NCBI GenBank assembly: GCA_035221665.1
Contig: CM069145.1
Span: 15,996,001-16,060,000 of the forward strand
Direction: 5' to 3'
Origin: Okamejei kenojei
Taxonomy: Eukaryota
DNA: 64,000 nucleotides
Positions 1 to 64,000 of the stretch are shown here, in pieces. Positions within the stretch are counted from its first letter, which is position 1. Each line of letters opens with the position of its first letter. The notes under the pieces are model-generated. The model did no database searches. It saw nothing but the letters and a program-made list of their open reading frames with translations, and was not told the DNA's origin. Position numbers and translations under genes: made by a program.

Positions 1-32
1 TAAGGCAGGGGACACAATCCTGCAATTCTCAT

Positions 33-352
33 AGTCACACAGTATGGAAACAGGCCCTTTGGCCTAACTTGTCCACACCAACCACGATATCCCATCTATA
101 CTATACTGTGTTTGGTGCATACCTTCCTAAACCTTTCCTTTCAATGACTTTTAAATGTTGTAATAGTACATGCCAACTACTGTACCTACTCTGGCAGCTC
201 ATTCCATATACCCAACCCCCTTTGGGTGAAGAAAAGTTGTCCCTCAGGTTCCTATTAAATCTTTCCCTTCTCACCCTAAATCTATGCCCTCTGTTTCTTG
301 ATGTTCCTACTCTGGGTAAAAGACTGTGCATTTACCCTACCTATTCCCCTCT
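33..352 (-). mobile_element. CR1/HER1-type LINE 3' fragment
   Basis: Minus ORF 101-331 has the CR1 ORF2 C-terminal motif (SRNRGHRFRVRRERFNRNLRDNF), followed by the typical elasmobranch tail (reverse of GGGCCTGTTTCCATACTGTGTGACT). Confidence 0.85.
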
Positions 353-708
353 CCTTGCAGTTGCAACTGAGAAGCACCCAATGGAGGAGTTGCTCCCAAA
401 TAGTGAAATGAACAGGGAGCAGTTGAAACAATTGTTAATATTTCTCTAATATTTATGTCTCATACTATTGTCCATTAAGCCCACTGGCTACACTCCTGTT
501 CCTAGCATTTCTTCTGCTTCTGATACCATGTCCTTACAGCACAGGCTCTGGAAATGAGTTAGTTAAAGGCTCTCTGCAGCCTCAGATCTGCAGCAGACGC
601 TGACAATTCGGCCACTGTGCATCCAGTGAGGACACTGATTTAATAATTTCCTTACGGTATTAGGATCTTATCTATCACTGCCTTTCCAGATGGATTGGAA
701 GAGTGAAC

Positions 709-921
709 GAGGGTGGTGAATCTGTGGAATTATTTGCCACAGAAGGCTGTGGACGCCAAGTCAGCGGATATTTTTAAGGCAGGGATAGACAGATTCTTGA
801 TTAGTACAGGTGTCAGGGGTTATGGGGATAATGAGGGAGAGATGGATCAGCCACGATTGGATGGCGGAGTAGACTCGGTGGGCCGAATGGCCTAATTCTA
901 CTCCTATCATTCATGACCTTA
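709..921 (+). mobile_element. CR1-type LINE 3' end
   Basis: RVVNLWNYLPQKAVDAKSADIFKAGIDRFL plus tail GGGCCGAATGGCCTAATTCTACTCCTAT. Confidence 0.9.
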
Positions 922-1245
922 CGTATGTGGTAGGAAGCAGACATTTTATTCATCTTCCTCTCCCCTATGGTAGGGGAGAGGAAGAGAGTGGATGGTGGTA
1001 CAATTGTTCAAACACCTGCCCACCATGCTGCTCCTTCACCCGCTCATAACCACTGCCGCTTTTCCTCCTAAATTAGAGGAAGAGGCAAAGTTTTCGCAAA
1101 GCTCTACATGAGTAATTCTGCCGGACCTGAGCCCCAGCAATAGGTTCCACCCTACACAGTTGACAAAATTCCACTTACTCTGCCACTGTAACACATAGAC
1201 CGTGTCGATGCCTGACTGCGATTCCACTCAGGGCACCGCTCCATT

Positions 1246-1680
1246 GAAACCTAGAAATAGGTGCAGGAGCAGGCCATTCAGCCCTTCTAGCCAGCACCGC
1301 CATTCAATATGATCATGGCTGATCATCCAAAATCAGTATCCTGTTCCTGCTTTCTCCCCATATCCCTTGATTCTATTAGTCCTAAGAGCTAAATCTAAAT
1401 CTTTCTTGAAAACATCCAGTGAATTGTCCTCCACTGCCTTCTGTGGCAGAGAATTCCACAGATTCACAACTCTCTGGGTGAAAAGTATTTTCCTCATCTC
1501 AGTCCTAAATGGGCTATTCTTTATTCTTAAACTGTGACCCCCTGGTTCTGGACTCCCCCAATATTGGGATTTTTTTTTCCTGCATCTATCCTGTCCAATC
1601 CCTTAAGAATGTTATATGTTTCGATAAGATTCCTTCTCATCTTTCCAAATTCCAGTGAATTCTCATCCTTCTAAATTCCG
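1246..1680 (-). mobile_element. CR1-type LINE 3' end
   Basis: Reverse complement of the same family (GAATTCCACAGATTCACAACTCTCTGGGTGAAAAAG; tail AGGCCATTCAGCCC). Confidence 0.85.
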
Positions 1681-3763
1681 AGTCCAGCATTTGTCTCGTA
1701 ATTGGCAAATGCAATTTTTTTTTCCTCGTTTCATGGTGCAAATGTAACAGACGTCGAAGCAAGGTCTTTACCTGAGGGACTGAGAAGATGGGGGCTGGTG
1801 AAGAAACAAAATCGCTGGTTTTCTTTGTTTTGGCAGATTGAGCTCCAGACCTCAGCAGGTGACACACAGGTCCACCCTGCCTCCTGCTGCTAGGACCCTG
1901 GTGGAACTACTGCAAAGTGTCAGTCACCATGTTATGTGGGGCCCGATATGAATATACATTAAAATCAGCATTGATCTGAACAGAAATTGTAAAATGTATG
2001 TCAACTGATTTTCTTTCCCCAACAGAAGCCCTGACAAAATGTGACGGCTTTGTAGTTCATGAAAATGCTGCATATTTTCCCTCTTTGTGTAGTGCGGTTT
2101 ATAAATTTGGGATGCAATTGAAACTGTTTGCTTAGTCAAACCCAATATAAAGCACGATAAGTCATGCAACATAAAACGGATTTCAGCTGTGTATATTATG
2201 CTGGATGTCGTGGGCAAAATTCTGAGTGAAGGGGAGAACAAGGACAGCCAAACAAAAAGGCAATGCTTCTTTGGTTCCAGTATGTCTTATTGGCAATGAT
2301 GGAGAGACATCAAAGCTGGCCTTGAATGGGTTGTAATTGTTTTAATTTCTTGCCACATCAGGATTTGGAGTTGCAGTCATCTGCTCTATATTCTACCTGC
2401 ACTGTTCCCAGTGCCCGGGACTCATTACTGCGAGCCACACTTTGTGGCTATGTGGGTCCATGCAAATCATTTGTCAGATTGATCTGCAGTAAGTCAGAGT
2501 GTGGAAATACAATGTGCACCCATGTTACAGTGGTTCGGGTAATGGAAAGTTGACCTTGGGGAATTCACAAAGCACTGCCAAAAAAACTTGAATTGCGGAA
2601 TAAAAAATTGCTCTTATGGAGTTTGTGCGTGCCTAAAATAACGGAATAAACACAAAATGCAAAATAAATAACTTTTGTGATATGGACAGCTTTCTAGAAA
2701 TGTGAAATGCTTTGAAATGCAGGAGTGATATGGCACTTGAGAATTTCAATTAACATGAACAAGCGGCATAGTTGTGCAAATCTACTGGTTTTAAAACTCT
2801 TCCCTGATGTTTAAAATTCCCTCATGATTTTTCTTCTCCAGATTGGAATTTCTACCTTAAATTTCTCCACTTCTTTGCTCAGGAACAACCTATTTGACCA
2901 AACGTCTAACCTAAAAGCACCTACTTTGACTAAAAGTGTTTTTAGTCTTGATGAAACTCCTGAGGACATTTTACCGTGATAAAGTTACAATGAGATGCGT
3001 GAGCTGTTGTAAACATTTGTGAGATATGGATGGAAAAGTAATGGACAAATTAATCACAATTAATTTGTGCACACTGCATAAACTAACACTGGACACCAAG
3101 AGTTTAGATAAAACATCATATGTGAATTTCCACTACCAGGTACAGTCCAATCTTCCTACAACTTTGTCAAAGCTGGACGCATACAACCCATGTAAAAGGG
3201 AAGCTATTTTCACGGCATGGGAACCATGCAAAAACCATCTTAGTAATCTCAATCACAAGCTCTTCTCGCAACCTCTTCAACTATTTTCCCAGCTCCCATT
3301 TACAAGTTATCGCTCAAGTTACCTTGACCAGCATTCAGGTATTATATTCTGGATCCTAGCAAATCTGTGTAAAAAAGTACTCCTTTTGCCAAATATCTTA
3401 ACCTTGTCTCGGATTTCAGTCACCCACCTTTCTGCGACTTGAAAATGTTCTTTAGTTACTGCATAAAATCCTTCATGACTTTGAACATGTCTTTCTCTTT
3501 CCCATTACTCTTTACATCTCCCCATATTTTTCTAAGTGATAGTTTTGTTGAGGGAGTGACTCATTGAGAATGGGGAATGCTACAAGTGTGTTGAAAATCT
3601 AGGCGTCAGCTTATCACTCCCAGGTTTGCTGCCAATTTATCTTCTGTGGATATCTGACAACCCCCACAATACTGAGCTTGGTCATGGTGTGTGGTTACGC
3701 AGAGGGGAGAGGGACAGAGAATGCAAGGATGTCCGTGTGCACAAAGAAATAGTTGTACAATAC

Positions 3764-3910
3764 TCATAAGGTCATAAATTATAGGAGCAGAATTAGGCCA
3801 TTCGGCCCATCGTCTAATCCGCCATTCAATTATGGCTGATCTATCTCTCCCTCCTAACCCCATTCTCCTGCCTTCTCCCCAGAACAGCTGACACCCGTAT
3901 AAAATCAAGA
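3764..3910 (-). mobile_element. CR1 3' UTR fragment
   Basis: ATAGGAGCAGAATTAGGCCATTCGGCCC...CCTGCCTTCTCCCC is the reverse complement of the tails at 709-921 and 55461-55590. Confidence 0.8.
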
Positions 3911-4204
3911 ATACTGACACATGATCTCTGGAGAAGAAGCCCAAATGGGGTACATTTGTCACAATCTCAGCACTTAAAACTATATAACGAGAGTAAGACA
4001 TGGAAAATTGTCATTGGCAGGAATAGCAGGTCCTGAGCTAAATCGGTAATCCAGATGCCGCCTGCTCACTCAGATACTTAAATTACAGCAGAACACATCA
4101 AAACCCCATGGCAGCCTCCTCATGCCCCATCAGACCCACAAAGGTGCTCTGGAAAACAATCCTTGACTCCATGAAATTACCAATGAATGACTATTTTAAT
4201 TACA

Positions 4205-4480
4205 GCGTTCAAAGAGAAACTCCAAACATAGAGTATGAAGGCATGTGAAATGGAATACTTTATTGGCACATGTGACTAGGCACACTGAGATTCTTTGCTT
4301 GTCTCCCCAAAGTATACAAAAATAGCGGCCACCTACGGCACTGACAATAGTTACAAAGTACACCCGCCGGCTCCTCCTTTGTCCTTCCCCCACATCCCCC
4401 TCTCCCCCCCCCCCCCCCCCCCCCTCCCCCCCCCCCCCCTCTTCAGCGGTTCTCCCACGCCAGGTCCTCCTGCCTTGGGT
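4205..4480. repeat. Unclassified interspersed repeat fragment with long poly-C tract (about 4404-4439)
   Basis: TTTATT-led, retroposon-tail-like start on plus, then a C homopolymer; family not identified. Confidence 0.4.
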
Positions 4481-4949
4481 GATGGAGACAGGGATCAATG
4501 AAATCAAAGACAGTGCATGAGTTCAGTGACACCTCGCTGGTTGTGGGAATGTAATGATCTGGCCTAAAATTTACAACCCTTCAAATCCTCTACACTTCGA
4601 TATCTAAGGAGAGCTGGAAGGTTTTTTGGCCAGAGCCCATGGAATGTCTGCCCTTCACATGACGCAAGAATGTAAGCTAGCTGGACAGAATGAAACTTCT
4701 ACTTTGCCATTAATTCAAATATATTCCTTTTTTCTCTGCTCCATCAAATCTGTCCATTACCTCCTCTATTAATGTGATACTGCTAGCATCCTCTTCTATA
4801 GTAAAATCACACATTTTCTCACATCAACATTCTCTCAATTAAACTTCATCTGTCCCATCACTTTCTTTCGTGAAGACTTTTAGAAAGCACTCATTTAGTT
4901 CCCCCACCATCTCCTCTGCCTCCATGGAAAGAGTGATGAATCTAATCAC

Positions 4950-5194
4950 TGTTTAAGAAGGAACTGCGAATGCTGGTAAAAGGAAGCCAGACAAAAGTGC
5001 TGGAGAAATCAGCGGGTGAGGCAGCGTCTATGGAGCGAAGGAAATAGGCAACGTTTCAGGCCAAAACCCTTCTTCAGACAGAAGAACCCTTCTTCTTCTG
5101 AAGAAGAAGGGTTTTGGCACGAAACATTGCCTATTTCCTTCGCTCCATAGATGCTGCCTCACCCGCTGAGTTTCTCCAGCAGTTTTGTCTACCT
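4950..5194. mobile_element. Penelope-like-element (PLE) terminal repeat pair in inverted arrangement, with 14-bp target-site duplication
   Basis: Two inverted copies of CTGAAGAAGGG...GAAAC(G/A)TTGCCTATTTCCTTCGCTCCATAGA; ATGAATCTAATCAC at 4936-4949 and 5195-5208. Confidence 0.85.
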
Positions 5195-5805
5195 ATGAAT
5201 CTAATCACCTTTAGTTTGATTATCCATTTACAGTTCATTTATTTTTGAAAGGCTTGGGATGCCCCGTTCCTTTTTTTTAAATTTGGAGATGGAAATCATG
5301 TGCATTCACTCCGAGTTATGAGGTGACCGATGAAGCCAATGTGGGAACCATAGGCACTTCCACAGAAGTGGTTGGTATCTGATAGTTATAGATAGATAGC
5401 TATCTATCTCTCAATACTGTTCTGAAAGCCCCCCTGGCCATAGGTCAGAGACTCTGAGGAATCAGTGGGGATGTTGCACTTCTGCAGGGAATCCTTCAAT
5501 CTTTTCATCTGTCTGCCTGCTCATCTCTTCCTGCGACAGAAGGCAAAGATATAATGTCATTTTTATAAAGCACCGTTCAGGTAAATTATGGTCAATTTGC
5601 AACATTACATTGCAAACTCAAATTCAAGGGCTCAGCGAGAGAGGGCAGTAGAAATATTTAAGGATTATGGCTGGGATGCATTGTTTTTGGTAATGTGGGG
5701 AGAAGAGAGGTTGTCCTCAGAACAGAATGTTCAAAATCATGAAGGATTTTGATTGAATACATGAGAAATTGTTTTCAATGGGAAAATGGGAACATTTAAT
5801 ATGCA

Positions 5806-6120
5806 TGGAAACATAAGCATTAGGCGCTGGAATATGCCCTCTGACCCTTCAAACCTGTTCTGCCATTCATCAACATCATGGGTGATTTTCTACTTCAGAA
5901 ATTTATTGATCACATTTTGAATGAACTCAGTGACAGCCTCTGCAGCCTGCGGAGGAGAATTCCAAGAGGCTCTCCGCCTTCCGTGTGAAGAACATTTGTT
6001 CATCTCCGTCCTACATGGCCTACATCCTATTCTGAGACTCGACTCCTCTATCACAGCTAACACATGTTTCTGCATCCATCTTCTAGACGTCTGTGAGAAT
6101 TTAAGTTTCAATAAGATCTC
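5806..6120 (-). mobile_element. Decayed CR1 3' end
   Basis: Minus translation RASWNSPPQAAEAV resembles the CR1 WNSLPQxAVEA motif; tail present. Confidence 0.7.
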
Positions 6121-7567
6121 AAGAATATANNNNNNNNNNNNNNNNNNNNNNNNNNNNNNNNNNNNNNNNNNNNNNNNNNNNNNNNNNNNNNNNNNNNNNN
6201 NNNNNNNNNNNNNNNNNNNNNNNNNNNNNNNNNNNNNNNNNNNNNNNNNNNNNNNNNNNNNNNNNNNNNNNNNNNNNNNNNNNNNNNNNNNNNNNNNTTT
6301 GGGCATCTTTTCTATTTGTGCAAAAACGGTAAGCAATAGTGCTGTGATTTTTGATCAGTTCACTCACTGTTCTCCTGTGATGCGAGTCCGATCGGTAGTA
6401 TATTGTAAAAGTAAGTGTGGTTTAAAAATTGTAAAAACCGCACGTGCGCAGATCGATCTCCTCTCCTGCCAGTCAGCGCCGCACGGATTGGTCTCTTCTC
6501 CTGTCACACACTGGGATGTTCCGCCCCTTCCTGGGCCATCGCATCTTTACTGGAGCTGAGGGACACTGCGGGTGGCCGGCGGAAGTCTCCAACAATTTTC
6601 GGAGGGACTGGAAGCGGCCCTGCCCAGACCTACTTGCGCAAAAATGCAGTTGGAGATGTCGCCAAACGGAAAGCGGTGACTCTGATCCCGGCGGAGGAGA
6701 ACGTCCAGCCCCTCTGTGAGTCACAAACGCACCGCCATCGCAATGCCCCGCAGCTCCAGCCCCTTCCCGTCTGGTCCCCCTCGCCCCCATGGCTCTTCCC
6801 CCCTCTTTTCTCCGAGCTCTCCCCTCACTCCCACGCCGGCCGTAGCTACTGATGCTTCCGGGCTGAGCCGAGGATCTGAGGCCTGGCTCTAAGGGTGCCG
6901 ATGGCTGATGCTCCTCCAGGGCACGCAAGAAGGGAGAGGAGCGGCAACCTCACGATCCTGGGGAGGGAGAGTAGGGGAGAGGGGATAGGGGGAGAGGAAG
7001 GGGTAGTGGGAGAGGAGTTATGGAGGGAAGGAGGGAGGGATTGACTGAGGTTAGGGAAAAGGAGAGGCAGGGTAGAGATTGGGGGAGGGGAGGAGGAGAG
7101 GGAAAGGAAGAGGGAGGAGGTGAGGAGGGTGACTGGGGGAGGAGAGGGAATAGATGGAGAGGAGGGGGGGAGTGGGGGGGAGGGGTTGAGTGGGGGGGTA
7201 GGGAGTGGGGAATAGAGGGAGTGGAGGGCAGTGGGGAAGGTGAGGAGGGATAGTGGGGGGGATATGGGAGGTGAAGAGTGGGGGAGGTAGAGGGATAGGA
7301 GGGGAGAGGGGAGAGGAGTTATGGAGGGATGGAGGGAGTGACTGAGGGTAGGGGAAAGGAGGGGGAGAGAGGTGAGGGAGGGATTGGGGGAGAGGAGGAG
7401 GGGAAGGAGAAGAAGAGTGAGGGTGAAGAGGAGGGGGAGAGAGTGCTAGGGATGAGGGGAAATGAGCTGCGCCTGTGCAGTTGGGGGCTATGGGTGGGTG
7501 GTGGAATATTACGTTGGGGGACCAAGCCTCCTGTGTGACAGGGACCCAACAGGTCCCACTTAGTCTA
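6121..7567 (-). mobile_element. Probable non-autonomous Helentron/DINE-like (HINE) element with GC-rich core and G/A-rich tract
   Basis: Minus 5' end TAGACTAAGTGGGACCTGTTGGGTCCC (sub-terminal hairpin), purine tract about 6960-7460, CpG-rich body; the far end falls in an N block. Classification by resemblance only. Confidence 0.5.
6130..6297. other. N block (168 nt)
   Basis: Run of N; lies at the end of a repeat. Confidence 1.
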
Positions 7568-8158
7568 ACTCATAACCTGCCGTCCCAGGAACCAGTCTGA
7601 TGATCTTCATTGTACGTTCCCCTATGTCGTGTATACAGTAACATTCTGGGCAACAAAACCAAATCTGTACGCAATACATCAGGCACGCTGATCAAAGCCC
7701 TATATAATTGCAAAAGAGTAATGCAATGAACCATACTGCACCCCTGAGAGAGTGAATGGAAACCATTTCATTCATAAGTTTGGAAGGGGATTAGATAAAT
7801 AATCAAACAGGAAAGAAAAAGGTGGAGCACTGTGGGCAAAGAGATTAATAAAACAGTTCTTCCCAAGCGCTTGTGCGGGGATGAGAACTCACATTGTCTC
7901 TAGTGAATCGTTCGAAGAATCCATCGTCTAGAAATTAATTTGTACATTCAAAACATGCGAAAATGCCACTACTTCGGGGAACCACACCAGTTTGTTCCAT
8001 TGCTGACAGCGTATCATTTTTTTTGCACTAAGAAGGCACTAATCGCACAATTTTTTGCCATTGGAGCACATTAATTTTATGTCTTCCATGCACCAGCTGA
8101 AAGTAGCCTGCATTGGTTAACAGGTTTAATGCTTCAGATCAATCACAATTCCTCACTT

Positions 8159-8290
8159 CTGATGAAGGGTCATTGACCTTAAACGCTAACCCTTTTTCTT
8201 TCGCCACCAATGTCCCCTGATCAGCTGAGCACTTCTAGCATTCTCGGGTTTATTTCAGCCCTCCAGCCTCCGCAGTGCTTTTCTTCTGTG
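8159..8290 (+). mobile_element. Old PLE-derived terminal repeat with degenerate hammerhead core
   Basis: CTGATGA-AGGGTCATTGACCT-TAAACG, then GCTGAGCACTTCTAGCATT...CCAGCCTCCGCAGT tail. Confidence 0.65.
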
Positions 8291-8413
8291 TTTGTTGACA
8301 CTGACTGGAACTCTTAAAGAGGAGGCAAGCTTGTTGAGTTTGAAGCGCAGTGAGCGAGAAGTTCCGAGTCGTACGACACAGAAACAAGCCCATGAGTCCA
8401 CGCTGACCAGCTG

Positions 8414-8550
8414 CTTCTTCTTGCGTATGGCGTGCACAGCCTAAAGTTGTCGGTCAACTTGTTCTATTTGATCTATTTGTCTGTGCACGTCGGGTTGATT
8501 GCATTAGTCGAAACAGGATGGACCACGTGAAGGTTGCAATCTTACACCCC
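8414..8550 (-). mobile_element. Short non-autonomous retroposon with 5' HDV-like ribozyme (copy 1)
   Basis: Near-identical to 59445-59578; starts GGGG, ends (AAG)3; 10-bp TSD GCTGACCAGC at 8402-8411 and 8552-8561. Confidence 0.9.
8497..8550 (-). ncRNA. Minimal HDV-like ribozyme fold (one P1 mismatch)
   Basis: P1 GGGGUG(U)/(C)CAUCCU, P2 GAUUGCA/UGCAAUC, P3 ACC/GGU, L3 UUCACGU, mini P4 U-UUCG-A, J4/2 CUAA. Confidence 0.75.
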
Positions 8551-8569
8551 AGCTGACCAGCAAGCACCT

Positions 8570-8770
8570 GTTTTTTTATTGTCCCTGTACTTCCATCATC
8601 TCCCCTCATTTCCCACCACTCACCTAAACACTAGGAGCAATTTAAATGCTGAATTAACCTACTAACCCTCACGTCTTAGGGATGTAAGAAGGTGCAAAGT
8701 CCACACAGTTAGCACTGGAGGTGTGGATTGAATTTGGTTTGATGGAGCCATGAAGTTGCAGCTCTAGTAA
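8570..8770 (-). mobile_element. Decayed V-domain SINE
   Basis: CACTAGGAGCAATTTA...AATTAACCTACTAACCCTCACGTCTT...GTGCAAAGTCCACACAG matches the intact SINE copies loosely. Confidence 0.55.
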
Positions 8771-8974
8771 CTTCAACTCACAGATTTTATGAATTCCATT
8801 CCCTTAGAATTTAATGACAAGAATTCCATTCCAATTCAGTCTGTCATGGACTGAATATTCAGTGGGGTCCTCAACTGACTTCCATTTGCCAATGCTTATG
8901 CCTCAGACTCTGCCACCATGCACTTGATTGTGTGATTGTGTCAATGCTTGTATTATGTATTGTTAAAAGCAGGG

Positions 8975-9300
8975 CTGTGGGACATGCCTAGCAGGTCAGC
9001 CTATATCAATGAAAAGAGAAATATAACCATATAACAATTAATACTGAGTCAATATCACAGATGGATGACTTACAACAAAAATGGGCAAATCTGACATGGA
9101 CAGAGAAAGCAAGTTGTCCAGTGTCGATGAATCCATTATTGAGTCCGGAAGGTTGTAACATTCCAGATGGAAGACGAGATGTTGCTCCTCAAACTTGTGT
9201 TGGGTCCCATTACAACAGCACAAGAGGCTGCGGACAGACAGACCAGCTTGACAGTGGGATGGAGAATTAAAGGGGTAACTTCTGCAGGCTGAACAAAGCT
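8975..9300 (-). mobile_element. Decayed PLE 3' ORF fragment
   Basis: Minus translation HKFEEQHLVFHL resembles the PLE C-terminal KLEEQHLIFRLG motif; homologous to 35900-36010. Confidence 0.65.
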
Positions 9301-9690
9301 CGGAATGTGTGGGGCCAGCTGCAGCGACATCGCGGAGCTCTGGTTGCGGAGCTCCCAGCACGGGCGGCGCTGACTTCAACATCGCGGAGTCCTGGGACCT
9401 TTTGCCGTGGGTCGCCAGCGTTGAATCTCCGCCCAGCGCGGCCTGTGGACTTCGGGAGCAGCGGACTCCAGTGGCCGATTCAGAGGTCCAGGCAGATGAG
9501 CATGTTCTACCTTTCGGCGTCGGGGTTCCATCGTTCCCAGGCGAGAGGGCCTGAACATCGGTCCGGCCTTAGCGGCGACTACGGGGGGCTCGGGAGGCCC
9601 CGACCACGGGTGAACATTGGGGAGCATCAGTGAGGAGGTTGACTGGACCTTGGTTCTTTCCCTCACAGTGGTGTGGTGGACTATTGTCTT
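9300..9690 (+). repeat. GC/CpG-rich interspersed repeat fragment
   Basis: Shares a GACTT(C)AACATCG(C)GGAG-type motif and composition with 60617-61020; abrupt GC boundaries. Confidence 0.6.
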
Positions 9691-9974
9691 CTGTGGTACA
9701 CAAAAAGCTGGAGAAACTCAGCGGGTTTTAAGTAGGCGACGTTTCGTTCTCATTATGTATGAGAGATAAGGAACAATCAAAAAAAGTAAGTGAAATAGCA
9801 TTTTGTTGTCTCTTAATTGAAGACAATGACAATAAATTGAATCAAATCAAATCAAATCAAAACTGGGATAATATAGAACTAGTGGAGACAGTTATTAACA
9901 CTTTGTCTACTCCACTGCGAAATCTCCTCAAGGAATGCCTACTCTGAAGAAGTTCTCCTCCTCCCTACGGAGAC

Positions 9975-10070
9975 AGTTTGAAGAAGGGTTTCAGCCCGAA
10001 ACGTTGCCTATCTCCTTCGCTCCTTAGATGCTGCTGCACCCGCTGAGTTTCTCCAGTTTTTTGTGTACCC
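9975..10070 (+). mobile_element. PLE-derived short repeat
   Basis: TTGAAGAAGGGTTTCAGCCCGAAACGTTGCCTATC...GCTGAGTTTCTCCAG; inverted partner fragment near 9696-9747. Confidence 0.8.
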
Positions 10071-10179
10071 TAGAACTGGTGTATGGTCGATCGTTGGTTG
10101 GCATCGACTCTGTGGGCCAAAGGCGGACGCTGTATCACTGAAACTAACACGTAACTATAGCAATGAAATTCGGACCCAA

Positions 10180-10530
10180 CTCCCTGTCCTTACCAAAATT
10201 GTCCTTACCAAAATGGGAAGGCACTGGTGTTCTTACACCTTATCACTCTCATACTCATTACACTGATCATCTTCCAGTTACGTAATATGGTTTTCAAACC
10301 TCATAATGATTTTTTTGCTCCATGTTTTAATAACCTCTTACAGCACCAAAATCTTCCAAGATATCGACATTCCTCTAATGCTGGCCTCTTGAACACGTTT
10401 AACCTGGAAATGCTCTACCATAGGTACAAAGGCCCCGAGTTCAGGACATCTTTTCCCAAACTTCTTTCATCCATTAATAGGCTCCATAAAACATACCTCT
10501 TTAGATAATATTTTGAACAATTAACTCAAC
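10180..10530 (+). mobile_element. Ancient L2-like LINE 3' relic
   Basis: Degenerate L2-type 3' motifs (TCCTCTAATGCTGGCCTCTTG, TAAAACATACCTCTTT). Confidence 0.4.
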
Positions 10531-10867
10531 TTCTTATTTGTTTTAGTGTCTCCTGTTTTGGCTAGATTCCATTGAAGCATTTTGGAACTTTTGCAGTGTT
10601 AAATGTGGGTAATTACACTTTCCATACAGATATAATGCAGATATACCAGCCCATAAATGCACTCCATAATCCCTCCGCATATCTACCATCTCCAACATTC
10701 ATTTTTTCAGCATAGCTTGATTGCAATCTCCCAGAGGCCTAAACTTGTAATTTCCCAGAAATTATTAGTTCAGTTTGGTGGCTGGCATGGCCCATATGTT
10801 CATCTCATCTCCTGACCTTCCCTTCTCTTCTGGCTTGCACTCATACCCAATATCAAACATTTGCCAT

Positions 10868-11110
10868 TTTTTCACCAGAGAGCTGTGAATTTGTGGAATT
10901 CCCTGCCACAGAGGGCAGTGGAGGCCAAATCACTGGATGGATTTAAGAGAGAGTTAGATAGTGCTCTAGGGGCTAGTGGAATCAAGGGATATGGGGAGAA
11001 GGCAGGCACGGGTTATTGATTGGGGACGATCAGCCATGATCACAATGAATTGCAGTGCTGGCTCGAAGGGCCGAATGACCTCCTCCTGTACCTATTTCTA
11101 TGTTTCTAGA
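10868..11110 (+). mobile_element. CR1-type LINE 3' end
   Basis: GTGAATTTGTGGAATTCCCTGCCACAGAGGGCAGTGGAGGCC...GGGCCGAATGACCTCCTCCTGTACCTATTTCTATGTTTCTA. Confidence 0.9.
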
Positions 11111-11854
11111 TGGACAATTAGTGATGGACAATACTCCAAAGTTTCTTTCAGGTCAATAATGACACAGCACAAGCCTTATTTTTCAACACTTGCCAGCAAC
11201 TACTTCATCATCCACGTTTGTTTCATTCCTAGTCTTTATTAGGCACTGCCAGACCTCTGTGTCCTTCTCCAGCCTAAACAAAACGTTTCAGATACTGCCA
11301 GATTTTTCCACTTTAGGAAATCATGTCTACAACTTTACTTTTGTCAGAACTCTAATCCACAACACTGCAGTTTTCGGACCATATTTTTTAACAATGCCTT
11401 TCCCCATTCCATCCTCTTCAGAACTCCGGCTCATCTGTTACTATCCAAGTAATGTTCGTGTCTGCATAAATTCACTGATTACTGATGTCCTTGCCAAATT
11501 CCACAGCCCCAGGGAACTGATAGTCACCTTCAATTTTAACTCTCTCTAAGGCCACAGTTCACCTCTTCTGAACAACTTTATTAGTGTCTGCCCATGTCTT
11601 CTGCCCTCGATTTTGGATTCCGATGCATTTGCCACTACCTGGTAATGCCCAAGTTGCTATTCACTACAATCCTGTCCCCTAGAATTCTCTCCTCGAATCA
11701 AAACCACTTCACTTGCACCTTGTCTACAAAGGAAATACCTCCGCTTATGTCTACAACTCGTTCTGCTTGTGGTGTGTCACCCCATGCTGTACAATGCAAA
11801 GCACCTTGATTTATTTTATAATGAGAAACACTACATGAATAAAGGGTTTAAAAA

Positions 11855-11984
11855 GGGCCTGAAGAAGGGTTTTGACCCAAAACATTGCCTATTTCCTTCG
11901 CTCCATAGACACTTCCGCACCCGCTGAGTTTCTCCAGCATTTTTGTCTACCTTCTATTTTGCAGCATCTGTCGTTCCTTCTTAA
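11855..11984 (+). mobile_element. PLE-derived short repeat with 13-bp TSD
   Basis: GGGCCTGAAGAAGGGTTTTGACCCAAAACATTGCCT...; ACATGAATAAAGG at 11833-11845 and 11985-11997. Confidence 0.85.
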
Positions 11985-12904
11985 ACATGAATAAAGGCTG
12001 TTGATGAAGTACACCCTGTAAAATGTTCTTCACATTTAAATGAATTTTCATTTGTAATCTAACAAATCTCTTCATTATTTATTCCTCGTGCTTTATGGAC
12101 GTGCTGTTCATTCCATTTTCACTACTCCATGCAAGCTCACTGAAAAAAAAAATCTCCAGCTCATTGTAACTCAAGTGTTCCAACGGCAGACAACTCTGGC
12201 ACATTTATTTCAGGAGGAGACAAGTGAAGAGCACACAGGGAGGATTATCACCTTGTTGCTCATTACTCCGCCAAATAATAGTGGTGTCGTTAAGACTGCA
12301 CTCACTGATCAGCTAGAGCAGTGGGGCCTGAGGCAAGGGTAGAGACAGTAGATTTCAGTGTCCCATCCTGAAGACATCCCTGAACCGTACACTAACCACG
12401 ATTATGCAATTTCCTTGTAAATTATTACATGTGTGAATAAATGACAGTATTGAAGTTAAACTTTCCATACCCTTTTTTTGTTTGTTCGTTTATGTGGCTG
12501 TTAATCCATTCCATTAAACAACACTTAAATTGTGGATAAAGCAAGTGCTTTAACCGCTTATAGATTCATTCATACAGTTTAATTTTAAATCTTGGTAGGA
12601 TTTTGCATGGTAGGAGATGTCCTTGAAAGTCCTGCCATGGTAATGAACCATTTGTTTGTCTTTAATCCTACCTGAATGTTTACTGCATGTGTTAACTTAA
12701 TTGAAATAAAAACCAGGACAGAAGCCAATTTTCCTCGGTTGTTCAATGCATGGGATTGTTGCCTTTATCACAATGTCATTTACAACGTGAGAAATGCATT
12801 AGAACACAGAAGCATGCGATAATAGGATTAGGAGCAGGAGGAGACCACTCTGCCCATCAAACCTGCCCTGCCTTGAGCTGATCTGCCCAACAACTCATCT
12901 ACTC

Positions 12905-13830
12905 TCAAGAGTCAAGAGTGTTTCATGGTCATATGTACCGTCAATGGAACAATTAAATTCTTACTTGCTGCAGCTTAACAGGTCTCAAAGGTGCAAATAT
13001 ACCCAGATAATACATAATCATAAAAATACAAGAATTAATAACTGCAATAGTAGTTAATCTTAAAAGTACAATAGCATAAGTCTGTGGTGCAGTCAAAAAC
13101 AAAGTCAATGGAAGTTGCTGAAGTTAGTGTTGTGTAATGTTCAAGAGCCTGATGGCTGCTGGGAAGAAACTGTTTCTGAACCCGCTGATTAGTTTTCAGG
13201 TTCCTATACCTTCTTCCCAATGGTAGTAGTGAAATGAGAGCATGGCCTGGGTAGTGTGGGTCAATGATGATGTTCGACACAAAATGCTGGAGCAGGGACA
13301 GGCAGCATCTCTGGAGAGGAAGAATGTGCGATGTTTTGGGTCAAGACCTTTCTATAGGGTCTCTTCCCGAAACGTCACCCATTCCTTCTACACAGAAATG
13401 CTGCCTGTCCCGCTGAGTTCCTCCAGTATTTTGTGTAAATCTACGGTGTAAACCAGAATCTGCGGTTCCTTCGCACTCAATTATGATGTTATTGGGCGTC
13501 TTTTTGAAGCAGCAACTAACAATTCTTTTGATAGTGTGGAGGCCAGTACTTGTGATGTGCCTACCATTCTCTGTCGTCTCCTTTGATACTGGGTTTCCAA
13601 AACAGGCACGAAGCAACCATATGTTCATCTCATCTCCTGACCTTCCCTTCTCTTCAATATGCTCTCCTTTAAAAGTTCAATAAATTATTAAGTGACATAT
13701 CAAATCTACTCAATTTTCTTGGGAAGTAGACGTGTTAATGAACTTTCTTAGTGATTGCATCGACATGTTGGACCCTGGGCAAATATGCATGCCCAGGAAC
13801 TTGAAGCCGTCCTCCCATCCATGAAGACGT
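12905..13830 (-). mobile_element. Rex1/Babar-clade LINE 3' fragment with nested insertions
   Basis: Minus ORF NIIIDPHYPGHALISLLPLGRRYRNLKT; homologous to 43900-44270; interrupted by a PLE repeat at 13277-13480. Confidence 0.75.
13277..13480. mobile_element. Inverted pair of PLE-derived repeats
   Basis: GACACAAAATGCTGGAG...GCATCTCTGGAGAG, then CCCGAAACGTCACCCATTCC...CCAGAATCTGCGGTTCCTT. Confidence 0.8.
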
Positions 13831-13977
13831 TTGTGGATCTCTGACCTTTGTACTTGTTCTGTCAGACAAGTAAGATATGAAATTCTGACTTAAAGATTCA
13901 GAATGTCAAAGCTCTCTGTTTGTTTCACCGATGGACTCCCCACCACTGTGCCCACTCTGTCTAGCTCTCTCTCGAAA

Positions 13978-14116
13978 GCATCCAGAGAACCTCTGAGGCA
14001 GAGAATTCCATAGACTCACAACTCGCTAAGTGAAAAGTTTTTCCTCATCTCCATTTGAAATGGCTGACCCCTTATTCTTAAACGGTGGCCCCTTGGTTCT
14101 GGAACATGTTTCCTCT
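13978..14116 (-). mobile_element. CR1 fragment
   Basis: GGCAGAGAATTCCATAGACTCACAACTC...CTTATTCTTAAAC...GGTTCTGGA, as at 1440-1555. Confidence 0.8.
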
Positions 14117-17100
14117 TTTTTAATTAAAAAAAAGTTAAGTAATGTTTAATTATGTTAATAAGTCGAAGTAAGTAATTCATTGCTTATACGTTGATCAATA
14201 TATCGTTTTATAGCCTGCAAAGGTGCAGGTGGATGGAGAAGGCTTTGCCAGTTATCAAAGCTTTCAGAGTTTTTCACGTGTGGGAACAGCAATTTACCAT
14301 TTGAAGTCTTATTGCTGGAAATGTGGATGATTAGGGCCAACAAAACTGGCTCTCAGCATCGTTCTCCACTAGGTCCTGCTGTTGGAGGAATGGACATGGT
14401 GATTCGATGTTGGAGGAGTATGACGGGACAATCTGACCCAACATTTACAAAATCGTCAAATATACCTTGGCTTTGCAGAGATTTTTGCCAGTGCACTAAA
14501 TACAACGATTGATCAGCTTTCAAAATTGGAAACGAATAAGGAACATCAGCCTTGCAAAATTGTAAAATGAAATTGTATTTTCATAAATTAAATCTATGCG
14601 TAGTGATTCACAATCATTTTTGTTTTACCTCTATTTTAACTCTATGTCCCTCTATTGCATTTCAGCTGCAGGTCATATTTCTACTAATACTACAGTTTTT
14701 AATCTTGTAGTTTCATCAGAATCTCCAATTCCCCGCTCTAGATAACATTTCTAATGATTGCCCTTAATCACTGCTTTTGGTTTGTTTTCCACCTCAGAGA
14801 TTAATGCAACGAGCTTCTCCCTCAAAGGAAACCACTGGGGAAAAAAAAAAACGCAGGAGCAAACCCACGACAACATTCACACGCCACCAACGGCCTTACA
14901 GCCCCGTCTATCATCCATCATCGTGTAATAAAAATGGTAGTTATTGGTTACAAGGTTGCTATGATGCAAATAGTGGGGCCAATTAGAGTCGACTTCCTCT
15001 CTACATGGCAACACTGAATGAAGCTGTGATACTGTGACAGACTTAACAAAATAAAACAGTCACAGATGCTTTTATCAAATGTGCACGCTTCTATTAATTA
15101 AGGAATGTCATATAGATTGAAGCAAAAACAATGATGATGCTATGTTTGGAAGTATATTAACTACATCATATGTTGATCCTCAAGTTTAATGCCAACATAT
15201 TTTAAATTGAAAGCACTTTTCTCAGTTGATTACAAACACAAGAGTGACATGCCAAATACACCACGGTAAACAGATGGTGCAAAATACATAAAGTATTTAT
15301 CTCCAACTGTAAGTTAGACAGAGACATTTCTTTTTGTACATACTGCAGACAACTTCAGTTGTTGCTTGTGAATCCTGTATTCCACATAGATCAACAGTCT
15401 TTTACCGTGTTCATTTTATCTCTCAAAGGAATCTTATGGTCCTGAGTAAAAATATTTTCCCCCCCTTGATGCGTCAATTTGAACTAAAATATTTATTCAA
15501 AACATTTGTGCAGCGGAACTTGATAATACGTTTGCAAACTTTCATGGCATTCCACACATCATGTAATTCATTATTATTTCGTTCCCACTGTCACATTTTT
15601 CTAAAATCAGAATTTATTTCCTCCCATAAATTACCATTCATCTGTGATCTGAAAATAGAACCTTGCGGCCTAAGTTTTCTAGTGGGTGTCATTTTGACAG
15701 CAGTAACTGATTTATTTTAAGTGCTTTACTTCCAGTGTTGAAATAATGCCAAACAGTAACTCTGGGCTTTATTATCACTTGCACAAATTGCCACCTATTT
15801 ACATTATATTTCCGCGTATAAGAACATCTTACTACTTCTATGGGGCATTAATGGCTTTAAAATAAAATGGTCACATTTTCCGCCAAATGGACAATGTTCA
15901 CCTTAACACCACACTATCAGTTACTGCAGGTGGAGAACTTAGCTCATGGTGTGCAAATATGTAATCACCTTCAATTTTCTTTTTTTTTGTTTAAAAATTA
16001 GGCCAAAGCGGTGTAATATCCTGTTATTGTTATTTTTTTTGGCCGGCAAATAGAGTTACAATAACAGGCATGCATTGTACACTAGTTTCAGCATTGAGTA
16101 ACAGTATATGCAAATGCAAAACAGAAGTGAAAACCTGCAATTTATCATTAGGTAAACAAAACAGTTAACCCTTATTCAACGGCACACACTGGGGATCCAA
16201 CTGCCAGTGCAACAAATGTTGTGACTGCCACTTAGAGAATTAATGGTTCAACATTTCATCCTAAATGAAGGCATCTGATTTAAAACAGGCTTTTCCAGTC
16301 TAGAGACCAAAAAAAAAAGATAAGTACTTGAATGTTTTCCAAGTTTCAGCAGTTTTCTTCTCTGGTATATAACTGCATAATGTAAAATTATTATAGAATG
16401 TACTAGGAGGAGAGAAAAGAAACAGGCTATCTTTCTAATGTAAAAATCACAGACAAATACAAAACAATGCCTCAAGGTCAAAAGGGTACAATTTATGGAA
16501 CTTTACGCAGCATTTACTGGCAAACAGCCGACAGCATTTTAAGAGCAATGCAAACTGGGATCTGTGGTTACACTGCCCTTGGACATCATGGAGGCACACG
16601 GCATGACAAAGATCTGAGCATGTGCAGTTCCATTCCTGTATAAAGTGCTAGCTTCGGCTTCTGTCTCAATTCAATTTTTGCAAAATTGAAAAAAGTCGAC
16701 TGTCCTTTAAAACGGGGTAGAAATTGAAAAGAAGTGCGGTCTTCTTTCAAAGAAACGCTGAAGAAAAAAAAAACATTGCATTGGAAGAAAACAGGCTGTG
16801 TCCCGGCAATAGTGGGAGCAGTGCCAGCCAGTAAGCCGTGAAAAGGAGAAAGAGCACCTTTCGCAACTGTTTTCACTCCTGCTAACACTTGCCTCCACTG
16901 CAGACTTTTATTGTCCTTTTGGCACAAGAAAAGTGCAGTTTAAAAACTCCATTGACTGCAGACTGTTGCATTACTATGTCACACCGAAGAGGCTTCTTTG
17001 CATCCCTTGCAAGTATCTTCTCATCAGCAAAGCAGCTCACATGTAACTAAACAGCGCAGTCTTCTCGTGAATGACTAGACTCAGGAAAGCACGCATACTC

Positions 17101-17550
17101 CCTGTCAGACTAAAGTTCTATTTAACCTCACGGCATAGCATACAATATAGAATAATTAAATTGTACAAACTCTCTTTGTTCCTGAAATTTTCATTGAACA
17201 TTGAGAAATAAAAGTTGCAACATTTAAAGCAATTAGTTCTGTTGTCAGAGGATATTTTCAAAAACAGGTAAATTTTGCATTGCACAGTTATGAAATTACA
17301 ACAGTGCTGAAGTAAAGAGCTAGTGAAATTGAAATGTAAATTTGAGGGTTGAATCTTTTGATTTACAAATTTTATTCAAATTATCTCATTACGCAGAAAC
17401 ATTAATTTTAAACGCAGTGTTTAAAATTGAGACTCATTGTTTGCAGGGTGTAGAAAATAGGGTTAATCAGTGGTTGTAAAAATTAATCATATCAACATGA
17501 GGGTAAATAACTTGCAAAGCAATGCGAAAATACAGTAAAATGGGACTCAC

Positions 17551-17650
17551 TTCACTGGTCCACAGAGAACCAGCACACATGTGATGGGCAGAATGGACAT
17601 GTGTGGTTGGAATTTTATGAATAAAAAAACTTAAAGTTCAGCACAATCTT
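17551..17650 (-). ncRNA. Candidate non-coding exon (100 nt)
   Basis: Acceptor ctcctcttcctgtgacaatcttccag, donor GAA|GTGAGT; repeat-free context. Confidence 0.4.
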
Positions 17651-18277
17651 CTGGAAGATTGTCACAGGAAGAGGAGTAGAGGATTGCTGCCACATCAGCG
17701 TGGATCTTGCTGAGTGGGGTCTGCTAATTTCTCCCACAGCCCTGACTTTGCCAAGCCCTTTTACTGACCCACTGCCCCACCTTGTATAGACCCACTGCCC
17801 CACCTTCACCAGACCCACAGCACCCCCCCCCCCCCCCCTTTACGAGACCCACCGCCACCCGGCCAATTTTCCCAAGTTAAATGCCAAGGCTCCATGTGGC
17901 ATGCTGTCCTCGTGCAATATAATCAGGAATGAGATGAAGGACAAGCCCTTTGCTAAGTAACAAGATTCTGCCCCCGGGTTAGCCGTCACCCAAAGATGTC
18001 CAATGTACTCAATGACTAAGCAGGAAATATATAATTTAAGCAGATTTAAAGTAACTGGCATTGTTTTACGGAAAAAAATAAATAAAACTATCCACAGATA
18101 CATAAAATTCCAAGTAATTGAAGTATTAAGGCAAACAGAAAATAATTTGAAAAATATATAACTTGTTTTCTTTTTATCATAGGATTGCATTAATGCTTGG
18201 GAATCTTAGCAAGTTGCAGCCCCATCTGACTCTATTTAGGCACCATGTAAGGAACTGTTGAAACTGTGAGCACTTAC

Positions 18278-18309
18278 CCGAGTGAAATGCCAGTTAGTTC
18301 TGTGTGGAT
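18278..18309 (-). ncRNA. Candidate non-coding exon (32 nt)
   Basis: Acceptor ttttgctgtcctttgccgcag, consensus donor CGG|GTAAGT. Confidence 0.5.
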
Positions 18310-19207
18310 CTGCGGCAAAGGACAGCAAAACTCTGGCCATTAAAATCATGCATTTCATAACTATCTGAATGCACAATTATAATACCATTGTTTCCCGAAT
18401 AAACAAATAATCCAATGGACACTACAGAACACAGACAGTAAAATAGTTCAAGGAAAAATACCAAAAAAATGTAAAATCTTATGTGACCACAAGATACAAA
18501 ATAAACTGTGGTTTTAACGAACAAAGTTAAAAGGTAAATGAAAAAATAGAATGAACACTTTGTTTTCAATTTTTTTTTCCACATTTCCAGATACTTGCGT
18601 GTCCGAACCATTTGTTTGTATTTTTCGAATCTTTTAAAAAATATATTTCTACTAAAAGCATTATATTCTATAACAGAATGTCTGCAGCATATCTCTCCAT
18701 TGTTATTTGCTGAATAAATCATGACAGCAGTCTAGGAAGTTATCTAGTGTATGTAGTACTTTTAGTTCTTCTACCATGAGCGAGTGTGATCAATTTTATC
18801 TCTGGAGGATTCGACCAGGAATCTAACTCCATAACCCTGCCAATATAAGGCAAGGTCTGCTCCATCTCCGAGCAAATGCATTTGGAAAAGAAACTAAGCA
18901 CTTAGGGTAGGTAAGCGCGAGTGTTTGTGAAACAAGAGCATAAAATGATCAAAGATTATTTTTTTTGTTGAAAATTGTATGGTGACCACGAGATACAAAG
19001 TAAATGTACTAAAACAACATACAATGCTATCTTTCCAACAGCCTCAAGTCCCAACAGTTAATCTACACAGACACACTACAACCACATATGTAAAACGTTA
19101 GTGCAAAGCCTCAAAAGCCACAGCATACAGTAGCCCACTCTGCTAATTTGATTAAAAGCAGCCTCCACAGTAAAAATGTATTAATTGAAAGTTCATCAGC
19201 TTCTTAC

Positions 19208-19247
19208 CAACCTTTTTCAGGGACTCAAGTGTAATTCTGTACCATCT
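19208..19247 (-). ncRNA. Candidate non-coding exon (40 nt)
   Basis: Branch-like ctgactaa, acceptor gctttctgtag, donor TTG|GTAAGA. Confidence 0.4.
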
Positions 19248-19560
19248 CTACAGAAAGCATTTAGTCAGATCATCTTCTCCACATCCCCCCACCCCCCTCC
19301 TCCCACCCCCTAGTATTTGCTACTAACAAAAATCATGTTATTTAAGTCTGCTTTCATTGTAGAATATAATACTCTGTTCTGTTTTTTTTAAAAAACTATC
19401 AACAAAAAAAAGTTTCCTAGAAATCTTAAAGAAATAAAATCTATCGGCCCATAAAACACTACAGATGGTGTAAATATTTTGAACAGAGTCAATACATGAT
19501 CAGAACTGACCTATGAACGACTGATGAAATTAAATTTTGGCACAGTCTGATTTATTTTAC

Positions 19561-19890
19561 CCGGCATCAAGCAAAACACTGGCAACAGCACAAACTCTAC
19601 AGAGATTTGGAGATTTCTGGCATCACAACTGGAGGTGAATCAGTGGTCCGCAAGTCATGTTTATATTGCATTTTCATGCACAATAAAAGAATAACCAAGT
19701 AGTAACCGATCAAACTTGGAGTGTGATTTCTTCCACACTTCATTCATCATGAAATTATAAGAATCGGGGAAATTCCACTCCGTGTTCAGGTGTTTCCTCA
19801 ACAACAGATTTTGTTTTGCCTTTATTGTCACTTTCAACTCATTGTTATCTGAACGCATATGAAGCAGACAGGAGCAGTATCCACTGAAAC
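19561..19890 (-). ncRNA. Weak candidate non-coding exon (330 nt)
   Basis: Acceptor ctgttttacgggtgcag, donor CGG|GTAAAA; both only moderate. Confidence 0.25.
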
Positions 19891-21346
19891 CTGCACCCGT
19901 AAAACAGACGGCATGATAGATTTACCATCTCCCGTTCTTTTAATTTTAATACTTGCACATCTGTCTTCAAAATGTTCATCCTCTAAATATTGTACATTTG
20001 CATTTAATAAGTATTTGTCTGAATTATTATTGCTAGCCCAGGAATGCCATATTTAAACTTGTTAATTTGGCTGGTCAGGAGGCAATAATATAATTTCACT
20101 TTTATTGGAATTTTATTAATTGACATTTGACCTTGTCTGGAATGATTTTGTTTCTGATATTGCAAACCAATGCAACATTTATGTTCCTTCGGATATACTG
20201 AAAGCACGATAAACACAGGTTAAGCCACTTGGAATATTTATTTTTTATGGATAGAGAACTGTATCATCTGTGCAATCTTAAGGACAAATGGTATCAAAGC
20301 ACAGGGATTTTACAATGATCCACCTGGATTGCATGAGGGCTTCAGTTAAAAATAAAATGCATCTCATTCTCTTGTGCGAGGGTAATTGAAAATCTTAAGA
20401 TATCCCTGGTGACAAAATAGCTGAATTCCACACAAGTTGCTTAAATGCTATTTTGCACAAGGTAAAAATCCAGCCCGATAAATAGCTTTCTTCACAGTTC
20501 CTTTTTTGATTAAGCTGTTATTTTTTTTAGGTCAAATTTAAACTAATAATAAGATCATTTTACAGATAACAAATATCAAATTTGATCTTAGAAAGTTTTT
20601 GCTTATACAAGGTGTCAGAAATTGTAACATATAAAACATTATATGAAATATACCCATGATACAACTTATTGCTTATGTCTTGACTTATGTAATGTGGCTT
20701 TCAGAAGGCTAAAATTCAAACAGTCTCACATTGTTCCATAGTAACGTATATATTTTGTCATGCAAAGTGAAGTCTCCTGCAATAATGTTGGAACACATTA
20801 GAAAGCGCATATGTTTTCTATTCTATTCAACATTATTGCTGAAAACATATATTTCTAAACTATTCATTAGTTAATTTAAAGAACAGGCAGTACACATTCT
20901 TAAGGTTTCATACATTTCTGCAATTCTGTAATTTTGCATTCTATTAAGAAAGCAGAATCATTACGGAGGACACAAGGTATCTAGTATCAATTAGGATCAT
21001 TAAGGGTACACAGAATCATTACCAATAAAACAAATACATTATATTTGATGAGAACAATATCCAAAGCATTTTGCATTTAATCTGCTAAATGTTTTCTAAT
21101 CCTTAGAAACACAATAAAATCAATCCAAAACTATGCCCAACATATCAAAGTCATCATCTTTGAATTATTCAACTACTTGTTTGTCTCTGCAAGCATAATG
21201 TTCAAAATACATTAGTAAAACTTTCCGCTATGCTTATCCATTTCATATTCTATTAGTTCAGAACAGTTTACATTTCTTTTGGTTAAGTGGGATACAGTGG
21301 CACAGAAAATGCATCAATCACAAAAAACTAGTCCAGCTGAAGCCAT

Positions 21347-21494
21347 NNNNNNNNNNNNNNNNNNNNNNNNNNNNNNNNNNNNNNNNNNNNNNNNNNNNNN
21401 NNNNNNNNNNNNNNNNNNNNNNNNNNNNNNNNNNNNNNNNNNNNNNNNNNNNNNNNNNNNNNNNNNNNNNNNNNNNNNNNNNNNNNNNNNNNNN
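21347..21494. other. N block (148 nt)
   Basis: Run of N in unique sequence. Confidence 1.
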
Positions 21495-22208
21495 TGTGAT
21501 TTACGCTTTTGGACATTAATAAAACTGGATACTCTGAGTGTTCTATTGAAGGGACAGACATGGAAAAGGGTTTTGAAAAATCCCACAGCCACTGGAAAAG
21601 GCGCAGCAGAGCCATCGGAATGGAAACCCTGCAAGCGTGAAAACTGCAGTGCCACTTTCCATTGTGTAAGAAGTGTCCATCTGCTTGGTCAACTAATGCT
21701 TTTCAACGACTTTTACAGTACTAGTCGCATGTTATCTGGCTTTCTCTTAATTAATTTAAGATCTCAAAGGTCTCAAAGGAACTTCTGATGGAAGCAGGTT
21801 TTCTTCAAGTCACCTGAACAAAATTGGTCAAAACATTTTAAAAGCACTTTACATTTACAGTAGTGCTATGTAATATATGGTGCTTTGAATTCAATATCCA
21901 ATTCTTTTCACTTTGTTTTACTTGGATGTACGGAGCGCAAACCCACTCAAAAATTGCACAGCACCAGATAACTCTCTCCTTCGAATCAAATGCCAATCTC
22001 CTTTTTCTATTCCTACTAGAGAAAAATAAATCAAGTAATCTCTTTGCTGTTGTTTTTTACATTAGATGCAAGGCTAACAGCATACAAATTTTATAAATCA
22101 GATACTGAATACAACTTAAGCAAAAAGTAAATTACTGCAAGCAAGGAGAAAAATCTGAAATGCAAAAATCTGAAAATTGAATTATGGGTTCATTTAAAAT
22201 GTAGTCTC

Positions 22209-22347
22209 NNNNNNNNNNNNNNNNNNNNNNNNNNNNNNNNNNNNNNNNNNNNNNNNNNNNNNNNNNNNNNNNNNNNNNNNNNNNNNNNNNNNNNNNNNNN
22301 NNNNNNNNNNNNNNNNNNNNNNNNNNNNNNNNNNNNNNNNNNNNNNN
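22209..22347. other. N block (139 nt)
   Basis: Run of N in unique sequence. Confidence 1.
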
Positions 22348-22415
22348 GGTCAAAATCTCCACAGACTGGAGTTCGCAGTGCAAGATGAAATATTTTCCCC
22401 TGACAGTAAAAGGTG

Positions 22416-22579
22416 NNNNNNNNNNNNNNNNNNNNNNNNNNNNNNNNNNNNNNNNNNNNNNNNNNNNNNNNNNNNNNNNNNNNNNNNNNNNNNNNNNNNN
22501 NNNNNNNNNNNNNNNNNNNNNNNNNNNNNNNNNNNNNNNNNNNNNNNNNNNNNNNNNNNNNNNNNNNNNNNNNNNNNNN
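22416..22579. other. N block (164 nt)
   Basis: Run of N, 68 nt from the previous block. Confidence 1.
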
Positions 22580-25171
22580 GCTGAATGCTTCAACCAAATA
22601 AAAAGCCTTTGGCTACATTTATGAAATGAATAGGGCATTTAAATCGCAATTAACTTTGTATGTAAACAGAAAAATGCATTTACATTCATTCACAGACTGG
22701 TAGGCTTTATGTAAAAAAAAAACACATTTTAGTCATCTTCAGTAAAGCTCTGCAGCACCAAATTCAATAATAGGGCACATCGAAAGCTGATAAAATGAAG
22801 CATTCTGTCAAATCAAAAACGATCCAACATGATTGTCATCTATAGCTGAAAGCAGAACACAATCACTGAAAGACACCTGTTTCCTTATTATAGCTATTTC
22901 TGTTCAACAACCTTGTATTAGGATCCTTAAAAGATTTGTAGTCAGGAGGTTTACTCAAGGATTGTTTACTGCTAACAGAAATGATAATTTAGCCACTTTT
23001 CTTGCTTCAATCAAACGTATAAACTACAAGATTCTCTAGACAGCATAGCTGTTGATATTTTACCTTGGGGAAAGAAACAATAGAAATAATGGAACTGTTA
23101 GTTTTCCATGTTCATATACAGTTGCTTCAGCATTTATTGCACTTGTACTACTGATGTCTCTCTAAGCAAAAATTTAATTCCATTTATGACTTCTTGCTTT
23201 TTATTTTGGGTAAGTGTTGTACTCAGTTTCTTTAACTGAACAATATTCATTCTCCTTTATCTGAGGAGATTTTTAAAACATCAAAATTATTCAGACCAAT
23301 TTTTACACATAAAGGCTTTTATTTTAAAAGCACTATTGAAAAGAATTTAATCTTAACAGAAATCTTTCAGTAAATGTATACACCTGCTAATTGCCATATC
23401 ATACTTGCAAGGAGACATATTCAGATTTTTTTTTCTAAAATACATTAGCTAACGAAATATTCTGGATGTATGAGTTACGGAAACAAAATTTTAAGGGCTT
23501 TGCCTGCATATGAATAAAAGGATAAGTGAACAAGTCACCACAACTTACATTAATCCGTCTCCACCTCTCTTGCTTCATAATATATTTTTTAATTTATTAT
23601 GTAAGCTCGCCAAGGCAAGACTTTTTAAGATTGACCGCATAACACATTAAAGCTTTTAGCTTTATGACTTGGTAATAGTTTTAACCTAATACTTAAAAAC
23701 AAAGACATTTTGCAGCAATATGCATGCATTGAATTCCCTGAACAGTTCAGCTCATTCGGATTACCAAATCATATAGATCAGTAGTCCTATATTTCGAGCT
23801 GAATCCATTGATCTTAGCAATGACAGTGACCCAGTATGAAGAATCATTTCTTACCCCAGTTTACTATTTAGTCAGCTTTACTGAAAATCTACATGAATGG
23901 ATGTTCAATGAGGAGATCACTGGACTTCACTGTGATCCTGTGGTCTTCCCTATCCTGCCAGTACTCACTGGAAAGGGTCATATTTGATCAATAGCCACAT
24001 CGGGAACAAACTAGAGCAGATCGACTGACAACAGCAGATCCATTCACTATTTAGGAGTTAATCGTTTTAACACAAGAGAGTGAGGTTGAAAATTGGATAC
24101 AAGAAATACAGGAGGTCTGCATCAATAAGTTTCCTCCCCCCAATAAAATTATTATTTATTTTGAAGCTTAAATCCAAAATAAGCTTTATGACCATCTGCA
24201 AACAAAAGGTTCTGTTTGGACCTACAGAAATCTATATTTTTCATCTGAATCCTACTTAAGCTATTCCTTAAGGGCTATTCAAAATAAATGAAGTAGGGTG
24301 AAATAGCACCAGGTGACAATGGGAGGTCATATCAAGCTTTTCATTTGAAATGAAATATTTTTTTCTGAGGCACTGTATCCTATCACATATCTGCCTTCAT
24401 GTTTTCACTGGGCTGTTCCCCAGAATGTGATCCTTCTAATGCTGAGAATTGGGTTGGCAGTCTTTTCCCAAGCCACCAGCAGAGTTGGACTAAGTTGGGT
24501 GCACAGGGCACAAGAGTTGGTTCTCCCTTCCCAATTTCACCAAATCCCAAATGCATGGAATACAATCAGGAGATGCCCGGGGGAACGGGTCTGAGATCAC
24601 AAGCGTGGATTGGGCCTGCCTCTCTGTACCATGTGATGTGCTGTATTTTTGCCTACTGAACATTATTCAGTTAACAGTGGAATCAGTCTGCATCAAAACA
24701 ATGCCGCAGCCATCCAATTTTGAGGGCACTACAATTAACACAGTTTAAACTACTTATGTATCTTCAAGATGCAACAGTACTTAAGGGGACCGCAAACGAT
24801 CTTAAGTGTGCTGGATTGCCACAGGTCCCTGAACTAAAAAGAGGTTTGAGGAATGTGAGGGGGAATCTAATCTAAGGAGCAACAGTTTATGTTGCCACAG
24901 AGTGGTGGTTCCCATTCCCACGATTGAATTGCTCTGACAAGATGTGCAATGGCACTTAAAGATCCTAATATTTGCAAAATACCTATTAATACTTATTAAA
25001 TCAAACAAAGGAACAATGAATGTATTCTTGCTTTATGCTAAATGTTGATTTTTACAAAAGATCAGTTATATGGTTGGAGAAGTTGACTATTGTTTGGCTT
25101 TGAATTTAATTGCAACAGAAATGTTTCATTCAATAACAGAAATTATTGATCTATCCTCCCTCCCCCCTGGC

Positions 25172-25308
25172 GTCAGTCGGAACAAGGGTCTCAACCCAAA
25201 AGTCACCTGTTCCTTCTCTCCAGAGATGCTGCCTGTCCTGATGAGTTACTCCAGCAAGTTGTGTCTATCTTGGATTTAAACCAGCATCTGCAGTTCCTTC
25301 ATATGCAT
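25172..25308 (+). mobile_element. PLE-derived short repeat
   Basis: AAGGGTCTCAACCCAAAAGTCACC...TCTCCAGAGATGCTGCCTGTCC...AAACCAGCATCTGCAGTTCCTT. Confidence 0.85.
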
Positions 25309-26065
25309 AAAACAAAGAAACTGATTTACTGAAATGAAAAAAAAAAACAACTTTATTCTTGATAAGGGTATTTTGGCTTTTTCACACTTTAAAAATAAGG
25401 TCCTTAAAAAATAAATCATCCCCTCTGCCTTCATGATTTCACCTTCATCCTATGTTCATTTACAAAGGGCTTTTCATTTTCAGAGCAAGTTTAAGAGATA
25501 GAATTGGTGCGAGAGAAAGAGTGAGAAAGAAAAATTTGTGCATGGCAAGGAAGTTGTTGTGTTGATGTGATTACTGGAATGAGTTTATGGAGTTTAGTTT
25601 GTTATTGTGTAAGAAGAAACAGGAATATTTTCAGCACAATAGGATATTTTTTTATTGAGAGTGCAAAGTGGTATTGAAATGTACTGTATTGGAATTAGTG
25701 CATAAAATAAATTTAAGGCAAAAGTGTGCTGAAGAGTGTGCAGCTATGAGGAGGGTTGTACACAAGAACTGTATCTGAAATGTAAGAGCATTGAATGTTG
25801 GTGTGTGGCAGTGTTTTCAGTAAGTTCAAGGGTGTGAAAAGAAGTATGCACAATGACTGTAAACATGTGAAAATTGAGTGCATAAGAAAATATCCCAGGA
25901 AGGGCCTGACCTCATGGTGTTTAGAAGTTCATATGCAAAAGGTTTAAACAAATGTTTAAATCAAATAAACCTTTTGCCTTAGAAACAAGTGTTAAAAGGG
26001 GTTTAATTTCAATGGAGACTTGACAAGAGTTGGTTGGACAAAATAGTAAAGGGGCTGCCTTTACA

Positions 26066-26373
26066 AAGGGGCTGCTGTACAATCTAACTCAAGAGCTCTC
26101 CCGAGTTACAAAAAAAAAAAATCAAACTCGTGGAAAGCACGTAGAATGTACGTAGCGGGTACGTCAGAACTAGGGACGTCTCTTAGCGGCTCGTAATGCT
26201 AACGGCAGGTACTCGGGAAACGCGGTAAGCTCGTGAAGACTTTTAAACATGTTGAAAAATGTCCACGTGGGCCCTGAGTACCTACGAGTGGCTATTACTG
26301 TAATTCTCCGAGTTCGAATCAGGAGAAACTCGGGAGAACTCTTGAATTAGCTCGTACAGTGGGACAGCCCTTT
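26066..26373. mobile_element. MITE, PIF/Harbinger-like; second terminal fragment at about 26447-26520
   Basis: Sub-terminal inverted repeats TCAAGAGCTCTCCCGAGTT / AACTCGGGAGAACTCTTGA; right end AGTGGGACAGCCCTTTAA is complementary to TAAAGGCCTGTCCCACT at 26447. Confidence 0.7.
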
Positions 26374-27499
26374 AAGATAATTCTGCCGTCTTTAATTCTT
26401 GGATAAGTTTAAATGCCAGTGCATGCCTGCATGTGTAAATGAGGTTTAAAGGCCTGTCCCACTAGGCGATTTTTTAGGTGACTGTCATAGTCGTAGCAGG
26501 TTGCCGAAAAGCCAGCGTTCTGTTCTAAGTATGAACAATTACTAATCTAGGTACTGTAATATGACTTTTGACACAAAATATGTCAAACAATCATGTCCAA
26601 CTCTGTTGCTGCCAGCTCCAACTAGAGTTTAATCGGTGTAGTGCCGATACATTTAACAATACTGGATGGTATTCGATTTTTCTGCATCTGACTGGCTGCG
26701 ATAAGGAAAAAAACACGGAGCCGAGGGAAAGGCCAAATTTAACACTGAACCAACATTTTCTTCTTTGCGTGCGTGTAGTGTGAATCTACCAGTGGTTGCA
26801 CTAAGGTGAGAAGAAGGTAATATTCTCTGCCAATGGAAAAATCCCTGATAATGGTGGGAGGGAAAAAATATACGAAGATACAAATATACCAAAGTACGCT
26901 ATTATCTGTGAGCACACCACAGTTTAACAAAGTCACCACAGTCTGTAAACTCACATCACCAGTCATCTGAACATTTAAACTTACTTCCACAAACTAGAGG
27001 AACTTCTAACAAAAAGTGCAAGCTGTAAAAATACCTTCACCAGCAAAGCTTTCCAAGTCATTCCTCTTCATCCTAAAGGGAATATTGGTTCCATCTTCGT
27101 ACATGGCATTCATCCAAACAATGCTTGCCACTGGCTAACATAGTATGATAACACTATTGATGTCAACTGCGGTTTGTAGAGCTTTGAGCAGAGAGGTCAG
27201 AGTGTACAAAATTTCAGAACTGAGGTCCATGTGAAATTTGCACCCGCACATTTGACTAAATCCTTCGTTAATCACATCAGCCTAACAGATTCTTTCAGCA
27301 TTGAAATAGCAACATACATTTGCTTTAAACCTGTGACTTTTAGTCTCATTTCAATAAAAACAAATCAAGTGTTATATTAATGTGCTCATAAAAGTGCAAA
27401 TGCAAGGCTATTGAGGGAGTTCAGGACATATAAACAGAAACACTGACCTCTGGTAACTTGTTTATATCATTTCAACATCAAGGTCAGTTAATCAATAAT

Positions 27500-28518
27500 T
27501 ATATAATATAATGTTAAATATAGAAACACCAACGACAGAGGCAATTAGAAGGGAACAAGAGTTATTGATAAACATCCATAACGACAGATGGGAAAAAAAT
27601 ATATTATAGGTACATAAATGTTCGATTAATGTAAGACATAACCTAATTCAATTTAAAATTTTACACAGATTATATTACTCGAAAACCAGACTGAATAAAA
27701 TATTTCCAAATGTTTCCCCCATTTGTGATAAATGTCTAACTCAAAATGCCACTATAGCACAATCCTTGTACAAAACTGCATATGTCTAACTCTAAATGCC
27801 ACTATAGCACAATCCTTTTCACTTGTACAAAACTGCATAAATTTTGGAATGAAATTTTTGGAACTTTTACAAAACTATTTAAACAAAATTGAACCCCAAT
27901 ACAGAACTGATTATCTTTGGATCAATGGAAGAGGGAAGTAAATTAACTACGTTCCAAGAAGCTCTTCTTAATTACGGTTTAATAACAGCAAAAAAATGTA
28001 TACTCAAATTCTGGAAAAACGCAACCACGCTAACGTTCAAAATGTGGATTTCAAATATGTCGGAAACGCTACTTCTTGAAGAAATGAGATTCCTCCTACT
28101 AGGCAAAGTAGACCTATTCTTAAAGATAAAAGGTCTCCTTTTATCGACTTTTTACAAGCATATGGTACAACATAACACAACCTTAGAAATTAAATGGTTC
28201 AGAATGGGCGACGGATGGGAAAAAATACAAAATAGGTATATCTCTTCTAATTTCTCTTTTCTCTACTTTCTCTTTTTCACTCAATCTTCTTAGCTTTTTA
28301 TCTCTGCTCTGTCTCTTCCGCTATCTGTTTCCACTCGCTTGTCTATCTATTTCGACACTCTTTATTTCCCTTTTTCTTTCACTGTTCTTTTATTATTAAA
28401 TTAAAAACACAAAGTTGTACAAGAATGGTAATGTGTATGTATGTATTAGGTACTTAGGTACCACACTACTGTACTTACTTCTAACATAAATAAATAAATT
28501 TAAAAAAAAATTAAAAAA
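27500..28518 (+). mobile_element. 5'-truncated L1-clade LINE (ORF2 C-terminal zinc-finger region, 3' UTR, A-rich tail)
   Basis: Translates to HKCSINVRHNLIQFKILHRLYYSKTRLNKIFPNVSPICDKC and AKKCILKFWK; A-rich tail; imperfect TSD AG(G/A)TCAGTT(A/C)ATCA. Confidence 0.85.
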
Positions 28519-30006
28519 GATCAGTTCATCATATTTATAATTCTACTGCAATATACACACAGATACTTCTAAGAATTACTCGAAAGTAGTTTGTATTTTC
28601 CTATGGGAAGGCAAATGGAGTTTTAGATTGAGATGTTGTTAAGAAAGGCCAAGTTGATGGAACTGACTGTAACATTTGGCCTCGGAAATAAAAACTCTAC
28701 TGAAGGCAAACCTATGTTTACCTCATGCTTATATAAATTAGATAGCATCAAGTGACAATACATACGTAACAGCAATTTAAATTAAAATCAAATGCGAGTG
28801 TGGACTAAGCAATGATTCGATCCAGATCTCTCCAACACAAGCAAACACAGAAGAGTTTTTTTTTTCCCAGCAGCTTTAATTTCTTAAATTAATCTAAATT
28901 CTTAAAACATATTTTCAATTTTAAAATCTTCTGATTGTTGCATAACAAGATAAGCCACTCCCATGAAAGCTGGTGACAGAAATACATAACTGCAATGACT
29001 GCTGCTAATGTGGTGGATATTTATGTAAGAGTTTAAACATGAAGTATTGTGAGAAGTTGACACAGACAAAGTTTATTTTTAGAGACCTCTTGCAGATAAA
29101 AATCGTGCTGCTCCGAGGATGCATTTCTAACACCACTCATCTCGCAGGCTCAGCCTCATATCCTGTAAGAGGTGTCAAGTGCTAAGTGCTAGCAGCAATG
29201 CAGACCTTTCTCTGAAGCAACTAGCTAGGAGAGTAAAGGTCATCCTCTGGTAGAGCAAAACTTGTCAAACAGTGAAGTATTCCTTTTCCTGAATGGCACC
29301 GCTAAATATATGTAATGCATAAAACAAAATTTAATCTGCAATTTCAATGAAATGGATGAAAACAATCTTTCTAATAAGTCCCAGAATGGAAAAACTAATA
29401 TATACTGTTCTGCTATATAAATCTGTAAGAATCTACAGTTACAAGATAAACTATGCACAGTTTGTTTTTACACATGAAGTTCTTCATCAGACATAGCTAT
29501 AAAAACATTCAAATTATTGTGATTTTCTTCTGTTACAGATATGTAACTTCACATTCCGATCCTCCTGCTTTAACACTGCGTGTTTCCTCCCTTGGGCTCC
29601 ATTCTGGTACAATCTGTATTTTTCAACTCCCTTTCCATGGTTATTGCAATTTTAATTTCAGAAGCATACATTACCAAACTAAAGGCAGGCAAACAGAAGA
29701 GAAACCAATCTCTGAAAGCATCACAGGAGTGGACAAGTTACGGGAACAGCCATACTCCGGAGTCACCGGCAAAGGTAGCAATCAGCTGCAGCTGTTATGC
29801 GTGCAGAAGAGAAATTTGCAGCATGCCTTTAGCCCCACAACCATATTATAGATGAGGGATGTGCGGAGAGCACTAGTCCTGCATGTTGGAAGAAAGCTTT
29901 GTTGTTCACAACATGGGAATTTATCCAGACAACACAAAAGCTAGATCAGCCGTGATCCAGTCATTGAGCCTTGCTATTTTTAAAAGAACACTGAATGTAA
30001 AAAAAA

Positions 30007-30195
30007 NNNNNNNNNNNNNNNNNNNNNNNNNNNNNNNNNNNNNNNNNNNNNNNNNNNNNNNNNNNNNNNNNNNNNNNNNNNNNNNNNNNNNNNNNNNNNN
30101 NNNNNNNNNNNNNNNNNNNNNNNNNNNNNNNNNNNNNNNNNNNNNNNNNNNNNNNNNNNNNNNNNNNNNNNNNNNNNNNNNNNNNNNNNNNNNNN
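30007..30195. other. N block (189 nt)
   Basis: Run of N flanked by A tracts. Confidence 1.
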
Positions 30196-30589
30196 AAATA
30201 GAAGGTTTGCCATTATGGGTAAGGATCACTATTTAATTCAGAATCTCAGTTCTACTGTCCCTGTAAGATTTTTAATTTCTTCCCTTTGCCATTTGCTTCC
30301 ACAAGGCACAATTCGACTCCGATTACAAATGGCTTGCCAGGCTCAAACCTGCCCAGAGGACTGGCGTTCAAGGAAGCTGAAGCTCTATAAGTAGAGGATG
30401 CAGTGCAATGCTATCGTTAACTGACCCATGACCAATAACACCTTGACCCCAGTGTTTCCAGTGCTTTGGCATTTACCTCTGTGATTGTTGCCAACTGGGC
30501 CTGTTGCCCGCTGGACCAGGTGTGCCTGCCATGCCACTGTCTCCCAAAGTCATGGCAATGCTGAACTTTTACAGTGCTGGATTTGTGGC

Positions 30590-31110
30590 AGAGATGTAAT
30601 GCTGAGGCCGCATTTGGAGTACTGTGAGCAAATTTGAGCCCCATATCTGAGGAATTATGTGCTTGCTCTGGAGAGGGTCCAAGATGATTCCAGGAATGGG
30701 TGGGTTAGCACATGATGAATGTTTGACAGCACTGGCCTTCTACTCACTGGAGATTAGAAGGTTGAGGGGGGAACTCATTGAAAGGCATAGATAGAGTGGA
30801 TGTGGAAAGGATGTTTCCACTGGCTGGAGAGTCTAGGACCAGAGGTCATAGCATCAGAATGAAAGGGCGTCTTTTTAGAAAGGATGTGAGGAAGAACCTC
30901 TTTAGTCGGAGGGTAGTGAATCTGTGGAATTATTTGCCACATAGGGCTGTGGAGGCCAAGTCAGTGGATATTTGTAAGGCAGAGATAGACAAAATCTTGA
31001 TTAGAACGGGTGTCAAGGGTTATAGGGAGAAGACAAGAAAATGGGATTAGGAGGCAGAGATCAGCGGAGTATACTCAATAGGGCAAATGGCCTAATCCTA
31101 CTCTTATAAC
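30590..31110 (+). mobile_element. CR1-type LINE 3' fragment
   Basis: RPHLEYC at the start; ORF KGIDRVDVERMFPLAGESRTRGHSIRMKGRLFRKDVRKNLFSRRVVNLWNYLP. Confidence 0.92.
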
Positions 31111-31439
31111 GTGTGGCACCAGCTCCAGTTCCCAGGAGGCAGCCTGCACCTCTGCACTGGGAGCTGGTTGACCCCTCAAGAACTGCTAACGATGAAAACT
31201 CATTTCATGAACCAGCCAAATTCACCTTCTGCTACTTTCCAATCGCAAAAGAGGGTCCATCATTAAAAAAAAGCAAACAACCAAACTAAGGCTGGTTAAA
31301 TTCAATCAGCACCTAAGGAATATAGATTATCAATGGACAGTGGATCAGAGAACACATCTAGAAAACCAAACTTCTTTATTGTTGGCATGGTTGTTGTTGT
31401 TTCTCCCCCAAGGAGAAAGATATGAAGATTAGAAAACTT

Positions 31440-33140
31440 GGGAATGTTCATGGGGGTGTCTTGGGAATAGACCACATTATAGTAGAGGAGGTGCTGGATG
31501 TCTTACAATATATGAAGGTAGATAAATCTCCAGAGCCACATCTAGTACAGCCAAGAACAATGTGAGAAGCCATAGAAGAGACTTTGGGAAGTTAGAGAAG
31601 AAACTGTAGGAGCTCTGGCTGAGATATATGTATCATCATTAGACATGGGTGAGGTGCTGGAGGACCAGAGGATGGTTAATGTTGTGTCTTTATTTAAGAA
31701 AGGCTGCAAAGAAAATCTGGTAACTACAGACCAGGAAACCTAACAGCTGTGGTAGGTCAGCTATGACAGGAGATTCTGAGTGGCAAGATATACATGCATT
31801 TGGAAAGACAGGCACTGATTCAGGATGTTCAGCATGGCTCTATGTGTATATGGGGATCATGTCTCACAACTTTAAGTTTTTCAAAGAACTAACCAACAGG
31901 TCATTGAGGATAGGGTCTTGGATGTAGTTTGTTACAGACTTCCACATGCCTCTGCATGGAAGGCTGTTCAGAAAGGTTGGATCACACGAGATCCAGGGAG
32001 AGCTAGCTAATTTGATTCATGATTAGATTGATGGTGGGAAACAGAAGGTGATGATGGAAGGTTGTTTTTTGGACTGGAGGCCCATGACTAGTGGTGTGCC
32101 TCGAGGTTCGGTGCTGGGCCCATTGTTTTTCCATCATCCCCATCACAGATGTGGATGATAATGAACACAGCATGGCTAGTAAGTTGAAAGATGACAGTAA
32201 AACAGGTGATATCATTGACAGAGATGAAGTATATCAACAATTATTATGGGATCTTGATCAGCTATGTAATTAGATTGAGGAATGGCAAATGCAGTTTAAT
32301 TCATAGGCGAGAAGTATTTCATTTTGGGAAGTCAAACTAGGATAAGATCTTCACAGTGAATGGTGCGTCACTGGGGAGCGCTGTGCAGCAAAGGGATCGA
32401 GGAGTACAAGTACTTAGTTACATGAAAAATAGAGTCACAGGTAAACAGTATAGGGCAGAAGGATTTTGCACTTTGTCAGTCAGGGCACTGAACACTAAAG
32501 GGTCTCAACCCGAAATGTCACCCATTGCTTCTTTCCAGAAATGCTGCCTGTCCTGCTGGGTTACTCCAGCATTTTGTGTCTATCTTAGATTTAAACCATT
32601 ATCTAATCTGCATTTCTTTCCTACACATTGAACATAGAAGTTGGGATATTGTGTTGCAGTTGTATACGACTTTGGCGATGTCACACTCGGAGTATTGTGT
32701 TCAGTTTTGGTCAACCTGGTCCAACAAGGATGTCATTAAGATATACAAGGACATTGTCGGGACGCGAGGGCATGAACTATAGGGAGAGATTGTCTAACCT
32801 ATGTGTAACCTATGAACACGGGAGGCTGAGGGTTGATCTTACAAGGGAGTATAAAATCATGAGGGACATTGATAGGGCTTTTTTTCCCCCCTGGGGGAAT
32901 CAAGAACGAGGGAACATAGATTAGAGGGGAAAGATTTAATAGAAAACTGAGGGTGGTACATATATGAAACAAGCTGCTGGAGAGAGTAGGCGAGGCACAA
33001 ATAATAACAACAGTTATAAGACATTTGGATAAGTACATAGATAAGAAAGGGATATGTGTGAAATGCAGTGGAAAAAAAACTAGTTTAAATGAGGTAAACG
33101 GACAAGTTGGGCCAAAAGGTTTCTTTCCGTGCTGTATAAC
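31440..33140 (+). mobile_element. Decayed CR1/HER1 LINE, RT domain to 3' tail
   Basis: WRPMTSGVPRGSVLGPLF, DDSK (decayed ADD motif), EYCVQFWS, and tail GGGCCAAAAGG...TTTCCGTGCTGTATAACT; many frameshifts. Confidence 0.9.
32498..32625 (+). mobile_element. PLE-derived repeat nested in CR1
   Basis: AAGGGTCTCAACCCGAAATGTCACCC...; imperfect TSD CA(C/T)TGAACA at 32486-32494 and 32626-32634. Confidence 0.8.
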
Positions 33141-33507
33141 TATGCACACAAAATTTAATTGAGGAAGATTCATCCGTGAAGCATTGGCATCAATACTTTT
33201 TGGAGAATAAAGAGATATGTGTGTGTTTCAGTTAAAAAAGATCTGAACAGGTTTAAAAAAATAATGAAGGAGTGAAGGTAGTTGAGAGAATGAAAATGGT
33301 GAACATGCAGCCCTCTACGCAAGGCCGTTATTGGAAGTAGCTACCCAGTGAAGGCAAATTAGCACACGTTTATTGAACAGAATGTCTCCGGTTCTAAAAC
33401 CAAAAAAAGAAATAAAGCAGTGTGGTTTGCATATGTTAGTAAATCAAACTTTGGTGCAAATGAAATCAGTTCTACTCCTATAACTTGTGAACATATGAAG
33501 TCTACTT

Positions 33508-33760
33508 CACCGTTCAATCATGGATGATCTATCTCTCCCTCCTAACCCCAATCTCCTGCATTCTCCCCATAACCCCTGACACCTGCACTAATCAAAAATA
33601 TATCTATCTCTGCCTTAAAAATATCCACTGACTTGGCCTCCATAGCCTTCTATGACAAAGAATACCACAGATTCACCACCCTCTGTCTGAAGAAATTCCT
33701 CCTTATCTCCTTCCTAAAATAACTTCCTCTAAGTCTGAGGCTGTGACCACTAGTCCTAAA
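33508..33760 (-). mobile_element. CR1 3' end
   Basis: CTGCCTTAAAAATATCCACTGACTTGGCCTCC...CCACAGATTCACCACCCTCTG. Confidence 0.88.
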
Positions 33761-33799
33761 CTCTGAAATGAAGGGCATATCTGACAAGAAAAAAAAAAC

Positions 33800-34195
33800 A
33801 ATGAGTTGGTAAATAGGTCTATATTATCTGTATGGAGTTGAGACGAATAAGGTTTAGTATGAACTGTGAGTCTACACTCCAAGGTAAATACTCTGAGGAT
33901 ATTTCCCCTGATGGAGGTGTTTAGAACAAGGGACCATAGTCTCAAATTGGGCAGTGGAGATGTTGAGGAATTTGTTCTTCCAGACCTTGTGAATTTGCGG
34001 AATTCTCTACTCCAGACAGCAATGAAGGACGAATCATTAAACATGGCCACAGGAGAGGTGGATGAAAGTTAGCAATCTAGGTTTTTGGGATTGGGCAGGA
34101 AAGTAGAATTGAAGCCATAAATCTGTTCAGCTGTGATCTTTCTGAGCACCAGAGCTGATTCAAGGGGCTGCATGCCCGCTCCTATTTCATACGTT
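33800..34195 (+). mobile_element. Older CR1 3' end
   Basis: IFPLMEVFRTRDHSLKL...LVNLRNSLLQTA. Confidence 0.7.
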
Positions 34196-34354
34196 CTACT
34201 CCCTCAGAGCAACGAACATCTGAAGTTCATGGGGACTACAATTACATCAGCTGTGAATTTGAATATTCATGAGCTGAATTCAGGAAAAGGTAGTAGATAG
34301 TCTCAAACAATATTTTTTTGGTCGAAACTGGTTTCTTCTTTAAGACTTCTTTAT

Positions 34355-34487
34355 GTCCAAAGAAGGGTCTCGAACCCAAAGCATCACCCATTCCTTCTCT
34401 CCAGAGATGCTGCCTATCCCGTAGAGTTACTCCAACATTTTGTGTCTATCTTCAGTTTAAATCAGCATCTGCAGTTCCTTCCAACAC
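34355..34487 (+). mobile_element. PLE-derived short repeat (followed by a minus CR1 tail relic to about 34750)
   Basis: AAGAAGGGTCTCGAACCCAAAGCATCACCCATTCCTTCTCTCCAGAGATGCTGCC. Confidence 0.8.
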
Positions 34488-35329
34488 ATTTCATCTGCAA
34501 GGTTAGGAAGCTGGAGGATGCCATTCAGCCCCTCAATCATTCTCCACCACTCGTCAACTCTTCAAGATCGTGGCTGATCTTCTATCTTATACTCTGTCTT
34601 CTTGAACCTTCTCTAAATCCAATGGTTTCTTTAATATTCAGTAATTTACCAACCTCTGCATTGAATTAAATCAATGACCAAGCCTCCATAACCTTCTGGG
34701 GTAGAGAATTTGAAAGACTCACCGTCCTTTGGGTGATAACATTTCTAATTTCATTTCAAATGTACATAAAATTAAATGGTTTATCTATGTAGTCTGAAAA
34801 GGTTATGATTTTGAATGGAAATATTAGACCAAAAGCCTGTATATCTGAATAGAGGATATAAAATTTGCTGCAAAGGAATTGAGGAAAATCAGCATGTTCT
34901 TTGACTACTCCTGCAAATAACAATTAGTAGATTAATCCATTTATTAATCTTAATAGTAGTTTTTTATGATCTTGCTGTGCATAGATCAGATGTCATATCA
35001 TTATCTACAAAATGGCCGAGTGCGATAAAATAATATCCTGGTCATTTCACATAGGGCTGCAGAACGTTAAAAGGGTGTTTTGGTTGGCTTTACCTGAGAG
35101 CCTCCAATAGTGGCTCGGATAGGAGAGGAAAGCTGTAAAAGTAATTGTATTCAGCCGGCCTTCTTCCATTCCCTACAGTTTGGTTTTACCAGTGAAGGCC
35201 ATATTGTTTTCTCAGCACTTGAGCATACTGCAAAATCCCAGCACCAACATGATATATATGCTGCATGGCAATAGCAATTCACTGTTTCCGTATCTACACA
35301 TTGTAAATGTACAGGTGTCTTTTAGCTTA

Positions 35330-35610
35330 ACTTAGTTTAGTTTAAATTAGAGATACAGCGCGGAGACAGGAGCTTCGGCCCACCGAGTTCGTGCCGAGCA
35401 GCAATTCAACTAACACTATCCTACACACACTAGGGACAATTAACAATTAAGCCAAGCCAATTAGTCTCCAAACTGGTACGTCTTTGGAGTATGGGAGGAA
35501 ACCGGAGATCCCTGAGAAAACCCATGCAAGTCATGGGGAGAATGTACAAAATCTGTGGAGTTAAGCACCCGCAGTCAGGATCGAACTTGGGTTTCTGGTA
35601 CTGTGAGGCA
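35330..35610 (-). mobile_element. tRNA-derived V-domain SINE (HE1-like)
   Basis: B box GTTCGATCC, V domain GGTTTCCTCCCATACTCCAAAGAC, (CTAAA)n tail. Confidence 0.85.
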
Positions 35611-36306
35611 AGAAAACAAGAAAAGAAGTGGGGCAGGACAAAGCTGGGCAAGTAATAGATGAACATATGAAAGGGGGGTTTTCAAAGGTAGATGTTAGAA
35701 AAAGGCCAGAGATGAAAAGACAGGAGGTACGAGAAAAGGATTGAAGAGTTACAAATTGTGAAGCCAGAGGAAGGAATGTAGGGGGGAGGGGAGGGGAGGG
35801 AGGGAGGTGCATATCCAGATGGGGCACAGGGTAGAGAGGAGGATAAAATAAATGGGGGGGTCGGGGAAGAATGGAGATGGGCCGCGTTTGTAGTTACCTG
35901 AAATCTGAGAAATCAATGTTCATACCGTTGGGTTGTAAGCTACCCAAGCGGAATATGAGGTGCTGCTCCTCCAGTTTGCAAGTGGCCTCACTCTGGCAAT
36001 GGAGGATGCCCGGTTCAGAAAAGTCAGAAGAGAATGGGAGTTAAAATGGTTGGCAACCGTTAGCAATGGAAGAGGAGTTAATATGGTTAGCAACCGGGTG
36101 ATCCAGCAGGCCTTGGCGGACTAAGCACAAGTGTTCAGCAAAACAGTCGCCGAGTCTACGCTTGGTCTCGCCGATGTACAGGAGGCCACATCGGGAACAG
36201 CGGCTGCAGTAGATGAGGTTAGCAGAGATGCACCATAACCTCTGCCTCACCTGGAAAGATTACCATAGTTCCTGGATGGAGGTGAGGGAGGAGGTGCAGG
36301 GACAGA
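35611..36306 (-). mobile_element. Penelope-like retroelement fragment with GIY-YIG endonuclease
   Basis: ORF 36041-36250: ANLIYCSRCSRCGLLYIGETKRRLGDCFAEHL, then KLEEQHLIFRLGSLQPNGMNIDFS further downstream. Confidence 0.92.
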
Positions 36307-37526
36307 TAAGTATTGTATTCCACGGCATCTGAAAACTCAGTAAAATTGGGACAATTGTTTTAATTTTTTTTTAAAAGCAATTGGACATCAAATCTAAGCA
36401 GAGGAAAATGCCTTTGCACAATGAGGATGATGCTGCCTAGTCGGTAGTGCAGAATCTCATGAGATTTAATTCTGCATTTATGATATTTAAAAATAAAAAT
36501 GTTCAAATTTTGCAGGTGCACAATAAATCAAAAACACCACACACCAAGCATTACCCAAAAACTCCAGCTTCGGAAAACTTGTAAAGCACATTTTCACTCA
36601 ACCCAACTAGATTGCTTGTCACAACTGACATCCCTCGTCAAAAGTTATCCTTCACTGCTCATGGGCAACACAGAAGGTCAAAGACCAAATACAATGGTCC
36701 ACCCTATCCCACTTTCTTCTTCAGACCCAGCATATATTGAACGTAAAGATGACAAGAGAGTACACGTTGGAACAGCTGCCAAATGAACAGAAGCTGTCCA
36801 GAGCTGGCGAGCCGAAGGAAAAAAAAACTAGCCCATCTATACGAACGTCAAGACCAGGGATCAGAGAGTGACAAGTTTAAAGTAGCGAGTGGAAAAACAA
36901 AAAAGCTTAACGCACAAGAATAAAATTACTGAAAAATCCACGAATCGCAACTGTTTCAGGGATCAAGACAGAAACCATAACACACTGTGCTACTTGGCTT
37001 GATTCAAATGATTCTCAGAGACCTTCATTTTCAGATAAATTAAATTGTAAAGAAACTAATCTTTCCGACTATGTTCTTTTATTTGCCTTTTAAAATTGTT
37101 CTTCACCCATGCTCCCCCCCCTTGTCCCTTTCTCCTGCACTCTCCCAGGGTCAGGGAATGATTATCTGGCAGTTCTGAGCGTCTGACTGCACATGGGGAC
37201 TACTTGCCGCTCGGAAGCCTGACCTGTGAGCTTTATTTTCCCCTCAACTTGCCAACACTCTGGTTGTATTCATGAGCTGCAATCTAATTCAAGTGCACTT
37301 AAGTTCTTGCAAACAAGAAGCAGCCGAGAACACCACATCATGGAAGAGGCTCCTGTTGGGGACGGAGAGATGAGTAAATATCACTGCAGCAGCCGGCTTG
37401 ATAGGGTAACCTGTCCACACATAAGCCGTCCCAATTAGCTAAAGAAAAATTCAGTTACTACTCCCCCGATGGCTTGCGGCACTATTGCCTAGCAGTGAAT
37501 ACCGGCAGAGGTTTAATGATGATTAC

Positions 37527-37579
37527 CCCCTTCGACTGGATATAAGAACAATATAGTACTGAAGTAAAACAATGAAAGC
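37527..37579 (-). ncRNA. Candidate non-coding exon (53 nt)
   Basis: About 65-nt pyrimidine-rich tract including (CT)n ending ctcag|G; donor GGG|GTAATC. Confidence 0.35.
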
Positions 37580-37581
37580 CT

Positions 37582-37616
37582 GAGAGAGAGAGATTGAGAG
37601 AGAGAGAGAGAGAGAG
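37582..37616. repeat. (GA)n microsatellite
   Basis: Directly visible. Confidence 0.95.
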
Positions 37617-40600
37617 AAAAAAAAAGCAAAAACTCAAAAGAAAAAGGCTCAACACCAGCAGCTGTTTTTGTTATGCAAAATTAGCTGAATCAAAGCTGTG
37701 AACTCAAAGCTAGAATTCAACCCCTCAAGATTCAGGAGTGCATTTATTATTGTGCTATTAAGCTTTCCCCTTACTGCAATACAACAGTGCCAATAACCGC
37801 AACAGAGTGCCACTATGCACAGACTATTTCTAAATTGTGCTCTAGGCTAAACATTCTTCTGTACATACTGGTAAATTCAACAGTCTCTTTAACATCTGAG
37901 AACAAATTACCAACAAGTCATTTTTGCTCAATATCGCAAGCCAATGTGGCTCCCTGTTTCTCTCTATTACAAACATGTACAGTACCTTGCCCGAGAGTCA
38001 TTTGGACGCTGATACAAGATTCATAATAGCTGTCAGAATCTCAGATTTTTTCCTTTTGTTTTATGAGGTCAGGCAATATTACATGCACTGAAATATTCCA
38101 TTTCCCAGCTGAAACCCTTCTCATTTGAGCACGACAGTTTGAGGGAGTCATGATTTTGCAACCCAGCATGTGAAACACAGTGCAAGGGGGCAGGTGCCTA
38201 ACCCCACATTCTCCTTCTGCTCCTGTCCACTGGCAACAGTAAATTAAACTGTCAAAAATGGAATTGTCCTGTCATCAACAAAGCTATAGCTTCACAAGTA
38301 TTGCAACATCAGATGTATTTCTAATTCTGCATTTCTCTGCACCTGTAATTTCATCAGAAAGTCTTACTGGACCATGGTGAGGGCTGTCCAAGGGACGGGG
38401 GTACTGTGAATTGCTTCGAAGGCTTGACTTGGCATTTCGGAGACAGAAATTAATGAACAATGTTGGCAATTTATTATATAAGAGAAGTGTGCTGAGCGAG
38501 AGGTCTTGACCTGCCGCTCAGCTTTGATCCCCTCTAAAAGGGTAGAATTGCTAACTTGTACCTGACATTGAGCCTTGGTGGACCAGAAAAAAATCCTAAA
38601 CACTGACATTAAAATACGTACTAACATACAAGACTGAATAATGCCTGGTGTAGTTAAAATATGAATAAACCTGCAGACTTTGAAAGGAAAAATAAACACC
38701 AATAGAGAAAAGAAAAATTATCTGAATGTTTCATCATAGTCAGAATACAGAATATTCCTTTATTAATTCGCATTTAATGTCACTTTAAATTGCTGACATT
38801 ATTTTCCTGCTGTATTAGGAAAAAAATGTGTGTAATTAGTCAGTATTAAGCCTCTGTTATTTATTCGAGTCAAATAAACAACACCACTTTAATTACCTGG
38901 GCTCTGCAATATTGATCTGAGCATCAAATTTTAATATGACTTTATTTCAGATTTCCATATGACTAGTATTCAAATTTGTTCCAGCAATAACAATTTTGCA
39001 GGCATAAATGACTTTTCATTCAAAGTATGTAAATTATTCCCCAACACTTGGGAATGCAAGACTTTCAGCGCTAGCAGCATGTTTATGTAGACCTCAGGGG
39101 CCTTGGTACTTCATGAGCTGCTCTCTAATATGGCAGAAAAGCCACCAATTACCAGAAGAGACAAAAGTCAACTAAGACAGGGAATCTCTTCCTCCCAAAC
39201 CTTGTTCTCTCCCACTTCAGTACATGGTGTTAACGACATACAAATTTTGAGGGCATTAACTATAAACAGGAATTCAAAACAAGATAGACACACTGTCAGA
39301 ATATGCCAATGTCAGCATCTTAAGTACCCCCATAATCCCAGGACACAAGTTTCGGTATTATTGTCTCAATTTAACTTGCATTAGTACCTAGCACCTTGAT
39401 TACACTATTGGGGTGGTAATCTTCCTGCATATGCCATCATTACTTATGTCAAGCCACTTGAGCAGTTATGAATATTATTCTGTTTTACGAGAGAATAAAT
39501 TAGTGTTGCTCCCCTAGAGTTTTGGGTGCTTAACACTGAAGCAGTATGCAGCCTTGTGAAATCCCATAACAAATCCTTGTTTAGTGCCACATGTAGATAA
39601 GAGCTATGTTGCAACATTCTGGCATAATTGACTCATATCCTTCTTCATTTAAGGACAGCAGAAAATTTTGCACCTTTTTTCCTCATTAATCTGAATTAGT
39701 GCTGGTTTATCTAGAGAATCTACATCCTTTTAACATGCTAGGTCTGAAGTATTTGTATTTTAATATTACATATATTAGTGTCTTGTTCAAGAGAATTGTT
39801 GTCGTATATTAGAGGGTTGTGCATTGTTTGTTCAGTTTATATGATGGAACCTCCAATATGAATAGGGTAAATCTCTTGGGAGCCACAGAAACTCAAAAAT
39901 GATGTACATATGAGTACATGAGCCCATGGAAACTGAATATAAATGACTATGCCCCAGCAAGTCATATCTGGGGTGGAATAGGCCAAATAAATAATTCTGA
40001 CGTTAGGGGAAATAAAGAAGAATCTCAAGCCCTACATAAAAATCTTTTTTGTATGCAATGCAACAGAGTTATATTTTACTAAATTGTCTTTAAATAGGCC
40101 AGCATTCTTTATATGGGTAGTGAATGGTGAATAGCACTGTTTCAGAATGTCAGAAAAATATTCTTTGACACATTACAACAGCACACAAATATCTGACTGT
40201 GGAATAACATTCTACTGCTCGTCCTAAATTATGCCATTATTAACTTTATTTTATTTATTTTTTTAATTTTCCCCACCACAAAAATAAACTGTTTTGTTAC
40301 TAGCAATATTGCAAAACTAAGCGGAAGATGCAAGTGGAAAGATACTTTGCTTATGGGATAAGCATTCCTTGTTTGGTTTTATTAACACTCAAGACCCTCC
40401 AGTGCCTGCCTAAAATTTGCAAGTTGGCTGACCAGCTCGTTTAAAACTATGTTACGACAGGTCACGCCACATGCATATCGTGAGGCAAATGCCTTTGCAC
40501 AATGAAGATGATGCTGCCTAGTTGGTAAACTGCACCACTGGGGGAATTCACCCCTTTCATTAAAATAAACCGAGTAAACGGTGACCTCAACGTCTCCCCA

Positions 40601-43600
40601 ACTGACGGCACCTTTGAAAAATGGATTTTGACAGTTGAATGAAACTTTCATGAATTGACCAGAAAAACGCCAGTGGAACCCACAGGCTGACCAGGAGACA
40701 CAAATGTGAATTACGGCATGCCGAACCTCAAGCATGGGCTGCTGCCACAGCCCTCACGAGTCAAATCAAATTTGCTCTTCCAAAACCTTTCCTGAGCCCA
40801 CTGACACACTTTCAGAATTATATATATTTTTTCACAAATCATTAAAATCTTTTTTCTCTTCCAAGCATGGGTTATTTCAGAATTAAGTGCTAGGCTCTCT
40901 GGTGCTCTGGGAAATGTAAACTCCAATTTTTACTCCAAATTCACAATACACTCCAGTAGCTTGTGCTCTCCAAAGCCCTGATCAAACCCTTAAGATGATG
41001 AGCATCTTAGAGAGTGCTTTGGTAAATCATGCAAACAGGAGTGGGTAGGAGGACAAAGTCATCTCTTTTGCCATTCCACACAATGAGTAAATTGAATTGC
41101 AAACCACCCTGGTCCAAGAATAAGTACCACAGTTACAAAACGGCAAGGTGAGTCTTTCATCAAAGCTGTAGTGCCAAATGAACATTCGGGAGGTGGGGGG
41201 TGGTGGTGGTGGTAATTGTGCAGGCTGCTTGTCTTCCCCGTCTTAGAAAATCCTGCTTTATCACGACTGAAGATATCAGCATGAATTACTTCTAAATCAA
41301 AAGCTACTGCTAATCAGTTGGGGAACTAGTTTGCAAAATGAATGGCGAGCATTCTACATTGGAATCATTTTAGAGAAGCAGCTTTTAGATTTGTGTAAAT
41401 GCACATCACTAATAGTATTTCCCTAGTTGTGCAGAAAGAGATTAATTATTCCTTTAATGAACCATTTGAATAAATTTAAAATTACCATTTTTATTTTTTA
41501 ATCCATTAGTGTTGGCATCCCCCCCCCCCCCCCCCCCCCCCTCCCCCTCCACCATACACACTGTCTTTACAAGAGGCCCATACATCTGATATTCTTGCCA
41601 ACAAAAGCATTTGAAATTAGTGATTTGCTTTCAGAAACTTTAATTACAATTTTAAAACACTATTTCTTCTGTTTAATAGATTCAAATTGTTTTAGTATTA
41701 TCTTGGTTGCATATAAAATGTACAGTATGTGACAATATTCCCAGGATTAATCACTCTTGAAATTATAATATGCTCTTGAAATACCAAATAAAAAGACAGC
41801 AATGTTGTTGATGTACTCAAAGCTTCTCGCTTTCTGGAGTTTGCTATTATTATGCATATCCAGGTAGGAAGTTAATTAACCCAAAGCTTAAGCTAATTAT
41901 GATAGCAGAATGCTATCAACCAAAGCTTTCAGTCAGACAGCTGTCCAGAATTTCATTTGCTAATCATTTGTCTTTGGCTGAGCATATGGTACACTTTCAT
42001 GCAATCAGACGAACAACAAACAGCTGAAAATCATTAACTAAAAACAATGTGCATGAAATCAGAAGCAATTTATATAGCCTGGTGTCAAACAGAAACCTAA
42101 ATACTTCCTCCATAAAAATTTATCAGCTACTGCTCTTTCATATTTTCTCATTTGGAAAATTCAATTCTGTACACAAAAAAGACTGGGAATTCTGCTAAAC
42201 AATGCAAGGTTTTATCAAATCTGGTTAAGCAAGTTTTATATGATCATCTAATTTGTAAAGTTTAAAACTGCAATCTTCTGTGACAATCGTGCCCGGAATC
42301 ACCTCACAGAATTAAGCTAAATAGGATTAAGTGAAAATGTAATTCCTAAAAGGTGAACATTAGGAAACCTACATCTGGTTAGATACAATGAAGGATAAAT
42401 GTAAATTATTTATTTTGCCAGTAAACTCATGAAAATCTCACACATGCCACTGCTTATTTCACAAAATTGGTTATTGTTTTGTGTTAAAGGTGCTAGTCTG
42501 TGCATTAAACTCAAACAAATCAGACAGAATTTTATTAGGTAAGGCCAGGTCTTGACTTCTCAAATGATGTGACAGCTGCAATTGTAACTGGTCAAAGGAT
42601 CACTAGAGCCTGATTAATTGTTGGTCAGAGGGGACTTCTATTGGTCACGGACCAATGAACTTCTGGGAATTTGCACCTCTGGATATATGAATTTGGAACA
42701 ATACAGAACTATTTCTTATTTACCAGAAGTTTAAAAATGCTGTAATTCCATTTATACAGTAACATTCATGTATACCCTGGAAGAGGTGTTGATCTGCATC
42801 AAATGGAGAAGTGCACAAAATCAAAAGAGTAAATGGCAAGCACATTCATAATCCTCACATTACAGAAAGCAGAGAGGGTAAATTGTGAATACCTGCCAAC
42901 CACTAACTGAATGCAATAATGAGAGTACTTGCCAAGGGCAGTATGCGGTACAAGTGCCCCCCTTTAACCCTTTGTCATCACCTGGTTACCAGGCCACCTA
43001 AAAACAACATATGACCAGAATGAAAGGAACTTTGCTGTAGTTCTGTTCCCCCCCCCCCCCCCCCAGTCAAGATTAAAAATGACACTATGAGCAAGGCAGT
43101 ATGTAAATTAACTGATTAACACCAAACTCAGCCACCAGAACAACAGCACATTGTATGGTCGATAAAATCTTGACAGGACAGAAATGGTAAAACTCATAAC
43201 ATTATGATTATTGCACATTCCCAGCTATCCGTGAAAAATGTTTGCTGGATCTCCACATTGAACTAACTGCAGCTGTGGTGATGATGCACCTATATTGGTG
43301 ATAAATAAGGAATGCCAGATTACCAACTTGGCAGCGAAGGCAAGGAAGTGTGCGAACCCCACAGTACAATCACATACACGGAGAAATTCCAGTGAGCACA
43401 TTGTGAGTAACTGGGATTCTCATGCAACCTGCGTCACCAATGCATATGATGATGCCGTTCCCAGGACAGTTCTCCTTTTGAGGTATTGCAGGGACCTTGG
43501 ACCATGTCTGCCAAGAGGGACCTTCGATGGGTATTGCCGGAACAATATTAGTTTATAAATGTGAAATCAAACCACAAGACTGACAGGGTTAGTAAAATAC

Positions 43601-43899
43601 TCAACTATCCCCATCCCTGTTCCCAGCACCAAGGGACACCTCACTTCCAACCTTTACCTAACATCCCAATTCTATGCTTTCCCTTCAGCAAGCCTCCATT
43701 CAACTCTCGAACAATGTTGTCACTTCTCTGACCCACATTTGCAACATGGCCCTGTTCCTGATTCATCTATTATAATTTATCAACCATCCACCATCCTCTA
43801 AACCTAGGCAAATCAACCTTATCAACCATACACAAAAAAACGGGGTTGCCTAATCGCAGATCTCTAACAGAAGATCAATTAATCCTCTGACCCGCTCTG

Positions 43900-44270
43900 A
43901 GTTGCTGCCTCAAAAAGGCTGCCAGCATCATCAAGGACCCATACCATCCTGGTCACTCACTCATCTCCCAGCTGCCTTCAGGTAGAAGGTACAGGAGTCT
44001 GAAATCTGCAACATCCAGGTTCTGGAACAGCTACTTCCCCACAGCCACCAGGCTATTAAACTCTACTCAAACAAAACTCTGAACATTAATAGCCCATTGC
44101 ACTTTATCTGATTATTTATGTGTGTATATATATATATATATTCAATGGTATATGGGCACACTGATATGTTCTGTATTTATTTATGCCTACTATATTCTGT
44201 TGTGCTGAAGCAAAGCAAGAATTTCATTGTCCTATATGGTGCACATGATAATAAACTCTTGAATCTTGAA
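43900..44270 (+). mobile_element. Rex1/Babar LINE 3' end
   Basis: CLKKAASIIKDPYHPGHSLISQLPSGRRYRSLKSATSRFWNSYFPTATRLLN; tail AATAAACTCTTGAATCTTGA. Confidence 0.88.
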
Positions 44271-45956
44271 AAGCATAAGAACCCTCCTCAACATAAACTA
44301 ATCCTCTGATCCAAGTCCAGTAATTGTCCAATCACCCTCCCTCAACAGATGCCCACTCCTCTGCACCTCAAAATAAGACTACCCAGCCCCGCTTCCTTAA
44401 TAGAATTTAACTACCCAATTCCTTCCAAGCCCAAGGCATACAGAAAACAACTGCCTGAACTCCTTCCAACCTAGGATGATAACACTTCCACTCTCCCACA
44501 ACAAAAGAGAACCCTTCTGATTCTGCCCAAAAAGACTGGTTGAACATCTGACCCAAAAGAATACTGTCCAATCTTTGCCTTCTGCAAAAAGAATGACCAA
44601 TATCCACCTCCCCCAGGTAGCCAACTCAATAGCCTCCTCAACAAAACACCACAAAATCCTCCCTTTCTCAGCAGATCATCCAATATTTTCTCCCAATATT
44701 TTCTCCCATTAGGAAGACGTCGTATGCCCTACCCTCCCCCCTTCAATAAACTACTCTGAATCCCCCCCACAATCTAACAGCATAATCGCCAAATGATGAT
44801 GCCCAGCCTCAACACCAGAAAACTACCAAATCCCCCTATTCCCAACAGATTTTGTAAGATCTCCCACTTCTCCAAAGTGCTTAACTTCACCCTCTCCACT
44901 AGTAAATGACTGTGCAACAGCAACATTCCCAGGTGAACAAATAAAAATACAATACTTTGTGAAGAGACTTGCATAAAAAAGATTTAAATGTACATTTCAA
45001 CTTTTTAATCTAATAATTAACAATGGTGCAAGTGTTAAAGAAAATAGGATTTGCTTCTAGAGGAGCAGCAAACAACATTCCGGTGTAAGATGGCAGAACA
45101 GTGATTTGAGAACATTAAGAACTTAACTTGAATTGCGAGCTTACTGTCACATTTTTCACACACTTAGTGCTCCGTATCTCAGTGATTGAAAAGCGGAACT
45201 AAGGCTGATGTGTATTATCGGTTCCACGCTAGGAACCATTATCCACATCATATTGGTACTACCAGTAAAATATCCATTTAGTTTCTTCTGCTAGCATCTT
45301 TCTAAGGAGTACCACCTTCGCAAATTATAGTTCAGCAAATCATTTTCCACTTCTTCTGAAGAAATTTTGAAATGAAATTCATCTGCATTATTTTTTTGAC
45401 TTAAGTGACTGAAAAGCATTTTACTTCTGAAATGAAACATGTCAACTTCCATTTTCAGGTCTTTGTGCATCAATCCAGGAATTTGATTGGGCATTTCAAG
45501 TCATCGATGCATCCTTCATCCAATTCCTACAATTCCTGCATGTGAAATTGGCACTGTTCTTGTGAAATGTTCCTTTGCGAGTGCTGATAAAGAACTGCCT
45601 TAATTTTTCCTCATTCCTAAGACACCAATTCTTCCCAAAGCTACACTGAATAGGAACTTTGTCATTTGCCTGTACTAACTCTTTACCCTTCAATTCACTT
45701 GCTCTCCACCAATTGGCAGGAAATTGCCCCAAACAGTTGAAGATACAGACCCATTCCCTCCCAACTTTCTATACCTGTCTCACCAACTATTGAGCTCGTC
45801 TCAACCCCTAATATCTTTCCAAGGAACTCCTGAGTTTCTGACTCAGTGATTCCCTTTGGCTCTGACCTCTTTTCCCTCACCTTTGCACAGCACTTGCCCC
45901 AGGCTATCATTCATTGCTTGCATTCAATACTCAGATTGATAAATACTGAATATTAA

Positions 45957-46225
45957 GGGCGACATGATTTGCCAGAGACCCGTGTTCGATCCTGACTACG
46001 GGCACTGTCTGTATGTTCTCCCCATGACCCACAGGTTTTCTCCGGTTGCTCTGGTTTTTTCTCACATTCCAAAGACATACTGGTGTTCGGCTAATTAACT
46101 TGGAAAATAATAAATTATCCCCAGTGTGTGGGATGGTGTTAGTGCACGGGGAATCGCTGGTTGGCGCGGACTCGGTTGCCAAAGGGCCTGTTTCCTCACT
46201 GTATCTCTAAACTAACCTCAACTAA
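45957..46225 (+). mobile_element. V-domain SINE
   Basis: GTTCGATCCTGACTACGGG head, V domain, tail GGGCCTGTTTCCTCACTGTATCTCTAAACTAA. Confidence 0.85.
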
Positions 46226-46239
46226 ATTAAATAAATCAA

Positions 46240-46950
46240 GACATTTGTGGATACAATGTGATATACGATATTGGAAATTGGACTGCCAACAGTCACAACA
46301 CACAAGGTACACAAAACAGTTGAAATTAAAATTAAATTAAATTAAATTTAAAAAAAGAGAAAGACAAGCGACTGCTGTCCGGCTGCTGTGTGCACAGCGC
46401 CATCCCCAGAACAAATGAACAAACAAACAAAATCTCACTTATCCCCTGGGCAGAGGATTCTTAAAGTAGAATACCCCCCTCGCCCCATCCCCCACACTGG
46501 GTCCCCCTTTGTTCTTCATGGCTGTCCCCCCACACCAGGTCCTCAATATCCTCCCCTTCCCCCCTTACGGCCATCGACCACTGAACGCGGGTCGATCGCG
46601 AGCCCCCACCGCTGCCACCGAGGCCCCACCACTGCCGAGATTCCCGCTGCCACCGAGACCCCACCACCTCCGAGGCTCCTATTGCTGCCGAGGCCCCACC
46701 GCCGTCTACGCCGAGGCTCACACTGCCACCGAGGCTCCCACTGCCGCCACCGAGGCTCCTTCGGACCAGGCAGGCCTCGCCGCCTGGTTTCACCGCAGTC
46801 CCCTGGAACGCCTGTGGGGAGAGTCGTGCCAGTGGCGCGTTCCGGTCGGCGGCGCGATTGTCCGGCGGGTGGATCGGGCCAGCGCGGCTCTCTGGGTCAC
46901 TCCCGCTGCGCGTGGGGCTTCCCAGGATAAACAAGGGTATGTCAGGAGGA
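46240..46950. repeat. GC-rich interspersed repeat with internal ~18-bp tandem units
   Basis: Repeated CACTGCCACCGAGGCTCC-like units at about 46605-46760; (AAATT)n near the left end. Confidence 0.6.
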
Positions 46951-47017
46951 AAATCAATATGAACCCGCTGATTGCCAGAGCGGCCTCAAATGTCTAATCA
47001 TACTCCCATTTCTCATG

Positions 47018-47165
47018 TTTAATGTCCCATCCACAAAAGGCACTGTCGATAGTGCAGCACTCCTTCAGTGTCACACCGAGTGTTTGCATAAGTTTTTATG
47101 TTCCCTCTGAAACTCAGTGCCTTTGAACTCAGAGGTGAGGGGGCCATGAACAGAGCACCAACTGA
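47018..47165 (-). mobile_element. DeuSINE (SacSINE1-like) head relic
   Basis: Minus CTCACCTCTGAGTTCAAAGG...ACTGAAGGAGTGCTGCACTATCG...GGATGGGACATTAAA resembles the remembered consensus. Confidence 0.6.
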
Positions 47166-47627
47166 TATTCATAAATGTCTTCAGGTAAACTTAAAAATCA
47201 ATTTTGAGAATTTTGTTCACAAAGAAAGGCCCCACTGACACAAGACAAATTGTTGTCATTATTTATCAGGGATTTAAGAACTTAGAACAACACAAAAAAA
47301 ACAGGCCCTTCGGTCCACAGTGTCTGTGCTGAACATGATGCCAAAGTCATTTGTTATCTATCTGCTCATAATCCACATCCATCCATTCCTTTGTTATGGC
47401 CTTTAACACTGTTCCTAAAATAGTTACACAATTCATTATAATGGCAGACTAATATTTTTTACGATAATTTTGATTTTTTTTTAATGTAAGCGCTACTTCC
47501 ATGTTTGAAATCTCAATTCATGTTAACTTTTTTTTTAAAAAGAGGTAGTAAAATCCATGTCACCTAAGAAAACTGGTTGAAATATGAACAAATGGCTCCT
47601 CTTAACATGGTACTCTCTTAAGCATTT

Positions 47628-47925
47628 CAGTTCAGGTTAGATTAGTTTAGAGATACAGTGCGGACACAAGGCCTTTCAGCCAGCGATTGCCGCACATTAA
47701 CACTATCCTACACACACTAGGGACAATATACACATACACCAAGCCAAATAACCTACTACATACCTGTACGTCTAGGAGTGTGGGTCGAAACCGAAAATCT
47801 CGGAGAAAACCCGCGCAGGTCACGTACAAATTCCGTGTAGACAGCACCTGTAGTCGGGGCCGAACCCGGGTCTCCGGCGCAGTAAGCGCTGTAAGGCAGC
47901 AACTCTACCGCTGCGCCACCGTGCC
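47628..47925 (-). mobile_element. V-domain SINE, near full length
   Basis: Minus head GGCACGGTGGCGCAGCGGTAG (A box), GGGTTCGGCCCC (B box), V domain, tail. Confidence 0.9.
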
Positions 47926-47939
47926 TATCTGAAGGTCTA

Positions 47940-48270
47940 ATAAATGCCACTATCGTATCTATCTCAACCACCACCCCTGGCCTACCAACCCTATCAGGTA
48001 TTCACCACCCTCTGTGCAAAAAAGCTGTCCTGTATATCTCATTCAAATTTTGCCCCTATCACCTTAAAGCTATGGCCTCGAGTATTTTTTTTTCCGTTCT
48101 GGGAAAAAAGTCCTGACTGCTTACCCTGTATACACCTCTCTAATTCTACATTCTTCAATCAGTCAGGTCTCCACACAACCTCTGGCGTTCGAGAGAAAAC
48201 AATCCATGTTTGTCCATCCACTCCCTGTAGTTAATAGCCACCCTAATCCAGGCATCATTCTGGTAAACCT
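47940..48270 (-). mobile_element. CR1 fragment (continues about 48920-49060)
   Basis: TTCACCACCCTCTGTGCAAAAAAG...ACCTTAAAGCTATGGCCTC...AATCCAGGCATCATTCTGGTAAAC. Confidence 0.7.
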
Positions 48271-48271
48271 A

Positions 48272-48590
48272 GAAACAAGGAACTGCAGATGTTGGTTAAC
48301 AAAATAAGTGCTGGATTAACTCAGTGGATCAGGCAACATCTCTGGAGAACATGGATACGTGATGTTTCAGGTCAAAGACACATCTTCAGACATATTGCGT
48401 GAGGGGGAAAGAAGGATGGGGTGTGGGGGAAGAAGGGAGAGGTTGGAGGGAGGGGTTGTAGCTACCTAAAGTTGGAGAATTCAATGTTCAGATCGATGGT
48501 TTCCAAGCAACCCCAGTGTAATATGAGATGCTGTTCCTCCAGCTTGCCCGTGGCCTCACTCTGGCAATGGAGGAAGCTCAGGACAGAAGT
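48272..48590 (-). mobile_element. PLE 3' fragment with terminal repeat
   Basis: ATATGAGATGCTGTTCCTCCAGCTTG...CACTCTGGCAATGGAGG as at 35950-36005; CTGAAGA...GAAAC on minus at about 48360-48390. Confidence 0.82.
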
Positions 48591-48605
48591 CATAGTGGAA
48601 TTGTT

Positions 48606-48914
48606 TTAGTTTAGTTTAGAGATAAAGCACAGAAACAGGGCCTTCAGCCCACGGGGTCCACACCGACCAGCGATCCCCGCAAATTAACACTATCCTACAC
48701 CTACGAGGGACAATTTTTACATTTACCAAGCCACTAACCTATAAACCAGTACGTCTTTGTAGTGTGGGAGGAAACCAAAGATCTCGGAGGAAAACAGGTC
48801 ACAGGGAGAACGTACAAACTCCATACAGACAGCACCCGTAGTCGGGATCGAACCCGGGTTTCCGGCGCTGCATTTGCTGCCAGGCAGCAACACTACCGTT
48901 GCGCCACCATGACC
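48606..48914 (-). mobile_element. V-domain SINE, near full length
   Basis: A box TGGCGCAACGG, B box GGTTCGATCCC, V domain, (CTAAA)n tail. Confidence 0.9.
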
Positions 48915-49899
48915 ACCTTTTTGGTCATCCTCTTTTGCACCCATTCCAAAGTCTCCGCATGCTTCCCTTAATAGGGTGACTAGGACTGCATGCAATATTC
49001 CAGATGTGGCCTAACCAAACTAAAGACGCATCATGACTTCCTGACTCCCATACTTAAGGTACCTACTTAAATAAACATACGTGACTTGAAGACCAGAGGT
49101 CAGAGACCAGAGATAGGAGAGGGTTGTGTGTGACACCATGTTACTATGATGTTCTTAAGCCCGTCCCGCAATGACCACATTGGATTCAACTCCCAGCCAG
49201 TCCCGATCATCTCCCCAATAACGAACGCCCACACTCATCTCTCCAACAGATCATCATCTTCCCAAACAACTTCACTGCCACTTCTCTCCCCCACACCGTC
49301 CCCTCATCCTGCCCATACTTGTCCTCCCTTCTATCGCTGAGATCCATTACTCTTTCTCCAATATTTCCCCAAACTGGAATGCCCAACTAAATATCCTTCC
49401 CCATCCACCCTCGGATACATCGCCCCACGTGTTTCCTCCATCACCTCTACTCTCCGCAATGGTAGGAAAACATTGAGGATAAACTGGTGTGTATTTGCTT
49501 ATCTAAAGCCTATTCCACGTTGCTTACCACACAGGATCCTATTCGCAAAATGATAGTGAAGCCTCGATGTCTTGCAACAGGCACACCCCTCGGTGCTGCT
49601 ATGCTAAGTATTTCTGTGACTGAGAATTTTTCAGCTTTCACATTTGTTTGAAAAAAAAGACCATATCAATCCTCAAATCTGATCTTCGATGCTGCTTCAT
49701 AATTTTCTTATCTCTCACCGATCTGCTCCAATTAATATAGTACTCCCAGATAAGAACATTGTTTGACCTATGCACCATCCCCGCAATGACTCTCATCTGA
49801 TTTTCATTTTGCATTGTGTCCATAACCTTTGCTAATTTTCTGCAGCGAAACATCCAAACCCTCGTGGGTTTCCTGACAGAGATGCCATCAACAGCTTTA

Positions 49900-51200
49900 A
49901 TGTGGAGACTGAGGATTGGAAGGTGCAGACCTGCCTATGACAGAGCAAATTGCCCAACTACGATGGAACAATAAAACAAGGAGGATTAAAAAGTTAGAAT
50001 CAGCATCTTAATTTAGATCTCTGCAGAACAGTGAGAGTCAGAAGAGGGGAGTTAACAAAGAATAGGCTCTCTGAATCTTTGATCACAAGGGGATTTGGAT
50101 TAGTTGGTAACCGTGAAAGGCGAAGAAAGAAATTTAAAGTAAACCATAATGTTTAGTCTTACTGCATTCACAGTTCAATGTCTCTTCAATCTCTTTAGCT
50201 TTCTTGCTGCCTACAACACATCAACCACTTAATTTTCTTAATTTCCACGTTCCTGATCTTGTGTTTATATTTCTGCCGTGCTGTGAGCATTTTGTTCCCA
50301 AATCTTGTATGGTTTCTCACCCATGCTGTATATTCCTTTCCAAGATATCTCCGTAATCCATTATTAATCTGTTAATATTTATTATCAATATGCTAATGGA
50401 TCCACTTCTACATTTATGTCAATACCATTTTACACTACCATCATCTATTACAAGCTGGTGCTGAATCATCAATGTTACATTACTATAGTGTTATAACGTT
50501 AGCCTATGTGTTACTGCGTGAGATTTTGTCCTGGATCAGATGAAACTTTCTACAGCACGAAACTTGCCAGCATCTTTATGCCTTTAATTTTAACTCCATC
50601 AACCTAGCTAGTTCTTGACATATTGTCCAACTAAGGAACTGCTTTGCCATCCAACCACCTTTTCTGTTGACATCTTGAAGCTCATGTTGGCCCTCACCCA
50701 CATTGTACGCTTCTATCACAATCTTCAATAACCTTCTTGGTCACTTGCTGGCACTGAGCCCTCTGGTAATAACTTTGACGATCTGTTCAACGTTGACCTT
50801 TCTGTCTCAGTATGTCCGCCACAGTAGCCTCTACCACCAAGAAAAGCTTCACATCCGTGTCTCTCCTTCCAGTCCAACACTGCCAAAAACGGTCATCCAT
50901 CACTTTGTGGATTAATTTCTCTCATGTTTTCTGCACCTGTCGTATCACTGTCTTTCACAGTTTCCAGCTAATCCAAATCCTCTCCCAAACAATGATTCAG
51001 AGGAACCATTCCACTGTCAGCCATTCCCTACTGGCCCTCAGCCCCACACAGATGTGATTTTTAAACGATTCTTTTCTGCCCTCGTGATTTTTTTGCCTAT
51101 GCTATCTGAGTGATTCGTTTCAGCCACACATCCAAACCTGATACCTTGTGTTCCTCTCATGCCATGCCCACTCCCTCTCCAGTACGCCACTGACCACTAA
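49900..51200. mobile_element. Ancient L2-like relics in opposite orientations
   Basis: About 50065-50120 is an inverted homologue of about 50950-51005 (CTCTGAATC...GGATTTGGATTAG.TGG.AAC.GTGAAAG); decayed L2-like 3' motifs. Confidence 0.45.
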
Positions 51201-52250
51201 TATCAAAGATTGATCTAAAAGATAACATTTCTCCTGCAATAGCCCACTAAATCTTGCTTCAAAACATTGCCTTCAACATTTTTGTTAAAAAAAAAGCACG
51301 TAATAACTAGGCCTTTGGTTCCCGACTTCATTGTGTTTGTGTAGAATAAGGAGGAATGCAGCACTGGTCTGCTGAAGCAAACCTGTCATATTTTGTTAGG
51401 AAATATGGATGATATCAATGTGAGAAGTGCACATTTGCCAAGATGAATGAAAAGCACAAGTTTAGTTTTTCATGCTGGATTTTCCACTTGTGCTCTCATG
51501 AGACCATTTATTTTGCTTCCATTCATTAAAATAGCTGCAAACGAATGCGTGGCTCCAGTACCTAACACCAGATTAGTAACAATGTAATTTAATTTGAGGT
51601 TCGCCAGACAATTTTCTTGGGATAGGCTCATGAGATTAGTCCTCATTCTATTTCTCTTGACAATCTTGCCAAAAAATACCTTGTTTAATGCTTTTTTAAA
51701 AAATCGTAGGCTGTCTTTATCTCACAATGTGCTAAGAATGCCTGGGTAAAAGAAGTATCCCCGTTTTAATATACCATATAATTCATAACACATTTTTTAA
51801 ATGGTATGAATTTTGCTGCATCTAGCAATGCAGGGAGAGTAATGAGATATTGCTGATTGGTAATAGAAAAACACGAAATAATAAAAGCATTTATAAAGTC
51901 ACTAAAAGGTACCTCACCAAACACAAATGCTTTAATTCACCTGGGCACTATAAATTAAAATGCACAATGGTGTGTAGTAAGCAGTAGAAATCAACATTAC
52001 CAGCAGCTTGCATTATTTCTTCCACTTACAGCCTTTCACATTTAGGCAAAAGGTTAATTTACAAATAATTTCACCTGAATCGTATGCACAAAAGTAATAT
52101 TTGTGGAGTGGTTATAGTTGACTTACATGATTGATACCAATTTTGTTCCATAATATCTGCAGCAAATAAAAAAAAAGTGTAATATAAAAAACATAACATG
52201 TGACAAGGTCTTCTAAAACATTTCTATTTAGGACCTCACAAGCTAAATTG

Positions 52251-52382
52251 NNNNNNNNNNNNNNNNNNNNNNNNNNNNNNNNNNNNNNNNNNNNNNNNNN
52301 NNNNNNNNNNNNNNNNNNNNNNNNNNNNNNNNNNNNNNNNNNNNNNNNNNNNNNNNNNNNNNNNNNNNNNNNNNNNNNNNNN
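52251..52382. other. N block (132 nt)
   Basis: Run of N in unique sequence. Confidence 1.
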
Positions 52383-53439
52383 AAGATTGCTTCTTTGATT
52401 TTTCTTCCATTAAGCCTTCCCGTCTTATGTACTACAGGAATGAACAATACTTCATACAGCAGCAATACATTGTAAACAAATGTAGAACATTTTTCACTCA
52501 AAACCGAGCCCTGTGAGGTAAAGAGGTTAGATCACAGGCATCTTTGCCCTACAGATTATGTTGTTCAATTGTAATGAATTCATACATTTGAAGTTGCCTT
52601 AGGGGCTCTCATTAGACTTGGGGGTGCTTATTACAGGGTATATTGCATGTATCACTTAAGAGCAAGAGGAGTGGATGATTTGATTAGAAATGTTGACAAG
52701 TTGAGGTGTGTAAAGAATATGTCATTCATGCACATTTCCTTTACTTTAATAACAGGATCTATCACTCAAAGATGCTTTTAACCATTTAAAGTCAGAGCAT
52801 TACAAGTAGAACAGATAACTTTGTAAGTCACTAAGCTAGCTGAGAATCCTCTGCCAAACCAATATTAGGCTGGCTGCACAATTAATGCAGTGTCCACAAC
52901 ACGTGTCCACAGAAACTGGAATTTACAAATGGCACCGATGAAATGTCCTTTGGTCACTTTTTGGTTTGATTCCCTTGTAAACTAAAAATCTCTTCTTCCC
53001 CCACCCAAAATTATCCATTGTAGTCTTTTGAGTCTTCAGGCAAGATCAGCACAGTTGTTCACTATTACTTTGCGCTTTGTAATAATTGAATAGAGAAATG
53101 AATCAGTTTAAAGTATTTACATATATCGATATTTAATACCACTGCATTATCTTCATGTATTTCTGCGTTATTTTTTATATATTAGCAGAAGGCATGCATT
53201 TGTTTTCATTGTATTAGCCTGTGTAAAAATATACATTGTATTGGGTATTTCAAAATATTTTCCTGTAAGGATAAAAATTATGCTGCACTTATAGAAACCT
53301 TTTGGTAATATTTTCCTTAAAACAATCACATGATACTCTGTACTACCTTTGTAACTCCTCTGTAAGTGACACCAGAAACCTTCTGAGTAGGATTGACAAA
53401 TACAAAAAACATCCTCCACAATTTGGCTTCCACATCTCT

Positions 53440-53571
53440 NNNNNNNNNNNNNNNNNNNNNNNNNNNNNNNNNNNNNNNNNNNNNNNNNNNNNNNNNNNNN
53501 NNNNNNNNNNNNNNNNNNNNNNNNNNNNNNNNNNNNNNNNNNNNNNNNNNNNNNNNNNNNNNNNNNNNNNN
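53440..53571. other. N block (132 nt)
   Basis: Run of N in unique sequence; same length as the previous block. Confidence 1.
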
Positions 53572-55239
53572 TTGACCAAGAACATTCTGTGATATGGAAG
53601 CGATATGTATATCATCATCATTTTTGATAAATGCAGCTTCTGAACACAGAATTACATACATTGCTACAGTATTAAAGCTGGAACTTGCAGACCACTAAAT
53701 CTATCCATACTCTTTTTCTCCTTTCTTGTTTTTAATATTTGGTTCTTTTTATTTTGTTTACTACTTTAAAATTTTTTTTTCCAATTGTGAAACCTTGATG
53801 TAAATACCATTTATCTAAATCAACTAAAATATTGGTGCATAAAAAAACCTGCTTAAACTTTTTTTTCTGCTAATATACTTATTTAAACCTGACGCAAAGG
53901 AGTACATTAAATTACATTTTTCTATCTATATATATTATGTAAATTAAAAGACATTTAATCCTCTAAGGAGCCCAAATGAAAACTCCAAAAGGTTCCTGGA
54001 ACACACAAAGCTAATCAGGTTTGCAACAATTTCCTTTAGGTTGCCCTGTTTTTTTGCTCTTCTTGGTACAGTACGCTTTGTCCAACAAAGCATCATCGGA
54101 CCATGGCTTCTGATGCCTACAGGTTATAGTTTATGATATGTTACATGATATTACAAGGTGCAAGCTATCGTGAATAATATACAAAATGTTCGTTTCCCAA
54201 TGGCGTTATAATGAGGTCAAAATGCACTTTTTGAAAAAAAAATCAAAATCTTGCACATTAGGAGAAAAATCAAAGCTAATGGGGTCCAAAGGGACACCAC
54301 AACCTTATGAAGGTTAATGTGGACATCTCTGTGGTGAGTTAAAGTCCCAATTATCCGACTACCCCTTATAAACAGTTCTTTCAAATCAATGCTAAAAAAT
54401 TATTGCAGGCACTTTAAAATATCAGTCATCAATACTAAATCAATGTTATTAGACATGAAATAAAAGTAGCTGGTAAATGCATCAAAAAATACTGATAATT
54501 TAAATAATTAGCTTGGATAATACAACAAAGAATGCATAATTCAGCTGAAATGATAAAAAGAGATGGACACTCAAATTAATTCCTGGTCATTATAATGCAG
54601 TTAACGGAAAGAAATGTCTCAAATGACAAGAAATATGTTTTATTTTTGATAATTTTTATTTAAAATGACACCATAAAATGGCAACAGCTACGTGGAATTC
54701 CTACAATGTACCATAATGTTATCATTAGATTATACAGGACCAAAATGTGTGTCTAATTAACTGCCCCAATTAAATGAATATTCCAATTAAATGTGGCCCC
54801 TTTAGATCACGTTTATCACAGAACGATAGCTGTAATAACATTACATGATATGTATCAAATTTTAAATATATTTTCTTATCCAAATCCCACCTGCAATGTT
54901 TTTCCATGGGAACCCAAGCTGGTCAAACAGCCATTTGTCTTAATACTATCCAGACATGACTTTGTACAAAGCCTCAGAACAACACAGAGCTGTGGTTAAT
55001 GTGAAATGTTGTCTTATCATTTATTTTCGCTACATTTCTCACTCGGTGCCTTTCCACTTGATGACGTTGAATTAGATTGGCAGCCAAAAAGTAAGGGAAG
55101 AAATATCGATCACATTGTTGTTACATTTTTTTTTTAAAAAGGTTACAATATTTATATTTGCATATCGTAGCTTGCTTTTTCATCTAGAAATATTCTTAAA
55201 CTACATTTTAACAATGATTTATTTGACTGAGAAACAACA

Positions 55240-55460
55240 ATGAGAAACTATGGCAGCCATTTTACACAAAGCAAACACCAATGGAGCAAAATGTAATCAC
55301 TTCAATTTGGTTTGAAGTTATGGATCTATCTTTGAGGCGCTTTGCTAAGGGAAGAATGCGGGCCAGCACACTGCGAGAATCCCTTTCCTTTGAATCTTTC
55401 CTAGCCAGCTGAACCATTGCAAACATTAGGGATCCCCGTTTAACATTTTACTTGATGAAG
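55240..55460 (-). mobile_element. DeuSINE relic (Deu core domain)
   Basis: Minus GGGATTCTCGCAGTGTGCTGGCC and TTGCTTTGTGTAAAATGGCTGCC resemble Deu-domain motifs as remembered. Confidence 0.55.
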
Positions 55461-55590
55461 GCAGGGGTATCAGTGGTTATGGGGAGAAGGCAGGAGAATG
55501 GGGTTAGGAGGGAGAGATAGGTCAGCCATTATTAAATGGCGTAGACTTGATGGGCCGAATGGCCTAATTTGCTCCTATCACATGACCTTA
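55461..55590 (+). mobile_element. CR1 3' UTR
   Basis: GGTTATGGGGAGAAGGCAGGAGAATGGGGTTAGGAGGGAGAGATAG...GGGCCGAATGGCCTAATT. Confidence 0.85.
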
Positions 55591-57194
55591 TGCCTGAAGG
55601 CACTGCCAACAATATCAGACATGTGGTGGTTAAGCAAGGCTGAAAGACATCTTGAGGTAATCAAAAAAAGTAGTAAGTTGAAATCTAATTGAAATGATCA
55701 ATCTAACATGAAATTTATGTCCTCTTATCACTGATTCAGATTCTGCTCATGAAGAATGAGCTGCATTTTGAATCTCCAAGCAATAATCTGATCTGAAATT
55801 GATTTCATATTTAGTAAAGCAAGATAAATCCACAGAAAAAAAGAACCTTAAAAATATGGTCAAGGCTGCCTTGGCCATTATTTTTGTCACCTGCCCTCTC
55901 CTTTCCAGCAAATTGAAAAACTGTCTTATTTTCCTTATGGGACATTTCGATTACATCTAAACAGCCTGCACTAGGTGGCAGTCCATCCTACAAATCACTA
56001 ATTCTAGGTGTGAAGTAGTCATCCTTAGTTATTTATACCTTACAATGCTTTTGGCTTAAACAAATCCTTCAGTTAATAACACAAGGCAGGCATAGGCAAA
56101 GAAGATTCAACCCTGCAAGACAGGTGCATCAAGACATATTTTTCTTGCATTGGCTTTACTCCATAATATTGGTTGGGTTGGAGCAGGTGAAATCTTCAGG
56201 GAGTAACATTTAGAAAGTATTTCTTTCTAACAGTCTAATCTACCACAATGCTGATGATATGAAAATTCTAACCAATATCTTTGAGAATGTCTTTATCTTT
56301 CACAGTGACCTAATGGATTAGACACACTTACTGTACAGGTTTGGGGCTTAATGGGCCTTGCTTACAGGACTCGCTCTGACAGTAATGACACAGTTTTTTT
56401 CCGAAACAGAATCCTCTTCACACTTTCCTCTTCCTTGCCCACTGTATCTCTCCAGAATTAAACAACATTATATCAGTTCGTCCTTTTATATTACACTTAA
56501 AGAAACACTACATTTGCTCTTTGTTTTTGTTTTTGGACAGTAGAAATGGTCATGGCCTCAACAGAGCTGAAACCAGAGTATTCACAAATTATTTGACCCT
56601 TTAAGCTCATAATCATTCCTAAAGCTTCATATTCTCTAGCCTGATTCTATATGGAGAAGTTGTAATCCATCAAATGCTTTCATGACAGACTTTTTCCAGC
56701 AGCTGAACTAGAATGAACGCTTTTAAGACATGTAAATAATAGAATCAATCAGTGTGCGAATAGAGATTAAGTGCTGTATGACTGGAGACACCAACTTTCA
56801 TTGATCTGTGGGGTGGATTCCAAACCTTCTCACAGTCTTACAGATTAGTATTCAGATTTTCATTTCACAGGCGTGGTTTCATTGTAAATTAAAAGGAGTT
56901 TACACCCTTGAGTCACATGTTAAGTGAGTTCAGATACTGACATATTTTCAATATAAACAATGATTCATGCAATTTTTTGTTCTCACTTTGCAACTGGCTT
57001 CTTCCACTGTGCACATAGATGCTACCAAAAGATTGTATGGCACCAGTGAAATTAAGAAATAGGTCTATTTTTACAACTTCAAATATTTCAGAGAATATTC
57101 TTTCGGTAATGCAAGTACTTGAGGAAATAAAATATCATGATTATAGCACAGGGACCTGTGGGTCATGCAAATAATACTTATAGTAGCGTATTAG

Positions 57195-57590
57195 ACAAGG
57201 CTAGATGGGCTGGGGTTATTTTCTTTGGAACAGAGGGAGTTGAGATGAGGAACTGAGATGTATAAAATTACGATGGGCACAGATGAACTAAAAAAAACCA
57301 TCTCCATTCACTGATTGGCCAAGAATCAGGGGACACAGATAAAAGGTAATTGGTGAAAGGATCAGAGGAATGATGAGGAAAAGTATTTTTCATCCATACA
57401 ATGGTAGTGGTCTGGAATTCAATGCCTGAAAGAACGATGGAAGCAAAATCACTCGTCATGTGTACCAGTGGTTTGGGTGTTTACTTCAAGAGCCATATCA
57501 GCAGGGCCATGGACCTTTTGTAGAAAGATGGGTTTATACTGGAGACCTTTTCCAGAATAGATACAACAGGCTGAGTAGCCTCCCTTTGTG
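57195..57590 (+). mobile_element. Old CR1 3' end
   Basis: RLDGLGLFSLEQR, GDTDKR (RGH-like), TCTGGAATTCAATGCCTGAA (WNSMP). Confidence 0.7.
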
Positions 57591-58254
57591 TCAAATTTGT
57601 TTCACGGGTTTTGTCCTTTGAGCATCAAAGAGAAATATCTTTGTCAGTGATGTGGAGCTGATGTGTTTGTATACAATGTTTTATATCATCATGAACAATG
57701 TCATTTCAACATCTCAACAATTATTTAGCAGGGTAAAAGCACATCAGAGACACAAAGATAAATCTCTTCCAAGTCCAGCTCTTAGGCTAGAAGTAGTGTT
57801 TGCTCGTGAAAACTGAAATTAAAGGCAATCTTTCCATGGCAAAATCTAACTTTTAAGTAAACATTTTGATTTGGGCTTGGATTTTGGATTACATAATGTC
57901 CTAAGCACAGTCAGTCACTACATATTCGTCATAGTACAACTTTTAACTACAAAAATTACATATCAAGTTGAAAATTTCAGCTATTTCAGAAAATAAATCA
58001 TTATGGTATTATACTGGCTTGTATATATTTTTTTAAAAGGGAAGTTTATGCTAAAAAATACTGAAATCATAAAACTTATGAACTTGCTGGCTATTGAAAG
58101 ATGTGTGATTAGATAATATCTGGATATTAATGCATTTCCTTATTTAAATATATAGTGTAAACCTGTGTCACTATAGATATAATTCACCCATAACACTATT
58201 TTACATGTAAAATATACAGAGTTGAAACAAAACTAAAAATCTGATGCATTTATA

Positions 58255-58400
58255 TTAAACGTCAATTTATAAATATATATATATTTATATATATGTAAAT
58301 TATATATTAAAATTGTCGTTCAGCTTTATATCCCTCTTTATTATGATATATATATATAATGTTAATATAATATATATTATATAAATGTTAATGTTAAATT
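58255..58400. repeat. AT-rich (TA)n low-complexity tract
   Basis: Directly visible. Confidence 0.85.
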
Positions 58401-59444
58401 TGTCCCCCAAAATATGCCATATATTTTAGAGTGCTGATCAGTATTTGATCACTTTAATCTGGTCAAAATAATCTTATTAAATGCAATGCAGTTTAAACAA
58501 TTGCTTGTAGCCAGCATGTATTCGTTGGTCAAGGAATTCTATGTTGACAATTTCAGGATGATTAATGAAAGCACCTTTTTCTCAGAATGTCAGACACTGC
58601 CTTTTTAACAACTGACCTTTCATTGGATACTAGTGAACTCATAATTCCACTTCTGCACAGTTTCTTATTAGTAGAGTTAAAATTAATACTTATGGGAATG
58701 GTGGTTAATCCTCCACACTGTAAATCTTCCACTCCTTCAAGCTTCCACAAAGAGCAAAAGCTCCAATCTTAACCGGGGCACTTTCTTTTAATAGTCTTAT
58801 TTTAAAAACTAAAACAACAGATTATTTCATCAAAGAAACAATCTGTAATATCCTGAATTAAATATAGTTCGATTATAACGCACTGCAATATTACTCTCAA
58901 TTAGGGAAAGTATCCCTGTTATTAAGCAATGCAATCTATCACAGTGGGGGTTACGAGATTATATAACATACATATATTTCTGCAATTTCGATATGTATAT
59001 CATTTTGTAAAATTCTTGAAAATGCACTAAATCGCATTTGTAATTTCCAACAAGGCACTTCCTTTGTCATTACCAGTTTTCTGCACGTAACACAGCAGGT
59101 ACAAGTTAGTGCTTTGAGGTTGCAGATGGCATTTTCTGGACGGGATTTTTTTGCACAATTCTATGAAACTAATATCTCTATGAATTATTTCTGAGTGGAA
59201 TGTGCCATTTTGTCGGTGATATGCAGCGCATTCAGAAAGTATTCTGACCCCTTCACTTTTTCCACATTTTGTGACATTACAGCCTCATTTTAAAATGGAT
59301 TAAATTCTTTTTTTTTAATCATCAATCCACACACAGTACCCCAGAACGAAGAAGCAAAAACAGGGTTTTAGAGATTTTTGCAAAGTAATTAAAAATAAAT
59401 AACTGAAATATCACGTTTACATAAATATTCCGACCCTTTGCTAT

Positions 59445-59578
59445 CTTCTTCTTGCGTGTGGCGTGCACAGCCTAAAGTTGTCGGTCAACTTGTTCTATTT
59501 GATCTTGTTTGTGCACGTCGGGTTGATTACATTAGTCGAAACAGGGTGGACCACGTGAAGGTTGCAATCTCCCACCCC
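59445..59578 (-). mobile_element. Short non-autonomous retroposon with 5' HDV-like ribozyme (copy 2), nested in the Tc1 left inverted repeat
   Basis: Near-identical to 8414-8550; 12-bp TSD ACCCTT(T/A)GCTAT at 59433-59444 and 59580-59591. Confidence 0.9.
59525..59578 (-). ncRNA. Minimal HDV-like ribozyme fold (all helices intact)
   Basis: GGGGUGG GA GAUUGCA ACC UUCACGU GGU CCACCCU G U-UUCG-A CUAA UGUAAUC: P1 with G1-U wobble, P2, P3, L3, single-pair P1.1, candidate catalytic C in J4/2. Confidence 0.85.
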
Positions 59579-59720
59579 AACCCTTAGCTATGACACTCAA
59601 AATTGAGCTGAGGTTCATCCTGTTTCCATTGATTATCCTTAAGATGTTTCTACAACTTGATTGGAGTCGTCCACCAGTGGGAAATTAAATTGATTGGGTG
59701 TCAGAGCAAAAAACCAAGCC

Positions 59721-60302
59721 ATGAAGACGAAGGAATTGTCCGTAGACCTCCGAGACAGGATTGTGTCGAGACGCAGATCAGGTGAAGGGTATAAAACAAT
59801 TTCTGCAGCATTGCAGGTCCCGAAAAGCACAGTGGCCTCCGTGATTCTTGAATGGAAGAACTTTGGAACCACCAGGACTCTTCATAGAGCCGGCCGCCTG
59901 GCCAATCAGATGTCGGGGGAGAAAGGCCTTAGTAAGGGAGGTGACCAAGAATGGTCACTCTGACAGACCACCAGAGTTCCTCCGTGGAGGTGGGGGAACC
60001 TTTCGGAAGGACAACTATATATCCACCAATCAGGCTTTTACGTTAGAGTGGCCGGACGGAAGCCACTCCTCAGTAAAAGGCACATGACAGCCTGCTTGGA
60101 GTTTGCCAAAAGGGTTGTTTTCTCTGGTGCTCTGCTCTGATGAAACCAAGATTGAACTCTTTGGCCTGAATGCCAAGCATCACATCTGGAGGAAACCAGG
60201 CACCGCTCATCACCTGGCCAATACCATACCTATGGTGAAGCATGGTGGAGGCAGCATCATGCTGTGGGGATGTTTTTCAGTGGTGGGAACTGGGAGACTA
60301 GT
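59721..60302 (+). pseudogene. Tc1 transposase pseudogene
   Basis: MKTKELSVDLRDRIVSRRRSGEGYKTISAALQVPKSTVASVI (paired-like HTH); SDETKIELFG and VKHGGGSIMLWGCFS; frameshifted, and the second D and the E of DDE are deleted. Confidence 0.93.
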
Positions 60303-60616
60303 GCTTTTTTTTTTTAAATGATGGGGTATTGTGTGCAGATTGAAGATTTAAAAAAAAAATGTCATCCATTTTAGGCTGTAAAGTGACAAAATGTGGAAAA
60401 AGTGAAGGGGTCTGAATACTCTCTGCATGCACTGTATTCCCCTTTAAATATGTTTCACATATAAAGTACATATTAGCAAATGCTCGCCAAATTTTCGGAA
60501 TATTGTATAATTCAAGTGTATTGTGACTGTAGAGAAATGAATCATACAGTAGATCTAATGGCAGACTTCTATGGATCAGAAATAAACTGCAGATACTGGA
60601 AAATTAAAAAAACACC

Positions 60617-61020
60617 AGGGACGCTGGGGCGATGGCTGCCCTGCCGGCAGTCTGTTCGTCTTTACACTTTTTTGTTATTTTTTAGTTTGTTAAAAGTTTT
60701 TGTTTTAATGTTCTTCGGTTTGTTTTATGTGGGGGGAGGTGGTAGGGGATCGGGGGAAACTTTTTTTCAGGTTCATACCTTCCTGGAGATGTGATCAGTG
60801 TTTCGGATCACATTCTCCGGGGCCTCTGCGGCCTACTATCGATGGAGCTGGAAGCCTCCTCGGACTGTCGTGAGCCCCACCGCAGGGCGCGGACTTAACA
60901 TCGGAGCTGATCCCTCCCACCAGGACCACCGTGGAATCAACACCCAGGGCTCGTAGTCTTGGGTGAGGCCGAGTCGGGAGCTCCAACGTCGCGGGAGGTT
61001 CGACCAGCCCCGAAGCGAGG
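60617..61020 (+). repeat. GC-rich interspersed repeat
   Basis: CpG-rich, related to 9300-9690. Confidence 0.6.
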
Positions 61021-61021
61021 T

Positions 61022-61280
61022 TCGCATCTCCGGAGAGAAGGAATGGGTGAAGCTTCCGGTCGAGACGAGAAATGTCACCCATTCCAACACGAAGAAGGGT
61101 TTCGTACCGAAGGGTCAGTAACTCAGCGCGGCAGGTAGTATCTCTGAAGAAGAGGAATGGGTGAAGTTTCAAGTCGAGCCCCGAAACGTCACCTATTCCT
61201 TCATGAAGAAGGGTCTCAACCCAAAAAGTCACCCTTTTTTTCTCCAGAGATGCTGCTTATCCCGCTGAGTTACTCCAACA
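61022..61280. mobile_element. Cluster of rearranged PLE terminal-repeat fragments
   Basis: Several GAAGAAGGGT / GAAA(C/T)GTCACC(C/T)ATTCC motifs in both orientations. Confidence 0.8.
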
Positions 61281-61780
61281 GAGTTAATGTTTCAGGTCAA
61301 AGACCCTTTGTCAGAACTGTGAAAGAGAAAACAAGTTAGTTTTGAGCTGCAGAGAAGATGGGGGAGTGATGGATTGAACAAAGGGAATATCTCTGTCTGG
61401 GTGAAGCCAAATAGTTCAATGGTGGCAGTCACAAGCACATTATATTTCCTTGAATGTGGTGTGTGACACTATCAGCAGGGATGTGGGACAGGCCCAGCAA
61501 GCCAAGCTATACAAATTACTTGAGAAAAACAGTCAGAAATCATGGATAACTGCCAAAGTGGCCAGATTCATTGTAGACAAACGGAAATAGTGCTTTATCT
61601 AAAGTTGTGGAATTTGATAGAATCCAGCAATCTACATTGTCCCTAATAAAGCAATAAATATTGCAATGCATTATAATCAGACTATATTTAATTCCTCAGA
61701 TTTATATGAGGGTTCAGGGTTGAAGTGCAGGAGGCCACTGGCAAGGCAGATTGGGGGTGGGATGTTGAAGGAGGTGAGTT
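61281..61780 (-). mobile_element. Old PLE 3' relic
   Basis: Minus CTGACAAAGGGTCTTTGACCTGAAACATTAACTCT, followed by decayed ORF-end sequence. Confidence 0.5.
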
Positions 61781-63019
61781 GATTTTTATAAACTCGTTTG
61801 TCTTTTGTGAGTGGTTTACATTATGCAAGAGAGCTGGTGTCCTCCTCTCCCTCATCGCTTTTTCATTTAAAACACAAAGGAAGTATAAAATATCGGGGGA
61901 AAAAAGACTGTAAAGTATAAAAACAACTATGGAGAAAACACATTCTTAAAAATTATCTTAATATTTTACTAATAAAAATTTTTTTGTTACATTTTTAGTA
62001 AAATACCATCACAACAATATTTTTCTCTAAACACTTTGGTGCATGCTATATCATTTAATCATAGTTAAAATGCACAAAAATCTGGCTTCGCTATATTGGA
62101 ATTTTCCTGTCTCCTGCAAAGTTATACAATTATGTATTACTAAAATTTTAAATTAAAAGGGCTCTATAAAACATTTCATCAAATGCCATTATTTTTCATA
62201 ACTCCCTCTGATTTCTTGCACATAAAATTGACTATACATATCTTCTGCCGCAATTAACCTGACTGGAAAGATGACGGACCAATCTGACTATAACTACATG
62301 ATAAATTCATCTCTCTCCTCATTTGAACATATCTTAATGTTACCAATATTAATAACTTTTGCTCTAGGAAATAGGTGACGCTTGCTAAAGAAAAAGTCCT
62401 TGACCAAAATAGCAAAGGATATTATACTGAGAAATGATCTACTGATGCAAATCATTAAATCTATTTGCATTTGCTTACTGAACCTTAACACAGAAATTAA
62501 ACTACATACAGGAAAAAGGAGATGGTTTTGCATGGTTCCAGGAGACTTCTTGGAAGATCCAACTCTCTGTCATTAATTCTTCCATTTTCCCTCATTAACA
62601 AGTAAAATGTTTTTACTGCATGAAAAGTTTTAATAAATAGAAAGAGCAGAGAAATGGTACAGGAAGTTTGTAATAAAACCCACGACAGTGTTAAATTGTC
62701 TATGAATGTGCTAAATTACTTTTTATTTTCAACAATTAAGTTGTTTTAGAATAACACCTGCTAATATTTCTTTCCTAATATCAATTCACCACAATGTACC
62801 ATATTTCATTAAATCCAACACGGTCACTTCTTCACAGACTAAGCTGTTAAATATTTTTGTGATAATTAACTGATGTTTCTCACTTGCAAGGTTTTGCATT
62901 TCAACCTTGCCTCTGGCTAGTGAACTGAAGGCTTAAAAATGGACTTCCCAGAAGCAGACATGGATCGCAAACTGTTCGTTTGTCAGCATTTCAACTTTTT
63001 GTCAAGGGGAATTCCTCAC

Positions 63020-63088
63020 CTTAGAAAGTTGACAGGACTAGCATTTATTGTCAGTTGAATAAAGTCCAGCTTCTGCACGAGACAAAAA
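63020..63088 (-). ncRNA. Candidate exon (69 nt; 53 nt with the alternative acceptor at 63072)
   Basis: Acceptor atttcgctttttag (or tttttgtctcgtgcag), consensus donor AAG|GTGAGG; no recognisable peptide. Confidence 0.4.
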
Positions 63089-64000
63089 CTAAAAAGCGAA
63101 ATTTTATATTTTTGATAAAGATATTGAGGGAAGCAAAATGGGACATGAGGCACATTTCCATATCAAAGCATGTGATCTTAATTTATCAATTTTCACCTTT
63201 TCTTACATTTGACCCAGTGAACTTTTCAAAATATTAAACATATCCAGAATATATAAAGCTGGCTTTTATAAAGAACATTCATGGAAAGATGGTAATTAGT
63301 AATTTACATTTGCAAGTTTTTTTTTGTTTTTATGCAGATTCTCAACTTTGGGTTACTGTCCAGACAATGAAAATTTACATTTGGTCACCGTAAACGCAAC
63401 ACAGAGAATATGCCTGCAATCATACTGAGCGTTTAAAGAATGCAATGCACCCCAATGCACTCCGAGGCCAATTAAGGTACTTTTTGAAGGGTAGTTACAG
63501 TTGTTAAATAGGAAACCTAGTTGCCAAGTTATGCACAGGAATTTCCCAGGTATTAATAATGACCAAACAATTTGGCTGAGAGATACACTTGACCAACTCA
63601 TTCAGATCATTCCCACCCTCTTCTTCAAAACAATGACGCAAGCTCTTAAATGAAGAAAAAGGATGGAAGACTAAATAGGGAACATCAGTCTCATGTCTCT
63701 TCTGGAAGTCTGTGGCTCATTCAGGTCTGAACATCCACGGAAGCCACCATGTACAGTGGCTTTCATTAGACTTGTTCACAGCTCTGTGAGTGTGTCTTAA
63801 AGTCTTGGCATGAGATGCCCTCCAGTCAAAAGCTGTGCATTAATTTCAGGGTTGAAGCTTAGCTTTTTCAATTTAGTTATGTGATTAGACAGGTTATTAT
63901 TGTTAAGCTCATTACATGACGTAGAGTCTTTGATTGTGTTTGAACCTTGTAACTCATCCATTTTATCTAATATTCCAAACACTTGGACCCTGACTCAGAA

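Follow-up and report, generated by a model that had tools for sequence, protein, structure and literature searches.

Our analysis identified a short retroposon that combines the 5′-terminal 80 nt with the 3′-terminal 44 nt of a LINE that is 3.1 kb long, has a single ORF and likely belongs to the Vingi clade. The retroposon probably spreads on the protein of this LINE after its RNA has been freed at G1, the first base of the element, by a predicted HDV-like ribozyme without the P4 helix. The proposal builds on the anatomy of the element, its target-site duplications abutting G1, its copy number, its subfamilies and a covarying fold at the heads of related LINEs, all of which were observed directly. 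An initial annotation of the window (the whole stretch of 64,000 nucleotides analysed here) had described a ribozyme-headed SINE; the non-autonomous retroposon with an HDV-like head at G1 stands, whereas the SINE status does not, the element being made of the two ends of one LINE.

Anatomy of the short element

Copy 1 spans 137 nt on the minus strand of the window (8414-8550), from G1 to the end of an (AAG)3 tail (8414-8422), with boundaries backed by other copies of the family. Its 5′-derived part (8471-8550) corresponds to nt 1-80 of the partner LINE, with 87.5% identity over 80 nt to the full-length LINE copy L130, and its 3′-derived part (8414-8457) to the last 44 nt, comprising the last ORF codons, the stop codon (8441-8443), the 3′ UTR and the tail. 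Between the two lies a 13-nt linker (8458-8470) that, upon sequence comparison, matches neither LINE end and possibly combines a local duplication with a scrap of the LINE interior. On the minus strand, the start of the copy is G-rich and its body A-rich. A 10-bp target-site duplication flanks the copy (upstream 8552-8561, downstream 8402-8411), with an extra T at 8551 before G1 and two additional bases separating the tail from the downstream duplication. Copy 2, 134 nt long and also on the minus strand (59445-59578), lies 51 kb away, is 93.5% identical to copy 1 and, as judged by flank comparison, carries a 12-bp duplication with one mismatch (upstream 59580-59591, downstream 59433-59444). 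Its empty site is present once in each of two other loci. This copy lies within a Tc1-type transposon (HTH_SB), towards its 5′ side and upstream of the start of a decayed Tc1/Sleeping Beauty-type transposase that occupies 59721-59960 of the plus strand.

The tail, the 10-bp duplication, the distant second copy and the lack of tRNA A and B boxes had all been recognised in the initial annotation; a simple pattern match likewise found no A or B box in the short element. A Pol III SINE would have a head derived from a small RNA with A and B boxes, whereas the head here is LINE-derived and has no match in Rfam. Instead, the element has the hallmarks of a bipartite, SIDE-type non-autonomous LINE: both LINE ends, no ORF, and amplification as a unit with target-site duplications. 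Judged by its sequence, it is an internally deleted LINE and not a classical SINE with a head of its own.

Copy number and the 5′ boundary

An exact, CpG-free 14-mer from the head occurs 15,863 times genome-wide, against 9 occurrences of a control, and is preserved exactly in 22 of 30 copies that had been selected with a different motif, which gives an estimate of about 21,600 copies. The genome thus holds at least 15,800 copies and probably about 20,000, bearing out the high copy number anticipated from the two copies in the window; an estimate from flank density is 50,000, with a wide range of 16,000-118,000. Complete copies make up 24 of the 30 selected with the 14-mer and differ on average by 7.0% from one majority sequence outside CpG, a figure that includes subfamily differences.

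Full-length 5′ ends had been expected to pile up at G1, and they do: the G1 region is reached by 30/30 copies picked by nt 10-23 and by 29/30 picked by nt 25-54, two samples that have one locus in common and the second of which holds a duplicated locus pair. The target-site duplications measure about 9-13 bp. A duplication scoring at least 7 abuts G1 directly in 17/25 (32 examined), 17/25 (30 examined) and 11/18 (30 examined) copies of three samples, as against 2/868 among mismatched flank pairs, and one extra base is seen in 3, 2 and 3 copies, respectively. The 7 distinct copies with an extra base have T in 6 cases, and the target base is C in 3 of them, copy 2 included; the T in those 3 is attributed to decay of the CpG formed by the target C and G1. 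Overall, the −1 base is T in 35 of 60 copies. These duplications and counts indicate that the element starts at G1 and that the T is mostly target-derived. Thus, the exactly one extra base noted at first holds for both window copies but not for the family, in which most duplications abut G1 directly; as a family rule, the extra base was rejected, being confined to a minority of duplication-scoring copies in all three samples. The predicted cut site, G1, is the 5′ boundary of the short element.

Loose ends accumulate at G1/−1 and at the tail in four public runs, each from a different organism. At least 7 organisms hold 75-92% of the sampled short-element words. No RNA data set appeared among the listed sources of the element; two runs that we guessed to be RNA contain it in contigs, which are silent on ends and expression. 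One short element with its own duplication is inserted in a copy of its partner LINE (L139:298-434).

The partner LINE

A tail search with the short element excluded recovered sequences that share only the last 44 nt with it and then read into the end of an ORF. Counted with a 22-mer, the LINE has 467 3′ ends, and 62 candidates were obtained for its 5′ region. The long element sharing both ends, which the initial annotation had proposed to look for, is a LINE of about 3.1 kb with a single ORF. It is represented by the full-length L130 (3,043 nt), which starts at G1 and has a duplication, and by L127 (3.09 kb), with broken ORF pieces in order. Relative to this LINE, the short element retains nt 1-80 and the last 44 nt, among them the stop codon, with the 13-nt linker in between. 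The head of the autonomous LINE is P4-less, like that of the short element, and its copies start at G1.

Pfam searches of the LINE ORF pieces detected RVT_1 (E 9e-29), a weak endonuclease match and a weak C-terminal zinc-binding match; RNase H was absent from these pieces and from the 120 relatives listed. The latter are mostly about 1,000 aa long on 3.2-kb contigs, and the closest among the protein matches listed, P0001, is intact, with 1,019 aa and 75% identity. No relatives were found in viral contigs, and two loci (L243, L244) offered no long ORF for the RNase H scan. None of 20 LINE loci has an intact ORF, the longest being 414 aa, so that the family is likely inactive now.

We first took this LINE, from its motifs, to be a Vingi; the tool-based anchor is the match of related heads. 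In a reverse transcriptase (RT) tree, the window LINE and the ribozyme-headed relatives with RT coverage form one clade (100/99) on a long branch, with the reservations that three rows with less than 180 aa coverage were left out, that the long CR1-like outgroups are unreliable and that no named Vingi protein is among the references. This 100/99 clade includes L220 and L307, whose heads match, by eye, the printed 5′ end of Vingi-2_Gav. Vingi elements are compact and single-ORF and, unlike Ingi, lack RNase H (PMC13708176). The partner LINE likewise has a compact single ORF with APE and RT and no RNase H. It most likely belongs to the Vingi clade; the initial annotation had pointed to the Ingi/Vingi group, and the missing RNase H speaks for Vingi rather than Ingi. 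A long open CR1-like RT frame beside a truncated LINE 3′ end (5′ flank of L055) served as a tree outgroup only.

LINE copies often lose the first 7-15 nt, and some of these ends are inversion junctions (L097-L126). Among LINE copies starting at nt 10 or earlier, the 5′ strand of P1 is missing in 5/12, compared with 0/30 short elements (Fisher p 0.001). Several LINE copies (L145, L146, L113, L086, L089, L062) resemble products of twin priming in that their head is inverted relative to the 3′ part. Independent short derivatives (L039, L047, L056, L057) share the two ends and differ in their internal junctions. Upstream of a related LINE, a long inverted repeat with nearly perfect arms (L233:100-246) is probably a MITE and gives spurious miRNA matches in Rfam.

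The predicted ribozyme fold

The predicted HDV-like ribozyme occupies the first 54 nt of the element (8497-8550, minus strand, in copy 1), as supported by a structural descriptor and covariation. In copy 1, P1 pairs nt 1-7 with 30-36, including a G1-U36 wobble, P2 pairs nt 10-16 with 48-54 (GAUUGCA/UGCAAUC), and P3 pairs nt 17-19 with 27-29 (ACC/GGU) around L3 (nt 20-26, UUCACGU); P1.1 is formed by C22-G37, with U:U as its second pair, and the predicted catalytic C44 lies at 8507 within J4/2 (CUAA). Helix P4 is absent from the head: five bases stand in its place, and only 7 nt lead from P1 to C44. The P1, P2, P3 and P1.1 elements form the nested double pseudoknot of the HDV-like topology in the correct order. 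The descriptor, which called for P1 of 6-7 bp, P2 of 5-8 bp, P3, L3 with C-G-Y, a G after P1 and C-N-R-A before the second P2 strand, matched both window copies and one weak antisense site within copy 1, and had no match in shuffled sequence (1.26 Mb from the window, 272 kb from the loci); the fold exceeds chance. This confirms the 54-nt double pseudoknot with reduced P4 proposed from sequence, with the correction that P1 of copy 1 is damaged, having one mismatch and 6/7 pairs; in copy 2 (59525-59578, minus strand), which also matches the descriptor, the fold is intact and P1 is fully paired. Across complete copies selected by the nt 10-23 pattern, the key positions are nearly constant (G1 22/24, U20 24/24, G25 23/24, C44 23/24, A46 24/24, A47 24/24), and 17 of 30 copies still pass the descriptor. 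A head with an apparent long hairpin inserted in the L3 region was seen by eye in L179 (about 424-585).

Searching with HDV-like and CPEB3 models had been suggested in the initial annotation; when the window and copy L003 were scanned against Rfam, no ribozyme family was returned for the short-element head, which did not reach the gathering threshold of the HDV and CPEB3 families. Energy folding of the short element missed the pseudoknot, and the folding energies of whole copies did not surpass those of shuffles (z 0.40, −0.90). The 3′ 81 nt of copy 1 have a folding z of −2.84, and those of two other copies −3.94 and −0.61; a predicted stem at 8431-8489 (minus strand) joins a 5′-derived arm (8481-8489) to a 3′-derived arm (8431-8439) around a 6-bp hairpin (8444-8460). 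A stem between the 5′- and 3′-derived halves is also present in a second short family (L273-L276). As a general trait of distant LINEs, such 5′-3′ pairing found no support: 4 of 6 loci were testable, none exceeded shuffles, and the arm is mutated in L130.

Conservation and covariation

Of 75 metagenome loci of relatives, 24 include the ORF start, and 11 of these 24 have an HDV-like fold directly upstream of the ORF on the coding strand; 2 more do so by eye or in part, and 11, some with short or truncated flanks or from outside the clade, have none. When 12 heads were aligned with plain MAFFT, 89.6% of the cells were paired, compared with 67.7% in shuffles and 42-55% in slid controls, and there are 43 double-sided changes, compared with 14.3 in shuffles (0/500). 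A structure-guided parse of 15 heads of related elements, chosen for pairing and hence biased towards structure, gives 87/90, 89/90 and 45/45 paired positions in P1, P2 and P3, a level reached in none of 5,000 partner shuffles. A longer P4 region is present in 9/9 metagenome heads and 3/4 sister-family heads parsed. Covariation is strong, with compensatory change across homologues as in HDV-like ribozymes. The covariation of P1, P2 and P3 that had been sought among copies is weak there, because the copies are too alike, but strong across related elements. The positions that distinguish the subfamilies are nt 8, which is unpaired, nt 32, where U-A becomes U-G, and nt 45, the variable position of J4/2; all three changes are fold-neutral, and they are too few to demonstrate selection. 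The window copies have the LINE-like A32/U45 state, which is in the minority (A32 in 2/24).

Proposed mode of spread and alternatives

We propose that a longer transcript, arising by host read-through or from a start near the element, would fold into the 54-nt double pseudoknot, and that the predicted cleavage 5′ of G1 would release the element from it. The LINE protein would then bind the 3′ hairpin and AAG tail, nick DNA and reverse-transcribe up to G1; the frequent T at −1 could reflect a nicking preference or the non-templated addition of an A at the cDNA end. The ribozyme would remain within the element after such a cut, so that each full-length copy would retain its own 5′-end maker. By analogy with L1Tc, NARTc and R2 (PMC4035085, PMC6765202), we infer both the cleavage and the copying by the LINE from the AAG tail. 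In vitro cleavage has been shown for natural P4-less HDV-like ribozymes (PMC10879173), and cleavage can be fast when the second pair of P1.1 is U:U (PMC13635239), so that, by comparison, neither feature need kill the activity of the predicted ribozyme. Well-folded heads of trypanosome SIDER elements can, however, be inactive (PMC4035085).

Alternatively, the head could serve chiefly as an internal promoter, like Pr77 in L1Tc, with the ribozyme trimming the 5′ end or playing a secondary role and read-through being dispensable. We regard this as possible but doubtful. The L1Tc/ingi head is both promoter and ribozyme (PMC4035085, PMC8256844), and the short element retains 26 nt of LINE 5′ sequence past the ribozyme; yet the primary sequence of the heads is highly variable while their pairing is kept, a pattern more in keeping with an RNA fold than with a DNA motif, and the element boundary coincides exactly with the predicted cut site. 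It is unlikely that the head is vestigial, that is, catalytically dead after the loss of P4 and kept only to bind the LINE protein or to protect the 5′ end from decay. The longer P4 regions of the metagenome and most sister-family heads and the missing Rfam match would fit such decay, but the autonomous LINE shares the P4-less head and its copies start at G1, the second short family, with different helix sequences, is P4-less as well and keeps the J4/2 cytosine, and P4-less ribozymes of natural origin are active (PMC10879173). An ordinary Pol III SINE, or passively truncated LINE copies with a fold formed by chance, is highly improbable, since the SINE-like shortness, AAG tail and target-site duplications are set against the lack of A and B boxes, the LINE origin of both ends, a junction that recurs together with subfamily changes missing from the LINE, and 0 descriptor matches in 1.5 Mb of shuffled sequence, the two-ended anatomy and covariation already contradicting it. 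Release by the predicted ribozyme followed by copying on the LINE protein is the reading we retain.

Relation to known elements

Ribozyme-headed deletion derivatives are already known in the form of NARTc, RIME and R2 SIDEs. NARTc, RIME, NARTco and SIDER, the trypanosomatid derivatives of L1Tc/ingi with the Pr77 ribozyme, are likewise short, non-autonomous deletion derivatives whose HDV-like 5′ end cuts just upstream of nt 1 (PMC4035085), whereas here the partner is of the Vingi type without RNase H, the host genome is that of an animal, the copies number about 20,000, and the predicted head is P4-less and 54 nt long, compared with 77-126 nt (PMC4035085). The R2 SIDEs of Drosophila also arose by internal deletion that retained the 5′ ribozyme and 3′ end of the parent, but R2 is site-specific in 28S rDNA, whereas the element described here is dispersed and its parent is an APE-type LINE (PMC3414825). 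Vingi LINEs and their bipartite derivatives (the derivatives of Vingi-1_EE, as well as Vingi-2_Gav and SINE2-1_AMi; PMC5786205) share with our elements the single ORF with APE and RT, the lack of RNase H, a length of about 3.1 kb and two-ended short derivatives. Minimal HDV-like and theta ribozymes resemble the predicted head in having a double pseudoknot with a J4/2 cytosine and no P4, but nearly 99% of them come from Caudoviricetes, many beside tRNA genes (PMC10879173), whereas ours is at the 5′ end of a eukaryotic retroposon. In place of the phage context and the G1 at a tRNA 3′ end that characterise theta ribozymes, variable target DNA lies upstream in 92 copies.

In the accessible text of the literature searched on Vingi, the origin of CPEB3, HDV-like SINEs and sharks, nothing described this family, a ribozyme in Vingi, a derivation of CPEB3 from Vingi or a P4-less ribozyme in an animal retroposon; Repbase, Dfam and patents, which lay outside the search, may cover part of this. 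A 2026 preprint surveying ribozymes does not mention Ingi, SINEs or sharks.

If the proposal is correct, a self-cleaving ribozyme would release the RNA of Vingi elements, as in other clades, and this would bear on Vingi-based gene-writing systems that retain the native 5′ UTR (PMC13708176). P4-less HDV-like ribozymes, so far tied to gut phages, would gain a eukaryotic role at very high copy number, and host transcripts would contain thousands of potential cut sites.

Sister families and the CPEB3 ribozyme

The short element has the same L3 loop, G1-U pair and G-U step following P1 as the Rfam consensus of the mammalian CPEB3 ribozyme (RF00622; PMC8233481), but the short-element head does not score with RF00622, and the CPEB3 ribozyme has P4 and is single-copy (PMC8233481). 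The same paper reports that the CPEB3 ribozyme was not found outside mammals. Heads of sister elements come much closer. That of L220 scores 55.6 bits with RF00622 (cut-off 35) and, over the first 38 positions, equals the model consensus at 35, and that of L252 agrees, by our own count, at 54 of 67 consensus positions and has two compensated P2 pairs. An RF00622 search of G000, the same genome, placed 30 of 59 scored candidates above the cut-off (best 66.8 bits), compared with 0/14 control genomes. At least 3 further families of CPEB3-like heads are present in G000 (L252-L272, L307), some with a P4 stem close to that of CPEB3 (L253, L254, L258). One of these, L307, is a 3.1-kb sister LINE that begins exactly with the CPEB3-like head; its duplication abuts G1, and its RT groups with that of L220 (SH-aLRT 92). 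Two other CPEB3-like heads (L308, L309) have no RT match within 4.5 kb. The printed 5′ end of Vingi-2_Gav agrees by eye with 38 of 40 consensus positions and the last 14 of 14 (PMC5786205 supplement), and SINE2-1_AMi also has the P4 stem in common (PMC5786205).

Only six positions are invariant in the HDV-like fold (PMC8256844), so that convergence is an unlikely source of the match between CPEB3 and Vingi heads, and traces of Vingi are reported in the human genome (PMC5753468). These resemblances in sequence suggest that the CPEB3 ribozyme is a domesticated Vingi head; the direction from Vingi to CPEB3 is the one we infer. We lean towards a joint reading in which HDV-like ribozymes would be general 5′-end makers of Vingi elements, the 54-nt P4-less version of this family would be active in tens of thousands of copies, and the CPEB3 ribozyme would be a domesticated Vingi 5′ end. 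The sister heads supply the missing outgroup for the CPEB3 ribozyme, making its origin testable. The second short family (L273-L276, e.g., G000:C31:24532819), about 190-200 nt long, combines a P4-less head of different helix sequence with an AAG tail, a duplication abutting G1 and RF00622 scores of 38.5-39.8 bits, above the cut-off.
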